A stretch of DNA of 64,000 bases from Halarcobacter sp. Lineage in GTDB: Bacteria > Campylobacterota > Campylobacteria > Campylobacterales > Arcobacteraceae. Under the pieces are notes generated by a model. That model saw nothing but the letters and a program-made list of their open reading frames with translations. It was not told the origin of the DNA and searched no databases. This document shows, in pieces, positions 1-64,000 of this stretch. The first letter of the stretch is position 1, and each line of letters starts with the position of its first letter. Location of the stretch: the NCBI GenBank assembly GCA_963676565.1, contig OY781089.1:2240001-2304000 (forward strand), read 5' to 3'. The position numbers and the translations under genes were made by a program.

Positions 1-802
1 GTAAATAAGCTTGAAGTACAATACCAGCATAAAAGTTTTTAAATTCAGGTTTCTCTAAAGTTTTTTTGAATACTTCAACAGTAATATCTAAATCTCTATA
101 CTCTTCCATATCAAGGTTAATAAATTTATTTGATTTTGTACCATCTGGCGCAATATATGGATATTTTAATGCTTGCTTATAGATTCTTGTTAATTTATCA
201 ACAAGAACTGACACTGTATTATCAAAATTTAGTGCATTAATTTGAGAATATATTGTTGATATTTTAATAGAAATATAGTCAATATTTGGATTTTCTAAAG
301 CTTTAAGATATTTTTCAATTCTCTCTTGGGCTTCCTCTTCACCAAGTACAACTTCACCAATAAGGTTTATGTTTACTCTTGTCCCCTCTTCTTTTCTCAT
401 AACAAGGTGTTTATTAAATGGTTCCTCTTCCCCTTTAATAACAACTGTTCTTGTATCTTCTCTAATTTGATCAACAAACATCGGAACAGATAATGATGGC
501 AAATATTTACCAATATTTTGGAAAAGCCATAATAACATTCTATCTTTTGTAGTAAAGAAATTAGCCATGCCATGCTTTTCTAATAAAAAACAAATTTGAT
601 CTGCTACTCTAGCAGGATTTTCAACTCTAAAAGATTGATCCATTAGCTCAATAAGAAGTGCTTTATCTTTTGGTTGTTCAAGCATTTTATTCATTTTAAC
701 ATAAAATTCTCTATCAAAATCACTTACAAGCTCAGTAGCTCTATTTTGCCACTTTTCAGCTAATTTTATAGCATTTTGAATAATGTTTTTTTCGTTAGTC
801 AT
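1..802 (-). CDS. putA: Proline dehydrogenase/P5C dehydrogenase PutA, N-terminal part, truncated at the window edge
   Basis: Not in the ORF track. Manual translation from ATG 802: MTNEKNIIQNAIKLAEKWQ...NINLIGEVVLGEEEA...YISIKIS...FINLDMEEYRDLDIT...GIVLQAYL, the PRODH barrel motifs. No N-terminal RHH domain. Confidence 0.93.
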   Translation of the reverse strand, partial: MTNEKNIIQNAIKLAEKWQNRATELVSDFDREFYVKMNKMLEQPKDKALLIELMDQSFRVENPARVADQICFLLEKHGMANFFTTKDRMLLWLFQNIGKYLPSLSVPMFVDQIREDTRTVVIKGEEEPFNKHLVMRKEEGTRVNINLIGEVVLGEEEAQERIEKYLKALENPNIDYISIKISTIYSQINALNFDNTVSVLVDKLTRIYKQALKYPYIAPDGTKSNKFINLDMEEYRDLDITVEVFKKTLEKPEFKNFYAGIVLQAYL

Positions 803-832
803 ATTGTCCCCGTTTTCTATAATTTATTTTTT

Positions 833-851
833 GTACTACAAAAGGTAATAC
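833..851. promoter_or_regulatory. Candidate operator GTACTAC-N5-GTAATAC upstream of putA
   Basis: Inverted repeat with 1 mismatch; near-identical copy at 7517-7535. Confidence 0.7.
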
Positions 852-953
852 CTTTAATAAATTATTGCCAAATGAAACTTAATTAAAACTTAAAATACAA
901 ATACTTTTTCCATTAAATATGTTTATTATTTAAACAGATTACTTTTTTACATG

Positions 954-984
954 GTAGTACTTAAAGTAGTTTTAAAAGTAGTTA
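954..984 (+). promoter_or_regulatory. Three GTAGT half-sites at 12-bp spacing upstream of the RHH gene
   Basis: GTAGTAC 954, GTAGTTT 966, GTAGTTA 978; TATTAT -10-like box at 996-1001. Confidence 0.55.
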
Positions 985-1022
985 ATATAGAATTCTATTA
1001 TCTTATTAATAAAAGGAAATGC

Positions 1023-1247
1023 GTGGCTAAACAAAAATATGATAGAAGTATCATTAATAACGCAATTAATAAAAGCTTAAGAGAGAAAAAAGAAGTTTCG
1101 CAATTAACAATTAAAATTGATTCAAGGCTAGACAATGCTTTAGTTATATTATCTGAAAAAATCAATGTATCAAAAAATAAACTAATTGAAAATATTTTAT
1201 TTGAAAGTGGAATTATTGAAGAAGTAGAAGAGAATTATTATGAATAA
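1023..1247 (+). CDS. Small ribbon-helix-helix-like DNA-binding protein (74 aa; start moved to GTG 1023)
   Basis: AAGGAA RBS before GTG 1023; QLTIKI-DSRLDNALVILSEKIN-VSKNKLIENIL fits the RHH strand-helix-helix pattern. Confidence 0.65.
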   Translation: MAKQKYDRSIINNAINKSLREKKEVSQLTIKIDSRLDNALVILSEKINVSKNKLIENILFESGIIEEVEENYYE

Positions 1248-1908
1248 CTTTCCTAAACAAGAGCTAGTAATTGATGCTATTTTAAATGGTGTTGTTGCAG
1301 CAAAAAACAATTTTTTATTTTGGACTAATAATAGATTATCTTTATCTTTTGGTCCACATAAAATTGTTACTATACATATAGCACAAGAGATAGCAAAAAT
1401 TGAAGAAGATACCCCAGAAATTTTTATAAATGCAACTGTTTCAGATATTTTGAGGTGTTCTTTACCAAAAAGGGATCAGTTTTTAGAGTTTATGAATCAA
1501 AGAGATTTAAAAGAGGGAACTTTTAGTATAACTTTGGATGAAAGATTAGAACATGCAAATGATAATGATTCAATTTCAAGAGTAATTATTTCTGTTGTTA
1601 ATAATGTAATAAATTCAAAAGCTGAATATTTAGATGAGATTGAAAGAATCTGTAAAATGATAAATAGAGACGATGAGTACAAAAATTCTACTTTGGATTA
1701 TGGTGTTTTTACATTTTATTCAGATATTAGTAGTGAAGCTAGAAAAAAACTTGATAAAAGAATACCTGAAATAATTAACAATTTTGACAAAATTGTAGCA
1801 AAATATGATAACCTAAAATCATCTTTTAAAGGTGGAGAAATCAATAAAACTCAATCAAAAGGTGAATGGTCAATAGGTTGCTATATCATTGAACCCTTCT
1901 ATAAATAA
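1240..1908 (+). CDS. Hypothetical protein, possibly a degenerate PD-(D/E)XK-like fold
   Basis: 222-aa ORF overlapping the RHH gene stop by 8 nt; fold is an unverified guess. Confidence 0.5.
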   Translation: MNNFPKQELVIDAILNGVVAAKNNFLFWTNNRLSLSFGPHKIVTIHIAQEIAKIEEDTPEIFINATVSDILRCSLPKRDQFLEFMNQRDLKEGTFSITLDERLEHANDNDSISRVIISVVNNVINSKAEYLDEIERICKMINRDDEYKNSTLDYGVFTFYSDISSEARKKLDKRIPEIINNFDKIVAKYDNLKSSFKGGEINKTQSKGEWSIGCYIIEPFYK

Positions 1909-1932
1909 AACTAAGTGAAGTTTCACTTAGTT
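1909..1932 (+). terminator. Hairpin after the RHH operon
   Basis: AACTAAGTGAA-GT-TTCACTTAGTT inverted repeat directly after the stop codon. Confidence 0.6.
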
Positions 1933-2038
1933 ACTTAATACTATATTTACAAAAAATTTCAAAATTCTTACTATTTATTATTGAATAAAGGCTCATTATA
2001 TGTTATTATTTTCCATAATTATTTTCAAGGAATACTAA

Positions 2039-2887
2039 ATGGAATACAAAAAAATATTTTTCCCTATTGGTGGGGGAGAAGAATTAAAAGAGCGAATTCA
2101 TGGAGCTTTACTAATTGGTAAATATTTTAATTGTCATCTTGAAATATTAAAATCTCAAGCCAAACCAAGTCAAATTATTAAAATGGATGGTGGAATCCCT
2201 TCAAATGTACTTAGTGAACTAAATGCAATTGCATCAAGAAGATTAACAGAAGATTTAATAGAGACACAAAATATATTTAAAATTGAAGCAAATAAAATTG
2301 GAAATAAAGTTTCAAAAAAAGCTATTGAGAATGTAGCAACTGCCGAAGTTATTCTTGGAGAAGGATATAGAAGTAAAATTATTGAACAAGAGTCAAAATA
2401 TTGTGATTTAGTACTTGCAGCTTCTCCTGATAATGGTAGAATCACTGCCACTTTTGAAGCAATAGTTACAAAAAGTGGAAAGCCTGTTCTTATGTTTCCA
2501 CGAGTAATGAAAACATTTAAAACTGATAAAATTTTAATTGGTTGGAATAATTCTCCTGAAGCTTCAAAAGCTTTATCTCATTCTATTAATATACTAAAAA
2601 AAGCAAAAGAGATTAAACTAATTTATTCTAGAGAGTATATTTCAACTAAGGAAGATATTATCAAAATTCAATCGTACCTAAGAGCTCATGGTGTTGAAAT
2701 AACTTTTGAAGAAGTTAAAACTACAAAAGTTCCAGGACAAGCTTTATTGAATTATGCAATTGAAGGAAATTATGATTTGATAGTTGCTGGTGCATTTGGA
2801 CATAGAGGATTAAAAGAATTAATGTTAGGTGGTACAACTAAATATATCCTAGAACATACGGACATACCAGTTTTTATGGCTCACTAA
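2039..2887 (+). CDS. Universal stress protein (tandem UspA domains)
   Basis: ILIGWNNSPEASKAL and DLIVAGAFGHRGLKELMLGGTTKYIL..PVFMAH. Confidence 0.9.
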   Translation: MEYKKIFFPIGGGEELKERIHGALLIGKYFNCHLEILKSQAKPSQIIKMDGGIPSNVLSELNAIASRRLTEDLIETQNIFKIEANKIGNKVSKKAIENVATAEVILGEGYRSKIIEQESKYCDLVLAASPDNGRITATFEAIVTKSGKPVLMFPRVMKTFKTDKILIGWNNSPEASKALSHSINILKKAKEIKLIYSREYISTKEDIIKIQSYLRAHGVEITFEEVKTTKVPGQALLNYAIEGNYDLIVAGAFGHRGLKELMLGGTTKYILEHTDIPVFMAH

Positions 2888-2901
2888 AAATTATCTATCA
2901 T

Positions 2902-2937
2902 AAAAAAAGGAAAAGCTTTTATAGCTTTCCCTTTTTT
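2902..2937. terminator. Bidirectional intrinsic terminator between usp and livF
   Basis: AAAAAAAGGAAAAGCT-TTTAT-AGCTTTCCCTTTTTT between convergent genes. Confidence 0.75.
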
Positions 2938-2959
2938 ACTACCTAAGTAAAACATTTTT

Positions 2960-3682
2960 TTAATGTTTTTTACCTAAATATGCTTCTTGAATTTTTTCTG
3001 ATGCAAGTAATTCTTCAGCTGTACCTTGATGAGTTATTTTACCAACTTCAAGCACATAAGCTCTATCAGCAAGTTTTAGAGCTGCTTTTGCATTTTGTTC
3101 CACTAATAAAACAGTTACACCACTTTGGGCAATCTCTTTTACAGCTTTGAAAATTGCTTTTATTAAAATTGGTGCTAAACCTAAACTTGGTTCATCTAGA
3201 ATCAAAAGCTTTGGTTTAGACATAATTGCTCTACCAATTGCAAGCATTTGTTGCTCCCCACCAGAAAGTGTTCCTGCAAGTTGCTTTCTTCTTTCTTTTA
3301 ATCTTGGTAAAATATCGTAAATCCATTCTAATGTTTCTTTATCATGGTTTTTTAGTGTATATGCACCCATCATTAAATTTTCTTCAACTGTAAGTGTTCC
3401 AAAAACTCTTCTTCCCTCAGGAGAATGAGACATACCTAAAGATACAATATCGTGTGCTTCAGTCTTTGTAATATCATTCTTATCAAAAATAATATTACCT
3501 GATTTTGATTTTAAAAGTCCAGAAATTGTCCTAAGAGTTGTAGTCTTCCCTGCACCATTTGCCCCAAGAATTGTAACAACTTCACCCCTTTTTACAACTA
3601 AGTCAATACCTTTAATTGCTGAAATGGCACCATAACTTACATGTAAATCTTTTACTTCTAATAAAATTTCGTGATCAACCAT
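2960..3682 (-). CDS. livF: Branched-chain amino acid-type ABC transporter ATPase
   Basis: GANGAGKT, PEGRRVF, LSGGEQQMLAIGRA, VEQNA. Confidence 0.93.
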   Translation of the reverse strand: MVDHEILLEVKDLHVSYGAISAIKGIDLVVKRGEVVTILGANGAGKTTTLRTISGLLKSKSGNIIFDKNDITKTEAHDIVSLGMSHSPEGRRVFGTLTVEENLMMGAYTLKNHDKETLEWIYDILPRLKERRKQLAGTLSGGEQQMLAIGRAIMSKPKLLILDEPSLGLAPILIKAIFKAVKEIAQSGVTVLLVEQNAKAALKLADRAYVLEVGKITHQGTAEELLASEKIQEAYLGKKH

Positions 3683-4461
3683 TACTCATCCTCATCTTCA
3701 TCATCTGAACCAATATATGCTTCGATTACTCTTGGATCATTTTGAACAAAACTTGGTTCTCCTTGAGATATCTCTTTACCAAAGTTAATAACAGTAATAT
3801 AATCAGTTAGATTCATTACCATTTCCATATCGTGTTCAATCATCATAATACCAATACCCATTTCAGATATTTTTCTAATAATATTTGTAAGCTCAATGGT
3901 TTCATTTTCATTAAGTCCTGCAGCAGGTTCATCTAAAATTAGAAGTTCTGGACTAGCAGCAAGAGCTCTAGCCATCTCTACTTTTCTTTGATTACCATAA
4001 GATAAATCACCAGTTGGAACAGTAGCAAGTCTAGATAAGTCAAAAAACTTCATTAGCTCTTCAACTTTTTTCCATGATTCTAATTCATCTTTTTTATAAA
4101 ATGGTGTATGAATTATTGAGTGATACCATTTTTGTTTTGATTTAGTATGATATCCTGCCATAATATTTTCAGCTACACTCATCTCTTTAAATAATCTAAT
4201 ATTTTGAAATGTTCTTAAAACTCCCCTTTGGGCAATTTTGTGAGGCTCCATACCAGTAATATTTTCACCTTTGTATTTAATAGTTCCCTCTTCAGGGGTA
4301 TAAATACCTGTAACACAGTTAAAAAGTGTAGTTTTACCAGCACCATTTGGACCAATTATTCCATAAATTTGTCCGGGTTTAACTTTTATTGTTAAATCAT
4401 CAATTGCAACAAGCCCATAGAAGAACTTAGATACGTTTTCTATTTCTAATACGTAATCCAT
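3682..4461 (-). CDS. livG: Branched-chain amino acid-type ABC transporter ATPase
   Basis: GPNGAGKT, RTFQNIRLF, LDEPAAG, IEHDM, VIEAYIG. Confidence 0.93.
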   Translation of the reverse strand: MDYVLEIENVSKFFYGLVAIDDLTIKVKPGQIYGIIGPNGAGKTTLFNCVTGIYTPEEGTIKYKGENITGMEPHKIAQRGVLRTFQNIRLFKEMSVAENIMAGYHTKSKQKWYHSIIHTPFYKKDELESWKKVEELMKFFDLSRLATVPTGDLSYGNQRKVEMARALAASPELLILDEPAAGLNENETIELTNIIRKISEMGIGIMMIEHDMEMVMNLTDYITVINFGKEISQGEPSFVQNDPRVIEAYIGSDDEDEDE

Positions 4462-5420
4462 TATTTATCTCCTCCATCAGCTTTTAGTCTTAAAAACTTT
4501 GGAATATTTCCAAATTTTGCTGGCCAAACACCATTTGGTCTAAGTACCATTACAAGTACCATTGCTGCACCAAAGATTAAGTATCTAGATTCTTTAAATT
4601 CTGTAAATAGTTCAGGTAATACGAACATTACAAAAGTACCAATAAGAACTCCAGGAAGTGATGCAGAACCACCAACAAGAACAATTGCAAAGAACATAAC
4701 TGATTGCATAAAGTTAAATGATTCAGGAGATACAGCTGAATACTGAATTGCAAAAATAGAACCAGCAACACCAGCTATAGCTGCACCTAAAGCAAAAGCA
4801 AATAACTTATAATAAGGAATATTAATACCCATTGATTTTGCTGCAATTTCATCTTTGTTTATATAATAAAGAGCTCTTCCATATCTAGAAGTATCAAGAT
4901 TTCTAATAATTAAAAGCGTAATTAAAAGTAAAGCAAATGCCATATAATAAATATGAGTATCTTCAAATAATTCATAACCAAAAATTCTAACTACATCTAT
5001 TCCAAAGATACCATTTGGACCACCAGTTAAACCAAAAATATCATTTTTTAGAACTTGTTCAAAGATAATATTAAATCCGATAGTTGCAACTAATAGATAA
5101 TCCCCTCTTAAGTGGATTATTGGACCAGCTAATAATACTGCAATTATAGCAGGGAATATTATTGCAAAAGGGATTGTTTCAATAATTTCTAAACCATAAT
5201 GTACATTTAAAATAGCTGTTGTGTAAGCTCCAATACCAAAGAAAATAGCATGACCCATATTAAATACACCAGCACGACCTAATATAATATCTTGAGAGAA
5301 TGCAACTGTTGCAAATACTAAAAATGTAATTCCAATTGATAACCAAGCAGAATCAACTAAAAGTGGAAAAAAAGCCATTACTACTAAGAATACAATGGCA
5401 GTTAATGTTGTTTTATTCAT
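4461..5420 (-). CDS. livM: Branched-chain amino acid-type ABC permease
   Basis: LRGDYL, TGGPNGI, RPNG; hydrophobic. Confidence 0.92.
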   Translation of the reverse strand: MNKTTLTAIVFLVVMAFFPLLVDSAWLSIGITFLVFATVAFSQDIILGRAGVFNMGHAIFFGIGAYTTAILNVHYGLEIIETIPFAIIFPAIIAVLLAGPIIHLRGDYLLVATIGFNIIFEQVLKNDIFGLTGGPNGIFGIDVVRIFGYELFEDTHIYYMAFALLLITLLIIRNLDTSRYGRALYYINKDEIAAKSMGINIPYYKLFAFALGAAIAGVAGSIFAIQYSAVSPESFNFMQSVMFFAIVLVGGSASLPGVLIGTFVMFVLPELFTEFKESRYLIFGAAMVLVMVLRPNGVWPAKFGNIPKFLRLKADGGDK

Positions 5421-6322
5421 TATACTTTCTCCGCTGTTTTTTCACCAAGAATACCTGTAGGTCTTACAATTAAAATTACAATAAGTAAGATAAATGTAAA
5501 GGTTTCAGCCCATTCTGTTGAGATATACCCTGCAATAAGTGCGTTAAATAATCCTAACATTAAACCACCAAGCATAGCACCTGGGATATTACCAATTCCA
5601 CCAATTATAGCTGCAATAAAGGCATTTAAACCATAAAGCCAACCCATGTCAAAAGTTAAAGCTCTATAATATAAACCAATAAATAAACCACCAATAGCTC
5701 CAAGCATAGAACCAATAACAAAAATAAGCATAATTACTCTATTTACATTAATACCCATAAGTTTTGCTGCATCTTGATCAATTGCAGTTGCTCTAATAGC
5801 TGTACCCATTTTTGTTTTATTAATAAATAGGAACAATGCTGCCATTAAAAATGCTGATAATATCAAAATTACAAGTTGCGTAAATGATATAATTACTCCA
5901 CCAAAGTTCCAAGAAGTACTTGGTAGTAAATCAGCAGGGAAAATTTGCATATTTGGTCCCCAAATAAGCATAATTCCATTTTGAATTACAAGAGCAGCAC
6001 CAAGTGCAGAAACAACTGCACTAAGTCTTGGTGCAGTTCTTAAAGGTCTATAAGCTAGACGCTCAAGAAGAACACCTATAAAAGCAACAATAATTGCAGT
6101 TAGTAAAAATATTATAATAATATTTATAAAGTTTGTTGCACTAGCACCAAAAAGTTGAGAAAAAATTGTAAGTCCAACATAAGCTGAAAAGGCAACAAGG
6201 TCACCGTGTGCGAAGTTGATTAACTTCATCACACCGTAAACCATTGTATAACCTAAAGCAACCAATGCATAAAGACTTCCAATAGTCAAACCATTAATTA
6301 ACTGTTGAAAAAAAGTATCCAT
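5420..6322 (-). CDS. livH: Branched-chain amino acid-type ABC permease
   Basis: QQLINGLTIGSLYALVALGYTMVYG..INFAHG, RPTGILG. Confidence 0.93.
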   Translation of the reverse strand: MDTFFQQLINGLTIGSLYALVALGYTMVYGVMKLINFAHGDLVAFSAYVGLTIFSQLFGASATNFINIIIIFLLTAIIVAFIGVLLERLAYRPLRTAPRLSAVVSALGAALVIQNGIMLIWGPNMQIFPADLLPSTSWNFGGVIISFTQLVILILSAFLMAALFLFINKTKMGTAIRATAIDQDAAKLMGINVNRVIMLIFVIGSMLGAIGGLFIGLYYRALTFDMGWLYGLNAFIAAIIGGIGNIPGAMLGGLMLGLFNALIAGYISTEWAETFTFILLIVILIVRPTGILGEKTAEKV

Positions 6323-6337
6323 TATGCCTCTTTTAGA

Positions 6338-7462
6338 TTATTGACCAACTACTTCTTTAGTACCGTCATTTTTTAATTTGTATACAACAAACTTAGCCCC
6401 AATTCTTTCACCATCTTCTCTAATATTAAATGGTCCAGTAATTCCAGGGAAGTCTTTCATATCATTTCTAATATAATCAGAGATTTTCTTAGTATCAAAA
6501 GAGTTTGTTTTTTCAACACCTTCAATAACTGCTCTTAAACCATCTGCATTTGTAACAGGCCAAATTGATGGAGGATCCATTTTAAATCTAGCTTTATAGT
6601 CACCTAAATATTTTTTTGCTTCTTTGTAAGGAAGTATTTCAGGTGTTGGGAAATTAATTAAAACTGTACCAGCAGATGCTTTACCAGCCAATTTAAAGAA
6701 ATCAGGGTTGTCATTTGAATCACCACCAACAAAATCTGCTTCAATTCCTAATTGGATTTGTTGAGCTCTTAAAAGTCCACCATCTGTATAATAACCTGAA
6801 TAATAAATTACATCAGGATTCATTGCTTTAATTTTTGTTAATACTGCTGTAAAGTTTTGAGTTCCTGATTTAATCTTCCCTCTAAAAATTACATTACCAC
6901 CAGCTTTTTTAATTGAAGCTTCTGTTGCATCACCAAGTCCTGCTGAATATGAAGAATAATCAGAAAGAACAACAATATTTTTATATTTTTTAATATTTAC
7001 AAAGTAATCTGCTGTAAAATCACTTTGAGCTGAGTTTGGAAATGAGTTTCTAAAGAAAGTCCAATATTTTTTCTCAATTAAAGAATCAGAAGTACCATCA
7101 GAAGTTTGTAGTACTTTTTTTCTATAGTATGTTGTTTGAGCTGCTTCTGTAGCCCCTGAAGTATATGAACCAATTACCGCAAATACTCCTGCGTTTGTTA
7201 ATTTTTTAGCACATACAGCTGCTTTTTGAGCTTTTGCTTCATCATCACAAGTTACAACTTCGATTTGTTTACCAAGTAAACCACCTTGTGCATTTTTTTC
7301 ATCAACAATAAGCCTAACAAAGTTATCTATACTTTGACCTTCATTTGCATATTTACCCGTGATAGGTGCTTGAACACCAATCTTAACTGTATCTGCTGCG
7401 AACAATGAAGTTGCAACTGCCCCACTTAGTGCTAAGGCACTAACAATTTTAGTTAATTTCAT
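6338..7462 (-). CDS. livK: LivJ/LivK-family periplasmic amino-acid binding protein (possibly proline)
   Basis: Signal peptide; KIGVQAPITG, GGLLGK, VIGSYTSG, FPGITG. Confidence 0.88.
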   Translation of the reverse strand: MKLTKIVSALALSGAVATSLFAADTVKIGVQAPITGKYANEGQSIDNFVRLIVDEKNAQGGLLGKQIEVVTCDDEAKAQKAAVCAKKLTNAGVFAVIGSYTSGATEAAQTTYYRKKVLQTSDGTSDSLIEKKYWTFFRNSFPNSAQSDFTADYFVNIKKYKNIVVLSDYSSYSAGLGDATEASIKKAGGNVIFRGKIKSGTQNFTAVLTKIKAMNPDVIYYSGYYTDGGLLRAQQIQLGIEADFVGGDSNDNPDFFKLAGKASAGTVLINFPTPEILPYKEAKKYLGDYKARFKMDPPSIWPVTNADGLRAVIEGVEKTNSFDTKKISDYIRNDMKDFPGITGPFNIREDGERIGAKFVVYKLKNDGTKEVVGQ

Positions 7463-7516
7463 TAATACTCCTTTTTAAATAAATTAATTATAGCTTAAAA
7501 TTATAATTAATTTTTA

Positions 7517-7535
7517 GTACTACAAAAAGTAGTAA
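7517..7535. promoter_or_regulatory. Candidate operator GTACTAC-N5-GTAGTAA upstream of the liv operon
   Basis: Inverted repeat; 16/19 identical to the putA site at 833-851. Confidence 0.7.
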
Positions 7536-7737
7536 CATTTCTGTCACAACTATTATTTCACATTAAATATAAATTGAAACTTAAGAATTTTATAAATACA
7601 AAACAAAACTGTTTGCTTTTTATACATTATGTAACAAATTCGATAAAATGCTATTTTAATGCTATTTTACTATAATTTTTTAAAAATTCGCTAACTATAA
7701 ATATGATAATAAATTTACTCTATTACATATAAAATTT

Positions 7738-8622
7738 TCACGAATTCAATTTATTGTTTTTTTGTTGAACAATAAGACCAAAGATAATAAATAGTAAACC
7801 AACTAGTGTTGATATATATATTGGCTCTTTTAATATGAAGTATATAAATACTAAAGAAAGAAATGGAGATATAAAAATTAGATTTGCTATTCTTGATGTG
7901 TTATTTGTTGTTTGCATTGCTTTTAACCAAAACAGAAATGTGATACCCATTTCAAATAATCCAACATAAATAGCACCAAATAAACCGTTTATATTTCTAA
8001 TTTCAAAACTGTCAGTTAAAAGTACATAAATAAATATCATTGGCAAAGCAAATAAAAAGTTACAAAACAAACTTACAACTGGATCTGCTTTAGATTTTGT
8101 ATTAAATATCCAATATAAAGACCAAAGAATTGTACTTAATAAAGCTAAGAATACACCATCCAAATTTGAAAAGTTTAAAGAAAAAGGTTCCCCTTTTGTA
8201 GAAATAATTAATACTCCAAAATAACAAATTATTCCAGCAACAATATCACTAAGTTTTAATTTTTGTTTTAAAAAGGGAACCGAAAGAAAAGCTAACATTA
8301 AAGCCCAAGTGTAATTTATCGCCTGTGCTTCTTGTGCTGGTAATAAATCATAGGCTTTGAATAAAACAAGATAATATAAAAATGGATTTATGGCACCTAA
8401 TACTAAAACAAGTATTGTATTGTTTTTAATATAATCAAAAATCAAATTAAACTTTTTTTGTATTAATAAAACAAATAATAGAGTAAGTAGTGAGCACAAA
8501 GATGCAAAAAAAACAAGTTGTTCGGGACTTAAATACTTCAATGAGTATTTAAATGCAGTTGCAACAGTAGACCATAAAAAAACAGAAATTAATGCATATT
8601 TATATGCGGTATCTTTAATCAT
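7738..8622 (-). CDS. DMT/EamA family transporter
   Basis: About 10 TM segments, two EamA repeats. Confidence 0.85.
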   Translation of the reverse strand: MIKDTAYKYALISVFLWSTVATAFKYSLKYLSPEQLVFFASLCSLLTLLFVLLIQKKFNLIFDYIKNNTILVLVLGAINPFLYYLVLFKAYDLLPAQEAQAINYTWALMLAFLSVPFLKQKLKLSDIVAGIICYFGVLIISTKGEPFSLNFSNLDGVFLALLSTILWSLYWIFNTKSKADPVVSLFCNFLFALPMIFIYVLLTDSFEIRNINGLFGAIYVGLFEMGITFLFWLKAMQTTNNTSRIANLIFISPFLSLVFIYFILKEPIYISTLVGLLFIIFGLIVQQKNNKLNS

Positions 8623-8661
8623 ATATAAATTTCCTCTAAAAAAGAGGAAATTGTATCATAA

Positions 8662-9615
8662 TTAAATTATGTGAATTTGAATTATCCCTTTTTTATCTTC
8701 ATCAAAAATGATTCCCATTTCTTTATAAAAGTTATCTATTAATATAGCAAGATTTTTATATATGTTTAGATTTACGAATCCGTGGGGATAAACTTGGTGT
8801 ATACTAGCTAATTCATGTTTTAAAAATGACCAAAATTCATTAAAATAAGATGACTCTATTTTTAAATCAATCTCATCATCAAGTTCAGCAAGAGTAATTT
8901 GCATACCATTTAAATAACCAATTAAATATGAAGCTGTTTTTAAAAGTGTTTCAATTTGTACAATAGAGTTTTCAACTAGATCTTCTCTTTTATGGTTTAT
9001 TTTATATGCCATTAAAGATGTCTTTATATTTTGCTGTGACATATAAATCTTCTCAAGCAATGTAATGGCAACCAATTTTGGATATTGAGTATTTAAGGCA
9101 CTTTGAGAAGAGATAAAATTAGCAATGTATTCACTCCAGCAAGTTTCTGCTATTGGAAATATGATTGAGTCTTTGCCTTTGTAGGTTTTTGTTTTCATTA
9201 ATTGTTTGAAAACATCTATTTTCTTATTATTATCATGAATATGAGCAAATTCATGGTTTAAAACATGCAAGGCATTTTTATACTCTTGTTCATCATTTTT
9301 AGAAGTAATACTTTTTGCAAAATCAGATTTCATTACTAATACTAATTCAAAATCATCATTTTTAGGGACTGTTAAAACAACTGCATAGGTGTCTTTATTT
9401 GCTCTATACTTGTTTTCAAACCCCTTTTTATTTGATTGACTAAGTCTATCAATATCCCTTTCAAAATTAGAAGTTATAACAATTTTTGATAATCTTCTAA
9501 AATCTAGATAAGAAAATTGTTTAATTATATCTTTTAATGAATCTACAACTTTTAATGAAGTATTATCATTTAAACCGTTAATTTTTATATTTATATTATT
9601 GTGCATAATGGTCAC
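8662..9615 (-). CDS. Hypothetical protein with an HExxH zincin-like motif
   Basis: HEFAHIHD followed by WSEYIA. Confidence 0.55.
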   Translation of the reverse strand: MTIMHNNINIKINGLNDNTSLKVVDSLKDIIKQFSYLDFRRLSKIVITSNFERDIDRLSQSNKKGFENKYRANKDTYAVVLTVPKNDDFELVLVMKSDFAKSITSKNDEQEYKNALHVLNHEFAHIHDNNKKIDVFKQLMKTKTYKGKDSIIFPIAETCWSEYIANFISSQSALNTQYPKLVAITLLEKIYMSQQNIKTSLMAYKINHKREDLVENSIVQIETLLKTASYLIGYLNGMQITLAELDDEIDLKIESSYFNEFWSFLKHELASIHQVYPHGFVNLNIYKNLAILIDNFYKEMGIIFDEDKKGIIQIHII

Positions 9616-9726
9616 CTCTAATGTAATTATAAAACAGTTTTATATTTTCTTCTTAATGAAGTAGTTTTATATATGAAGTTTAAGTTGTTTTATATAAACT
9701 TAAAGTTTAGTTAAAAAGGAGCAATT

Positions 9727-10392
9727 ATGAAAATTTTTTTATCTATAGTTTTACTATTTAGTTTTTCATTTACCTATGGTTATGATTTAAAAAATATAGG
9801 CGTAGAGATTGAAAGTAATGGAAAAACTATTACAATAAAAAGAATAGATGATGAAGAGTGTCTTTTAATAAATGGTGCAATTCCTGAAAACCTATTTTCT
9901 GGTAACTATGCAAAAGAGGACTTACCCAAAGCTTGTGTTAAAAAGTTTCTTACAACAATGGGAAAAATCACACCAATGAAAATCAATGATAAAATTGAAA
10001 CTATTGGAGAACTTGAAGTTATAAAGTTTATTGAAAAATCACAAACTAACAAAAATATGCTTTTAATAGATTCAAGATTACCTGATTGGTATTTACAGTT
10101 TACTATTCCAACTGCTGAAAATATCCCTTTTACTTATTTTGATAAAAGTAAATATCCAGATGACTTTTATGATGCTTTAGAGATGATTGGTGTAAAAGAG
10201 ATTTCAGAAAATAAATATGATTATTCAAAGGCTAAGGATTTAGTTTTATTTTGTAATGGTGCATGGTGTCCACAATCAAGTTTTGCCATAGAAAACTTAA
10301 TAAAGCTTGGTTTCCCTCAAGAAAAAATTAAATGGTATAGAGGTGGGATATATTCTTGGAAACTTCTAAATTTAACAACAGTTGCGGAGTAA
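9727..10392 (+). CDS. Periplasmic rhodanese-like sulfurtransferase
   Basis: Signal peptide; LIDSR..WY, FCNGAWCPQS, KWYRGG. Confidence 0.85.
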   Translation: MKIFLSIVLLFSFSFTYGYDLKNIGVEIESNGKTITIKRIDDEECLLINGAIPENLFSGNYAKEDLPKACVKKFLTTMGKITPMKINDKIETIGELEVIKFIEKSQTNKNMLLIDSRLPDWYLQFTIPTAENIPFTYFDKSKYPDDFYDALEMIGVKEISENKYDYSKAKDLVLFCNGAWCPQSSFAIENLIKLGFPQEKIKWYRGGIYSWKLLNLTTVAE

Positions 10393-10398
10393 TTTAAG

Positions 10399-11556
10399 TT
10401 ACCCCAACTGTTTATTTACATCTTGAACAATAGTTTTATCTAAAGTGCCCTCTTCTGATAGCTTTATCATAATATTAATAGCTTCTTGGTGATTATATTT
10501 ATCCCTGTAAGACTTTTTTGTTGTAAGAGACTGATAAACGTTTAAAACAGCCATAAGTCTATCTTTTAAACTTAAGTCCTTTCCTGAAAGTTTGTATGGA
10601 TAACCTTGTCCGTCAACTCTTTCTTGAGCTCTAGATGCCCAATTTGAAATATCATTAAAGCCCATTAGATTAGTTAATATCTTTTTAGTATAATAAGGAT
10701 AAGTTTTCATAATCTCAAACTCATTCTCATCTAAAGTACCAGCTTTTGTTAAGATTTTGCTAGGAATAGCTAATTTCCCAATATTGTATAATGATGCAGC
10801 AATTAAAAATGTTTGCTTGTCTTTATGTTCAAAATCATAAAAGTCTGCCATTTTTGAACACTTATCTAGTATATTTTCATTCTCTTCATTTAATATTGTA
10901 AAAATTGAAGTTATTTCTAAAACCTCTTCAAATGTTGGTTCTATTGTAAAGTCATATAATGTAGAAAAGATATAAAAAAGTATATCGTTTTCATTTTGGA
11001 TATCAAGCCAGAAATCAACTGTTGAAGAAACGTCTAAAAACATATCAGAGATATCTTTTGAAAAAAGTTTATCTTCATTTTTTTCAATAAAATTTTTGAT
11101 ATCTTTTTTTAATTGTACATTTTCATCTAAAAAATCAAAATTAGTATCAATAATATGTGAAAATGAGATGATTTGTGATAAAAATGGAATCTCATTTTCT
11201 TTTAAAGCAAAAAAAGAGGAACCATCGTAGTGTTCTTGATGATATTTTAATATATCATCATACTTACATAAAAAAGGTAGTTTATCTGCAAGGTTTTGAG
11301 CTAATTCAAAATACTCTTTGTTATAGTCGTTAATTTTTCTTAATGATACATTATGAAGTAAACAATAAGCACATAAGTCTGCCATTTCTTGTGGACTTAA
11401 CTGAAATCTTTCACCTAGTTTTAAAGAGATAAAAGCAATTCTTCTAGAGTGATTCTTTTTAGTATTTTTTAAATCTTTTTCCACTAAATCCAGGACTAAA
11501 GATATTGATAATAAAAAATTGTTTAAATTAAACTGTAGCTGTTTTTTCTTGTTCAT
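10399..11556 (-). CDS. Tandem HD-GYP-like protein, degenerate
   Basis: HSRRIA, HQEHYDG, IGKLAIP..ILTK, ERVDGQGYP; HD motifs replaced by HN and YN. Confidence 0.8.
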   Translation of the reverse strand: MNKKKQLQFNLNNFLLSISLVLDLVEKDLKNTKKNHSRRIAFISLKLGERFQLSPQEMADLCAYCLLHNVSLRKINDYNKEYFELAQNLADKLPFLCKYDDILKYHQEHYDGSSFFALKENEIPFLSQIISFSHIIDTNFDFLDENVQLKKDIKNFIEKNEDKLFSKDISDMFLDVSSTVDFWLDIQNENDILFYIFSTLYDFTIEPTFEEVLEITSIFTILNEENENILDKCSKMADFYDFEHKDKQTFLIAASLYNIGKLAIPSKILTKAGTLDENEFEIMKTYPYYTKKILTNLMGFNDISNWASRAQERVDGQGYPYKLSGKDLSLKDRLMAVLNVYQSLTTKKSYRDKYNHQEAINIMIKLSEEGTLDKTIVQDVNKQLG

Positions 11557-11626
11557 AAATTATCCGTAATTGTTTTGTAAACACAATGCTACAATATAAA
11601 GCATTAAAAATTGAAGAAAAGTAGTT

Positions 11627-12415
11627 TTACTCTTCTTCAATCATTCCAACAATAGATTCAACAGAGGTGTTTGTCATATCTAAATCTAGATGTTCAGCCC
11701 CTTCAACTTTAACAAGTTTTGCATTTAATCCATTATTCTTAGCAACTTCAAAAAACTTGGTAGTTACTTCTGGTTTTGATATTTTATCAGCTGTCCCATA
11801 GATAAATAGATATTTTGTATTTTTATCTACATTATCAATTACATCATTAAAAGATACTAGGTTTTTCCCTTTATTTTCAGGCTTTGTAACATAACTTCCA
11901 CCTGCTAATGCAATATTTTGAATTAGTCCAGGTTTTAATCCAGTTAAAGTTGCTCCCATTCTTGCACCTGCACTATGACCTACATATGTTACAGTAGTAG
12001 CTTCATATTTTTGTTTTAAGGCATCTACTAATTCACCTAAAAATAAAATATACTCTTTGTTTGAAGAAAGATTTTTTACACCTTCATGGGCTAAAGCTTG
12101 AAAATTGTTTGTTGATGAATTTGAATAACCTGGAAGAGCTACTGCAATTGTAGTTAAATCTGTATTCATATTCATAGTCTCCGCAAAAGGTGCATATCTA
12201 CCAAGGGTATTTGTCCCTTCATCCCATGTACCATGAACTATAATCATTATATGATCATTTGAATCTCCACTAAAGGTTCTTGTTTCTATACACTCACCAC
12301 CAGCAAAAATAAAATTTTCACCTAAAGAACCACAATCCTCTTGAGAGATTTTTTTTGCGTTTAAACTCAATGAAAGTAAAAAAATTGAGATAAAAATTGA
12401 CACTTTTTTTAACAT
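11627..12415 (-). CDS. Secreted alpha/beta hydrolase
   Basis: VHG oxyanion region, GHSAG nucleophile, GTAD, GAEH; signal peptide. Confidence 0.82.
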   Translation of the reverse strand: MLKKVSIFISIFLLSLSLNAKKISQEDCGSLGENFIFAGGECIETRTFSGDSNDHIMIIVHGTWDEGTNTLGRYAPFAETMNMNTDLTTIAVALPGYSNSSTNNFQALAHEGVKNLSSNKEYILFLGELVDALKQKYEATTVTYVGHSAGARMGATLTGLKPGLIQNIALAGGSYVTKPENKGKNLVSFNDVIDNVDKNTKYLFIYGTADKISKPEVTTKFFEVAKNNGLNAKLVKVEGAEHLDLDMTNTSVESIVGMIEEE

Positions 12416-12564
12416 AATATACTCCTTTTTATAATTATAATAATTTATAAGATTTAACTTATTTATACAATAAAGAAATAAGCCTAAAATATAAAGATAA
12501 GTTATAGTAAAGTTATGTTTAAATGTAATATTAAATAAAAAGAAAGAGTGGATTTTTAAATATC

Positions 12565-12586
12565 AAAAGAGGGGTGATCCTCTTTT
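12565..12586 (-). terminator. Terminator at the end of the sox accessory genes
   Basis: AAAAGAGG...CCTCTTTT hairpin right after the DsrE-family stop. Confidence 0.6.
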
Positions 12587-13024
12587 TTAGTAAGCGATTA
12601 TTCCTACATAACCAGCTATTTGTCTTTCTATAACTTCAACAATTCCTGCTTGAACATAAGAAACATCTTCAATAAAATCGTCTTCAGTCCATTTCATAGT
12701 TTCCATAGTATTTCTACATACAATAAATTCCACATCATATTCCATTAAAGACTTTATTCTTGTTAATGCTTTTTCATCATAATCTTTCATTAGTGCTCTA
12801 ACACCATTTCCGTAAGCAATTACAACAACTTTTAAACTCTCTTCTGGGTATTCTTTTAAAATATTATAAATTGTACTTAAATTATGATCTACTTTTTTTA
12901 AATCTGAATCATACAATTGAATAGCAACTTTTCGCGGGCTCTCAAATGTTGGTTGTGGGTCGTTAAAAGTTGATTCGGCAAAACTAAATACAGTTAATAG
13001 TATAACTATTAAAAAACTTTTCAT
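12587..13024 (-). CDS. DsrE/DsrF-family protein
   Basis: VVVIAYGNG, FIVCRNTM, VQAGIVEVIERQ; signal peptide. Confidence 0.85.
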   Translation of the reverse strand: MKSFLIVILLTVFSFAESTFNDPQPTFESPRKVAIQLYDSDLKKVDHNLSTIYNILKEYPEESLKVVVIAYGNGVRALMKDYDEKALTRIKSLMEYDVEFIVCRNTMETMKWTEDDFIEDVSYVQAGIVEVIERQIAGYVGIIAY

Positions 13025-13036
13025 CTATATCCTTTT

Positions 13037-13498
13037 TTATGCAACGTTGTGTTGCTTTTCTATAATTTTTACTGTTGAACCTTTTTTTACTTCACCAGAT
13101 TTTAGAATCTTACAATATATTCCCCTACAATCTTGAACGATAATTGGTAAATCATCATCAAAAACTGCTAAGTGGTTACAAATAGTACAGTTTTCAGTAA
13201 TTTGTATTTGTGCTTCACCAATTTCAAATATAGTTCCAACATGATAATCGTGTGGATTAAAATCAAATAGTATATTTTCTCCTAAACTTCCATATTCTAT
13301 ACTAATATCGTTTTCTTTAGCCAAATCATATGTAGTTTTACCAACTATCATAACAGCTTTATCTATATCTTTACCAGCAAATTTATCATCTTTTATTCCA
13401 AAATCTAATATTAATTCTAATTTATCAACTTTTGGTCTAGGCAAACCACTTTGACCTTTTTTTGCACTAAAAGTGTCTAAAACTTTATGTTTAATCAT
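13037..13498 (-). CDS. MOSC-domain protein
   Basis: GLPRP, GSLGENI, IQITENCTIC, RGIYCKILKSG. Confidence 0.85.
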   Translation of the reverse strand: MIKHKVLDTFSAKKGQSGLPRPKVDKLELILDFGIKDDKFAGKDIDKAVMIVGKTTYDLAKENDISIEYGSLGENILFDFNPHDYHVGTIFEIGEAQIQITENCTICNHLAVFDDDLPIIVQDCRGIYCKILKSGEVKKGSTVKIIEKQHNVA

Positions 13499-14298
13499 AA
13501 ATTTTCCTTTAATATTCCTAAAAAGTCTTTTCTATCCCATGCACCAGGATAGGTATTAATTAATTGCCCTGCACTAGTTAGAATAAAGAATGTTGGTGTC
13601 ATACCTTTAAATCTTTTATTTAAACCAAAGGGTAATGAAACATAATCTACATCAACCTCTACAAAAATATAATCTTCCCCTATTGCCTCTTGGACCTCAG
13701 TTAAATCAAGAACATCATTTTTCATCTTTTTACAAAAGTAACAACTTTGAGCAGTAGCAAAAACTATAATTTGTTTATTTTTTTCTAAAGCTTCTTTGAT
13801 TATTTTATCATCATTATTATTGTTTTTTAAAACTTTAACTGGCTTAGGAAATCTTTTTAATCTATCCTCTTTATAACCCATGAAAAATTCAGCTAACAAT
13901 GTTGCTTCATCTTCAGTTATATCCATTGGTTCTTTTTCTTTATAATATTTAACAACATGGTTATCACAAACAGTGTTATTAATATCAGGATTTGCCAAAT
14001 ATTCTTTTAAATACTCTTCTATTTCAACAATTCTCATTTCAGAGTCACTAGGATCCCCTATCTTTTTACTACTTTCCATAATAGCCCATGCTAACATGTT
14101 TTGTGTTGGAATTGTTAAATTTAACAAGGTATTATTTCTTTCAAAAAAATTCTCTTTTAATTTTTTAAATGAGATATACTCTTCATGACAAGATGCACAT
14201 TTGTTTTCAAATAAAACTTTACCCTCTTTAAAATCTGCCTTTAAATTAACAAAAAAAGCTAAGATAGTAAATAATAAAATCGTCCTTCTTATAATCAT
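13495..14298 (-). CDS. Cytochrome c-thioredoxin (SoxW-like) fusion
   Basis: Signal peptide, CASCH heme motif, C-terminal CYFC and TPTF thioredoxin fold. Confidence 0.75.
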   Translation of the reverse strand: MIIRRTILLFTILAFFVNLKADFKEGKVLFENKCASCHEEYISFKKLKENFFERNNTLLNLTIPTQNMLAWAIMESSKKIGDPSDSEMRIVEIEEYLKEYLANPDINNTVCDNHVVKYYKEKEPMDITEDEATLLAEFFMGYKEDRLKRFPKPVKVLKNNNNDDKIIKEALEKNKQIIVFATAQSCYFCKKMKNDVLDLTEVQEAIGEDYIFVEVDVDYVSLPFGLNKRFKGMTPTFFILTSAGQLINTYPGAWDRKDFLGILKENL

Positions 14299-14393
14299 TT
14301 TCTTCCTTCTTTCAACTTATTAAAAAACTAAAAAAGTATTTTAATAAACTGAAAAGATATAGAGATAAGACTCTATACCTTTTACATAAGGAT

Positions 14394-16172
14394 TTAAACG
14401 ATTCCTGGGTTTCCTTTGATACCAACAATATCTGGAGTATCAACTTTAAGATTTGCAATATGTTTAACATTTTGAAGATAAGTTTCAACTGTTTCCCATA
14501 CTGGTTCACCTGGAGATTTTGCACCAACAGTAGACCAACCAGCAACCTTGTATGATTTATTAGCATCAAGTTTTTGACCAGTCTTAGTTAGCGTAATTTC
14601 AGAAATTCTTTCTCCCATTTTAGCAGTAGGATTGATTTTATATGATATTCCACCTGTTCTAACCATATCACCACCTTGTTGGTAGAATGGGTCTTCATTG
14701 AACAAGTTATCAGCAACGTCTTCTAAAATTAATTTAATATCTTTACCAGAAATATCTCTAGCATAAGTTTCTGGATATGTCATAGCTGTTTGTGTAGCTA
14801 AATCATCAAATGTAATATCTTGACCAGGCATAACTGAAGTTCCCCATCTAAATCCAGGAGAAAGTGAAATATCAGCACCTTTAACATCAATTAATGCATC
14901 ACAAATGATTTGGTCCCAAGAACCATTAAAATTACCTCTTCTAAATAAAGTTTGCTCTGTTGTAGCAATTACTCTATCAAGGTCTTTTTTAAATGGAGCT
15001 CTTACATCTTCGATGTATTTTTTCATCTCTGGGTCTTCAGGAATTAAATCAGAGAAAATTGGAAGTAAAGTAAATTTGTGACCTACAATTTTTCCATCTT
15101 TTACATCTAAATCTAATACATTTAAGAACTTACCATTTGAACCTGCATTACATACATATGTAACACCATTTTCATTTTTAACAGGATAAGCTTCAGGAAC
15201 ACCATCATGTGTGTGTCCACCCATAATAAAATCAATTCCAGTTACAACTTCTGCCATTTTTTTGTCAGTGTCATAACCATTGTGAGAAAGAACAATAACT
15301 GCATCTGGTTTCTCTTCTTCTCTAACCATATCAACAACTTCTTGCATACCTTCATCATTGATTGAGAATGTCCAATCTTCTATAAATCTTTGTGGATTTG
15401 CAATAGTTGTATAAGGGAATGCTTGACCAATTATAGCAATTCTAGCACCACCAATCTCTTTGATTGTATATGGTTTAAATGCATAACCATCATCCATATC
15501 ATAAGCTTGTTTTGCAATTTCAGTTTCATTAAATAATGAATCTTCTTTTACCTTAACATTTTGAGCTAAGAACTCTGCATTTAACATTTTAACATTATCC
15601 AATACTTCTTGTGCATTATAAGTAAATTCCCAGTGTCCAACAGCTACATCAACACCTAAAAGATTCATTGCCCCTACCATATCTTTACCTCTAGTTTGAA
15701 GTGCAGTCCATGAACCTTGCCATGTATCACCACCATCTAATAGTAAAGATTTATCAGCTCCAAAACTATTTCTTAAAAAATCAACTACAGTTTTAATTTG
15801 TGCAAAACCGCCAGTTCTTCCCATAGCTTTTGCATGCTTTTCAAAGTTTACCATTGAATATGCATATTCAAGTCTTTTATTACCTTTAATTCCATAATAA
15901 TCTAATAGTTTCTCACCAACAATATGTGGTGGCTTACCATAGTTTCCATGAAAACCTAAGTTTACACTAGGCTCTCTAAAATAAACAGGTAGTAATTGAG
16001 CATGTGAATCTGTCATATGCATTAGCCTTACATTACCATATGGCTTAAGTTTATAATAATCTTCTAAATTCTTAGTTGTTTCTACCATTCTCGTGTGTGA
16101 ATTAGCAAAAACTGGTGCAGAACCTAAAACTGCCATCATATAAACAAATTCTCTTCTACTTAATTTACTCAT
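14394..16172 (-). CDS. soxB: Thiosulfohydrolase SoxB
   Basis: Tat signal SRREF; DSHAQLLPVYFREPSVNLG, DGGDTWQG, GHWEFT, GGHTHD, RRGNFNG, YQQGGDMVR. Confidence 0.97.
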   Translation of the reverse strand: MSKLSRREFVYMMAVLGSAPVFANSHTRMVETTKNLEDYYKLKPYGNVRLMHMTDSHAQLLPVYFREPSVNLGFHGNYGKPPHIVGEKLLDYYGIKGNKRLEYAYSMVNFEKHAKAMGRTGGFAQIKTVVDFLRNSFGADKSLLLDGGDTWQGSWTALQTRGKDMVGAMNLLGVDVAVGHWEFTYNAQEVLDNVKMLNAEFLAQNVKVKEDSLFNETEIAKQAYDMDDGYAFKPYTIKEIGGARIAIIGQAFPYTTIANPQRFIEDWTFSINDEGMQEVVDMVREEEKPDAVIVLSHNGYDTDKKMAEVVTGIDFIMGGHTHDGVPEAYPVKNENGVTYVCNAGSNGKFLNVLDLDVKDGKIVGHKFTLLPIFSDLIPEDPEMKKYIEDVRAPFKKDLDRVIATTEQTLFRRGNFNGSWDQIICDALIDVKGADISLSPGFRWGTSVMPGQDITFDDLATQTAMTYPETYARDISGKDIKLILEDVADNLFNEDPFYQQGGDMVRTGGISYKINPTAKMGERISEITLTKTGQKLDANKSYKVAGWSTVGAKSPGEPVWETVETYLQNVKHIANLKVDTPDIVGIKGNPGIV

Positions 16173-16207
16173 TAATAAATTCCTTCATTTAATATTAGAA
16201 ACCTAAA

Positions 16208-16861
16208 TTATTTACCATCACCTACAACAGTATATCCAAGTGAAGTCCAAGCTTGCATACCACCTCTGTAGTATTTAATTTTTTCTGCTGGATATCCCAT
16301 ATTTAAAAGTGAAAATTTAGCTTTTTTAACCATTCCTGGAGTTTGTCCACACCAGTAACCATTACAATACAATGCTAAAGTTTTAGCATTAGAAAAGTCA
16401 AGTGTTCCATCCTCTTTTTGAACAACACCCATTTCATCTTCCATCATCTCAATTGCAGTATCTTTTTCATCAAAATTAGTATATGGAACATTTACAGCTC
16501 CTGGAATTCTTAATTTTGCATACCAACCTGGTTTTCTTGAGTCAATTACAGCAATAGTTTTATCTGTTTGAGCTTTTTTCATATATTCAATAAACTCTAA
16601 CTCCCCTAATGTTTCAACACCTGGTGCTAAAATCATTGGTTGTGCAGTTCCTCTATTAGTTGTTTCATAAAGTGGTGAAATTTTATTACCTGGAGTTTGA
16701 TTTCTCATTAATGTAAACTTTTCACCATTTAAATTCATCTCAATTGATTTCACTCCTGGCAGTGCAGGAACAAACTTCTCACTACCCTCAGCAGCAAAAC
16801 TTCCAGTTGAACATATACCAGCAATTGCTGATGTTATTATAAATCTCTTTAGAATTGTCAT
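16208..16861 (-). CDS. Periplasmic rhodanese-like sulfurtransferase within the sox cluster
   Basis: IDSRKPGWY, YCNGYWCGQT, YYRGGMQAW. Confidence 0.87.
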   Translation of the reverse strand: MTILKRFIITSAIAGICSTGSFAAEGSEKFVPALPGVKSIEMNLNGEKFTLMRNQTPGNKISPLYETTNRGTAQPMILAPGVETLGELEFIEYMKKAQTDKTIAVIDSRKPGWYAKLRIPGAVNVPYTNFDEKDTAIEMMEDEMGVVQKEDGTLDFSNAKTLALYCNGYWCGQTPGMVKKAKFSLLNMGYPAEKIKYYRGGMQAWTSLGYTVVGDGK

Positions 16862-16898
16862 CTTTTTATTTCCTTAATTTCATACATATCATTTAAAT

Positions 16899-16931
16899 AA
16901 AAAAAGCCAAGATTAAAAATCTTGACTTTTT
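16899..16931 (-). terminator. Intrinsic terminator after the soxA-downstream ORF
   Basis: Minus strand AAAAAGTCAAGAT-TTTTA-ATCTTGGCTTTTTTT. Confidence 0.65.
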
Positions 16932-16945
16932 AACAATACTAATTT

Positions 16946-17365
16946 TTAGTATTTATATCCATCTCCTGGGACTGCAAGTCGCCAAGTTTTTTTACCCTCT
17001 TCAGCTTGATTTAGTGCTGCAATAGCAAATTTACATGCTCTTACAGCAGCATAATTAGTTTCTAAAACTGTTTTAGATTTTTTACCTTTAAAAGTTTTAG
17101 GGTTTACCTCTTTTGCACCTGTTTTAATTGCTTCTTCAACAGAAATAATTAAATCAGAATTATTAACATTAAGTCTTCTAAACTCTAAACCTTTTTCTTT
17201 TGCTATTTCATTGTATTTTTTAGCTGTTGCAATTACTTTTTCAATGCCATTAGCTTTTATATCACACATAGCTTTTTCATCCATCATATGATTGTCAGCA
17301 TAAAGAGATGTAGATAAAGTTAATGCCACAGTAGCTGCAATTGTTAAGTTAATTAATTTTTTCAT
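16946..17365 (-). CDS. Secreted hypothetical protein directly after soxA
   Basis: Signal peptide, two Cys, RBS; 9 bp after soxA. Confidence 0.75.
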   Translation of the reverse strand: MKKLINLTIAATVALTLSTSLYADNHMMDEKAMCDIKANGIEKVIATAKKYNEIAKEKGLEFRRLNVNNSDLIISVEEAIKTGAKEVNPKTFKGKKSKTVLETNYAAVRACKFAIAALNQAEEGKKTWRLAVPGDGYKY

Positions 17366-17374
17366 TTCATCTCC

Positions 17375-18313
17375 CTATTTTCTAAAGTCTGGACCATCAA
17401 ATTTCATACCATTATTCATGTAAGCCATAAAGAATAGTAATTCTTTCATCTCATTACTTGTATTACCTGGAGGAACTTGACCTTGATCCTTAACACAACC
17501 TGACATTCTTCTCTCTAATGTACCTAATCCATCATTATTTGGTGTTGCAGCTGCCCATTTTAATCTATAAACTGGAAAGTGTGTAGTTTGACCAATAAAT
17601 TGAGATAGAGATTCATTTCTTACTCTTTGACCAGCACCTTGAACATGACAGTTCGCACAATTAAGTTTTAAGTAACCTCTTTGAGTATAATAATATTCTT
17701 TACCTCTTTCATATGCTTCCGCTGCTGCTTTACTTTCAATTTTTACATCAATAGTTTTTTCTTCATCTTGAGCTGCTTGTGCAAAGAAAGCTTGTAAATG
17801 AGCCATTTTACCCTTTGACGTTCCCCATTTTTTTTCACCATTTGATTCTAAGCATTCATTAACTGCTTGAGTTAAAGTTTGTACTTCACCCTTTTTTTCA
17901 TCAAAGTATGGATACATAGATCCAGCTTCTGCAGGATTTGGAAAACAAGATGCAAAAGATTTACCATTTGCAAATTTTTTATTGTAAAGTCCTTCTCCAA
18001 CTTCTACCCACTCTTCTGTTGGTGGGAACTCTTTAATTTCATAATATGAAGCTTGACCATTTTTAGAAAAGGCATAATTCCCTTTTGCAAAGTCATCTTT
18101 CTTTAATCCACCTAAAATATTATTTTCTAACTCATCATCAGTTGAATAAGGGAAGAAAGTATTTCTATTTTTTAATGGATTTTCAAATTTTGCTTCAAAA
18201 TATTTTATTAAAGCAATTCTATCTTTTTCTGCTTGTGCATTAAAATCTGCTGCGTTTAGTGCAACAGTAGTTAATGCAATTAAAGCAGTAGTTTTAGCTA
18301 TTTTCAACAACAT
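17375..18313 (-). CDS. soxA: SoxA cytochrome, monoheme type
   Basis: CANCH, HFPVYRLKW, ERRMSGC; N-terminal heme site degenerate (FASCF). Confidence 0.95.
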   Translation of the reverse strand: MLLKIAKTTALIALTTVALNAADFNAQAEKDRIALIKYFEAKFENPLKNRNTFFPYSTDDELENNILGGLKKDDFAKGNYAFSKNGQASYYEIKEFPPTEEWVEVGEGLYNKKFANGKSFASCFPNPAEAGSMYPYFDEKKGEVQTLTQAVNECLESNGEKKWGTSKGKMAHLQAFFAQAAQDEEKTIDVKIESKAAAEAYERGKEYYYTQRGYLKLNCANCHVQGAGQRVRNESLSQFIGQTTHFPVYRLKWAAATPNNDGLGTLERRMSGCVKDQGQVPPGNTSNEMKELLFFMAYMNNGMKFDGPDFRK

Positions 18314-18338
18314 ACATATCTCCTATTGTAGTTTTTTA

Positions 18339-18365
18339 AATTAGTCACTTAAAAAGTGACTAATT
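18339..18365. other. Perfect hairpin between soxZ and soxA
   Basis: AATTAGTCACTT-AAA-AAGTGACTAATT. Confidence 0.7.
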
Positions 18366-18681
18366 ATTTAATTTTCATACTGTCAGATTGAGTAGTACCT
18401 TTTAAATCAACCCATGAGAATGATAATTTATCACCTTTTTTAATCCCTAATTCATCTGCATTAAATGAAAATTTAAAGTATGGGTTTTTTGATAAAAATT
18501 GTGAAGTCGAAACTTCATAAACAACAGTCTCACCAACTTTTGCTACAATATATGTAATCCAGTTTGCTTCTTTTTTAGCTCTTTTAGCCTCTTGATTTGA
18601 TAACATATCATGTTTTGCAAGAGCTTTAACAGTAACTACACCTTTTTTTAATTTTGCTTTGATTCTAGTTTTTCCAGCCAT
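18364..18681 (-). CDS. soxZ: Sulfur carrier subunit SoxZ
   Basis: VKALAKHDM, SKNPYFKFSF, WVDLKG. Confidence 0.93.
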   Translation of the reverse strand: MAGKTRIKAKLKKGVVTVKALAKHDMLSNQEAKRAKKEANWITYIVAKVGETVVYEVSTSQFLSKNPYFKFSFNADELGIKKGDKLSFSWVDLKGTTQSDSMKIK

Positions 18682-18745
18682 TTTTATTATTCCTTTATTC
18701 TTTTTTATAAATTATTAATATTTGTTATATAAGTGTTGAACTAAA

Positions 18746-19195
18746 TCAACCACCACATCCACCGATAGTTACTTTAACTTGTTTAGATGCTTTTAAAAGC
18801 TTTCCACCATCTTCAATTACTGCAAAAACGTTTCCAGTTTTAGCCATTTTAATTCTTACACCATAATCAACAATTCCACCTTTTGGAACATCAAATACTG
18901 CAACTAAAGTTTCAGGGTTTGCATCTTGTAAAATTGCAACTCTAGTAGCCGATTTAGCTTCAACAGTTACAGGAATAACTGCACCATTTTCAGCAATATC
19001 TGGAGCTTTTAACTTAACTTTTTTACTCTCTGTTGCATCTGCACCAAAAATCTCTTTAATAGCTGCATCTACTTTTGTAGCATCCCAAGCTTTTGGCTTA
19101 GTTTCTCTATAATTAGTTGCACTTAATGTAACTGGTGCAACTGAAGCTGCTAATGCTCCTAAACCTAAACCTAAAAAATTTCTTCTATTTATCAT
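18746..19195 (-). CDS. soxY: Sulfur carrier SoxY
   Basis: Tat signal RRNFL, PDIAENGAVIP, C-terminal VKVTIGGCGG. Confidence 0.97.
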   Translation of the reverse strand: MINRRNFLGLGLGALAASVAPVTLSATNYRETKPKAWDATKVDAAIKEIFGADATESKKVKLKAPDIAENGAVIPVTVEAKSATRVAILQDANPETLVAVFDVPKGGIVDYGVRIKMAKTGNVFAVIEDGGKLLKASKQVKVTIGGCGG

Positions 19196-19213
19196 CTTTT
19201 TATCCTTTTTATA

Positions 19214-19564
19214 TTATTGAATTGTTTTTAAATAAGCAACTACTGCTTTAATTTCACCATCACTTAACCATCCAGTTTTACCAAATGCAGGCATCTGAGA
19301 AATTGGATTAGTAGTATATGGATTATAAACTTTTTTATAAAGTTCTTCCTCTGGCCAATATTGTAACGCAGTTAATTTTGGTCCCATACTTCCAGGTCCA
19401 TCAATATTTTTACCATTTGCATCATGACATGCAATACAGTTACCTAAATTTTTAGTTGTAAAAATTTTTTCACCTTGCTTTACTAGATCATCATTTGCAT
19501 AAGATCCAGTCATAGCTAAACCACTAATAGCAGCTACTAAAAACAAATTTTTAATTAATTTCAT
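19214..19564 (-). CDS. soxX: SoxX cytochrome c
   Basis: GNCIACH, GPKL, SQMPAFG. Confidence 0.93.
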   Translation of the reverse strand: MKLIKNLFLVAAISGLAMTGSYANDDLVKQGEKIFTTKNLGNCIACHDANGKNIDGPGSMGPKLTALQYWPEEELYKKVYNPYTTNPISQMPAFGKTGWLSDGEIKAVVAYLKTIQ

Positions 19565-19575
19565 ACTTTAACTCC

Positions 19576-20787
19576 TTATTTACTTTGATCAATAATGTAA
19601 TCAACGATTTTTTTGAACTCATCATCAGATAAATTCATTGCAGTTCCCTTAGGAGGCATTGCATTTATACCATTAATTGCATTATCATAAACTTCGTCAA
19701 TACCTTTTTCTAAAACACTTGCCCATGCAGCTTTATCACCTAATACTGGTGCTCCAATTGCTTTATTAGCATGACAAGCAGAACAATAAGTTGCATAATT
19801 TTCTGCTACAACTGGATCAACTCCACTTGCAACTTCTTTTTTAGGTTCTTTCCAAGTTCTTTCAACAGAAATTGGTTGATTAACAGTTGGAGCTAAATCA
19901 ACTTTTATTTTTAATAAAAGATCATCAACAGTTTTACCTTTACCATACTGTTTTTCAATACAATTACTCATACATCTTGTTCCCTTACCATAAATAGTTG
20001 GGTCAGATAAAAGCTTTTGCATATTTTTAGGCCCCTGATGTGGGTCTTTTGTATCTACTTCTGGGTAAAAACCATTTACATTTGGCATTACAATTTGATT
20101 AAAATTTTCTTTATTTAAAACAAATTCATAATCCATATCTTCACCATTTACTTTAATCCCATTTGAATAAAGTAAAAATGCTGTAATAGCATAAGTCTCA
20201 CTATGACTTAACGTTTTTGGTGCTGTAAAAGGCATAGAGTCCTTAATATACCACCATAAAGTACTCGCATATGGCCAATATGAACCAATAGTCTTAAGTG
20301 CTACATCTGGATTAGGATTTTCATCAGCTGGATTTAATCTTTGAATAACTAAATCTTTAGTTTTTCCACCTGCTAATGTAGGATACCCTTTACCACCTGC
20401 ACCAAACTCACCATGGCACATTGCACATTGTGCATCATATAATTCTTCTCCCCACTCCACTGAACCTTCAGCAATAGCAGGCTTTCCATTTTCATCTAAA
20501 ATTGGCTCACCAAGTTTCTCATCATATTTAGGTAGTCCCGTTCCATCTGGTCTTACATCAACATTCCATTTTTCAATTTCATTATGTGTAGCTTTTCTAC
20601 CATTGTTGTATTTAACTTTTTGATCATTAACATAGTATGGTCCGTATTTACCATCTTTTGTTGGGTATTTTACAGCACCATCAACAGACATATCACTACT
20701 TGCAACTAAAGAAGTAGCTAAAAGTGCAGATAATCCAAATCCTAGAACAATAGAACTAAGCTTTTTTGTGTTTTCTAATTTGAACAT
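19576..20787 (-). CDS. soxD: SoxD diheme cytochrome c
   Basis: DVRPDGTGLP, CAMCH, KTIGSYWPYASTL, CSACH. Confidence 0.93.
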   Translation of the reverse strand: MFKLENTKKLSSIVLGFGLSALLATSLVASSDMSVDGAVKYPTKDGKYGPYYVNDQKVKYNNGRKATHNEIEKWNVDVRPDGTGLPKYDEKLGEPILDENGKPAIAEGSVEWGEELYDAQCAMCHGEFGAGGKGYPTLAGGKTKDLVIQRLNPADENPNPDVALKTIGSYWPYASTLWWYIKDSMPFTAPKTLSHSETYAITAFLLYSNGIKVNGEDMDYEFVLNKENFNQIVMPNVNGFYPEVDTKDPHQGPKNMQKLLSDPTIYGKGTRCMSNCIEKQYGKGKTVDDLLLKIKVDLAPTVNQPISVERTWKEPKKEVASGVDPVVAENYATYCSACHANKAIGAPVLGDKAAWASVLEKGIDEVYDNAINGINAMPPKGTAMNLSDDEFKKIVDYIIDQSK

Positions 20788-22099
20788 TATTACACTCTCC
20801 TTTTTCAGTTATTTCCCAAGTTACAATAGCATTTCTATGGTAAACAGATTCAACACCAACTGCTGAAGTTTCTTGATCAATTGTTGGTTGAATATTTCCA
20901 AAGTCATCTCTTGCTCTAGAAGCCATTAATAATGGTTTTCCATCCCATTTCATAACATATGAAAATCTAGTCCATGATTTAGGTAAAACAAGACCTTTAA
21001 GTTTTGCTTCAACCCAATTATCACCACCATCTAAAGAGATATCAACTCCTGTAATAGTTCCGTGTCCTGTCCAAGCAATACCTTCAACCTCTACCATATC
21101 ACCTTTTTTCATGTGAGTCCATGGTTTTTCTGGACATGGAGAAGTAATTACTGAGTTAACTTCATTTACCCAGAAATATCTGATAGCTTTTCCACCTGGT
21201 TGAACCATAGTATATTTTGAAGTTTCTTCTTTAGAATGCCATGGCTTATCAGAAATTTCAAGTCTTCTTAACCATTTAGTGTTTAAGTTACCTTCCCATC
21301 CTGGAACAATAAGTCTAACAGGGTAACCTTGCTCAGCTCTTAAAGCTTCACCATTTTGTCCCCAAACTACCATAACATCATCTAATGCTTTTTCAACTGG
21401 AATAGTTCTAGGGTTTGAAGCATTATCACTACCTTCAGCAAGCATCCATACTGCATCTTTTTTCAGACCAACATCTTCTAAAATAGTTTTAAGCATTACT
21501 CCTGTCCACTCTGCAGCACTCATTAAACCTTTTTGAAATTGTAATGAATTAAACTGAGGACCTCTCCATTCTGGTGCTCCATTTGCTGGACACTCAATAA
21601 AGTAAATTCTACTTTCACTTGGATATTTTTTTAGATCGTCTAAAGTTAATACAACTTCTCTTTCTACTTGATCACCATGAATCATAAGTCTCCACTCTTT
21701 TGGATCCACGTGTGCAGTTCCTCCATGATCTCTTACAAAGAACAGACCATTAGGCGTTACAATACCTTCAGATTCATGAATTGGACACATCGCAACAGAT
21801 GCATAATAGTCACCAGAAGAAAATAAAGAGTGTGTTCTTCTAATATTATTATGTTCATATGGTGATGGTAATCCATATAAATTATGGTCAACTGGATCAC
21901 CTAGCTTTGTTCCCCATGGTGCTTCGTTCATGATTGCAGGATCATCAGCAGCTTTTAACTCAACAGGTGATAACACATTTGCTGCTGCTATTGCACCAAC
22001 AGAATATGCTGCAGTTTTTCTAAAAAAGTCTCTTCTACTTAATTTATCATCAGAAATAGTAGATAATTCTTTTTCAGAAGTCTTTGTTACTTTCGTCAT
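20756..22099 (-). CDS. soxC: Sulfane dehydrogenase molybdoprotein SoxC
   Basis: Tat signal SRRDFF; TPNGLFFVRDHGG, FIECPANG, EQGYPVRLIVPGWEG. Confidence 0.96.
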   Translation of the reverse strand: MTKVTKTSEKELSTISDDKLSRRDFFRKTAAYSVGAIAAANVLSPVELKAADDPAIMNEAPWGTKLGDPVDHNLYGLPSPYEHNNIRRTHSLFSSGDYYASVAMCPIHESEGIVTPNGLFFVRDHGGTAHVDPKEWRLMIHGDQVEREVVLTLDDLKKYPSESRIYFIECPANGAPEWRGPQFNSLQFQKGLMSAAEWTGVMLKTILEDVGLKKDAVWMLAEGSDNASNPRTIPVEKALDDVMVVWGQNGEALRAEQGYPVRLIVPGWEGNLNTKWLRRLEISDKPWHSKEETSKYTMVQPGGKAIRYFWVNEVNSVITSPCPEKPWTHMKKGDMVEVEGIAWTGHGTITGVDISLDGGDNWVEAKLKGLVLPKSWTRFSYVMKWDGKPLLMASRARDDFGNIQPTIDQETSAVGVESVYHRNAIVTWEITEKGECNNVQIRKHKKA

Positions 22100-22460
22100 T
22101 ATTCCTCCTTAGAAATTGGTTATATCATTTTAAGAAAAGTTAATTAAGTAAAAGTTATTTTAATTATAAGATTCGATACAAGCGAGCTTCTTAATTAGTT
22201 GTTAACTTTTTCTTATACATAACATAACAGCCAATTATATAAGATTTTCTTATACATTGATGTATCCATTATCGCCACTTTTTTGTCACTTGTCAATTAT
22301 TTTAAATTAAAAAAGAGTAATTCGTTTAGTTTTGTAACAATATAATCATAATTATAACGTTTATGTTATTTTTATGTCAAGAAATCTTAAAATAATCTTG
22401 CTAAAGTTACTTTTTTTATACCCTATGCTACTATAGCGCTACTATTACATGGAGATTTAT

Positions 22461-23681
22461 ATGAAAAGATTTATAAGTTATGATGAGTCATTAACAATTT
22501 TAAATAATATAATTTTTAAAGCCAAAACTAAGGAAAAATTATTTCTCACCAATTCTATCGGTAGAGTCTTAGCTTGCAATATTTCAGCGAATGAAAATTC
22601 ACCACAATACCCTACTTCAGCGATGGATGGATATGCAATAAAATTTGAAGATCAAAAAAGTGAGTTTATTGAGATAATTGATAAAAATCCAGCTGGAAGT
22701 GTTGTTGAATCTGAGGTATCAAATGGTGTTTGTATTAAAACTTTTACTGGTTCTTTAATTCCAAATGGTGCTGATACTTTAATACCAATTGAGAATGTTG
22801 AAGTTGAAGAAAATAAAATAAAAGTTATTAAAGAAGTACCTAAAGGTTTTTCAATTAGGGAGATTGGAGAAAACTATAAAAAGGATGAAGTTTTAATTAA
22901 AGAGGGAACAATTATTGGTTTTGCTGAAATTGGAGTACTTGCTTCTTTAAATATTTCACAAGTTCCTGTTTATTGTATGCCTACCGTTGCAATTGCTAGT
23001 ACAGGTAGTGAAATACTTGATTTAGGTGAAGAGCAAATAAATGAATCTCAAATTAGAAGTTCTAACCATTTAACGATTGAGGCTTTAGCAAAGAAAGCTG
23101 GGGCAGAAACTATTCAAATGGGTGTAGTAAAAGATGATATTGATTCTATTACTGATCTTTTAGAAAGTGGACTTAAGAAAGCTGATATAGTTGTTACAAC
23201 TGGGGGTGTTTCTGTTGGTGATTATGATTTTGTTCAAGATGTTATAAAAGAGAAATTAAATGCAGAAGTTCTTTTTCATGGTGTAACAGTAAAACCTGGT
23301 ATGCATATACTTTTAGCTAAAAAAGATGATAAGATTATATTAGCTTTACCTGGTTTTGCATACTCATCAACTGTTTGTGCAATTTTATATTTATTACCAC
23401 TTATTTATAAATATGAAGGAGCTAATAAAAAACTTCCAATAGTTAAAGCTAGAATAAACCAAGACTTCCCATTAAAGATGAAAAAAACAATCTTTACGGC
23501 TTGTAATGTAAAATATGAGAATAATGAATATTCAATTGATTTTGAAGGGAAAAAACAAGGTACCAGTGCAATATTAACTAATATGCTAGGAAATCCTGCA
23601 TTATTAATCCAAAAAGAAGATAGTAAAGATATAAAAGCAGAAGAATTAGTTGATATTCTTTTGTTAAATGAACTAAAATAA
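22461..23681 (+). CDS. moeA: Molybdopterin molybdotransferase
   Basis: SAMDGYA, STGSEI, TTGGVSVGDYD, KPG, LPG; start placed after the GGAG RBS. Confidence 0.94.
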   Translation: MKRFISYDESLTILNNIIFKAKTKEKLFLTNSIGRVLACNISANENSPQYPTSAMDGYAIKFEDQKSEFIEIIDKNPAGSVVESEVSNGVCIKTFTGSLIPNGADTLIPIENVEVEENKIKVIKEVPKGFSIREIGENYKKDEVLIKEGTIIGFAEIGVLASLNISQVPVYCMPTVAIASTGSEILDLGEEQINESQIRSSNHLTIEALAKKAGAETIQMGVVKDDIDSITDLLESGLKKADIVVTTGGVSVGDYDFVQDVIKEKLNAEVLFHGVTVKPGMHILLAKKDDKIILALPGFAYSSTVCAILYLLPLIYKYEGANKKLPIVKARINQDFPLKMKKTIFTACNVKYENNEYSIDFEGKKQGTSAILTNMLGNPALLIQKEDSKDIKAEELVDILLLNELK

Positions 23682-24584
23682 ATGACTACTCAAAAAGTTT
23701 ATATTTTATTAGCACTTTGTGTTTTATTTTGGTCAGGAAATTTTATTTTAGGAAGATTTGTTAGTTCTAATATTCAACCATTAGAACTAGCTTTCTTTAG
23801 ATGGCTTTTTGTTTTAGTATTAACAACTCCTTTGCTGATATTTCTTGATTTAAAAAAAATCATTAAAGTATACAAAGAAAACTTTTTCTTTCTAACTTTA
23901 TGCTCATTTTTAGGGATTACTTTATTTAATACCTTTTTATATATTGCTTTAAATTATACTACAGCAACTAATGCCCTTTTGATTAATTCGATTATTCCAA
24001 TTTTAATTTTGGTATTTTCTTTTCTAATTTTAAAAACTAGAATATCAAAAGTTCAATTATTTGGAATATTATTATCAACTTTTGGAGTGATATTTTTGGT
24101 ATTAAAAGGAGATATCTCTTCAATCTTAAATTTAAGCTTTTCTAGGGGAGATTTGTGGGTTGTTGCTAGTTCTATTGTTTGGGCTACTTACTCTACAATA
24201 ATAAAATTAAAACCTAAAGAGTTGAATCATCTTGAGCTATTCCTTACAATAATTTATGTTGGTTTTGCCCTTTTACTTCCTTGGTATTTATACCAAGATT
24301 ATACGATAGAAAGAGAGATAATGATATTAAAAGAAAATTGGTATTTCTTTTTATATGTTTCAGTTTTTGCTTCTTTATTATCTTTTTATTTTTGGCACAC
24401 AGGAATTGATACTATTGGAGCTGAAAAAACAGGTCAATTTACACACCTAATGCCAATTTTTGGTGCAACTTTAGCATTTATTTTTTTAGGCGAAAGATTA
24501 GAGTCTTTTCATTTTGTTGGAGCTATATTTATAGCTATAGGTATTTATTTATCTTTATTTTTAAAAAGAAGAAACTGTGAATAA
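23682..24584 (+). CDS. DMT/EamA transporter
   Basis: FWSGNF, AFFRW; multi-TM. Confidence 0.88.
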   Translation: MTTQKVYILLALCVLFWSGNFILGRFVSSNIQPLELAFFRWLFVLVLTTPLLIFLDLKKIIKVYKENFFFLTLCSFLGITLFNTFLYIALNYTTATNALLINSIIPILILVFSFLILKTRISKVQLFGILLSTFGVIFLVLKGDISSILNLSFSRGDLWVVASSIVWATYSTIIKLKPKELNHLELFLTIIYVGFALLLPWYLYQDYTIEREIMILKENWYFFLYVSVFASLLSFYFWHTGIDTIGAEKTGQFTHLMPIFGATLAFIFLGERLESFHFVGAIFIAIGIYLSLFLKRRNCE

Positions 24585-25464
24585 AAAATTTTTTTATATT
24601 ATGATGATTTTCTCAATGATATTTTGGGGCGCTTCTTGGGTAAATGTTAAGTTTTTAACAAATTATATCAACGCATATGAGGTAGTGTTTTTCAGAATGG
24701 GAATCTCAATTTTAGCAATGGTTCCTATAATGGTTTACTTGAAACAAGACTTTAGAGTAAATCTAAAATCAGCTGGATTGATTCTTTTAGCTTCATTAAT
24801 ACTACTTTTATACTCAATTATGTTTTTTCTTGGTGTAAAAAATGGTACAGCTGGACTTGGAGGAGCATTAGTTACAACATTAATCCCAATCAATACCTTT
24901 GTTATATTAGCCCTTTGGCATAAAAAAACGATATCATTAAAGCATTCCTTTGCTCTTATTTTAGGTGGTTTTGGAGTTATAACTATGTTAAATATTTGGC
25001 AATTTAATATAAATGAAATTTTCTCAATACAAAATATATATTTTCTTTTAGCCTCTATACTTTGGCCTTTACTAACAATTACAAGTTCAAAAGCAAGTAA
25101 AATTTCACCCTTTGTATTTACCTTCTATGTATATGCAATAACAACAATTATAGTGGGTGGTTTTTTTATCGATTTTAATATAGTTACTAAAATAGTTAAT
25201 TTTGACAATGTATTCTGGATTAATCTTATTAGTATTAGTTTACTTTCAACAACTTTTGCTACATCTTTTTATTTTGTTGGCACTGAAAAACTTGGAACAA
25301 AGAAAGTTAGTTCATTTATATTTTTGGTACCCTCTTCTGCACTAATTTTAAGTGCAATCTTTTTAAATGAAAAGATTAGCTTCAATACATTAATTGGAAC
25401 AATTTGTGCTGTTGTAGCTATTTATATACTAAATGATTTAAAAATAAAAACCTTCTTTAAGTAA
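24577..25464 (+). CDS. DMT/EamA transporter
   Basis: FWGASW, VFFRM; multi-TM. Confidence 0.85.
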   Translation: MNKKFFYIMMIFSMIFWGASWVNVKFLTNYINAYEVVFFRMGISILAMVPIMVYLKQDFRVNLKSAGLILLASLILLLYSIMFFLGVKNGTAGLGGALVTTLIPINTFVILALWHKKTISLKHSFALILGGFGVITMLNIWQFNINEIFSIQNIYFLLASILWPLLTITSSKASKISPFVFTFYVYAITTIIVGGFFIDFNIVTKIVNFDNVFWINLISISLLSTTFATSFYFVGTEKLGTKKVSSFIFLVPSSALILSAIFLNEKISFNTLIGTICAVVAIYILNDLKIKTFFK

Positions 25465-26037
25465 TTAGAGAAGGTTTTCTTTTCTAACACCTTCAAGAAA
25501 CCCTTCATAAGTTCTTATTTCAAAATCTTTGTTTTTCTTTTTGTAGTTCTTTAAAATTGATTTTGCAAGATTTTTCGCATTTTGTTTTACTATATTGCAA
25601 TCATTTCTAACTTTTTCTATTTTAGGTAATTGTTTTTCTATTTCCAAAGCAGCATCAACTGCAAAAGAGGTATTCTTATCTAGATATTTTTTTAAGATTT
25701 TATAATACCTTTGAAAAACAGCCCTTGTTCCTTCAGGTGCTTTATAGTTACTTGCAAGTTTTGGGACAAAATATGTTATATCAACTTTTGTTTTAGCTTG
25801 AGATATAGAACAAATACCATTTTTTCTAACTGTTTTATAAAAATATTTAATTTTCCAATTGACTGTACCATGTCTTACATTTCCATTATTATAAAGAGGA
25901 GAAGTTTCATCCATACTATCTTCAAGTTTATGTTTATTTAATGGATAAATATCATAATAACTAAAATGTTTTTTAACAATAGGTTTTGCATCTAAAATGG
26001 TGCAAAATACTAGGATTAAGAATATAAACCTATTCAT
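25465..26037 (-). CDS. DUF922-like secreted protein
   Basis: YYDI..., G.VNW, CSIS..KVDITY.VP; the expected HExxH is absent. Confidence 0.55.
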   Translation of the reverse strand: MNRFIFLILVFCTILDAKPIVKKHFSYYDIYPLNKHKLEDSMDETSPLYNNGNVRHGTVNWKIKYFYKTVRKNGICSISQAKTKVDITYFVPKLASNYKAPEGTRAVFQRYYKILKKYLDKNTSFAVDAALEIEKQLPKIEKVRNDCNIVKQNAKNLAKSILKNYKKKNKDFEIRTYEGFLEGVRKENLL

Positions 26038-27355
26038 CTAACAACTTTGTTGTATCAATTTTCTTTTTTGCTTTTACACCAAGTTCTATGAACTCTTCAC
26101 TTCGCCTAAGAAGATTACCTTTACCTAAACTTAGTTTTTTCATAGCTTCATCGTAAGATTTTTGTGTTCTAGTAATATTTACGCCTATAGTTTCAATATC
26201 ATTTACAAAACTTGCAAACTTGTCGTATAAATCTGCAGCTTTTTTTGAAATTATTAATGCATTTTCATTTTGATGTTCATATCTCCAAATATTTTCAACT
26301 GTTCTAAGTGTTGCAAAAAGTGTTGAGGGAGAAACCAACATAATATTGTTTTCAAAGGCTGTTTTAAAAAGATTATTATCTTTTGATGCTGCAAGCATAA
26401 AAGCACCTTCAATTGGAATAAACATAAGAACAAAGTCTAATGTATTAACAGCATCAATATTTTCATAACTTTTTACACTAAGACCTTTAATATGAGCATA
26501 AATAGATTTTACTAACTCTTTTGTAGCTAATTCTCTTTCAACTTCATCATTAGATTCAGTAAATTTTAAATAGGCATTTAAACTAACCTTTGAATCTATA
26601 ACTATATCTTTATTAGCTGGTAAATGAACAATAACATCAGGTCTTAATCTTTTCCCTTCATTATCAGTAAAAGAGCCTTGCGTAGTGTATTCAATACCTT
26701 CTCTAAGACCTGTTTGTTCAAGTATTTTAGAAAGAATCAACTCTCCCCAATCGCCTTGTGTTTTATTTTCACCTTTTAAAGCTTTTGTTAAATTAATAGC
26801 ATCTTGTGAAATTTGATTGTTTAAATCTTTTAAGTTCTTTATTTCTGTTAAAAGTGAAGTTCTTTGTTTTGTTTCTTCACTATATATATCATTTACTCTT
26901 TTTCCAAACATATTTAACTGCTCTTTAAAAGGTGTTAACATTTGATTTAAATTAGTATTTGATTTTTTAGTATTCTCTTCAAAAAGTTTGTTTGCTAAGT
27001 TTTCAAATTCTTGTTTTAAACTCTCTTTAGAGTTTTCTAAAAGTTCAATTTTTTCTTTTAGATTTTCTTCTTTTATCGCAAATTCATTTTTTAACTGTTC
27101 TTGCTGAATATGTGCTTTACTTCTTTCAAACTCTAAATTATCTAAAAATTTAGATTCAAGTAGTTCTGCTTTTTCAATATTTGAATCTTTTTGAAATATT
27201 AAGTCATTTTCTAATTTTAAAATTGAATTTTCACTAAAAATAAGTTTTTCTTCTAAAAGATTGATTTTTTGTCTTAGAATCAACCAAATTATTAAACCAC
27301 CAAGAATCAGCCCTAGAAGAGCTGAAACGATAGCTAATACATTAATATTATCCAT
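26030..27355 (-). CDS. rmuC: DNA recombination protein RmuC
   Basis: KTQGDWGE, RPDVIVHLP, IDSKVSL, DFVLMFIPIE, VSPSTL. Confidence 0.95.
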   Translation of the reverse strand: MDNINVLAIVSALLGLILGGLIIWLILRQKINLLEEKLIFSENSILKLENDLIFQKDSNIEKAELLESKFLDNLEFERSKAHIQQEQLKNEFAIKEENLKEKIELLENSKESLKQEFENLANKLFEENTKKSNTNLNQMLTPFKEQLNMFGKRVNDIYSEETKQRTSLLTEIKNLKDLNNQISQDAINLTKALKGENKTQGDWGELILSKILEQTGLREGIEYTTQGSFTDNEGKRLRPDVIVHLPANKDIVIDSKVSLNAYLKFTESNDEVERELATKELVKSIYAHIKGLSVKSYENIDAVNTLDFVLMFIPIEGAFMLAASKDNNLFKTAFENNIMLVSPSTLFATLRTVENIWRYEHQNENALIISKKAADLYDKFASFVNDIETIGVNITRTQKSYDEAMKKLSLGKGNLLRRSEEFIELGVKAKKKIDTTKLLDE

Positions 27356-28607
27356 GAGTTTTTAAATTAAATATACTGTCTTTCAAAGCTTCGTCATCGT
27401 TGTTTTGATGTACATCATAACCTAATTCTTTAAATCTTTCCACTAATGGTGGATGAGAGTAATAAAAGAATATATAAAGAGGGTGAGAAAGTGGAAATGA
27501 TTTATTTTCATTTGCAAGTTTCAAAAGAGCACTGATTAAATCTTCTTTTGATTGCATATTTGATCCAAATTCATCTGCTGCATATTCGTTGTGTCTACTA
27601 ATAAGTGAGATTAAAGGCATTAAGAAAAATGATAAAATAGGAGAAAAAATTAAAAATACTATAATTATTGCATATGCTTCATTTTGAAGTTTTAATCCTA
27701 AGAATATCTCTTCACTTATGTTTCCAAAAATCGCAAAAAATACAAACATCACAAAACCCATAATTCCAATATTTTTAACAATATCACCATTTTTAAAGTG
27801 ACCTAGTTCGTGACCTAAAACAGCAAGTAATTCATTATGAGAAAGTTTTTCAATTAAAGTATCAAATAAAACTACTCTTTTTGTACTTCCTAGTCCACCA
27901 AAATAAGCATTTAATCTATTGTCTCTTTTACTTGCATCAACAGAAAATACTCCAGAACTTTTAAATCCAACACCATCCAAAAGATTTTCGATTTTTGTTT
28001 CTAATTCTTTATCTTTTAAAGGTTCAAACTTATCAAACATTTTATCTCTAATAACTGGATATAACATATTTATTGCAATAATTACTGCAAAGATAAAAAC
28101 GAATCCCCAAATCCACCATGAACTTAAACTATTAATAATCCATGAGATAACTGCAATAACAGCAGACCCAAATACTAAAAACAAAACTCCTGTTTTTACT
28201 GTATCTTTAATAAATAAAGCTGGCGTCATATTAGAAAAACCATATTTCTTATCAAGTTTAAAAGTTGAATATAAATCAAATGGAAGTCCTAAAATCCAGT
28301 TGATTATAATAAATAAATTTACAAATACAACTGCTTTTAAAATAGTTGATTCAAAGGTAACTAAAGAATCTAATATATTTAGACCTGACCCAATCCAAAA
28401 TATGAAAATCAGAAAACTATAAAAAGATGAAACTATTGCAATCTTTTCTTTTTCAATTGTGTAATTTGCAGCCACTTCATATTTTTCATTATCTAATATA
28501 ATTGGTTGAAGTTTTTTTGCGTTTTTAACAAATCCTATTTGCATAAATGATGTGTATATTGTTAGAAAAAAATATAGGCAATAACCCAAAACAAATATTT
28601 CTAGCAC
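27348..28607 (-). CDS. M48 (Ste24-like) zinc peptidase
   Basis: NAYFGG, HELGH, EYAAD, YSHPPLVER. Confidence 0.92.
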   Translation of the reverse strand: MLEIFVLGYCLYFFLTIYTSFMQIGFVKNAKKLQPIILDNEKYEVAANYTIEKEKIAIVSSFYSFLIFIFWIGSGLNILDSLVTFESTILKAVVFVNLFIIINWILGLPFDLYSTFKLDKKYGFSNMTPALFIKDTVKTGVLFLVFGSAVIAVISWIINSLSSWWIWGFVFIFAVIIAINMLYPVIRDKMFDKFEPLKDKELETKIENLLDGVGFKSSGVFSVDASKRDNRLNAYFGGLGSTKRVVLFDTLIEKLSHNELLAVLGHELGHFKNGDIVKNIGIMGFVMFVFFAIFGNISEEIFLGLKLQNEAYAIIIVFLIFSPILSFFLMPLISLISRHNEYAADEFGSNMQSKEDLISALLKLANENKSFPLSHPLYIFFYYSHPPLVERFKELGYDVHQNNDDEALKDSIFNLKTHG

Positions 28608-28677
28608 AGAATAATCCTTTAACTATTATTTTTGGGTATTTTATCGTATTAAACTTGTTGTAAATTAAATTGTATAA

Positions 28678-29688
28678 TTAGTTCTCTTTTTCAGAACTAT
28701 CTTTAAATAAAACAACTTTATTTCTACCACTTCTTTTTGCTTCATAAAGTGCTAAATCTGCTCTATGTAATATCGCTTCTAAATCTATATCATCAGGGCT
28801 TAGTATTGCAACTCCTATACTTACAGTAAATCTAATTTTTTCATTTTTTTGTGTAAGATATTCAGAGTTTTCAATCTCAAATCTAATATTCTCTGCTGCT
28901 TTTAAGGCACCTCTTTCTGAAGTGTTAGGTAATACAGCTGCAAACTCTTCTCCACCTAATCTTCCAAAAATATCAGATTTTCTTAAAGTATTTTCTGTTT
29001 TTGAAGACATAAGTTTGATAACTTCATCACCAATTGAGTGGCCATAAATGTCATTTATCATTTTAAACTTATCAATATCAATCATTAAAACTGCTAATTT
29101 TTTACCTTCTCTTCTTGTGTATTTAATCATAGGAGCTGATGATTCATAAAAAGCTCTTCTATTATTTACACCACATAATGAATCAGTAGTAGCTAAAATT
29201 TCAAGTTTTACATTTATATCATTAAGTTCTCTAGTTCTTTTTTCAACTGCACTTTCTAAAACTTTTTGATAATCTTTAAGTCTTCTATCTTGGGCGTTTT
29301 GTTTAATTGCTTCTAAAATTATAAGTTCAAAATCGATTCTTTCAAATCTTCTTGGAATCATTTGATAAATTGTAGCTTCATTTATAATTCTTTCTAAAGA
29401 AGAAACATTACAAACTTCTTTAAAAAGTATATTTTTTGTATTAGGAGAGTTTTTATGTAATTCAATAATAAAATCGTCTAAAGACATATCGGATCTATTA
29501 TTTCCAATTATTGAAATCAATATTTCATTACCTGCAATGATATAATTGTAACAGCTAATTAATGCTTGTTCTGCATTTACATAACTTTCAATTATATAAT
29601 CACTATCAACAATTCTTGAAATTTTGTTATATAAAGAATCTAAAATCTCAACATCACTTTCAATACATGCTATTACAAATTTACCCAT
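28678..29688 (-). CDS. Diguanylate cyclase with a degenerate receiver-like N-terminus
   Basis: DIDKFKMIND.YGH..GD, RKSD I-site, GGEEF. Confidence 0.9.
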   Translation of the reverse strand: MGKFVIACIESDVEILDSLYNKISRIVDSDYIIESYVNAEQALISCYNYIIAGNEILISIIGNNRSDMSLDDFIIELHKNSPNTKNILFKEVCNVSSLERIINEATIYQMIPRRFERIDFELIILEAIKQNAQDRRLKDYQKVLESAVEKRTRELNDINVKLEILATTDSLCGVNNRRAFYESSAPMIKYTRREGKKLAVLMIDIDKFKMINDIYGHSIGDEVIKLMSSKTENTLRKSDIFGRLGGEEFAAVLPNTSERGALKAAENIRFEIENSEYLTQKNEKIRFTVSIGVAILSPDDIDLEAILHRADLALYEAKRSGRNKVVLFKDSSEKEN

Positions 29689-29851
29689 TTAAAAATTTTC
29701 CTAATTAAAGTTTAAGGATTTTAGCTTTTTTCATATTAAAACTTAAGTAAACAATTATTAATAAATATATAATAAAGTTATCTTTTTATTATAAAATATA
29801 CTTATTCTAAATAAATGTTGATAAATTCGCTTGTGATAATAAAATGTTTTA

Positions 29852-30220
29852 TTATATTAAATTAAAAATTTCTGAAATTTCTTTAGGTATTTTTGTAGGC
29901 TTGTAATCTTTTAGATATGCAAGTTTAATTTTTGCAGTAAAAAGTAACTCATCTTCTCTAAATATTTCATGCATAACCTCTAATGATGCAGCTTTTTTTG
30001 ATAAAAGTTTAGTTGTTACTTCTAATTCATCTGCAAATGTTGCTGATTTGATATAATCTGCTTCAACTTTTTTTACCACAAAGAATTCATTATCATTATG
30101 AGGAGATAAACCTTTTTCAAAAAATATTTCACTTCTTGCTCTTTCACAAAACTTCAAATAATTTGCATAATATACAACACCGCCAATATCTGTATCTTCA
30201 TAATAGACTCTAATTTTCAT
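29852..30220 (-). CDS. ybgC: Acyl-CoA thioesterase YbgC
   Basis: RVYYEDTDIGGVVYYANYLKFCERAR. Confidence 0.9.
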   Translation of the reverse strand: MKIRVYYEDTDIGGVVYYANYLKFCERARSEIFFEKGLSPHNDNEFFVVKKVEADYIKSATFADELEVTTKLLSKKAASLEVMHEIFREDELLFTAKIKLAYLKDYKPTKIPKEISEIFNLI

Positions 30221-30248
30221 TTCTTTTACTTTAAATTAATTTTCTAAT

Positions 30249-30281
30249 AAGTAAGTATAGGGAAAACCCCTATACTTACTT
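30249..30281 (-). terminator. Hairpin after tas
   Basis: AAGTAAGTATAGGG-AAAAC-CCCTATACTTACTT perfect stem. Confidence 0.65.
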
Positions 30282-31299
30282 ATCCCATAGGATATAAAAT
30301 CTCTTTTTGTACCTCTTCAATTTTTGCCATTAACTCATTATCAATTTCAAAATCTAAAGCAGCTAAAGATTCATCAAGTTGAGATAATTTTCTAGCACCT
30401 ATTATTGTTGAAGCTACAAAATCAAAGTGTTTAGAATATGCAACAGCCAAAGTTACAGGTGAAATTCCATATTCCTTTGCAAGTTCCATATATCTTTTTG
30501 TTGTTTCTAAAGATTTCTCATTTACAAATCTATTTGCCATAGCTTGAACTCTTGGATTTTTATTAGCCATATAAATACCAAATCTAGAATCAGGTGGATA
30601 AAGTCCTCCATTGTATTTACCAGATAAGACCCCTCCTCCTATTGGAGAATAAGGAAGTAACGAAATATTTTCTCTTCTACATACATTTGCTAGTTCATCT
30701 AAAAACCTTGGATTATTTAATGAGAAATTATTTTGAATAGACTCAAACCTAGCTAATTTTTCATATTTAGATATCTCATTTGCTTTTGTAAGTCCATAGG
30801 CAGTATCATTTGAAGTTCCTAAATACCTAACTTTACCCTCTTTAACTAAGTCATCAAAGGCTCTCATACTCTCTTCAACTGGAACAACAGTATCAGGCCA
30901 ATGCATTTGATAAAGGTCTATATAATCTGTGTCTAACCTTTTTAAACTCTCTTCAACAGCTTTTTTAATATGGAAAGAATCAATTGCAGTAAGTCCATGT
31001 CTAATTGGTGGTACAAACCATCCTGATGCAGCTCCTGCTACTTTTGTTGCTAAGATTACAGAATCTCTAGGTTTTGTTTTAAGCCATTCACCAACTATTT
31101 TTTCAGTATCTCCAGCTAAGTCAGCCCTTGGAGGAACAGGATAAAGTTCCGCAGTATCATAAAAATTTATACCTCTATCATAAGCTTTATCCATAATTTC
31201 AAAAGCTTCTTTCTTATCTGTAGTTGATCCAAAAGTCATAGTTCCTAAACATATAGGAGTTACTCTAAGCCCACTTTTTCCAATATAATTATATTTCAA
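30280..31299 (-). CDS. tas: Aldo/keto reductase, Tas-like
   Basis: CLGTMTFG, DTAELYPVPP, DYIDLYQMHWP, LSGKY. Confidence 0.88.
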   Translation of the reverse strand: MKYNYIGKSGLRVTPICLGTMTFGSTTDKKEAFEIMDKAYDRGINFYDTAELYPVPPRADLAGDTEKIVGEWLKTKPRDSVILATKVAGAASGWFVPPIRHGLTAIDSFHIKKAVEESLKRLDTDYIDLYQMHWPDTVVPVEESMRAFDDLVKEGKVRYLGTSNDTAYGLTKANEISKYEKLARFESIQNNFSLNNPRFLDELANVCRRENISLLPYSPIGGGVLSGKYNGGLYPPDSRFGIYMANKNPRVQAMANRFVNEKSLETTKRYMELAKEYGISPVTLAVAYSKHFDFVASTIIGARKLSQLDESLAALDFEIDNELMAKIEEVQKEILYPMG

Positions 31300-31374
31300 T
31301 TTAACTCCTTTTAAATATAAATTAAAGGGAAAATTATATCTGTTTGTATTTTAATAAAAGATATGTATTTAGAT

Positions 31375-32352
31375 TTATTCTAAAATACATATCTCTTTTT
31401 TAAACATATGAACTACTGTCTCTTTTGCAACTAAAAAAACAATAATTATAGTAACAGTTGCTAAGAAATAAGACATCATTGCATATATCCAATTATGAGT
31501 AAGTTCAAACATTAAAACTGTAGCTAAAGAGATAGCTGCCATAGGAAAGGTAAATGCCCACCAAGAGATAAAAAATTTGATTTTGATATAGTTTTTATAC
31601 ATAACAAAAACCAAAATAGTAAAGAACAAGCCTAAGCTATAAAGTATATGTGCAAAAAAGTCTAAATTCCCCTCAAGTTTTATATATGAGATAAAACCAA
31701 TAGCAGGTGGAGCAATCAAAATAAATAGTGTTGGCATAAATTTTGGTGCGAATTGTTTATGAAAAATGATTCTATTTAAAATAATTGCAAATAAAATAAT
31801 CCAAAAGAAAATTCCAATTGAAAAGAAAAAATATAAAATTGAATCCCCTACAAAGCCTTTTCCAACAATAGGAACAATAATATTACCAACAATAGGTATA
31901 AACCAAGCAGGGTTTGAGTGTTGCATCTCAAGGTTATTATTAATCCAATATTTAATTGTATAAAATGTTAAAAATAGGTGTAAAGATGCACCTAAAATAA
32001 AGAATATATGAGATAATTCAGTAATTGAATTTTTATAAATAAGTCCCAACAATAACATTGATATTGATATAGCTGCAAAGAAATTAATTCTAATTGGGTG
32101 AGTAAACTCTTTTTGAACCTCTTCTTTGTATGTAATAAGCTTTTTTAGATAAAAAAAAGTAATTACAAAAAATAAAGCTGTTGTAAAATATGTAAAAAAT
32201 GAAACTATAACACCTGGAAAGAAAAGTTCATGGTGTAACTTTCCAAGAACTAGTGTTAAACCTGAAAATCCCATAACAATTGCAAACATCATAACTGGGA
32301 AGTACTGTAATCTATCTGAGGGTATTGCTGTGATATGTTCTTTTTGACCCAT
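31375..32352 (-). CDS. SLAC1/TehA-family anion channel (start moved to 32352)
   Basis: FAIVMGFSGL, NPAWFIPIVG, FILIAPPA, ISWWAFTFP; AAGGA RBS before MGQKEH. Confidence 0.88.
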   Translation of the reverse strand: MGQKEHITAIPSDRLQYFPVMMFAIVMGFSGLTLVLGKLHHELFFPGVIVSFFTYFTTALFFVITFFYLKKLITYKEEVQKEFTHPIRINFFAAISISMLLLGLIYKNSITELSHIFFILGASLHLFLTFYTIKYWINNNLEMQHSNPAWFIPIVGNIIVPIVGKGFVGDSILYFFFSIGIFFWIILFAIILNRIIFHKQFAPKFMPTLFILIAPPAIGFISYIKLEGNLDFFAHILYSLGLFFTILVFVMYKNYIKIKFFISWWAFTFPMAAISLATVLMFELTHNWIYAMMSYFLATVTIIIVFLVAKETVVHMFKKEICILE

Positions 32353-32407
32353 CATAAAATCCTTTAAGAAATCTTTTTTTATAATGGTTTGATCCAGAAG
32401 GAGATTC

Positions 32408-32611
32408 ATGGCTAAAAAAACAATTATTGACTTAAAAAATAAAAATTTCTCATTTGAGCAAAACAATCAAACAATTAAGTTACTATCTTTTAATAAATCA
32501 AATATGACTTTGGACATTAGTATATATGAAAATGGTGAACATTTAAAAAATAGTAAAATCGTATTTGCTCATTTGCCAAAAAGTTTAAAAGCAAAAATCA
32601 AACCATTATAA
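32408..32611 (+). CDS. Small hypothetical protein (67 aa)
   Basis: GAGGAG RBS, TATAAT upstream, C-terminal FAHLPK..K..IKPL. Confidence 0.65.
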   Translation: MAKKTIIDLKNKNFSFEQNNQTIKLLSFNKSNMTLDISIYENGEHLKNSKIVFAHLPKSLKAKIKPL

Positions 32612-32686
32612 TGTTGAATTATAATTCAATTAAGTTTAAATTATTATTAAATTAACTTATTATAATATTATAATTAAAAGTTATAT

Positions 32687-33199
32687 TTAGATACATATAT
32701 TATAAGTATCTAAATAGTTTATGGTATTAATTTGTTTATTTGATAACACTAATGCTAACTCTTTTATAACTCCTGCATGTGTACAAATCAATATTTTTTT
32801 ATCCTTTGGCAGAGTGTTAATAAATGAAATCAACCTTTTTTGAAATCTTTTTTTAGATTCATCACAAATAAATGAATGCCATAAATCCTCAGAGTCAAGG
32901 TATTTGCAATCATAGTTAGGTAACTTTGAAACTTCTTCAAAATCTTTACCCTCAATAAACTCTTTAAATTTCACTTCCCTTAATTCTTCACTAACTATAA
33001 AACTCTTTTGGGTTATTAATTTTAGAGTGTTTTGACATCTTATTAAATCAGAAGAAAAATATAAATCGTATTTTGATTCTGATAATTTTTTTATTTTTTC
33101 TTTTTCAACTAAAGAAGAATCTATATTAATATTTGAGTGTCCAATATATCTTTTTTGATATTCCAAAGGCAAAGGAGCATGTCGTAGAAGCGTAATCAT
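32687..33199 (-). CDS. cobC: Histidine phosphatase, alpha-ribazole-phosphate phosphatase
   Basis: LLRHA, SSDLIRC, THAGVI; follows cobS. Confidence 0.8.
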   Translation of the reverse strand: MITLLRHAPLPLEYQKRYIGHSNINIDSSLVEKEKIKKLSESKYDLYFSSDLIRCQNTLKLITQKSFIVSEELREVKFKEFIEGKDFEEVSKLPNYDCKYLDSEDLWHSFICDESKKRFQKRLISFINTLPKDKKILICTHAGVIKELALVLSNKQINTINYLDTYNICI

Positions 33200-33951
33200 A
33201 CAATAAATACTAAGAGTATAAAAACCATAAAAAGTTCATTTAATTCTAAAGTTGCACCAATAGTATCACCATTTAAAAACCCAAGTTTGTTTTTTAAAAA
33301 ATTTGAAACAATTAGTAAAAAAATAAATGAAAAAATAAAAAGCCATAAAAACTTTAAGCCAATAATAAAAATAGATAATATAGATACAAATAGCGTTGAA
33401 AATATTAGACAGTTTGTACTTAATGAACTTTTTAATGTTCCTACAAAAGATGATTTAAAATCAAAAAGTTTTATATTATACAAAACCATCAAACGACTTA
33501 ACATAAGTACAACAAGTAAATAAAACTCATAATGATTTAAAAATAAATATATTAAAAAAGAGACTTTCAATAATACAAAAGATATAGAGTATAAAACTCC
33601 CATTGCACCTACAGTTGGGTCTTTTATTACTTTATAGGCATCTTTATTTGAATGTTTTGCATAAATTGCATCTACAACATCAAGAATAGCTTCAGTATGT
33701 AAAAAACCATAAAGTATCATATAAACTATTGCTGCCATTATACTGCTTAACCAATGAAGATTAGAAGTTAAGTTTAATATAGTTAGTGTAATTAGTCCTA
33801 ATATAAAGCCAACAAAAGGGAAGAAAAAAAGCATATAATTTAAAATATCTTTTTTAGATAAATCGTCTTCTTTTTTAAAACTAATTGGCAAAATAGAAAA
33901 ATAGCTAAATGAAAACATCAAACCTAATTTAATATTTTTAAATTTATTCAT
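33196..33951 (-). CDS. cobS: Adenosylcobinamide-GDP ribazoletransferase
   Basis: GFLHTEAILDVVDA, IKDPTVGAMG, LNGDTIGA. Confidence 0.9.
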   Translation of the reverse strand: MNKFKNIKLGLMFSFSYFSILPISFKKEDDLSKKDILNYMLFFFPFVGFILGLITLTILNLTSNLHWLSSIMAAIVYMILYGFLHTEAILDVVDAIYAKHSNKDAYKVIKDPTVGAMGVLYSISFVLLKVSFLIYLFLNHYEFYLLVVLMLSRLMVLYNIKLFDFKSSFVGTLKSSLSTNCLIFSTLFVSILSIFIIGLKFLWLFIFSFIFLLIVSNFLKNKLGFLNGDTIGATLELNELFMVFILLVFIV

Positions 33952-35338
33952 TTATTTTTTCCATTACTAAATCTATGTTTAGTTTAGATTTAAAAGTGTT
34001 TATGAAATTATCTATCTGAGTATTTTTATATTCTTGAAAATTAAAAGATTTATACTTTGAATTTATTTGTGTAAATATTTTATTTCTTATATTATCATTA
34101 TCAAAAATACCATGAATAAAAGTACCTTTAATCTGCTTACTTTCAAATGATACTGGATACTTTTTACTTTGTCCATGATGAATTTCAAAGCCATTTATAT
34201 CACATTCAAAAACTTCATAAGTGCTCTTTTTCAATATTTTTTCTTTTTCAAAAATTATATCATCATCAATAAAACCAAATCCCTCTTCTTTTGTTGAATC
34301 ATTATTTTCAAGAGCATATTTATCAAAAAGAGTATTGAACATCATCTCATATCCACCACATAAACCTAAAATAGTTTTTCTAAACTCTTTTAAACTATCA
34401 AATAAACCATTTGATTTCATCCATAATAAATCTTTTATTACAAGTTTAGAACCTGGCATTATTATCATATCAAATTTTTCAAGCAGTATATTTGTTTCTA
34501 TAAACTGCAAATTAATTGATTCATCTGCAATCAATGGTTCAAAATCATTATAATTACTCATATATGGATATGAAATAACACCAACATTGATAATTGGATT
34601 CTTTTTTATTTGAACATAATTTTTTAAACTTTGAGAATCTTCAAAGCCTAAATTAAATGGAATATATGGTAAGACACCAAGAACTGGAATTTTAAAATCA
34701 TTTTCAATAATCTTGATACCTTCATCAAATAAAGTTATATCACCACGAAATTTATTTACAATAACTCCAATTACATTTTCTCTAAGCTTTTTGGGTAATA
34801 AATTGTAAACTCCATAAATGGAAGCAAAAACTCCACCTTTTTCAATATCTGCAACAAGTATAATCTTTGTGTTGTATTCCTCTGCAATAAATATATTTGA
34901 TAAGTCTTTATCCATAAGATTTAACTCTACAGGGCTTCCCGCACCTTCACAAACTAATACATCATATTTTGAGTCAAGATATTCAAAACATCTTTTAACT
35001 GCAGGTTTTAGTAAATCTAAATCTTTATAATAAGCTCTTACATCTTTTGATTCAATCACTTTACCTTCAACAATAACAGAGGCACTACTTCCTCGACCCG
35101 ATTTTAATAATACTGGGTTTAAATGGTATGATGTATCAACTTCTAATACCTTTGCTTGAAAATATTGTGCAACTGCAATTTCGCTACCATCATCACAAAC
35201 ATGAGCATTATTTGAGACATTTTGAGCTTTAAAAGGAACTACGGAATATCCTAAATCTTGTAAAATCTTTGCTATTACAAAAGTGATTGTTGATTTGCCT
35301 GCATCTGAAGAGGTTCCAAAAATTGAAATGTTTTTCAC
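33944..35338 (-). CDS. cobQ: Cobyric acid synthase
   Basis: GTSSDAGKS, PFKAQNVSNN, EGAGSPVELNL, GLCGGYEM, GFEIHHG. Confidence 0.95.
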   Translation of the reverse strand: MKNISIFGTSSDAGKSTITFVIAKILQDLGYSVVPFKAQNVSNNAHVCDDGSEIAVAQYFQAKVLEVDTSYHLNPVLLKSGRGSSASVIVEGKVIESKDVRAYYKDLDLLKPAVKRCFEYLDSKYDVLVCEGAGSPVELNLMDKDLSNIFIAEEYNTKIILVADIEKGGVFASIYGVYNLLPKKLRENVIGVIVNKFRGDITLFDEGIKIIENDFKIPVLGVLPYIPFNLGFEDSQSLKNYVQIKKNPIINVGVISYPYMSNYNDFEPLIADESINLQFIETNILLEKFDMIIMPGSKLVIKDLLWMKSNGLFDSLKEFRKTILGLCGGYEMMFNTLFDKYALENNDSTKEEGFGFIDDDIIFEKEKILKKSTYEVFECDINGFEIHHGQSKKYPVSFESKQIKGTFIHGIFDNDNIRNKIFTQINSKYKSFNFQEYKNTQIDNFINTFKSKLNIDLVMEKINE

Positions 35339-35844
35339 TATTTAAGCCTTTGAGGAAGTCCAAGTTTAACTTCATAAACTTCATCACAAAAAGAGGCTAA
35401 TTTTTGACCTATAATACCACTTAAATCAACATATTTACGAGATACTTTATCCATAGGAATAACACCAGAATTCACATCATTTAATACAAAAACTATATTT
35501 GCATCAATTTTTGATAATTTCTCTAACTCATCTAATAAAACTTCTTCTTCATCTTCTAGTCTATTTAATATCCACATTGAGATACAATCAATTAGATATG
35601 TTTCATTATCTTTTATTACTTTAGATAATTCTTTTGTTTCTTCAATTGTGATAAATTTATCTTTTCTTTGATTTTGGTGTTTTGTAAGTCTTTTTATCAT
35701 CTCTTCATCACCATAACTATTATCATAGGTAGCTAGGTAAAAAGGTTTTTTATTTAGTGCTAATTGGCAAGTTTTGTTTTCAGCCAATAAACTTTTACCA
35801 CTTTTTTGACCACCAAAATATAGTATTTTTTTGTATTTATCCAA
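35338..35844 (-). CDS. cobU: Adenosylcobinamide kinase/guanylyltransferase
   Basis: GGQKSGKS, YLAT, HQNQR, IDC, SGVIP. Confidence 0.92.
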   Translation of the reverse strand: MDKYKKILYFGGQKSGKSLLAENKTCQLALNKKPFYLATYDNSYGDEEMIKRLTKHQNQRKDKFITIEETKELSKVIKDNETYLIDCISMWILNRLEDEEEVLLDELEKLSKIDANIVFVLNDVNSGVIPMDKVSRKYVDLSGIIGQKLASFCDEVYEVKLGLPQRLK

Positions 35845-36901
35845 GAAAAGACTCTACTTTTTTTGTTATTTGTTCTTTTTTCAAACCATTTAATAAACCA
35901 TATATTAAACAAGCACCTGCTCCAACGCCCTCTTTTGCTTCACCTTCATCATAAAGTTTTAGTGCTGGATGTTCTGATAAAGAAAAATCAAAATCTGCAT
36001 AATATGAATTAATCTCAAAATCTAACATCTCTAATAATGCTTTTATATCACTATTTTTATCTTCATATACCCATTTCGTTGTCCATAAAGATAATCTACT
36101 TGTATCAAATTCTCCGCCCATAATCTTTAATATTTTATTTATAACTAAAAGGACACAAGCCATTTGTGTTCCACCTGCAAGAATTAATGGTTTTTGATTA
36201 TTTAAACCAAGAACAAAACCAGCATTAAAAATAAGCATGTTATCTGAAGTTTTACCTAAGATATCAAACAATTCATCTTTTTCATCTACATTTTTTAAAG
36301 CTTTTTCAATAGTTTGTGTTCTAACAGAATTTGGAACTGTTTTAAATGAACTACTAAAAAGATCTTGACAATTATATCCCAAGGATAAAGCTGTAGCTGC
36401 TGCCGTTGTTGTTCCACTTGGTACTGATTCAGCTAAAATTATATAATCATCTTTTGTCTTAAAACTTTTACCAAACTCAACACCTTTTTTAAATACATCC
36501 ATCGCATCAATATTTGCCCCAAAGTCAATACTATCTGAAGGTTTTATTGCAAACTCATTGGTTTTAAAGTACTTAACCTTAGGTTTTATCTCTAATCCCA
36601 AATCAAGAAGCTCTATATTTGAATATGGTTTTAAAAGATGAATCGCTCTTGTGATAAGCGCAGGAGTAGGAACTCCTTTTGGTGTTTCAGCTATATTTTC
36701 TAAACTTCTAACTTCTCCTGTGCATACAAATTCACTATCTAAAGTTGGTGTTAAATGGATAAGACCAGGAATTCCAGCTTGTGTAATTCCTTCAATATTT
36801 GCTGTTTTTGTATTACTTAAACTTAAAAGAAAACTTGCACTTTTACCCCTTAAGTATTCTATTAAATCTTTATTTCCTGTAATTGTATTAATCAAAACCA
36901 T
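35837..36901 (-). CDS. cobT: Nicotinate-nucleotide:DMB phosphoribosyltransferase (archaeal/cyanobacterial-like CobT)
   Basis: ESVPSGTTTA, LAGGTQM, KEGVGAG. Confidence 0.85.
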   Translation of the reverse strand: MVLINTITGNKDLIEYLRGKSASFLLSLSNTKTANIEGITQAGIPGLIHLTPTLDSEFVCTGEVRSLENIAETPKGVPTPALITRAIHLLKPYSNIELLDLGLEIKPKVKYFKTNEFAIKPSDSIDFGANIDAMDVFKKGVEFGKSFKTKDDYIILAESVPSGTTTAAATALSLGYNCQDLFSSSFKTVPNSVRTQTIEKALKNVDEKDELFDILGKTSDNMLIFNAGFVLGLNNQKPLILAGGTQMACVLLVINKILKIMGGEFDTSRLSLWTTKWVYEDKNSDIKALLEMLDFEINSYYADFDFSLSEHPALKLYDEGEAKEGVGAGACLIYGLLNGLKKEQITKKVESFLG

Positions 36902-36943
36902 TCCTATATAATCTATTTAAATTTGGCATATTTTAACCAAAAC

Positions 36944-37708
36944 TCATTGAAACTTTTTATTATAATCTATATCATCAAACTTGCGATTTTCAGTAAATCT
37001 TTTTGCACAATAATATAATGATGCATATTTTACATATTCTAAGAAATAATCTAACTGTAGATTCTCATCATAATAATTAATCAAAGTTTCTATTTCCTGC
37101 TTATTATTACACCATGAAAGAGCAACTACAGCTAAATCAAATAGAAAATCTCCACAACAAGAATCACTGAAATCAAAAACACAAACCAATTTATTATCTA
37201 GAAATAATGCATTATCAATAAATAAGTCACCATGAATAATTCCATCATTTTTTAATTCAATGTCTAAATTTAAATACCACTTTTTTAGATAATCACTATT
37301 TGTTTTTTCAATCAGATTTTCTAAGTATTTCTTTTCATATGAATAACTTGTTTTAAAAGATCTATTTTTAGTGATATTATGTAAATCTTTTAAAAAATTT
37401 GCTATTTGATACAAATGATCTTTATTTGGTACTTTTAAACTTACCCCAAAAAATCTGTTAAAAACAATAGCATCTTTACCTTTTATATTAAATTGTTGTA
37501 TAACTTTAGGTACTTTTAATTCTTGACAAAGATCTAATACTTTTTTTTCATGATTAGCTTTAAAGAACTTATCTTCATAAATTTTTAAAATATAGTTTTC
37601 ATTTAATATATAAACAGAATCGCTATTACCATTTAATGTTTCTTCTAATTTAGAAACTTCTAAATAAGCAGATAAATCATCTACTGTAACTTTTGTTTTA
37701 ACACCCAT
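36944..37708 (-). CDS. APH / homoserine kinase type II-like phosphotransferase (candidate L-threonine kinase)
   Basis: MGVKT N-terminus, YILKIYE, GIIHGDLFIDNALF, VFDF, FDLAV. Confidence 0.75.
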   Translation of the reverse strand: MGVKTKVTVDDLSAYLEVSKLEETLNGNSDSVYILNENYILKIYEDKFFKANHEKKVLDLCQELKVPKVIQQFNIKGKDAIVFNRFFGVSLKVPNKDHLYQIANFLKDLHNITKNRSFKTSYSYEKKYLENLIEKTNSDYLKKWYLNLDIELKNDGIIHGDLFIDNALFLDNKLVCVFDFSDSCCGDFLFDLAVVALSWCNNKQEIETLINYYDENLQLDYFLEYVKYASLYYCAKRFTENRKFDDIDYNKKFQ

Positions 37709-37709
37709 A

Positions 37710-38330
37710 CTAAATTATTATGTCTTTTAATTCTTTTTTCTTTTCCCAGTTGAGTTTTAACAATTCTGGTTCTTCCAAAAACTCACTAACATATCCTAAT
37801 GTAAGATATGCAATTAACTTTTTTTCTTTTCCAATGTTTAATATCTTTTTTACTTTTTTAGGTTTTAATATTGATACCCAACCAAGACCTATATTATAAG
37901 CTCTTGCCATAAGCCACATATTTTGAATTGCACAAACAACAGAATACTCACCAACACTTTTTTGACTAGTTTGTCCTAAAATATCTTTATGATTTTTTTC
38001 ATAAAAGACTGCAATATTTATATAAGATTCTTTAATCCCTTCTAATTTTAGTTTAGGATAAAGCTCTTTGTCTTTAAATATTTTTTTTGCTTTATTATTC
38101 TCTTTATTAAAATTTTTATAGATCTTATTTTTTGTTTTTTCATCATCTATTATAATAAATTTCCACGGTTGGGAAAAACCTACAGAAGGCGCTGAATTTG
38201 CTGCATCTAATATATCTTCTAAAATCTTTTTATCTATAGCTTTTTTTAAAAACCTATTACCTCTAATATCTCTTCTATTTTTGATGATTTTTTTAAGAAT
38301 CTCAATATCTTTTGATTTAAATTCTTCCAA
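37710..38330 (-). CDS. bluB: 5,6-dimethylbenzimidazole synthase BluB (start moved to TTG 38330)
   Basis: RRDIRG, APSVGFSQPW, LKLEGI, CAIQNMWLMARA, GWVSI; AAGG RBS before TTG. Confidence 0.92.
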   Translation of the reverse strand: MEEFKSKDIEILKKIIKNRRDIRGNRFLKKAIDKKILEDILDAANSAPSVGFSQPWKFIIIDDEKTKNKIYKNFNKENNKAKKIFKDKELYPKLKLEGIKESYINIAVFYEKNHKDILGQTSQKSVGEYSVVCAIQNMWLMARAYNIGLGWVSILKPKKVKKILNIGKEKKLIAYLTLGYVSEFLEEPELLKLNWEKKKELKDIII

Positions 38331-38390
38331 AGAATACCTTAACTTTTTTATTATTGAATTTATAGTAACATCCATGAAAAAAGAGTCTTT

Positions 38391-39425
38391 TTGAATAGTT
38401 TAAAACAATTTTCCCATGGTGGGGATATAAAAGGTTTTTCAAGAAAAACAAATATCAAAGAAAAAGATATTATTGATTTATCATCAAATATAAATTTCTT
38501 GAAACCAAATATAAAATGTAATTTTAATAATTTGAATATATCTTCTTATCCGTCTTACAAAAAACTATATGAAATTTTAGCGAAAAAATATAGTGTAAAA
38601 GCTTCAGAACTTGAAATATTTAATGGTGGAAGTAGCGCTATATTCTCATTTTTCAGAGATACTAAATTAAAAGAATGTGTAATCTATTCTCCTGCGTATT
38701 TAGAATATAAAAAAGCAGCTAAGATATTCAATCTAAAAACAAGTTTTATAAATAGATTTGATAAAAATAACACTGAAATAAAAGAAAATTCTTTAATCAT
38801 ATTTGTTAACCCTTCAACCCCTGATGGAAAATTTTATAATCTAAAAAAACTTTTTAATGAATGGGTTGAAAAAAATTGTACTATATTTATAGATGAATCT
38901 TTTTTAGAATTCACTCAAAAAACTTCTATATCCAATAAGATAAATACTTATAAAAAGTTATACGTATTAAAATCATTGACAAAATTTTATAGCTCTGCTG
39001 GAATAAGATTGGGTATTTTATTATCAAATAAAAGAAATATCTCTAGATTAAAACAGAAAGAGCCTATTTGGAAAATTTCTGAATTTGACCAAACTTATAT
39101 AAAAGAAGTATTGAAAGAGAAAAAATTTATTAAAGAAACTATTGAAAAGACAAATGATTCAAAAAAATACACGATAAGAAATTTAAACAAAATTAATTTT
39201 ATTGAAAAAATATACCACTCTGATGCAAATTTTTTACTTATAAAACTAAAAAAAATAGATGTAAACTTCTTACAAAAAGAATTAGTTAATTATAAAATCA
39301 TGATAAGAGATTGTTCTAATTTTGATTTTCTTGATAATTACTATGCAAGAATTGCTATAAAAAAGAAAAGTAAAATGAAAATATTTATAAAAGCAATGAA
39401 AGATATAGAAGGGAAGATTTTATAA
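38391..39425 (+). CDS. cobD: L-threonine-O-3-phosphate decarboxylase
   Basis: HGG, DLSSNIN, NPSTPDG, DESF, SLTKFYSSAGIRLG, IRDCSNF. Confidence 0.88.
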   Translation: MNSLKQFSHGGDIKGFSRKTNIKEKDIIDLSSNINFLKPNIKCNFNNLNISSYPSYKKLYEILAKKYSVKASELEIFNGGSSAIFSFFRDTKLKECVIYSPAYLEYKKAAKIFNLKTSFINRFDKNNTEIKENSLIIFVNPSTPDGKFYNLKKLFNEWVEKNCTIFIDESFLEFTQKTSISNKINTYKKLYVLKSLTKFYSSAGIRLGILLSNKRNISRLKQKEPIWKISEFDQTYIKEVLKEKKFIKETIEKTNDSKKYTIRNLNKINFIEKIYHSDANFLLIKLKKIDVNFLQKELVNYKIMIRDCSNFDFLDNYYARIAIKKKSKMKIFIKAMKDIEGKIL

Positions 39426-40318
39426 TGAATTTTGCTTTATTATTTATTGCATATTTTATTGATTTTTTCTTTGGAGAATTTGATAGATTAAAATACTTAA
39501 AACACCCTATTATAATTATTGGAGATTACATAAAATGGTTTGAAAAACGATTTTATAAAGACTCAATATTTAGAGGATTTTTATTAACTTTTACACTTCT
39601 AATAATTATACTTTTAATCACTTCATTTATAGCATCATTTGATATTATATTTTTAAATGCTTTTCTTTGCTCCTTTGCAATTAGTTCAAAAATGCTTTTC
39701 GATAGTGTAAAAAAAATTGTCACTTCTGATAACCCAAAATATGATATTTCTATGTTAGTTAGTAGAGACACATCAAATTTATCTGATAGCGACATAAATA
39801 AAGCTGCAATTGAAACTTATGCAGAAAACTTAAGTGATGGAGTTGTTGCGCCAATGTTTTATATTCTTTTATTTGGTTTAGTTGGAGCATTTTTATATAA
39901 AGGTGTAAATACTTTAGATTCTATGGTGGGATATAGAAATGAAAGATATGAAAGATTTGGAAAATTTAGCGCAAAACTTGATGATATTTTAAACTATATT
40001 CCAGCTAGAATTACTGCAATTTTAATTGCCCTATTCTTTAAATCAAAAACTGCTTTTAGATACTTTATAAAACATGGTAAAAAACATGAAAGTTTAAATG
40101 CAGGATATCCTATATCTTCAATGGCTTTAGCTTTAAATATAAAACTTGGTGGGCCAACATCATATTTTGGAAAGATTAAAAATAAGCCATTTTTTGGAAT
40201 AGGAAAAAATACTATAGAAAAAGATGATATCCTAAAAGCTTTAGAATTTAAATCAAAGTTTGATTTATTTATGCTTTCTTTTTTTATTATCTATTTGATA
40301 AATGAGTTTTTTTTATGA
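39425..40318 (+). CDS. cbiB: Adenosylcobinamide-phosphate synthase
   Basis: HPI, VSRDT, AENLSDGVVAP, NTLDSMVGY, LDDILNYIPAR, NAGYP. Confidence 0.93.
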   Translation: MNFALLFIAYFIDFFFGEFDRLKYLKHPIIIIGDYIKWFEKRFYKDSIFRGFLLTFTLLIIILLITSFIASFDIIFLNAFLCSFAISSKMLFDSVKKIVTSDNPKYDISMLVSRDTSNLSDSDINKAAIETYAENLSDGVVAPMFYILLFGLVGAFLYKGVNTLDSMVGYRNERYERFGKFSAKLDDILNYIPARITAILIALFFKSKTAFRYFIKHGKKHESLNAGYPISSMALALNIKLGGPTSYFGKIKNKPFFGIGKNTIEKDDILKALEFKSKFDLFMLSFFIIYLINEFFL

Positions 40319-40920
40319 ATTGGTTAGCCCATCTTTTTCTATCAGAAGGAAATACAGATTTTCAAGTTGGCAATATACTTGCCGACCCTTTAAAAGCTAA
40401 ACCATGGGACAACTCTAGCGAAAATATTAAAAAAGGGATGAAAACTCACCTTTTAATTGATTCTTTTTCTGATAAAGATGAGCATTTTAAAATAAGCAAA
40501 AATAGATTAAAGGAAAAAGGTTTATTAAGAGGTATTGTTATTGATTTTACCTATGACTATTTACTTACCAAAAATTGGGATAAATTTTCTACTATAGAAT
40601 TAGATAAATTTAAAAATGAGTTTTATAAAAGCAGCTTAAATCAAAACTATCCAGATTTTCCTTTACAAATTTTAAACAATATAAAAAATAGAAAGCTATT
40701 GGATTTTGATTCCTTTAACGATTTAGAAAAAGCACTAAAAAGAGTTGATATAAGAGTATCATCGCGGGTTTCAAAAAGAGATTCGGCTATAAGCTATTTA
40801 CCTCTTATTGAAAAAAACATAGCTGGATTGGAAAAAGATTTTTTAATCTTTTTTCCCAAACTTTGTAATGAAGTTAAAATAAAAGTTGATGAATCAAAGT
40901 TAAAACATTGGAAAATCTAA
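40315..40920 (+). CDS. acpH: ACP phosphodiesterase-like protein
   Basis: MNWLAHLFLS, GNILAD, H..ID.FSD, D..YD..L..W; ATGA overlap with cbiB. Confidence 0.8.
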   Translation: MNWLAHLFLSEGNTDFQVGNILADPLKAKPWDNSSENIKKGMKTHLLIDSFSDKDEHFKISKNRLKEKGLLRGIVIDFTYDYLLTKNWDKFSTIELDKFKNEFYKSSLNQNYPDFPLQILNNIKNRKLLDFDSFNDLEKALKRVDIRVSSRVSKRDSAISYLPLIEKNIAGLEKDFLIFFPKLCNEVKIKVDESKLKHWKI

Positions 40921-40922
40921 AT

Positions 40923-42185
40923 CTAGGGAACTAATCTATTCATTACTAGTTTTTTATTTCCCCTAAACATTGAGTGAAGATATGTTCCAAAAACTTTTTC
41001 TTTTTGAAAACACCCTTCTATCCCATTTATACTATCTTTTGATTTTGAAAGTTTATTAAAACCATTTTCAGGGTTTAAAGCTTTTGTATAATGAAAGGCA
41101 TGACCTTTTAAACCATCTTCACTAAAATAATATCCCATTCTTTGGAATCTATTCTCTTTAGAAAAAGAGATATCTAATATAGCGCTCATTTGTTTATCAT
41201 CTACACTATGTCCTAGATAAAGTAAGCCAGCACATTCACCATATACTCTTTTTGTTTTAGCATGTTTTATCAAAGATTGTTTAAATTTTTTAGATTTTTT
41301 TATTTTTTCATAGGCTTTTTTAGTTTCTACATATCCACCACAAATATAAACTATATCTGTATCATTAGGTATTACTTCATCTTTTGTAGAATCTACAATT
41401 TTCACTTCTTTAAAAACCTCTTTTAAAAAACATAAATTATCGTGATATAAAAAAGAAAAATTTGAATCATTTACAATTGTTAGTTTGGCATTTTGTTTTT
41501 TTATTTTTTTAAAAGGATAATCTAGGTTTTCTTTTTTAGGTATTGTAGTAATATTTTCTAAAGCTTTAATATCTATATTTCTTAATACTTCTTTTGAAAT
41601 AGCTTCTATTTTAGATAAATCATCTAAATCAAGACCTAAATGAGTATCATTTAATGCTTCAATATCTTTTTTAATCCAACCTAAAACCTTGATATCATCA
41701 AAGTCTTTTTCAATAATATTTTTTATAAGTAAATAATGACTTTGTGAAGCTATTTTATTTAAAACGATACCTTTAATTGTATTATCTTTTTTATAGGTTT
41801 TAAGACCTTTTAATAATGCAGAAACCGTAATATAACTTCCACTTCCGTCAAGTAAAACAACGGTAGGGATTTTTAATAGTTTAGATATATCATAAGCAGA
41901 TGATTTTTTATCACTTCCATCGTAAAACCCCATAACACCTTCACAAATAGAAATTTTTTTATTACTATAATGATTAAAAAGCCACTTTAGTTGTTTTTTA
42001 TTCATCATAAATCTATCAAGATTAATACTTGGTGTTCCACATACTATTTTGTGAAACTGAGGATCTATGTAATCAGGACCTATTTTAAAAGGTTGTACTG
42101 ATTTTCTATAGTGATATAAAAGTGCTGTAGTTAAAACTGTTTTCCCTTGGTTTGATGCAGTTGCACTAATACATATTGCTTTCAT
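40923..42185 (-). CDS. cbiA: Cobyrinate a,c-diamide synthase
   Basis: SNQGKT, FKIGPDYIDP, EGVMGFYDG, GECAG, HAFHY. Confidence 0.93.
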   Translation of the reverse strand: MKAICISATASNQGKTVLTTALLYHYRKSVQPFKIGPDYIDPQFHKIVCGTPSINLDRFMMNKKQLKWLFNHYSNKKISICEGVMGFYDGSDKKSSAYDISKLLKIPTVVLLDGSGSYITVSALLKGLKTYKKDNTIKGIVLNKIASQSHYLLIKNIIEKDFDDIKVLGWIKKDIEALNDTHLGLDLDDLSKIEAISKEVLRNIDIKALENITTIPKKENLDYPFKKIKKQNAKLTIVNDSNFSFLYHDNLCFLKEVFKEVKIVDSTKDEVIPNDTDIVYICGGYVETKKAYEKIKKSKKFKQSLIKHAKTKRVYGECAGLLYLGHSVDDKQMSAILDISFSKENRFQRMGYYFSEDGLKGHAFHYTKALNPENGFNKLSKSKDSINGIEGCFQKEKVFGTYLHSMFRGNKKLVMNRLVP

Positions 42186-42189
42186 TTTA

Positions 42190-43149
42190 TTAATCCTTTT
42201 TTGTTCTTTTTATTAATAAATACACAAAAAATGGTGCCCCAATAAAAGCAGTTACAACTCCAATAGGAAGGGATGAATCTGTACTTAAATTTCTAGAAAT
42301 CAAGTCACTAAGAACTAAAAAAACTCCCCCATAAAAAAATACAGGAAAAAACAATTTGTCGGCACTTTTTTTATAAATTAGTTTAATTATATGAGGAATC
42401 ACAAGACCAATGAAACCAATAGGACCCACAAAACTAATAGATACACCGACACATAAAGATACTAAAACTAATAGTATAATGTTTAATCTATTTACATTTA
42501 AGCCTTTTAAAAAGGCTGTATCATTAGAGATTAAAAGCAATTTTATATCATTTTTATAAAAATTTATTACAAAATAAAAAAATAAACTTATCAATACCAT
42601 AATAACTGAATTCATATATCCAACTGTATCAAGACTTCCTAAGGTAAAACGTACAATTGAGTAGTTTTCTTGAAGATTACTCATGTAAAAAACCAACATC
42701 AAAGCAGAACCATAAAAATATGATAATGCAATACCAGTAAGAAGTAATGAATTAGTTGAAACTGCAATTGATGATTTATTCATTTGTCTTGAGATATAGT
42801 ATAAAATCATAACTGTTAGTATTGAACCAAAAATTGCAGAAATTGAAATATTTATAAAAGGGAAAAAAACAATAGAAATAGCTGTAAAAAGTGTTGTACC
42901 ACTAGATATCCCTAATGTATAAGGAGTAATAAGTTGGTTTTTAAATACAATTTGAAAAACTAATCCACCTAACGCTAAGATTCCACCAACAAAAAAAGCT
43001 AAAATAATTCTAGGAATTCTTAAATCCCAAAATACTGTATATGTCATAGAATCTTTATAAAATATATTATTAAAATCAAGACTAACTTCACCTAAAAATG
43101 GTGATAATAAAAGCAAAACTATACTTAAAAAGTAAACAAGTTTTTTCAT
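42190..43149 (-). CDS. btuC: Cobalamin/iron-chelate ABC permease
   Basis: LRIPR, PYTLGISSG, GPIGFIGLVIPH, PIGVVTAFIGAP. Confidence 0.8.
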   Translation of the reverse strand: MKKLVYFLSIVLLLLSPFLGEVSLDFNNIFYKDSMTYTVFWDLRIPRIILAFFVGGILALGGLVFQIVFKNQLITPYTLGISSGTTLFTAISIVFFPFINISISAIFGSILTVMILYYISRQMNKSSIAVSTNSLLLTGIALSYFYGSALMLVFYMSNLQENYSIVRFTLGSLDTVGYMNSVIMVLISLFFYFVINFYKNDIKLLLISNDTAFLKGLNVNRLNIILLVLVSLCVGVSISFVGPIGFIGLVIPHIIKLIYKKSADKLFFPVFFYGGVFLVLSDLISRNLSTDSSLPIGVVTAFIGAPFFVYLLIKRTKKD

Positions 43150-43844
43150 AGGTTTACCACCAAATGATTATTTACTTTTTGGATTGATTTATTATAAAAC
43201 TTTTCTAAATTATTGTTTTCAAAAAATTCTTCATTTGAACCAAAAAACTCAATTTTTCCATCTTTTAAAAAAAGTATTTTAAATTTTAAAGCATAAGCCA
43301 AATCCAGATTGTGGGTAATTATAATCTTTTGTTTTAACAAATCTGATTTAAAGATATCATATACATCTTTTAATCTATTGATGTCTAAATTGGCAGTTAA
43401 CTCATCAAAGATTGTAATTTTTGCATTATGTATTATTGCTGAAGATAAAAGAACTAGTTGTTTTTCCCCTGAACTAAAAGATTTACAAAATTTATCTTTT
43501 AATTTTTCCATTTTAAGCAAACTAATGATTTTTAAAACCTTTTCATTATCAACTTTAGAAACAAAAGATAATTCTAGAAACTCTTTAAAAGTGATATATT
43601 CATCAAATATTGTAAGCCCTGGAGGTATGTAATTAATAAATTCTGCTCTCTTTAAATCATCCATTTTAGATATCTCTTCATTATCTAAAAATACTTTATC
43701 ATTTGTAATTAGATTAGATAAAACTTTTGCTAAAGTAGATTTTCCTGCTCCATTTTGTCCTAAGATTATTAGATTTTCATTTTCTTCTAATTTAAATGAG
43801 ATCTCATCTAAAATTGAACTAGTGTAATTTTTTATTTCTAACAT
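43146..43844 (-). CDS. btuD: Cobalamin/iron-chelate ABC ATPase
   Basis: GQNGAGKS, FSSGEKQ, DELTANLD, THNL. Confidence 0.78.
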   Translation of the reverse strand: MLEIKNYTSSILDEISFKLEENENLIILGQNGAGKSTLAKVLSNLITNDKVFLDNEEISKMDDLKRAEFINYIPPGLTIFDEYITFKEFLELSFVSKVDNEKVLKIISLLKMEKLKDKFCKSFSSGEKQLVLLSSAIIHNAKITIFDELTANLDINRLKDVYDIFKSDLLKQKIIITHNLDLAYALKFKILFLKDGKIEFFGSNEEFFENNNLEKFYNKSIQKVNNHLVVNL

Positions 43845-44652
43845 TCTGTAAAATCTTTTTAAAATCTTTTATAAAATATATAACCCTATCACTTGGAATT
43901 CCTGCATAAAGCTTATCTACTGCATAAATATTGTTATTTCTTGATGCATTTATAGGTAAATCTTTCCAAGAATCAACTAGTTTCTCTAACTCTTTTATTT
44001 TTCCATCATAAAAAGGAGCTAGTAAAACTATAATATCAGGATTCATCTTTATGATTTTTTCAATATTTACAACTGGTTGCATAGATGATTTAGAAAAATA
44101 GGCATTTTCATTTCCACTAGCTTTAATAATATCTTCGAAATATAAATAGTTTCCAGAAACATAAATTTGTCTATGTAAATCTTTTTTGGGACTTATGACT
44201 ACTAAAATTTTTTTATTTTCAACAATACCACTTAAACTAGTTAAAGAATCGTTTATATCATTGACGATTTTAGAAGCTATTTTATCTTTTTTAAAATAAC
44301 TTCCTAAATCTAAAATAGTATTTTTAATATCATCCAGTGAAGTGGTTTTATATATTTTTGTTTCTATTCCTAGTTTCTTTAAATTACCATTTAACTTTTC
44401 ATCATAATTTTGACCAATAACCACAGTTGGCTTTGTACTTAAAATCTTCTCTATTGAAATAGAAGCATAGCCACCAATCTTCATCACACTTTTTGTTTCC
44501 TCAGGATAGGAACAATGTTTTGTATTTGCAACAACACTATTTCCCATATCTAAAGCATATACTATTTCATTTATCGACGGAGCTAATGTTACAATTCTCT
44601 CTTGAGCGAATAAAGTTAACCCAAGTAATAAAAAAGAAACTATTTTTTTCAT
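43819..44652 (-). CDS. btuF: Cobalamin-binding periplasmic protein
   Basis: RIVTLAPSINE, CSYPEE, IEKI...NPDII. Confidence 0.78.
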   Translation of the reverse strand: MKKIVSFLLLGLTLFAQERIVTLAPSINEIVYALDMGNSVVANTKHCSYPEETKSVMKIGGYASISIEKILSTKPTVVIGQNYDEKLNGNLKKLGIETKIYKTTSLDDIKNTILDLGSYFKKDKIASKIVNDINDSLTSLSGIVENKKILVVISPKKDLHRQIYVSGNYLYFEDIIKASGNENAYFSKSSMQPVVNIEKIIKMNPDIIVLLAPFYDGKIKELEKLVDSWKDLPINASRNNNIYAVDKLYAGIPSDRVIYFIKDFKKILQNVRNKKLH

Positions 44653-44653
44653 A

Positions 44654-46456
44654 TTAGAATGATGCCTTTATACCTACATAAAATGCTCTTGGACTTGTTG
44701 AATATCCATCAACAGTTTGATAATATTTATCTAATACATTATCGATTTTAAAATAGGCTTTAAAATTTTTGTTTATATCGTAGTTTACAACAGTATTCCA
44801 TAATGTATATTTACCTGTTTGTCTACCTGATTTATCATCACTATTATATCTTTTCCCTACATATTCACCATTTAGATTAAAATGAAAATTTTTAATTCCA
44901 TAATAATCAAGTGACATTTTAAGTGTATCAAAAGGGATTCTTCTTATATATTCGGCATCACTGTTTTTAGCAATAACTCTATCGTATGATAAACTTAATA
45001 TTGTATCAGTTTCTATTGCTTTATTATATGAAATTTCAAAACCTTTAAATGCATTTTCACCACTAAAGTTTGTATATGTTTTAGTTCCAAAATCATAAGC
45101 CAACATATCTTCAATAATCGAATTATATGCAGAGAACTTAATATCTTTATAACGTAAGTTAACATCATATGAAGTTGTACTTTCTGGGTTTAGATCTGTA
45201 TTTCCTGACGATCCATAAAGTTGATTCATTGTTGGTACATTATATCCTGTACTTGCATTTACACTAATATCTAAATCATTAGTAAAGAAATATTTTACAC
45301 CTAACTTTCCAGTTAGTTTATTTTCAAAATCACTATAATCATCATATCTTAAAGCTTGAGTAAAAACTAAATTAGAAAATCTATTTGTATTATTTGCAAA
45401 AAAACCTAAATTTTTATAATTATCATCAACAGGTTTACTTACATTAAACCTTTTAAAATCGGCTCCAAAAACTAAATAAGAGTCTTTATAATAATCAAGT
45501 CTACTTTTTTGTCCTAATTCATGGACATCAGCTTCATAATAATTATTGCTCGTAATTTTGTCATAGTTTCTATCAAAAAATGAATAATTATAATAAACAT
45601 CACTCTCATAATTTTCTGATTTAAAGTTATAACTTGTATTAATCAATTGAGTATCATAATCATATGTTCTTAATGAATCAGCACTCGAAGAATCTGTATT
45701 AACAAAAGAGCTTATTTTTGTATATGAAGTTTTTATTTTATGATTATCATCAATTTTATAGGCAAAATCAACCCCATATGTTTGATTTTCATAAGAGTCA
45801 TCTTCATAATTATCTAAATCTGTCCCATAATCAGAGTAAGCACTAAATGAATCACTTTTAACAAAATTATAATTTGTAGATATATCTATTTTTTCATTAT
45901 TGTAACCTAAGTTGAATCCAAATTTTCTTGTATTAAATGAGCCATACTCTGAATAAAAAGAGAAATTAGAACCTACTTTATTTTTCTTTGTAATAATATT
46001 TATTACACCACCTGTCGCATCTGCTCCCCAAACTCCACTTTGAGCACCTTTAAGAACTTCTATTCTTTCAATACCTTCCATCATAATATGATGAAGAGGT
46101 GAACCATCTTGAGTATTTGAAGGATCATTTAATCTAATACCATCAACTAAAATTAATAATCTAGTAGAATTAATTCCTCTAATATAAATAGTTTTTTTAG
46201 ATCCCAATCCCCCATTTGAATTGAAACTAATACCACTTAATGTAGAGATAGCATCTATAGCATCATTAAAGTGCCGTTCCTCTAATTCTTCTTTTGTAAT
46301 TACTTCAATAGCTGAGGTTACGTCTTGAATTGATTGCTCAGTTTTTGTTGGAGTTGAAACAGTTATACTTGAAATTTGTGCAACTTCATTTGAATATAAA
46401 TTTAATGCACCTATTAAACTTACACATAAACTTATTGATATTTTTTTATTTAGCAT
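44654..46456 (-). CDS. btuB: TonB-dependent receptor, BtuB-like
   Basis: NGGLG..IYIRG, IERIEVLKGAQSGVWGADA.GGVINIIT, LNPE, C-terminal F. Confidence 0.75.
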   Translation of the reverse strand: MLNKKISISLCVSLIGALNLYSNEVAQISSITVSTPTKTEQSIQDVTSAIEVITKEELEERHFNDAIDAISTLSGISFNSNGGLGSKKTIYIRGINSTRLLILVDGIRLNDPSNTQDGSPLHHIMMEGIERIEVLKGAQSGVWGADATGGVINIITKKNKVGSNFSFYSEYGSFNTRKFGFNLGYNNEKIDISTNYNFVKSDSFSAYSDYGTDLDNYEDDSYENQTYGVDFAYKIDDNHKIKTSYTKISSFVNTDSSSADSLRTYDYDTQLINTSYNFKSENYESDVYYNYSFFDRNYDKITSNNYYEADVHELGQKSRLDYYKDSYLVFGADFKRFNVSKPVDDNYKNLGFFANNTNRFSNLVFTQALRYDDYSDFENKLTGKLGVKYFFTNDLDISVNASTGYNVPTMNQLYGSSGNTDLNPESTTSYDVNLRYKDIKFSAYNSIIEDMLAYDFGTKTYTNFSGENAFKGFEISYNKAIETDTILSLSYDRVIAKNSDAEYIRRIPFDTLKMSLDYYGIKNFHFNLNGEYVGKRYNSDDKSGRQTGKYTLWNTVVNYDINKNFKAYFKIDNVLDKYYQTVDGYSTSPRAFYVGIKASF

Positions 46457-46487
46457 ATTAATAATTATTCCTATTGATTTATTTTTT

Positions 46488-48395
46488 CTAAAATTTATAC
46501 TTCAAACCAGCGTAATATGTTCTTTCAAAATTTACTGGATATATTTGGTCATCATTTATCCATAAACCATTATCTTCATCAAATATATTTTGAATCTTTC
46601 CAAAAACTTCTAAATTTTTATACTTATAAGTAACACTTAAATCTGTTGAGTTATATGCTTCTTGTTTTTGAGAAAAATTATTTCCAAAATCTTCTGCTGC
46701 ATAAGCTTCACTTCTATAAGTATGAGTTAAAACACCAGAAAATCTTTCTATTTCATAACCTATATTAACTGTAAGATTATGATTTGAAACACCAGGTAAA
46801 TCTTTTCCATCATAAATAGTTCCACTTTCAGTCTCTTCATCAATTTTTGCAATAATATACGAATAATTTAAAGATGTATATAAATTTTTATTAATTAAAT
46901 ATTTATCAAAAATTTCAATACCGTATTTGTGTGATTTATCAATATTTGTATTTTTTTGTGTTGCTCCAACACTATAAAAATAGATTTCGTTTTTTAATTT
47001 TGAATAAAATAAAGATATTTTTAATTTATTGTTATCTTGAATACCTGTATATCCAAAATTAAAGTTTTTAACTTTCGCAGGTTCAATATAACCATTAAAA
47101 GAGCCCCACCAAAAAAGTCTATCTAAATCTGGAGTCTGGTAAGATTTATTAAAATTAGCAAAAAAAGAATTGTTTTCATCTAATTTATAGTTAATTCCTA
47201 AATCTAATGCATTTAAATTAATATCTTTGTTAACACCACCTGCATCTAAAAGATCAAATTTAACTTTTTCATTTCTTAATCCTGAAGAAATAGACAATTG
47301 ATTTGAAACAAAATAATTACCTGTTAAAAATAAAGCTTGATTATCTTTTGTTACAGTGTTAGAAGAAGTTATTCTATCTCCCTCAAAAACATCAATTCCC
47401 ATACTTAAAGAATATATATTTTTATTAACATTAAGTTTTGAATTTAAAGTTTTATAATCATAGTTTGAAGTCCAACCAGAAGAATACATACTTTTTTTAT
47501 CTTCATTACTAAAATTTGTTTCAAAGGAATAATCCCTTAAAAAATCATATTTAAACCCAATATCTGTAACATAAGAACTAAAATATTGTTCCGTATCCCA
47601 ACCAATGGTAGTAGATTGATATGGATTTGACTTATATTGATTTAATGTTAAAGCACCTGCATATTTAATATTCATATCAGAAAAATTTCTTCCAATTTTA
47701 ATCTCTAAATTATCAGTAGGAAAGTAAATAAGGTTTATATTTCTATTTCTACTATAGTTGTCATCTTTTGTACCACTTTGTAAGGTTCTTGAACCATTAG
47801 TAGTTGTATAATCCATATAGGTATTTAAAATTATCTTATCATTATTAAACCCTAAACTTAATGCACCATTTTTTGTTCCATTATTACCAAAGTATGTTTT
47901 AATATAATTTTCATTTTTCCCATTTGTAATAATATTTATTGCACCTGAATTTGCTCCATCACCATATTGGACAGAACCACTACCCTTAACTATCTCAATT
48001 TTTTCAACTGATTCTATTGGAATAGAAGATAAAAGTTGTGTTGTCATATCAATATTATTTAACCTTCTCCCATTTACAGTAACAACTAAATTTTGGTAAC
48101 CATCTGTAATACCATATCCTCGTAAATCAATTTTTTGAGCAAAAGTATTTCCAGCACTAGGAGCTATAACAAGTGAAGTTTGTGAATTTAAAAACTCATA
48201 TATGTCTTTCGATTTTGAACTTTCAATATCTTCTTTAGTGTAAATTTCTGTTGAATACGTCGCATCTTTTTCATTTGTTTCAATTAATGAACTTGAAATA
48301 GTAACGCTTGAGATTTGATTTGTATCATTTGAGTAAAGATTTGTTGCGATTAAAAGCAAAGCAACTGCGCTTGTAGTTAATTTTTTATTTTCCAT
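46488..48395 (-). CDS. TonB-dependent receptor
   Basis: IDLRGYG, VEKIEIVKGSGSVQYG, C-terminal YKF. Confidence 0.85.
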   Translation of the reverse strand: MENKKLTTSAVALLLIATNLYSNDTNQISSVTISSSLIETNEKDATYSTEIYTKEDIESSKSKDIYEFLNSQTSLVIAPSAGNTFAQKIDLRGYGITDGYQNLVVTVNGRRLNNIDMTTQLLSSIPIESVEKIEIVKGSGSVQYGDGANSGAINIITNGKNENYIKTYFGNNGTKNGALSLGFNNDKIILNTYMDYTTTNGSRTLQSGTKDDNYSRNRNINLIYFPTDNLEIKIGRNFSDMNIKYAGALTLNQYKSNPYQSTTIGWDTEQYFSSYVTDIGFKYDFLRDYSFETNFSNEDKKSMYSSGWTSNYDYKTLNSKLNVNKNIYSLSMGIDVFEGDRITSSNTVTKDNQALFLTGNYFVSNQLSISSGLRNEKVKFDLLDAGGVNKDINLNALDLGINYKLDENNSFFANFNKSYQTPDLDRLFWWGSFNGYIEPAKVKNFNFGYTGIQDNNKLKISLFYSKLKNEIYFYSVGATQKNTNIDKSHKYGIEIFDKYLINKNLYTSLNYSYIIAKIDEETESGTIYDGKDLPGVSNHNLTVNIGYEIERFSGVLTHTYRSEAYAAEDFGNNFSQKQEAYNSTDLSVTYKYKNLEVFGKIQNIFDEDNGLWINDDQIYPVNFERTYYAGLKYKF

Positions 48396-48418
48396 GTGTA
48401 ATATTTGTCCTATGTTTT

Positions 48419-48604
48419 TTATAAATTATTTGTTGAATATTGTTTAGCTGGTTTTAATTGCGATGATAATAACAGCTTAATGATTTTTGGCATATTTTGA
48501 TTTATTGTAGTTTCAATTGAACTAAATTGCGAGTGCATTTTTCCATTTACAGTTGCACATAAAATACCAAAAAATGAGAAGTAGTTTTTCTTTTTAGTAA
48601 TCAT
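48419..48604 (-). CDS. Small protein (61 aa) leading the TonB/btu operon
   Basis: Strong AAGGAGGG RBS; TATAAT at 48638-48643 (minus strand). Confidence 0.5.
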   Translation of the reverse strand: MITKKKNYFSFFGILCATVNGKMHSQFSSIETTINQNMPKIIKLLLSSQLKPAKQYSTNNL

Positions 48605-48684
48605 ATTTATCCCCTCCTTTACAAAAATTTTTTGCGGATTATACTAAAAAAGGGATAAAAGTATGAAATTAAGAATTTTTTAAA

Positions 48685-49395
48685 TTATATATGGCAGCTT
48701 AGAATTGATTTATTTGGATCAACAATATACTCATAACCTTGATACATAATATAAAAGCCAAATAAAATTACAAGAATTGAAGCAATATTTATAAATAGAC
48801 TTCTTAATGCCATTTGTTTAAATACTCCAACAAAGAAACCTAAAGAAAACATTGCAGGTAGAGTACTAAGACCAAAAATAAGCATTACAAAAGCTCCCCA
48901 AAGTGGGCTTCCTGTACTAGCTGCTGTAATTGCAAACACATATACAAAACCGCAAGGAAGTAGACCATTAAGCATTCCTAGTAGATAAAAACTAGTCAAA
49001 GTATTTGAACCAATTAAAGATCTAAATGTTTGTTGATAAATAGTAGATTTAGATACAGAATGCTCTAAGGAAGTTAAAAACTTTAGTTTACCACTTAAAG
49101 ATAAACCAACAAGTATCATTAAAACACCTGTTGTTAAAAGTAAAATACCACTTGTCATATTATCAAAAGTAACAACACCGCCTACAAACCCAAATATAAA
49201 TCCAAGTATTACATAAGTAGTTATTCTACCAAAAGAGTATAATACATGGGAGATTGATTGTTTGGTTTTAGTCCACGATGAATCAATTTTTGTACTAGAA
49301 TAAGCGACAACAATTCCTCCACACATGCCAATACAATGACCAAAAGAACCTAAAAAAGCAATTGAAATTATTGTTAGAATACTTACACTTTCCAT
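48685..49395 (-). CDS. DsbD_2/TauE-SafE-like membrane protein
   Basis: GHCIGMCGG and GLLPCGFVY motifs. Confidence 0.85.
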   Translation of the reverse strand: MESVSILTIISIAFLGSFGHCIGMCGGIVVAYSSTKIDSSWTKTKQSISHVLYSFGRITTYVILGFIFGFVGGVVTFDNMTSGILLLTTGVLMILVGLSLSGKLKFLTSLEHSVSKSTIYQQTFRSLIGSNTLTSFYLLGMLNGLLPCGFVYVFAITAASTGSPLWGAFVMLIFGLSTLPAMFSLGFFVGVFKQMALRSLFINIASILVILFGFYIMYQGYEYIVDPNKSILSCHI

Positions 49396-49898
49396 TATTT
49401 ACCTAATAGTTTATTTCTAATTAAAGGGTTTGTTAAATTTTCACCTCTATACATTTTGATTATCATTTCATCAAAGTTAATCATACCCTCTTTTTTATTT
49501 TTATAAGCACCAAATCCATATTCCATTGGAGTATTTGAAGTTTTATCATACCAAGCTTTTCTACCATCTATATATTCATTTGTATCATTTGAAAAAACCC
49601 AGATGACTGCATCTTTCTGAAACTCTATATTTTTATACCATAAAGCTAAACAACCTGGATCATCAAAAAACCATGTTCTTCCATCTGGAGCAACTGCTTG
49701 TGCTGAATGTTTATTTGAAGTAATTGTCATACCACATTGGGTATCTTGGAAATGATTTAGGGTAATATCTACTGGTTTGTGTTCATGATTTCCTTCATGG
49801 ATAACAACCATTTGTTTTTGATTTGACATTGATAAAAAAATACCAACAATAATAAATATTAATACAAATATAGTAATAATAGGTAAAAACTTCTTCAT
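49395..49898 (-). CDS. NosL-like metal chaperone, membrane anchored
   Basis: QCGMTI, FFDDPGCL, TPMEYGFGAY. Confidence 0.75.
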   Translation of the reverse strand: MKKFLPIITIFVLIFIIVGIFLSMSNQKQMVVIHEGNHEHKPVDITLNHFQDTQCGMTITSNKHSAQAVAPDGRTWFFDDPGCLALWYKNIEFQKDAVIWVFSNDTNEYIDGRKAWYDKTSNTPMEYGFGAYKNKKEGMINFDEMIIKMYRGENLTNPLIRNKLLGK

Positions 49899-49951
49899 TC
49901 AAATTCCTAAAAATAATTGAAATGATATATAAAGCCTCTTGATAACTAGCT

Positions 49952-50035
49952 AAAATAAAAAAGCCCCATATAAAATGGGGCTTCAAACACAAAGACTTTG
50001 AGAAAATTAAATTTAGTGTAGGAGGCTAATTTTCT
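49952..50035 (-). ncRNA. Candidate sRNA (about 80 nt) with an anti-SD loop and intrinsic terminator
   Basis: TACTAT -10 at 50044-50049; stem AGAAAATTA/TAATTTTCT with GCCTCCT in the loop; terminator AAGCCCCAT-TTTAT-ATGGGGCTTTTT. Confidence 0.6.
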
Positions 50036-50119
50036 AATATCTAATAGTAACTCTAAAATGTTAATTTTTTGTTAAATCAAGGTTAAAACAATATAATACA
50101 AAAAAATTTAGGATATAAA

Positions 50120-50887
50120 ATGTCTAATATATTTTCTTGTGGTGAAACAATTAAAGGGTTTAAAGTAAAAGTAGTAAATGAAAATGAAGTAAGAGCAGCT
50201 GCGGGAATTTTGTTTTTATTTGCCATTATCTCATTTTTAAACTCTTGGTTAGTTGGAGATTTTGTTTACACAAAAATTTTTGTTGTAATTTTTTTAGTTG
50301 AATTTGCGATAAGAGTTTTAATAAATCCTAAATTTGCACCAAGTTTAATTTTGAGTAAATTTATAACTAGAGGTCAAAAGCCATTATACACAGGAGCTAT
50401 ACAAAAAAGATGGGCTTGGAGTATAGGTCTAGTTTTAGCAGTTTTAATGCTTAATTTAATAGTTTTAAATGACATAAAAGGACCCTTAAATCTATTTACT
50501 TGTCTATTTTGTTTAATTCTTTTATTTTTTGAAGCAGCATTTGGTATCTGTATTGGTTGTAAGATTTATAAACTTTTCAATAATAACCCCCTTCAAGAAT
50601 GTCCAGATGGAAAATGTGAGATACATCCAATGGAAGAGATTCAAAAAATAAACTTTTTACAATTAATAATAGTAGCTATTTTCTTTGTTTTTATTTATAT
50701 TGTTAGTACAAATATTGTTGAATCAAAAATTGAACTAAATTTACAAAAAGAGCATTCAAAACAAGAAAATAAAATAGAGATATTAAAAGAGAAGACAGAA
50801 GTTGTAAATGATGAATGTCAACCACCACAATGGGCTATAGATATGGGACATGGAGAAAAGTGGAAATTACATCATGGTTGTAAATAA
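50120..50887 (+). CDS. DUF4395-family membrane protein
   Basis: NENEVRAAAG, QKRWAWSIG, FEAAFGICIGCKIY. Confidence 0.75.
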   Translation: MSNIFSCGETIKGFKVKVVNENEVRAAAGILFLFAIISFLNSWLVGDFVYTKIFVVIFLVEFAIRVLINPKFAPSLILSKFITRGQKPLYTGAIQKRWAWSIGLVLAVLMLNLIVLNDIKGPLNLFTCLFCLILLFFEAAFGICIGCKIYKLFNNNPLQECPDGKCEIHPMEEIQKINFLQLIIVAIFFVFIYIVSTNIVESKIELNLQKEHSKQENKIEILKEKTEVVNDECQPPQWAIDMGHGEKWKLHHGCK

Positions 50888-50940
50888 TTATGTACCTTTT
50901 AGTTTATTAAGCCTATAATACGCATTTTAAAAGGATTTAA

Positions 50941-51573
50941 ATGGCATTACTTATTTTTGATATGGATGGTACGATTTTAGATAGTGGAACTGCAATTGTA
51001 AACACTATAAATCACGTTAGAGAAGAATTGGGTTTTGAAAGACTAGAGAAAAATTATGCCCTTGAAAAAGTAAATGATCCAAATATAAATGCTTCAAAAT
51101 TTTTCTATGGTACAGATGATTTTACACTACAACAAAAAGAGTTATTTGAAGAGCATTACAATGCAAATTGTTTAAATGGTTTAGAGTTATATGATGGAAT
51201 GGCAAAACTAATTGATGATTTAAATCAAGAGTTTACTTTAACTGTTGCAACAAATGCAAATTCTACTTTTGCAAGAAAAATGCTTGATCATCTTGAAGTT
51301 GGTAAGTATTTTGAAACTATATTAGGTTTTGATTCTGTAAAACAAGCAAAACCTCACCCTGAAATGGTTTATAAAATCCTTGATACACATAATATGAAAA
51401 AAGAAAGAAGTCAATTAATTGGGGATTCACACAAAGATATAATGGCTGCAAATAATGCAGGAATTGATTCAGTTTTAGTAAACTGGGGTTTTTCAAATCA
51501 CGATAAAGATGCAATTTCAACGATTGAAGAATTAGAAAAAAAGATTTTTGAAAAGTTCAGTAAGCTTAACTAA
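50941..51573 (+). CDS. HAD phosphatase, phosphoglycolate phosphatase-like
   Basis: FDMDGTILDS, KPHP, IGDSHKD. Confidence 0.88.
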   Translation: MALLIFDMDGTILDSGTAIVNTINHVREELGFERLEKNYALEKVNDPNINASKFFYGTDDFTLQQKELFEEHYNANCLNGLELYDGMAKLIDDLNQEFTLTVATNANSTFARKMLDHLEVGKYFETILGFDSVKQAKPHPEMVYKILDTHNMKKERSQLIGDSHKDIMAANNAGIDSVLVNWGFSNHDKDAISTIEELEKKIFEKFSKLN

Positions 51574-51593
51574 TTCAAAAATCTTCAAATCTT

Positions 51594-53030
51594 TTAAATC
51601 AAGGCTTGCAGGGTTTTATACTCATTTAAAGCAAAATCATCGGTCATTCCTGAAATATAATCAAATATTAATCTAGCTCTGTAATACCACTCTTCAAGTT
51701 TGTATTTAACCATATCATCTTTTGAAAGTTTTTCAATACTATCTTTATAGGCAACTATATGTTTTGAAGACAACCTTCTAATCAATCTTTGTGAGATAAA
51801 ACAAGATATTCTTTCTCCATGAACAAGTTTTTCAAACTCTTGGGCTTCAAGTTCTAAAAGTGGTTTATAATTTTCACACAAAGTACTTAATATTTTTTGT
51901 CCCTTTAGCTCTAAAGTTTGGATATCTTTATTATTATAAATATGTTCTATTGAAATATTTTGTAATACTTTTACAGCTTTAGTATATTTACTGTTTTTAT
52001 CATATTCTAAAAGCGCTGCATCAAATCTTCCATTGAAAATATCATGATGGTTATCAACAAAAACTTGCGAGACGTGCTCAACTAAAGCATGAGTTAATTT
52101 AGCTCTTGTAAGAGTTAAAAATAGATTAAACTGATATGGTTCGCTCTCATTTTGTTTTGCTTTTTGATAATAATCCTCTACAAGTTCTAAAAGATAAGTT
52201 TCATTCATCTTTTCACACTCTTGTTTTATAAGTGAATACACCTTTTCAAAACTTAAAATCTTTTTATCAACTGCATCTTCCATATCTGCATTTAAATAAC
52301 TAATATCATCGGCTGCTTCCATTATATAAGTGATTGGAAATCTACATCCATCTTCAATATCTAAAGATTCTTTAATTTTTGAGACAATATCCCTTTCTGA
52401 ATAATAATACCCTGGTTTTTTTCTCATATAAGAATATTTTTCATTTTTTAAAGGTTTAGGTTCAAAGGCTCCCCTTGTATATTTAAGCATAGAAACAATT
52501 TGTGAATATGAAAGATTAAGTCTTTGAAGTTTTGTAATTATTCTAATCCCTTGAGCATTTCCATCAAAATTACAAAGGTCATTAATCAAAAGATTTTTTA
52601 ATTCTATGTTTTTTTCATCAACCTCAATTAGATTATCGAATATTTTTATACCCTTATTTTTCATCCAAGAGTTCAAGGCAACTTCTGCAAAATGTCCAAA
52701 GGGTGGATTTCCTATATCATGGATTAAACTTGTCATTTCAGAAGTTGAAATAAAAGCATCTCTTACTTCATCTAAATAAAACTTTCCTTCACATTTTTTT
52801 AAAATTGTTTTTGCAATAAATCTTGCTGTTTGAGATACTTCTAAAGAGTGAGTCAATCTACTTCTAACAGCTGCATTTAACTCTAAAGGAAATACTTGAG
52901 TTTTCTTTTGTAAACGTCTTAAAGATGGAGCAGAAAGAATTCTTCCCCTATCACTTTCAACTGAGATATCTAAATCTTTGATTGGATAAAATTCTCTATT
53001 TGTAGTTAGTTTTTTTCTATAGTCATACAT
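51594..53030 (-). CDS. dgt: dGTP triphosphohydrolase
   Basis: RRLQKKTQVF, RSRLTHSLEV, HDIGNPPFGH, EAADDISY, DYISGMTD. Confidence 0.94.
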   Translation of the reverse strand: MYDYRKKLTTNREFYPIKDLDISVESDRGRILSAPSLRRLQKKTQVFPLELNAAVRSRLTHSLEVSQTARFIAKTILKKCEGKFYLDEVRDAFISTSEMTSLIHDIGNPPFGHFAEVALNSWMKNKGIKIFDNLIEVDEKNIELKNLLINDLCNFDGNAQGIRIITKLQRLNLSYSQIVSMLKYTRGAFEPKPLKNEKYSYMRKKPGYYYSERDIVSKIKESLDIEDGCRFPITYIMEAADDISYLNADMEDAVDKKILSFEKVYSLIKQECEKMNETYLLELVEDYYQKAKQNESEPYQFNLFLTLTRAKLTHALVEHVSQVFVDNHHDIFNGRFDAALLEYDKNSKYTKAVKVLQNISIEHIYNNKDIQTLELKGQKILSTLCENYKPLLELEAQEFEKLVHGERISCFISQRLIRRLSSKHIVAYKDSIEKLSKDDMVKYKLEEWYYRARLIFDYISGMTDDFALNEYKTLQALI

Positions 53031-53101
53031 TTTTATTCTTTTATAAAATTTTTTTGTTATTGTATTGAAAGTAAAATAAAATACAAAATTAAAGGCTTGA
53101 A

Positions 53102-53272
53102 ATGTTTGATAAAATCAAAAATATTTTCAAAAAAGAAAAAACCTATGAGTGTATAGTCTTTGATGGCAAAAAAATGAGTTATCCTAATTTGACAAAAAAG
53201 CAAATTGAAGAGATTGAAAACGACCCTAAATATGAAGCTTGGAGTGTAACTCTAAAAAGAGAAGAGAATTAA
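53102..53272 (+). CDS. Small hypothetical protein (56 aa), not in the ORF track
   Basis: AAAGG RBS; MFDKIKNIFKKEKTYECIVFDGKKMSYPNLTKKQIEEIENDPKYEAWSVTLKREEN fills the intergenic gap. Confidence 0.65.
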   Translation: MFDKIKNIFKKEKTYECIVFDGKKMSYPNLTKKQIEEIENDPKYEAWSVTLKREEN

Positions 53273-53284
53273 CTCTTCCCTTAT

Positions 53285-53668
53285 TTACCAATTTTTCCCT
53301 TTTCCAGGTCCCATACCTTTGCCCATTCCTTGTCCATTCATCATATTGTTTTTTTGATTTACTCTATTTTGAAATCTAGCTTGTTGATGAATTTGAAGTT
53401 CATTTTTTGAAATAATGCCATCACCATTTGTATCAACATCAGAAAAAGAAGGTGAATTCTTAGCATTCATCATAAGTCTACCTTGTTCTGCTTTTTGAGT
53501 CATTCTTTTTTCTTTTACTGAATCAAATTCAGCAGGACTAATTTGACCATCTTTATTTGTATCATAAGCTGAAAAAGCTACAGGACCAAAACTTGGTAAA
53601 GTTTCAGCAAACATAAATGTTGCACCAAATACCAACAAACCACTTAGAATAATTTTTGAAGTTTTCAT
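53285..53668 (-). CDS. Secreted EF-hand protein
   Basis: DTNKDGQISPAEF and DTNGDGIISKNEL loops; Gly/Met-rich tail. Confidence 0.85.
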   Translation of the reverse strand: MKTSKIILSGLLVFGATFMFAETLPSFGPVAFSAYDTNKDGQISPAEFDSVKEKRMTQKAEQGRLMMNAKNSPSFSDVDTNGDGIISKNELQIHQQARFQNRVNQKNNMMNGQGMGKGMGPGKGKNW

Positions 53669-53764
53669 AACATCCTCCTTGTAGTAGTTACATATAAGAG
53701 CTTCCTTTAATATAATTATATAATTAATTTTTTAACCCAGTATTAATATAAACTTGTTAAAAAC

Positions 53765-54499
53765 TTAAATTAACCTGTATTCAATAGGAACTCTAATTGT
53801 TATTGTTTTTTGAACTTTAGGGAAATTTGCTGAGGCACTATATATTGCTTCTATTGTGGACTTTTGTAGTAGTTTGTGTCCCTTGAGTGTTTTAACTCTT
53901 TTTATTTCACCAGATTTCGTTAAACAAAACTCCACCAAAACTTTACCCTCAATTTTAAGTTTTCTAGCTCTTTTTGAGTACATTATATTTTTTTGTATCT
54001 CTTTTTTTATCATATGCAAATGATTTGTTAAAAAATCTTCTTCATAATTAACTACTTTTTTTATAGGAGTAGGATTAATTGGTTTTTTTATTTGTTTAGT
54101 TACTACTTTCTCAATAGGGGTATTTTTAGGCTTATTTATTTTTTTAGGTATATTCTTTACAATCTCTTTTTTTGTTTTTTTAACAATTTTTTTCTTTTCT
54201 ACTTTTTTTACTATTTTCTCTTTTACTTTTGCCTTTACGATTTTTTTGGGTTCAATTTTCCTAGGCTTTGTTATAACTTTTTTAACTTTTTTTTCAACTA
54301 CTAGCTCTTTTGCTTTTGTCTGATTTTCTTGAACTTTTTTTTCAGGTATTGGTTTAACTATTTGAACATAGTTTAATCTAATTTTCTTTTCATCTTTTTT
54401 TTCAGACTGAAATTTTTCAAAAGGATTTGCAAATAAAAAAAGTGTGGCTATACTTACATAAATCAAAACTGTAAGAAAAAAAGAGTTTAAATATCTCAT
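53765..54499 (-). CDS. tonB: Energy transducer TonB
   Basis: N-terminal TM, Lys/Pro-rich linker, YSKRARKLKIEGKV C-terminal domain. Confidence 0.88.
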   Translation of the reverse strand: MRYLNSFFLTVLIYVSIATLFLFANPFEKFQSEKKDEKKIRLNYVQIVKPIPEKKVQENQTKAKELVVEKKVKKVITKPRKIEPKKIVKAKVKEKIVKKVEKKKIVKKTKKEIVKNIPKKINKPKNTPIEKVVTKQIKKPINPTPIKKVVNYEEDFLTNHLHMIKKEIQKNIMYSKRARKLKIEGKVLVEFCLTKSGEIKRVKTLKGHKLLQKSTIEAIYSASANFPKVQKTITIRVPIEYRLI

Positions 54500-54879
54500 T
54501 GTTGTTTCACCGTAACTATTGATATATTTTCAAAACTATTTGATTTTAAAGCATCTAAAATAGATACAAAAACTTCGAATTTAGCATCTTTATCACTATT
54601 TATTAAAATTGGTCTATCTTTTTCTTCCTGTGAAATCTTACTTAATAATTCTTCAACTATTAACTCTTCTTTATCAAGATAAATTTGTCCAGAATCTTTT
54701 ATATAAATACTTAACTCTTTTTTTATTTTTTGATTATCAGCTGAAGTTGCTTTTGGAAGAGATACAGGTATAACACCTTTAGCAATAAAAGTGGATGTCA
54801 TTAAAACTATTGCTAAAAGTACTAAAAGAACATCAATAAAAGGTATTACATTTATTGAATCATATTTCTTGATTTTCAT
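54496..54879 (-). CDS. exbD: ExbD
   Basis: INVIPFIDVLLVLL, LPKA, DKDAKF. Confidence 0.93.
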   Translation of the reverse strand: MKIKKYDSINVIPFIDVLLVLLAIVLMTSTFIAKGVIPVSLPKATSADNQKIKKELSIYIKDSGQIYLDKEELIVEELLSKISQEEKDRPILINSDKDAKFEVFVSILDALKSNSFENISIVTVKQQ

Positions 54880-55285
54880 ATCTGCTTTCCAAAACTTCTG
54901 CGTATCGACTTAAGATATTATAAAAAACCATTGATACAATTGCCACAACTAAACCAACTGCAGTGGCCTTAAGTGCTAGGGCTAATGAACTCATAATTTT
55001 AGTTGCAACAATATCCCCTTCACTCATAGTCATAAAAGTTAACATAATAGCTAATACAGTACCAAGAAGTCCTATATAAGGTGAGTTAGAAGCGATAGTT
55101 CCAATAAAAGTTAAATTTTTTGTAAGTGCTACATCTAGTTGTTTTTTATTTTTAAATTTGTTTACATCAAGTTTTCTATAAAAAAAGAGTCTTTCTATAA
55201 AAAACATTACAGCTATGAAACTCATAAATACAAGTAATGCAATTACACCATAGTCAACTAGGTGTTTTAATAGTTCAATATTCAT
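54860..55285 (-). CDS. exbB: ExbB (short form)
   Basis: TIASNSPYIGLLGTV, ALALKATAVGL. Confidence 0.93.
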   Translation of the reverse strand: MNIELLKHLVDYGVIALLVFMSFIAVMFFIERLFFYRKLDVNKFKNKKQLDVALTKNLTFIGTIASNSPYIGLLGTVLAIMLTFMTMSEGDIVATKIMSSLALALKATAVGLVVAIVSMVFYNILSRYAEVLESRYENQEI

Positions 55286-55341
55286 TTTCTTCTCCTGTAC
55301 AGCATTTTAATTTTATGATAGATGTGTTAATTTTGAGTTAA

Positions 55342-56142
55342 TTACTCTGAATAAAAGTAAGAATCTACTCCCATTATTGCAGCCCCATATGAAGTTGTAA
55401 TTTGAGGATATTTTGGAATAAAAATTCTTTTGCCTAATTCATTTTCTATTGCATTTACTAAACCTTCATTTAAAGCAGGTCCACCATCAAAATATACGCC
55501 CTCTTTTACACCAACTCTTTTTACTAATTTAACAATTCTTTTAGCAATAGAATAATGAACACCACATACAATATCTTCAACACTATGATTATTTCCAAGT
55601 AAGCCAATAATTTCACTTTCTGCAAAAACTGCACAAGTACTACTAACACTTAAAGGTGTGCCTTTGGCTTTGAAATGTATTTCCCCAAGTTTATCAACAT
55701 CAATTTCAAGCTTTAAGGCTACTACATCTAAAAACTTTCCTGTTCCAGCTGCACATCTATCATTCATAGCAAAATTTGTAACATTTCCATCATTATCCAA
55801 AGAGATTGCTTTACTATCTTGTCCACCAATATTTATAATAGTTTTTATCTCTCCATACTCTTTCCCTGCAGCCCTAGCACCTATTGCATTTGCTGTTATC
55901 TCACTAATATTCTCATCTGCTTCTTTATAAAGTTTTCTTCCATAACCAGTAGAAACAGTGTAAACGACATCTTCAGGTGATATTTCAAGCTCTTTTAGTA
56001 AAAGTTCTAAAGTTTCTTGAGCGTATTTATAAAACATACTTCCACTAGCACTAGTTTTTGAACCTATTAAATTTTTATTTTCATCAATTATAGAAATTTT
56101 TATTGATGTTGAACCTATGTCAATCCCTACAAAATATTTCAC
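55342..56142 (-). CDS. HgdC/BadF-type [4Fe-4S] ASKHA ATPase activator (DCCP-reductase-like)
   Basis: GIDIGSTS, STGYGR, IGGQDSK, MNDRCAAGTG, SSTCAVFAESE. Confidence 0.9.
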   Translation of the reverse strand: MKYFVGIDIGSTSIKISIIDENKNLIGSKTSASGSMFYKYAQETLELLLKELEISPEDVVYTVSTGYGRKLYKEADENISEITANAIGARAAGKEYGEIKTIINIGGQDSKAISLDNDGNVTNFAMNDRCAAGTGKFLDVVALKLEIDVDKLGEIHFKAKGTPLSVSSTCAVFAESEIIGLLGNNHSVEDIVCGVHYSIAKRIVKLVKRVGVKEGVYFDGGPALNEGLVNAIENELGKRIFIPKYPQITTSYGAAIMGVDSYFYSE

Positions 56143-57416
56143 TTTTTTACCCTTTTTCTTGTTTTTAAAGACTCTATAAAGGCTTCAATTCTTGTTGTTA
56201 ATTGACCACCTTGACTTGGACTGTAATCACTTTCGATATATAAAATAGGAATACCTTCTTTTTCCATAGCTTCTAAAACACTTCTTTGTTCAGCTTCATA
56301 AACAGTACAACCAGCAAATGCTTGATAGACAACACCATCTGCACTATATGTTTTAACTAAGTCTATAATACGCCGTATTCTGTCATCATTTTTTGTAAAT
56401 ATTGGACATGTACAAGCTTTTAAATACTTATCAGCCATAGAATCAAGCATATCATTTACAAACCACTCATCAACGGCAACTCTATCATTAAACATTCTAT
56501 TTGAACTACAAGTCTCATCTGCAACAATTATCCCATCTGACTCTTCAATTACTATTGGAACTTTATAATTTGGAAAAATAGGAGGAGAACCTGTATAAAC
56601 TATTCTTGGACTAACTTTCCCATTAACAAAAAGGTTTTCATCTTCTCTTTGTTTACACTCTTTCAAAAGATTTTCAACGGCATTAATCCATGAATCAATT
56701 TTGTCAAAAAAGAAAGCATTTGTAACAAAAAACATATCATTTCCACTTATTACAATATTTTTCTTTTTTCTATATTCACAAAGTTTATGATAAAGAGATT
56801 GTGCATAACCAATCTTTGCAATACTTTGTTTTAAACTTTTTTTATTTAGTTTTTTACCAGTTCTTTTTGAAAGATCTATTGAAAATTCTCTGATACTTCT
56901 TCTAAAATACTCTCTACTTATTTCACTTTCTTTAATTCTTGGAAAATCAACATCTACAACTTCATACCCAAAACTTTCAATAGTAACCCCTGCTTTTGTT
57001 TTTTGATCACATGTTGTTGGAGAATATATTAAATGAGGTTTATCAGAAAAATTCCCAGAAGCAAAATGTCCTACTGTTGCACGAACTAAAGGGCATGACT
57101 TTTGTGGCATATAATCACTACCTATTTCATCATCACTATAAAAGCCATTACATAATCTAATAGGAACAGCATCTAAAGCATATATAATCTCACTTGGAAT
57201 TTGAATACACATAATACCTACTTTTAATTTTCCTTCATGAAGTGACTTTTGTTTACAAAATACATTTTCAAATAACCTATAAAAATAATCCATAGCTTTA
57301 ATAGGGTTTTTAAAATCATCTTTTAGAGTATTTATAATTTTGATTGCTTCCATTGCTTTGTGTCTATTTTGTTTTTCCAATGGAGATTCAATTTCATGTT
57401 TTAATTTACTTGTCAT
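56139..57416 (-). CDS. HgdB/FldC-superfamily protein, double-cubane cluster protein (DCCP/YjiM)-like
   Basis: VGIMC..P.E, RLC, CPL, TTCD.K, RIVYTGSP, ETC...R, YLKACTC, DGVV....GC..Y, IESDY, GQLTTRIEAF. Confidence 0.8.
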   Translation of the reverse strand: MTSKLKHEIESPLEKQNRHKAMEAIKIINTLKDDFKNPIKAMDYFYRLFENVFCKQKSLHEGKLKVGIMCIQIPSEIIYALDAVPIRLCNGFYSDDEIGSDYMPQKSCPLVRATVGHFASGNFSDKPHLIYSPTTCDQKTKAGVTIESFGYEVVDVDFPRIKESEISREYFRRSIREFSIDLSKRTGKKLNKKSLKQSIAKIGYAQSLYHKLCEYRKKKNIVISGNDMFFVTNAFFFDKIDSWINAVENLLKECKQREDENLFVNGKVSPRIVYTGSPPIFPNYKVPIVIEESDGIIVADETCSSNRMFNDRVAVDEWFVNDMLDSMADKYLKACTCPIFTKNDDRIRRIIDLVKTYSADGVVYQAFAGCTVYEAEQRSVLEAMEKEGIPILYIESDYSPSQGGQLTTRIEAFIESLKTRKRVKK

Positions 57417-58392
57417 TACTTTCCTTTATATTAGCAATACCCATTCTTTTTTCAAAACCTTCTTTTGTAGACGTAAAAGCTTTTATATTTAAAATATCAA
57501 AGTGTAAAACATCATCTTCAGGACATGCAGCAACGCATTTTAGACATAAAATACAATCATCCCTTAATATATTTATATCTGTTACATTATCAGCTATATC
57601 TTTTATTTGCATATCACAAACAGTATAACAATCACCACATCTAGTACATTTACTACCATCTTTTCTAAACTGAACAATTGAGATTTTTGAAAAGATATAA
57701 TGTAAAGCACTCATAGGACAGAAGAAACAAAAAAATCTTTTTTTAATAAAACTTCCAACAAAAAATAATCCAGCAAAAAATATCCCTAATGATGTTAAAA
57801 GTATTGCTGTTTTACTTGAAAAGTCAATTACCCATTGGGAAAAATCACCACTAAACATAGGTGTAATTATTCTTGCTGGACATATTTTACAAAAAGCTGC
57901 AGACCATTCTGAACCCATTAATCCCACACCCATAAGTAAAGGAAAAACTAAAACTATAAACAAAAATACATATTTTATTTTTGATAGCTTTTCAAATTGA
58001 TTTTGTGAATAGCTTGAATATCTAATACCAATTGATTTTCTAAGTTTTGTCATCCAATCTTGTAGTGTTCCAAAGGGACAAACATACCCACACCAAGCCT
58101 TATTTAAAAAAATAAACCAAAATAAGAAAACAAGAATTCCACTAATTACTGCAATTGAAGCACCACCAAGCAATACTTGAGTTGGCATTGACAATTGGTG
58201 TTGTAAAGGTATTAAATAACAAGCTCCAGCAGTTGTATCATTATAAGGACATGTAAAAATAGGTAGTTTAGAACCAAAATCTATTGCAAAATAACCACCA
58301 TAAATAAATAATACAAAAGTTAATACTTGAATGATATTTCTAAATCTGATTAGATTTACATTATTAACTGTTTTTTTTAACCTACTCAACAT
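57406..58392 (-). CDS. Membrane 4Fe-4S polyferredoxin (NapH/MauN-like)
   Basis: WCGYVCPFG, FCKICP, FCFFCP, CTRCGDCYTVC, CILCLKCVAACP. Confidence 0.85.
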   Translation of the reverse strand: MLSRLKKTVNNVNLIRFRNIIQVLTFVLFIYGGYFAIDFGSKLPIFTCPYNDTTAGACYLIPLQHQLSMPTQVLLGGASIAVISGILVFLFWFIFLNKAWCGYVCPFGTLQDWMTKLRKSIGIRYSSYSQNQFEKLSKIKYVFLFIVLVFPLLMGVGLMGSEWSAAFCKICPARIITPMFSGDFSQWVIDFSSKTAILLTSLGIFFAGLFFVGSFIKKRFFCFFCPMSALHYIFSKISIVQFRKDGSKCTRCGDCYTVCDMQIKDIADNVTDINILRDDCILCLKCVAACPEDDVLHFDILNIKAFTSTKEGFEKRMGIANIKESNDK

Positions 58393-61105
58393 ATCTTGGC
58401 TCTTTAAAAGGATTTGTACGATTTTTTCTAAATCTGTATATTATAAATCCTGCTAATATCATTGTTAAAATTAAAATTGTCAAAGCAAATGCGTAAGATT
58501 CATAATCACTTTTATTTGGATAATAGTATGCTGGATAAGTTAATATGAATTTGTCATTTCCAATATCATGTTCTAAAGTAAGTAAAAATTCCTGTTTAAA
58601 TCTTTTATTATACTCCTCCCAATTTGGGAAATAATCTCTTATAAGAGTTATTTTTGCTATACCATTTTCATCAGTTTTAAAACTTTTTACCCATCCACTT
58701 TGAAGTTTTATTTTAAGTAATGCATTTTTTAATGGTTTATTGTCAAATATAGCTTTGAATCTTAGGGTATCCCCCATACTTATTCTATAAAAAAAGCTAT
58801 CTTCATTTGCATCTTTAATTCTTATCAAGTCAATTCTTGAAACATTTTGATTTAACTCTTTTTTTATATCTTCACTATAGACATCTTCAGTTCCATGCTT
58901 TCCCACTAAAAACTCTAGTTTAGCTACTTTATAATAGTTATTGTCATTTAGTTTTGTTTTCTCTATTGCAAAAAGGTTATAATAACCATTGCCTGGAACT
59001 TCAAATTTGTAAAGGGTTTTGCCCCTTGATTTCTCTTCAATAATATCTTTTTCAGTTTGATTTTTATCAAACACATAAAAGCTAATATTTTTTGTAGGAT
59101 AAAGAGCTTTTTTACCTCTGTTTTCATAGGCTAGATATAGTTTTTTTGTTGGGATAACTTTTTTTGCTGATGGCTTACCTCCACCACCATGCATATGTCC
59201 ACCATACGATTTCTTTTTTGCAGTTGGATCTGTTAGAGACAAGTAAAACTCTTGTTTTGGATTTATAGAAGCTTTTTTACCCCAAGATTTTTTTGGTTTA
59301 AAATCTTCCATAGCTATTTGCATAGCTTTTTGGAAATCAACAACTTTACCACCATATTTTTTACTAAAAACGAAGGCATCTTTTTTGTTTGCAAAGGCAT
59401 ATTTACTAACCCTTGACATAGTACCTTTTTGTCTACTTCCAACTACATAAAAAGCACTTTTTGCATCAATAAACTTTAAAGTAGTTATATCAACTACTTT
59501 TATATCTTTTAAAGCTAGTTTTTTAATCTTTAAATCTTCAGTTAAACAATGAATAGAACAATATTGTCTTGGTTTACCATTAAGTGTAGCACTATGATTT
59601 GTTTTATAAAACATAGGCAAATTCATACCACAAACAACACCGCTAGTTTTATCTTTCCCTTCTTGAACCAAAGTTGCCTTTTTAAAAGGAACACTTTGAA
59701 ACATTTTCTTAGATGAAGAAGAACCATGTGAGTGCCCTCCTCTTTGTTTTGCACCATATTTTGAAAATATATATCCAGTATAAATATTAAGTCCAATATA
59801 AAATAAAATTACAAATGAAGCAAAGAAAAATCCAAATAGCTTTCTTAATTTTGTACTATCAATAAGTTTTATTCTTTTGTAAAGAATAATAAAAGCCCAA
59901 ATTACACCAATCCATTTAAATAGTTTAAAATAATGTAACCAAGCATCACCTCTTTTAGCTAATGGTGCAACATCAAAACTCATTCCAAAAGCTTGAGCAA
60001 AACCTTCAACAATTTTTGTATAATCTTTGATAAAAAACATCTCTAAAGTATGTCCTAAAGATGCAAAGATAAAAAGTGGAATAAAAGCAACACCAAGACT
60101 TGTAAAAATTGAATTAAATTCTTTTTTCAAAACCTTTGAAGCTAAATAAAGCCCTAAAAAAGCTATAGAGACAGTAACTAACAATGCATAAATAAAAGCA
60201 AAGCCACCTGCATATTCAGAAAGATTAAAAAACTCTGCTGTTCTATTCCAAATAAATTCATCAGCAATATTACTTCTATTTAAACCATGGGCAAATCCCA
60301 TAGATACAGGGATAGAAGCAAGGATTAAAATATATGTCCAAATTTCTGCATTTAAAAGTTTTAGCTTAGAGCCTAACTGTTCGGCAGGTTTAGTAAACTT
60401 GAATTTTACAGCTTCACAAGAAGTCGCACAATCCATACATAAAGTACAATCATCTGTTTGATTTTTTTTAGCAAAAGTAAAAGGTTTTAGATTATACTCA
60501 CATGCACTTGCACACTCAAATGTTTTACAATCTTTACAATGGTCTGTATATGTCTCTAATTTGGTAAAAGATAGTTTGTCATATGCTCTTGTAAGTGTAC
60601 CAATTGGACAAATATATTTACAATAACTCATATCTTTATAAATATAATACACAATAAAAGAAAGTAGTGTTAGTACAGAAAACATCAAAGCTGTATTAAA
60701 AGGAGACTTCCAAAAGCCATCAAAAGTATAATAAACTCCCCACCAACCAATCACTAATATGAAAATACCGATATATCTATTTTGCATCCATTTTGGCATC
60801 TTCTTTTTTAAACCTAATTTTGTAATATATTTTCCCATAAAACCATGGGGACAAACGCAACAAAAAATTCTTCCAAAAGATGGTAAAGTAACAACCATAA
60901 ATAAAGCCCAAAAAAGACCCCAAAAAAGTGCACCAGTAAATATATTATCTCTGCCAGGATGAACAAATCCAAAATAAATAGCATAAAAAAATAGTGCTGT
61001 AACAGTTAATCTAAGAATTAATAAAAAACTCTTATTTTTAAATAAAAAACCTAATATTGGTTTACCATAAATATCATTTTTATCACGTTTGATAAAATCT
61101 ATCAT
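58382..61105 (-). CDS. Fusion of a membrane 4Fe-4S domain, His-rich linkers, a NosL-like domain, a DUF4198-like domain and a C-terminal TM
   Basis: FCCVCPHG, CKYICPIG, CKDCKTFECASAC, CTLCMDCATSC; GGHSHG, GGHMHG; VCGM..YCSIHCL..FYVVGS..GTM; KPLKNA...KTDENG. Confidence 0.75.
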   Translation of the reverse strand: MIDFIKRDKNDIYGKPILGFLFKNKSFLLILRLTVTALFFYAIYFGFVHPGRDNIFTGALFWGLFWALFMVVTLPSFGRIFCCVCPHGFMGKYITKLGLKKKMPKWMQNRYIGIFILVIGWWGVYYTFDGFWKSPFNTALMFSVLTLLSFIVYYIYKDMSYCKYICPIGTLTRAYDKLSFTKLETYTDHCKDCKTFECASACEYNLKPFTFAKKNQTDDCTLCMDCATSCEAVKFKFTKPAEQLGSKLKLLNAEIWTYILILASIPVSMGFAHGLNRSNIADEFIWNRTAEFFNLSEYAGGFAFIYALLVTVSIAFLGLYLASKVLKKEFNSIFTSLGVAFIPLFIFASLGHTLEMFFIKDYTKIVEGFAQAFGMSFDVAPLAKRGDAWLHYFKLFKWIGVIWAFIILYKRIKLIDSTKLRKLFGFFFASFVILFYIGLNIYTGYIFSKYGAKQRGGHSHGSSSSKKMFQSVPFKKATLVQEGKDKTSGVVCGMNLPMFYKTNHSATLNGKPRQYCSIHCLTEDLKIKKLALKDIKVVDITTLKFIDAKSAFYVVGSRQKGTMSRVSKYAFANKKDAFVFSKKYGGKVVDFQKAMQIAMEDFKPKKSWGKKASINPKQEFYLSLTDPTAKKKSYGGHMHGGGGKPSAKKVIPTKKLYLAYENRGKKALYPTKNISFYVFDKNQTEKDIIEEKSRGKTLYKFEVPGNGYYNLFAIEKTKLNDNNYYKVAKLEFLVGKHGTEDVYSEDIKKELNQNVSRIDLIRIKDANEDSFFYRISMGDTLRFKAIFDNKPLKNALLKIKLQSGWVKSFKTDENGIAKITLIRDYFPNWEEYNKRFKQEFLLTLEHDIGNDKFILTYPAYYYPNKSDYESYAFALTILILTMILAGFIIYRFRKNRTNPFKEPRYVE

Positions 61106-61114
61106 CTATATACC

Positions 61115-61771
61115 TTATAATGAAATTTTTCCAGCAACAACCATTGAACCAACAAAAATTAGTAATAGTGAAGCAAAAATCTGAATATACTTTGTGTATA
61201 CCTTGAATTGTTCTATTAATCCTTGAAATATTCTTCCAACAATTAATGTATAAAAAATAAAAGGAACTAACACGGCACCTAAGCCAAATAAAAGACCATT
61301 TAGAAATGAAAATAAATATGTTGTAGTGTTTGCACTTATTGTAATCAAAGTTAAGACGGGAACACATGGATTTAAAGAGACTAATGCCCCTATTCCAAAA
61401 ATTCCGAAAGTTCCCTTTGGTTTTTTTGAAGTTGGTACTTTTGATTTGCATTTTGTTTCAACAATTAATGTTGTATAAAGCAATCCTAGTCCAATAAGAA
61501 CAGTAAAACTTCCTAGAATCAATTGAAAAATAGTATTATCATTAAGAATTGATTTTATAAATAATGAACTAGAAAAAGCAATTAAAGATATAAAGATATA
61601 AGTAACTACTCTTCCTAAACTAAATGGTAATACTACTTTTAAAGATGAAACACTTTTTGTAGAATTAGATATTAAAAGTGGAGCCAAAAAAGGCATACAT
61701 GAAAACATGCATGCAGTAGCTCCATATGATAATCCTATCAAAAAAAGTGAGAAAAAAGTTAAACTCTCCAC
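61115..61771 (-). CDS. DsbD_2/CcdA-like membrane protein with conserved Cys
   Basis: ACMFSCMPF, GRVVTY, SLNPCVP; about 6 TM segments. Confidence 0.75.
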   Translation of the reverse strand: MESLTFFSLFLIGLSYGATACMFSCMPFLAPLLISNSTKSVSSLKVVLPFSLGRVVTYIFISLIAFSSSLFIKSILNDNTIFQLILGSFTVLIGLGLLYTTLIVETKCKSKVPTSKKPKGTFGIFGIGALVSLNPCVPVLTLITISANTTTYLFSFLNGLLFGLGAVLVPFIFYTLIVGRIFQGLIEQFKVYTKYIQIFASLLLIFVGSMVVAGKISL

Positions 61772-61786
61772 TATCTTTTTTCTTTA

Positions 61787-63880
61787 TTAAAATTTATATC
61801 TAAGACCTGCATAAAATGCTCTTGGAGGGGCAACTCTTATTGTTGCATCACTCATATCACTTCCATAAGATACATTCACAAATTGATAATAGTTTTTATT
61901 AAATAAATTTGTAATTTTTCCAAAAAGCTCTAAATTATTAGAGATTTTATATTTACCTCTTAGATTAACTACAGCATAACCTGATTGTTTGTATAAGTTA
62001 GCTTCATCTGCATAATAACTACTTTTAGCAGTTATTTCTGGAGACAATACGAACTTTTGATTAACATTCCAATCTAATCCAATATTTATTGTGTGTTTTG
62101 AAGTTCTAGGTACAGTATTGCCATCTAACTCAATTTCAGGTGCGCCACCATCATTTGGATTAATTGAATAATCTTTTAATTTAGCCATTAAATACGTATA
62201 TGCAATATTATATGAAAAAGCATCATTTACTTTTGTATTAACGGCTAATTCAATACCCCTACTTCTCATATCTCCAACATTATCTATTGCTAAATATTCA
62301 TCGTCATCTGTTGACCATAAATAACTTCCAGCTTTTTTACCAATATAATCAACTCTATCTAATTGATAAATTGATAAATCATAGTTTGTATTGTTAAATC
62401 TACCTTTTATTCCAATCTCATAATTGTACGTTTTTTCACTATCTAATTCTGTTGGAATATCAAGGCTTGGATCATCTTGTAAAAGACTTAGATTTCCACT
62501 AATTTGACCAGCAGTAGGTGCTCTAAAACCACTTGAGTAACTAGTATATAAATAATGTTCATCTGCAAAGTTATAATTTAGACCTATATTAAATGAACTT
62601 TCATTATAGCTTGGATCTACATTTAAAGAACTATCCATATGATTCTTATAATCATATGTCAAGTGATCGTATCTATAATTCCCTACAATATTAAGTTTTT
62701 CTGTTAATTTTGATTGTAGTTCTAAATAAACAGCTGCAATATTTTCATCTGTATTACTATCTGATAAAAGAGTCCCAGCAGTAGTAATACCTGTCCATGG
62801 TGATCCATAGGTAACCCTTTGTACAGATTCATTATCCTGTGAGTTTTTTTCTAAGTTTATACCCACCATTGCAGCTATGCTTCCAAAAGATTTTCTATAT
62901 TCTGATTTAAATGTATTTTGAATCCATTTTTCATCATTATTTTTTAAATGAAAAGTGTCAGTACTATCTCTAGATGATCTGCTTGTTGTATCATCTTGAT
63001 ATCTAGAAACAGTTGCCATAAAATTTGAAGTATCATCAATATCATTTGAATAAGTTAAAAATGTTTTAATTAATGTTGTATCATAGAATCCAGCATAAGA
63101 TACCTCATTAAAACTTTTAGGATCATTTATAGCTGCATCAATCCCATGAACACTAGTTCCATCTCCAGACTTTCTTTTTGTATAATCAAGTCCAAAAGTT
63201 AAGTCGCTATTATCATTTAAATAATATTGATATTTTCCATTAACTGACTTGTGATTTAAGTATGCTTCATCCCAATAACCATCTGTATCTCTATATGTAG
63301 CTTGTAGTTGCAGTGAACTATCATCAAAACTTTGATTCGTTCCAATTAAAAATCTGTTAAATCCAAAACTACCTAATTCAGTTTCAAGTTTTGATTCACT
63401 AAGACCTTTTGGTCTTTTTGTTGTAATTACTATAGCACCAGAAATTGCATCATTCCCATAAAGATAACTAGCACTACCTTTAATAACTTTTATTGATTCA
63501 ATATTGTCTAAATCAAGATTTGCCTTTCCAGTAGTTTCTTGAACAGGTACACCATCAATAACAATTGCAACACCAGGTCTTTCACCCATATACATTTGAT
63601 TATCAATACCTCTGATATGTATTTTAACTTTATCATTACCCACATTTGAGGCAGTAATTCCAGGAATCGTATTCAAAATATCTTCAACATTAGTTGGATC
63701 AATTTTTTCTATTTGTTTATTATCAATAATAAAAGTGTTAGATGAACTATTCAATTTTTCTTCATATTTGTCATCAATTGTTGAGGATACAACACTTATA
63801 GACTCTAACTCAACAGCATTCAAACTATTAATCAATATTAATGAAGCTACTAGACTCATAGATATTCTTACTTTAGGCAT
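61787..63880 (-). CDS. TonB-dependent receptor
   Basis: Signal peptide, IHIRG, IESIKVIKGSASYLYG, SGFRAP, NLFNKNY, C-terminal YKF. Confidence 0.92.
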   Translation of the reverse strand: MPKVRISMSLVASLILINSLNAVELESISVVSSTIDDKYEEKLNSSSNTFIIDNKQIEKIDPTNVEDILNTIPGITASNVGNDKVKIHIRGIDNQMYMGERPGVAIVIDGVPVQETTGKANLDLDNIESIKVIKGSASYLYGNDAISGAIVITTKRPKGLSESKLETELGSFGFNRFLIGTNQSFDDSSLQLQATYRDTDGYWDEAYLNHKSVNGKYQYYLNDNSDLTFGLDYTKRKSGDGTSVHGIDAAINDPKSFNEVSYAGFYDTTLIKTFLTYSNDIDDTSNFMATVSRYQDDTTSRSSRDSTDTFHLKNNDEKWIQNTFKSEYRKSFGSIAAMVGINLEKNSQDNESVQRVTYGSPWTGITTAGTLLSDSNTDENIAAVYLELQSKLTEKLNIVGNYRYDHLTYDYKNHMDSSLNVDPSYNESSFNIGLNYNFADEHYLYTSYSSGFRAPTAGQISGNLSLLQDDPSLDIPTELDSEKTYNYEIGIKGRFNNTNYDLSIYQLDRVDYIGKKAGSYLWSTDDDEYLAIDNVGDMRSRGIELAVNTKVNDAFSYNIAYTYLMAKLKDYSINPNDGGAPEIELDGNTVPRTSKHTINIGLDWNVNQKFVLSPEITAKSSYYADEANLYKQSGYAVVNLRGKYKISNNLELFGKITNLFNKNYYQFVNVSYGSDMSDATIRVAPPRAFYAGLRYKF

Positions 63881-63900
63881 TTCTTCTCCATATTTTAATT

Positions 63901-63950
63901 ACCACTTTAAAATATGAAAGAATATTTCAGTATAATAGAAGTGGTGTTAA
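63901..63950 (-). promoter_or_regulatory. Putative promoter of the TonB/DCCP locus, with nested inverted repeats
   Basis: TATACT -10 at 63929-63934; ACCACTT (63901)/AAGTGGT (63939) and TGAAA-N5-TTTCA (63915-63929). Confidence 0.45.
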
Positions 63951-63957
63951 TTCACTA

Positions 63958-64000
63958 TCTTCCATCTATCTAGGTCGCCAAACTTTATTTAGATGGGAGA
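63958..64000. other. Hairpin at the window edge
   Basis: TCTTCCATCTA (63958-63968) pairs with TAGATGGGAGA (63990-64000), 1 mismatch. Confidence 0.5.

Follow-up and report, generated by a model that had tools for sequence, protein, structure and literature searches.

A TonB-dependent uptake cassette with a double-cubane-type reductase and a possible role in reductive metal scavenging

What might a bacterium gain from encoding a TonB-dependent receptor (TBDR), membrane polyferredoxins, and an ATP-driven double-cubane-type reductase (DCCP) with its activase (DCCP-R) in a single run of genes? The question is raised by a cassette within a 64,000-nt stretch of DNA (hereafter, the window), which a preliminary description had read as an uptake-and-reduction machine of a composition matching no described pathway. 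Our literature search likewise found no paper describing such a combination.

Organization and conservation of the cassette

All nine ORFs of the cassette lie on the minus strand (Table 1). In gene order, the first two junctions leave 15 and 9 nt between genes, the next three are overlaps (11, 11, and 4 nt), 56 nt separate the activase gene from exbB, and at the last two junctions the genes overlap by 20 and 4 nt. Thus, coordinates, strand, and spacings all match the earlier account of nine co-oriented, mostly overlapping or tightly spaced genes, and neither a CoA-transferase nor a second dehydratase subunit occurs within the cassette, as had also been stated. The exbB-exbD-tonB genes were matched by TIGR02805 (144.8 bits, above its cut-off), ExbD_2 (120.2 bits; cut-off 123.45), and TonB_C, respectively.

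Table 1. Features of the cassette and its surroundings (window coordinates)
Feature	Position	Strand	Description
TBDR	61787-63880	-	first gene of cassette; Plug and TonB_dep_Rec_b-barrel; signal peptide
DsbD_2 membrane protein	61115-61771	-	PF13386, 63 bits; six predicted TM helices
907-aa fusion protein	58382-61105	-	Fer4_5 polyferredoxin, NosL, DUF4198, C-terminal TM anchor
NapH-like polyferredoxin	57406-58392	-	Fer4_5/Fer4_10; 4 TM helices
DCCP homologue (HGD-D protein)	56139-57416	-	HGD-D, 304 bits
DCCP-R/HgdC-type ASKHA ATPase (archerase)	55342-56142	-	BcrAD_BadFG, 186 bits; TIGR00241, 226.6 bits
Operator-like direct repeat	55325-55342	-	ATTAACT-N4-ATTAACA, one mismatch; 40 nt before exbB
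ExbB	54860-55285	-	ExbB2; TIGR02805
ExbD	54496-54879	-	ExbD_2
TonB	53765-54499	-	TonB_C
Exported EF-hand protein	53285-53668	-	EF-hand matches; signal-peptide-like N-terminus; 96 nt after tonB
167-aa protein of no known family and second DsbD_2 gene	48685-49898	-	repeat precedes pair

Synteny was compared across 78 genome loci from Arcobacteraceae, Sulfurimonas, Sulfurovum, Sulfurospirillum, and Campylobacteraceae, with presence counts for the upstream genes taken from the 52 loci having at least 7 kb of upstream sequence. DCCP-R was adjacent to DCCP in 73/73 loci and the NapH-like gene in 62/62, while DsbD_2, TBDR, the fusion C-domain, and the fusion N-domain were present in 51, 48, 47, and 43 of the 52 loci, respectively; ExbB lies within the locus in 37 of the 52, at a variable position. 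The receptor-reductase linkage, for which the preliminary description had called for a gene-neighborhood survey, is therefore kept far beyond the genus and is conserved across Campylobacterota. A core of DUF4198-like, NapH, DCCP, DCCP-R, and DsbD_2 genes was complete in 15/20 metagenome contigs (GC 0.38-0.63), and the five high-GC contigs without the full core are cut at a contig end. We consider it very probable that the cassette is one functional unit.

A short form of the system was also found. At the same locus and behind an identical operator, the close relative G010 carries the receptor, a polyferredoxin, and exbBD-tonB without NapH, DCCP, DCCP-R, or DsbD_2, and 17/24 same-genus genomes have a shorter polyferredoxin (open frames of 472-616 aa) and no DCCP orthologue. 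The receptor and polyferredoxin short form would be the base system.

The reductase and its predicted docking partner

The best NCBIfam match of the reductase is double_cubane (NF040772) at 316.4 bits, with HadC (79 bits) and BzdN (78 bits) far lower, in agreement with the earlier view that a single HGD-D subunit with an activase is DCCP/DCCP-R-like rather than a two-subunit dehydratase. Because the score falls below the NF040772 cut-off of 350 bits, the protein is, judged by its sequence, a DCCP-like sister branch of this family. Its closest solved relatives are 7yyl_C (E 7.3e-54) and 6eno_A (E 2e-53). The Cys motifs reported previously are all present in both halves (C70, C89, C108, C136, C303, C335/C337, and C370), and the proposed alignment to the Carboxydothermus DCCP structure (7YYL/6ENO) placed all seven motif Cys opposite Cys. 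Their spacing is X18, X18, X27, X166, X33, and X32, the DCCP pattern given in PMC7317905 being CX19CX18-19CX29CX166-170CX32-34CX32C, and all eight residues, C335 and C337 included, are invariant in 70/70 orthologues. At 425 aa and with the seventh Cys near the cluster retained, the protein resembles the 421-aa "class I" DCCP of C. hydrogenoformans. The activase exceeds the TIGR00241 cut-off of 125.4 bits, and its C130 and C170 are invariant in 72/72 orthologues.

The genome contains two HGD-D genes and no more, both with an activase gene of their own behind them. The paralogous DCCP pair adjoins SelD and MerT/HMA transport genes; DCCPs may therefore act on imported elements. One of the two Sec-type SelD genes is the one adjacent to the paralogue, the hosts of the cassette are sulfur-cycle bacteria, and a preprint by Haft describes tight SelD-DCCP co-occurrence (10.1101/2022.07.06.499078), all of which would suit a redox substrate other than a metal, for instance a selenium or sulfur species that has to be reduced at low potential. 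We regard such a substrate as highly improbable, as SelD adjoins the paralogue and not the cassette DCCP, and NosL and DUF4198 are metal-cation binders. We also know of no TonB receptors for selenium or sulfur species.

Complex prediction for the DCCP and the NapH-like protein gave an ipSAE of 0.66 versus 0.02 for the best control, a score that expresses the model's own confidence from self-built input alignments. The docking mark was reached by 116/157 solved complexes and 2/215 mismatched pairs, and the runs shared at least 91% of contacts with a partner pLDDT of at least 80. The predicted interface comprises NapH-like residues 247-258, 285-291, 310-323, and 119-130, including the cluster motif C249-C259, and DCCP residues 310-334, beside ligands C303 and C337. 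The DCCP contact patch (D311, V315, D316, E317, M323, Y331, L332, and K333) is invariant in 23/23 cassette DCCPs, 6 of them from distant contigs, and differs in both the C. hydrogenoformans DCCP and the paralogue. The model accordingly places the reductase against the Fe-S domain that the NapH-like protein exposes to the cytoplasm, a type of complex for which we are aware of no solved structure. The predicted NapH face on DCCP differs from the face bound by DCCP-R in the solved complex, namely the C-terminal helix and N111 (PMC9351452).

The earlier account had the polyferredoxins supplying electrons to the reductase. The separate docking face and the reductase-less relatives fit the opposite direction better, and we tentatively infer that electrons flow outward from DCCP, a direction to which we give somewhat less than an even chance. 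Alternatively, the cargo or part of it could cross the inner membrane via DsbD_2, the membrane half of the fusion, or an RND pump and be reduced by DCCP in the cytoplasm, with the polyferredoxins merely anchoring DCCP-R/DCCP at the membrane or supplying them with electrons (e.g., from quinol, although quinol donates poorly to an archerase). To our knowledge, DCCP-type proteins in all known relatives are terminal catalysts and never electron relays. The C. hydrogenoformans enzyme, which the cassette protein resembles in size and seventh Cys, is itself described as a terminal catalyst acting on small molecules (PMC7317905); the second DCCP pair beside SelD and MerT/HMA genes likewise favors reduction in the cytoplasm, and the modeled NapH docking would also be compatible with substrate hand-over. 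However, we judge this alternative unlikely, since NapH is predicted to dock on DCCP and not on DCCP-R, the usual electron entry point (PMC9351452), no recognized inner-membrane chelate importer is present, the capture domains are periplasmic, and the short form works without DCCP.

Membrane components, a shared operator, and the candidate metal

The receptor contains no Cys and is not OprC-like. Its top NCBIfam match is TonB-siderophore (215 bits, below the cut-off of 223.5), among solved chains it comes closest to YncD and the PQQ transporter, at an E value of only 1e-25, and its orthologues at other loci are 32-86% identical, compared with 66-94% for DCCP orthologues. The NapH-like protein scores 76-81 bits on NapH models, below their cut-offs, and has two 4-Cys cluster motifs in its cytoplasmic C-terminus as well as invariant C48, C58, H65, C168, and C171 in two periplasmic loops; all 16 of its Cys are invariant in 66/66 sequences. 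In the fusion protein, a membrane polyferredoxin (Fer4_5) with two 4-Cys motifs is followed by NosL (~478-601), DUF4198 (~617-862), and the TM anchor, with both domains periplasmic; topology for these two proteins was derived from hydropathy and charge. NosL was matched in Pfam at E 4.7e-16, with aligned CGM and CS motifs, while DUF4198 was weak by sequence (19.5 bits; cut-off 34). A fold search with the model (pLDDT 79.5) matched the latter to Zcp (9mhi_A, Z 16.8) and Ni-DUF4198 (9gcb_C, Z 15.5) and NosL to 7og7_A (Z 11.9, rmsd 2.5, 115 aligned), the next unrelated match having Z 7.9, which confirms DUF4198 by fold, the modeled periplasmic part consisting of a NosL and a DUF4198 domain. All 48 sequences compared keep the polyferredoxin Cys unchanged, and the NosL residues C492, C516, and C520 are present in 28/48; the NosL domain, scored as one continuous match, is absent from roughly half the loci (24/52). 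In the DsbD_2 protein, C21, C25, C108, and C136 are invariant in 54/54 orthologues. Names among its homologues, many of which also match PF02683 DsbD, include CcdA, TauE/SafE, and, for one UniRef entry, "urease accessory protein Ur...", which we take to be UreH; the protein may carry thiol electrons as CcdA does or act as a metal permease of the UreH type. Metal uptake is the probable role of the cassette.

A conserved two-component system probably switches the operon on via ATTAACA-N4-ATTAACA. Its histidine kinase has only an ~11-residue loop between its two TM helices, and the regulator occurs in nearly all genus members, with the cassette present or absent. An exact repeat lies 148 nt upstream of TBDR, slightly beyond the edge of the window (L021 1028-1045, minus strand; equivalent to window 64028-64045). 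Among 50 exact repeats in 2.09 Mb of related loci, 42 share the orientation of a TBDR, exbB, tonB, or DsbD_2 gene and lie no more than 250 nt upstream of it. With up to one mismatch, the repeat accompanies 51/71 receptor starts and precedes exbB at 36 sites in 158 related loci, and also in the cassette-less G010. Genome-wide, exact repeats are in slight excess (4 versus 0-2 in same-composition controls) and one-mismatch repeats are not (10 versus 6-13); single repeat sites may be chance, because their frequency is near that of the controls. A one-mismatch repeat (window 50059-50076), exact at the same place in G010, precedes the 167-aa gene and the second DsbD_2 gene (165 bits; 29% identical to the cassette DsbD_2), which adjoins the B12 cluster, and a 44% identical G183 homologue of the latter follows the repeat and precedes the haem-copper oxidase subunit I gene (COX1). 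This pair is likely a regulon co-member outside the cassette. The EF-hand protein is possibly another member, as its gene is retained beside the cassette in L017, L020/L041, and L068 and has a 43% identical homologue following an exact operator site in G183; an EF-hand gene occurs in the distant locus L169 as well.

Four genomes (G000, G014, G003, and G208) have the repeat in front of a free NosL paralogue, and it also lies before nosZ in G221, DsbD_2-COX1 in G183, and PCuAC-SCO1 in G000, the PCuAC site being conserved in 0/2 relatives. NosZ shows a loose co-occurrence with the cassette (10/18 cassette genomes versus 149/401 overall). We consider copper to have an even chance of being the metal; Cu(II) is easily reduced, which counts against the need for an ATP-driven reductase. 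Nickel, cobalt, zinc, or iron could instead be handled by the same machine, with the copper-type regulon members coincidental or secondary, although Ni, Zn, and Co(II) require no reduction. Binding by DUF4198 proteins in vitro extends to Zn, Ni, Co, and Cu, the genome encodes several NiFe hydrogenases, and both the urease-type name of one DsbD_2 homologue and the siderophore family of the receptor fit another metal. Distant loci also carry TBDR and PepSY_TM pairs, an arrangement characteristic of ferric-siderophore reduction. DUF4198 proteins are described as periplasmic Zn/Ni capture proteins (PMC12663993, PMC12537917), with Zcp binding Zn (PMC12663993) and an Ideonella protein, whose gene neighbors are TonB receptors and NikR, binding Ni (PMC12537917). 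Another metal nevertheless seems rather unlikely, since the 15 kb holding the promoter region gave no Fur-box match at up to 3 mismatches, the NosL domains and the co-regulated free NosL paralogue point to copper, and PepSY_TM proteins are reported to serve copper too (PMC13038864).

A corrinoid role had also been suggested from a B12 salvage cluster about 5 kb away, and such a cluster, with salvage genes, btuCDF, and a BtuB-like receptor, indeed lies at ~32-48 kb of the window. Reduction of Co(II) to Co(I) does need a very low potential. That the cassette is a corrinoid or cobalt system, reducing or demetallating imported corrinoids, is, however, unsupported and very doubtful: no cobalamin riboswitch (Rfam) was found in any searched locus (the window, the 15 kb upstream in L021, and 18 distant loci), the BtuB model gives the cassette receptor 136 bits and the true BtuB-like gene 247, the genome has no CbiK above cut-off, and the recurrent neighbors come without B12 genes in most of the 78 related loci.

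A proposed route for metal scavenging

As families and folds suggest, the receptor, energized by ExbB-ExbD-TonB, would deliver a metal complex to the periplasm. The fusion's N-terminal half and the NapH-like protein may then pass electrons from cytoplasmic [4Fe-4S] domains to periplasmic Cys/His sites, where the cargo would be reduced and the metal freed. NosL and DUF4198, tethered to the same membrane protein, would catch the metal, a step that again rests on families and folds, and DsbD_2 could either import the ion or hold periplasmic thiols reduced. On the NapH-like cytoplasmic Fe-S domain, DCCP/DCCP-R may use ATP to lift electrons to a very low potential, so that cargo beyond quinol- or ferredoxin-level electrons would become usable. 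Bordetella provides a known case of a TonB copper importer paired with a membrane reductase (PMC13038864). Reductive metal release, one of the roles first put forward for this locus, is the best-fitting reading; which metal is involved and which way the electrons run are both inferred from the evidence above. The reading as a whole, TonB-dependent reductive metal scavenging, most likely of copper, boosted by ATP-energized electrons, falls just short of an even chance in our estimation. The operon offers the double-cubane reductase class a candidate role in metal scavenging that can be tested.

The cassette and its double-cubane homologue

The preliminary description had proposed nine co-oriented, tightly spaced genes running from a TonB-dependent receptor gene to tonB, and the annotation bears this out exactly, as all nine minus-strand ORFs were recovered with the same boundaries. 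In gene order, the first three genes are set 15 and 9 nt apart, the next three junctions overlap by 11, 11, and 4 nt (the last between dccp and dccp-R), 56 nt separate dccp-R from exbB, and the last two junctions overlap by 20 and 4 nt. The source genome (G000) is a single GC-poor contig of 3.34 Mb, of which the window covers C1:2240001-2304000, with ~25 to 30% GC across 44–64 kb of the window. Family and PDB matches of the receptor point to no assignable substrate. Promoter-like and terminator-like sites numbered 66 and 5, compared with 64.3 and 2.9 in shuffled sequences. Four oligo-dT RNA runs from a host organism contributed only three partly fitting reads of 90 to 95% likeness.

Coordinates of the cassette and of other features discussed in the text (window positions unless a contig is named; C1 is the contig of the source genome G000)
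Feature	Coordinates	Strand	Basis
TonB-dependent receptor (cassette gene 1)	61787-63880	minus	Pfam/NCBIfam
DsbD_2 protein (gene 2)	61115-61771	minus	Pfam/NCBIfam
907-aa polyferredoxin/NosL/DUF4198 fusion (gene 3)	58382-61105	minus	Fer4_5, NosL (PF05573, E 4.7e-16), sub-threshold DUF4198
NapH-like polyferredoxin (gene 4)	57406-58392	minus	Fer4_5 motifs, 4-Cys cluster motifs
HGD-D protein, DCCP (gene 5)	56139-57416	minus	best NCBIfam model double_cubane (NF040772), 316.4 bits, curated cut-off 350
acyl-CoA-dehydratase-type activase, DCCP-R (gene 6)	55342-56142	minus	TIGR00241, 226.6 bits, cut-off 125.4
ExbB2 (gene 7)	54860-55285	minus	Pfam/NCBIfam
ExbD (gene 8)	54496-54879	minus	Pfam/NCBIfam
TonB (gene 9)	53765-54499	minus	Pfam/NCBIfam
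Exported EF-hand protein	96 nt past tonB		EF-hand match
Second DsbD_2 operon	48685-50076
Second DCCP/DCCP-R pair and neighbors	C1:1958723-1964030 (locus L022, 8621-14030)		NF040772, 454 bits
DCCP paralogue	C1:1959975-1961330		NF040772, 453.8 bits
SelD genes	C1:1992297-1993211; C1:1958723-1959640
Four-gene cytochrome c unit	C1:2168582-2171871 (locus L188, 283-3571)
Multiheme cytochrome unit (locus L189)	C1:2863400-2869415
HGD-D homologue of genus g11 (example)	G096:C1:174758-175822

The HGD-D protein encoded by gene 5 (DCCP) had been read as a double-cubane protein paired with its ATPase, rather than as half of a two-subunit dehydratase, and this reading holds. A phmmer search of PDB sequences returned 7YYL_C (E 7.3e-54) and 6ENO_A (E 2e-53) as its top matches, both being the DCCP of Carboxydothermus hydrogenoformans, with BzdN, HadC, and MbdN scoring far below. 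Upon alignment to these structures, all seven signature cysteines face cysteines of 7yyl_C/6eno_A. The cassette motif, C70-X18-C89-X18-C108-X27-C136-X166-C303-X33-C337-X32-C370, follows the published signature CX19CX18-19CX29CX166-170CX32-34CX32C (PMC7317905), except that two spacers are 1 to 2 residues below the published length. The seven motif cysteines together with C335 are invariant in 70/70 orthologues, as are the two cluster cysteines of the HgdC-type ATPase DCCP-R (C130 and C170) in 72/72. A 2-hydroxyacyl-CoA dehydratase or benzoyl-CoA reductase would require two homologous catalytic subunits, along with a CoA-transferase or as part of a four-subunit set. In G000, however, HGD-D genes number just two, both of them single and followed by their own activase genes, and the HadC, BzdN, and BcrC models yield just 53 to 79 bits on the cassette DCCP against cut-offs of 421 to 700. 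This alternative is therefore ruled out.

The cassette DCCP misses the curated cut-off of the double-cubane model NF040772, whereas the second DCCP of the genome, with which it shares 30% identity, clears it. Thus, the cassette protein belongs to a sister branch instead of the NF040772 equivalog, and most likely works like a DCCP, with a putative [8Fe-9S] cluster and putative ATP-dependent low-potential reduction. As in C. hydrogenoformans, a single HGD-D subunit carrying the 7-Cys motif is encoded beside its HgdC-type ATPase, and the C-terminal helix that docks DCCP-R in that species is conserved. The cassette protein differs in having the additional invariant C335 and an invariant acidic patch at residues 311–333, and in always being encoded behind a NapH-like membrane protein within a TonB uptake operon, whereas the C. 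hydrogenoformans DCCP has no known partner or physiological substrate. The double-cubane proteins as a group are characterized in the relevant passages of PMC7317905 as ATP-driven, nitrogenase-like reductants known since 2018 with no known natural substrate.

The second DCCP/DCCP-R pair, which lies outside the window and is a true NF040772 member, is divergent from an adjoining SelD gene with one in-frame TGA; transglutaminase-like, MerT-like, and HMA (MerP-like) genes come after the pair. A SelD-DCCP link has been reported by Haft (10.1101/2022.07.06.499078); the neighbors of the second pair fit this link and suggest that DCCPs act on imported thiophilic elements. G000 contains two SelD genes, each with a single in-frame TGA, indicating that a selenocysteine-type SelD is duplicated in this genome. 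In the phylum sample, many members of genus g11 encode a 388 to 397-aa HGD-D homologue (~30% identical) in which the match includes a single in-frame TAG at a seemingly constant place; this could reflect a conserved stop, two genes, or a recoding site.

Conservation of the linkage and two forms of the locus

The preliminary description had staked its reading on a conserved receptor-reductase linkage, and a neighborhood survey supports it. Close DCCP orthologues (81 to 94% identity) were present in 4/24 sampled genomes of the same genus, all with an identical gene order, although one contig ends within the receptor gene. A scan of species-representative genomes yielded 78 loci with DCCP identities of 66 to 83%, all from Campylobacterota and spanning Arcobacteraceae, Sulfurimonas, Sulfurovum, Sulfurospirillum, and Campylobacteraceae. 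DCCP-R adjoins DCCP in 73/73 loci having at least 900 nt downstream, and the NapH-like gene does so in 62/62 loci having at least 1 kb upstream. Among the 52 loci with at least 7 kb upstream, the DsbD_2 gene was found in 51, the receptor (at least 30% identity) in 48, the fusion C-domain in 47, the fusion N-domain in 43, and ExbB in 37, while 24 have a match that extends through the NosL part and 13 have TonB. The receptor is 32 to 86% identical across loci and thus diverges much faster than DCCP. In an even sample of 400 high-quality genomes from the phylum, DCCP orthologues of at least 56% identity occurred in 17, representing six families. Such loci are related to one another and were retrieved through their DCCP, and so do not count as independent cases. 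Nevertheless, the range of families represented and the varying placement of exbBD, DsbD_2, and the receptor gene speak for selection acting on the linkage. A metagenome scan with the NapH-like alignment was evaluated for the best 80 of 327 relatives, and the low-identity end of these comprised 20 contigs with GC contents of 0.38 to 0.63, which clearly belong to other lineages. The core of DUF4198-like, NapH, DCCP, DCCP-R, and DsbD_2 genes is complete in 15/20 of these high-GC contigs and cut at a contig end in the other five; a receptor, ExbB, or a TBDR and PepSY_TM pair is often near the core.

An orphan AcrB/HAE-type RND permease (~1026 aa) directly follows DCCP-R in 32/78 loci (L027, L040, L044, L092, and 28 others), sometimes lying between exbD and tonB. 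It is nearer to multidrug than to CusA/CzcA models, and none of the 32 loci has an adaptor or outer-membrane gene beside it. The permease, which is absent from the cassette in the window, may recycle a ligand.

A shorter form of the locus also occurs. In the related genome G010, which has a 96% identical regulator but no DCCP orthologue, the syntenic locus contains the response regulator-kinase pair, an identical operator, a 700-aa receptor (26% identical), and a 491-aa homologue (52%) of the polyferredoxin half of the fusion, followed by exbB-exbD-tonB, an EF-hand gene, and a dGTPase gene; DsbD_2, NapH, DCCP, and DCCP-R are all absent there. Homologues of the fusion polyferredoxin occur in 21/24 same-genus genomes, with the long fused form (open frames of 779 to 911 aa) in four and a shorter form (472 to 616 aa) without a DCCP orthologue in 17. 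In at least 10 of these 17 genomes, the short polyferredoxin gene lies within ~8 kb of the regulator gene. Thus, the base system is a receptor plus a membrane polyferredoxin, upon which the fusion capture domains, DsbD_2, NapH, and DCCP/DCCP-R form an add-on module. This arrangement favors an outward flow of electrons, with DCCP serving as a booster.

By encoding a receptor and a TonB complex together with an electron-transfer protein of the inner membrane, the conserved operon follows the same logic as FoxA-FoxB of Pseudomonas and CrtA-CrpH of Bordetella pertussis, both of which use an imported metal complex reductively and are induced by metal starvation. The latter is presented in the pertinent text of PMC13038864 as a TonB-dependent copper importer with a PepSY_TM membrane reductase. 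The cassette has no sequence relation to either system: its reductase is Fe-S based (Fer4_5 polyferredoxins) whereas theirs is a di-heme PepSY_TM protein, its polyferredoxin is fused to capture domains, and the long form is additionally coupled to an ATP-driven reductase, neither of which applies to FoxB or CrpH. By analogy, we view the cassette as a variant of TonB-dependent reductive metal uptake, for which induction by metal starvation and reduction of the complex would be expected.

Membrane proteins of the cassette and predicted docking of the reductase

The NapH-like protein has five invariant residues (C48, C58, H65, C168, and C171) that the predicted topology places in its two periplasmic loops. 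Like the CcoG/NapH/NosH/NosR polyferredoxins, it has Fer4_5 and 4-Cys cluster motifs and an Fe-S domain predicted to be cytoplasmic. Of these families, CcoG is described as a cupric reductase (as cited in PMC13038864), and transmembrane electron transfer has been proposed for NapH-like proteins in the corresponding part of 10.1101/2021.01.07.425746. Its scores with the NapH models are far below the cut-offs (80.6 and 76.2 bits versus 234 and 213), as is also the case for NosR; it lacks a NapG partner and a flavin-binding or FixG_C part, and no napG or napA gene is present in the cassette. The extra invariant periplasmic Cys/His residues and DCCP as a predicted partner further set it apart from these four families, and it is NapH-like in architecture only.

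Complex prediction of DCCP with the NapH-like protein gave an ipSAE of 0.66 (0.68, 0.66, and 0.66 in separate runs), compared with 0.02 for the best control. This score, which expresses model confidence and was obtained with alignments that we built ourselves (23 rows for DCCP and 16 for the NapH-like protein), is attained by 116/157 solved complexes and by 2/215 mismatched pairs. At least 91% of the contacts are common to the runs, with a partner pLDDT of at least 80. The predicted interface pairs NapH-like residues 247–258 (cluster motif C249-C259), 285–291, 310–323, and 119–130 with DCCP residues 310–334, 345–355, and 199–210, and its DCCP side adjoins the ligands C303 and C337. Within the DCCP patch, D311, V315, D316, E317, M323, Y331, L332, and K333 are invariant in 23/23 aligned cassette DCCPs, six of which come from distant contigs, and the patch differs in both the C. 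hydrogenoformans DCCP and the paralogue. In the solved complex (PMC9351452), DCCP-R sits on the DCCP dimer axis via the C-terminal helix, the D400-D405 loop, and N111. As the DCCP-R-binding helix is conserved and the predicted NapH interface lies elsewhere, we infer that the NapH-like protein and DCCP-R would use separate faces of DCCP.

An AlphaFold model of fusion residues 470–907 (27-row alignment, pLDDT 79.5) was searched against ~48,000 solved chains. Residues 617–862 matched both of the solved DUF4198 proteins, Zcp (9mhi_A; Z 16.8, rmsd 2.7, 189 aligned) and a Ni-bound one (9gcb_C; Z 15.5); the DUF4198 Pfam score of 19.5 is under the cut-off of 34. Residues 478–601 matched the copper chaperone NosL (7og7_A; Z 11.9, rmsd 2.5, 115 aligned, 29% identity). 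The next unrelated fold reached Z 7.9, and Foldseek concurs, with the Zcp H29A/H31A/H142A mutant among its matches. A search of the PDB with the family profile also finds NosL (E 1.9e-7) with the CGM and CS motifs aligned, so that both the NosL fold and its conserved metal-site motif are present. The fusion domains accordingly share folds with NosL, the Cu(I) chaperone of N2O reductase (7OG7, 7OSF), and with DUF4198 proteins (Zcp 9MHL; IsDUF4198 9GCB). The DUF4198 domain is closely preceded by an H-x-H motif (H637, H639), as it is in Zcp by the putatively equivalent H29/H31. Compared with free NosL and DUF4198 proteins, both domains reside in one membrane-tethered protein behind a polyferredoxin; the nosDFY genes of the NosL system are absent from the cassette, and 8/18 cassette genomes have no NosZ. 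DUF4198 proteins capture metals in the periplasm: Zcp is reported to bind Zn, as well as Co, Ni, and Cu in vitro (PMC12663993), and the Ideonella protein to bind Ni, with gene neighbors encoding TonB receptors and NikR (PMC12537917). Hydropathy and the positive-inside rule predict that the NosL and DUF4198 domains are periplasmic, between a TM helix and a C-terminal anchor, and that the ferredoxin domains of both polyferredoxins are cytoplasmic. The DsbD_2 protein has invariant C21/C25 (SCMP) and C136 (NPCVP), and many of its orthologues match PF02683; with no thioredoxin-like partner gene in the cassette, it may equally be a CcdA/DsbD-type thiol-disulfide transporter or a metal permease.

Operator, putative regulon, and the candidate metal

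At 148 nt upstream of the receptor gene is an exact direct repeat, ATTAACA-N4-ATTAACA, with the 11-bp period typical of OmpR-type regulators; an OmpR-type response regulator and a small kinase are encoded just upstream of the cassette. The two predicted TM helices of the kinase are joined by ~11 residues, which excludes a sizeable periplasmic sensor domain. The exact operator occurs 50 times in 158 related loci (2.09 Mb), whereas composition alone predicts ~0.6 copies per whole 3.34-Mb genome, and 42/50 copies are found in the same orientation as, and no more than 250 nt ahead of, the start of a receptor (27), exbB (10), tonB (3), or DsbD_2 (2) gene. With up to one mismatch, it is present at 51/71 receptor starts. 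G000 has 4 exact and 10 one-mismatch sites, compared with 0 to 2 exact and 6 to 13 one-mismatch sites for six control words of the same composition; a lone one-mismatch site may thus have arisen by chance, and weight is given only to sites that recur across genomes.

Besides exbB, the operator recurs before a free exported NosL paralogue (at ~45 nt in G000, G014, and G003; also in G208, and in G002 in the opposite orientation), a membrane cytochrome-c pair (G000, G183, and G208), and further receptors, one with PepSY_TM. It also precedes the regulator's own orthologue in G208 and nosZ in a single genome, G221. A site before PCuAC-SCO1 was found in G000 only and is missing within 1.5 kb upstream in G014 and G003, so this pair was rejected as a regulon member. 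Regulator orthologues (69 to 97% identity) occur in 22/24 same-genus genomes, most of which have no cassette; this rules out a cassette-specific regulator and makes the cassette an accessory member of a wider regulon, as deduced from the operator sites.

Several other units in G000 carry similar sites. In the window, an operator-like repeat precedes a gene for a 167-aa protein without a known family, together with the second DsbD_2 gene; genes for two TonB receptors, btuFCD, and B12 salvage genes follow directly. This repeat has one mismatch here, is exact in G010, and also precedes the homologue in G183, where the second DsbD_2 gene is followed by COX1 (heme-copper oxidase subunit I). In the four-gene cytochrome c unit, an operator-like site is followed by genes for a 72-aa PP0621-family protein (weak metallothionein-like match) and a 124-aa protein, and then for a 445-aa membrane protein whose C-terminal part is a cytochrome c domain and a 398-aa protein without a known family; this latter pair recurs behind the repeat in G183 and G208. 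An exact operator also precedes genes for a 706-aa multiheme cytochrome, an FKBP isomerase, a 4Fe-4S dicluster protein, and an NrfD-type membrane subunit, an uncharacterized respiratory-type complex that may belong to the same regulon.

NosL occurs both as a fusion domain and as a co-regulated paralogue; together with COX1, nosZ, and the Bordetella precedent, this makes copper our best guess for the metal, at roughly even chances. Against copper stand the optional NosL domain of the fusion, the lack of metal specificity of DUF4198, the fact that a low-potential reductant is unneeded for Cu(II), and the co-occurrence with NosZ, which is weak (10/18 cassette genomes versus 149/401 overall) and confounded by family. 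As speculation, the cargo might be a very stable chelate. The corrinoid link offered in the preliminary description gained no support, as Rfam searches came back empty for the window and for the 15 kb that include the receptor promoter region just past it (L021), and in 18 distant loci totaling 223 kb they matched one c-di-GMP-I riboswitch and one RNase P but no cobalamin riboswitch. Fur control was likewise rejected, since L021 contains no match within 3 mismatches to the 19-nt Fur consensus.

The most far-reaching reading, which we hold as possible though doubtful, is that DCCP/DCCP-R is not a soluble catalyst but an ATP-driven electron booster plugged into a membrane polyferredoxin, such that very low-potential electrons would cross the inner membrane to release a metal, probably copper, from complexes beyond the reach of ordinary periplasmic reductases. 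If true, an [8Fe-9S] protein would gain its first physiological role, and the cassette would be the first ATP-energized transmembrane reductive metal-release system. No description of the cassette combination, including double-cubane proteins with TonB, was found in the literature searched, and the relevant portion of the Sulfurovum enrichment genome paper (PMC4674564), the source of locus L081, mentions only a generic TonB system. The parts belong to known families; undescribed in that literature is their combination, an archerase-driven double-cubane protein with a predicted docking onto a membrane polyferredoxin, within a TonB-dependent metal-uptake operon having fused NosL/DUF4198 domains.

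An orphan enzyme class thereby gains its first testable physiological setting, as the strict genomic and predicted physical link to a polyferredoxin, metal-capture domains, and a TonB importer makes the question of the DCCP substrate an experimental one. The conserved operator and two-component system provide a handle on an undescribed regulon, and an Fe-S based, ATP-boosted variant would join the heme-based periplasmic metal reductases. For sulfur-cycle Campylobacterota, the cassette suggests how scarce, tightly bound trace metals may be obtained at oxic-sulfidic interfaces.
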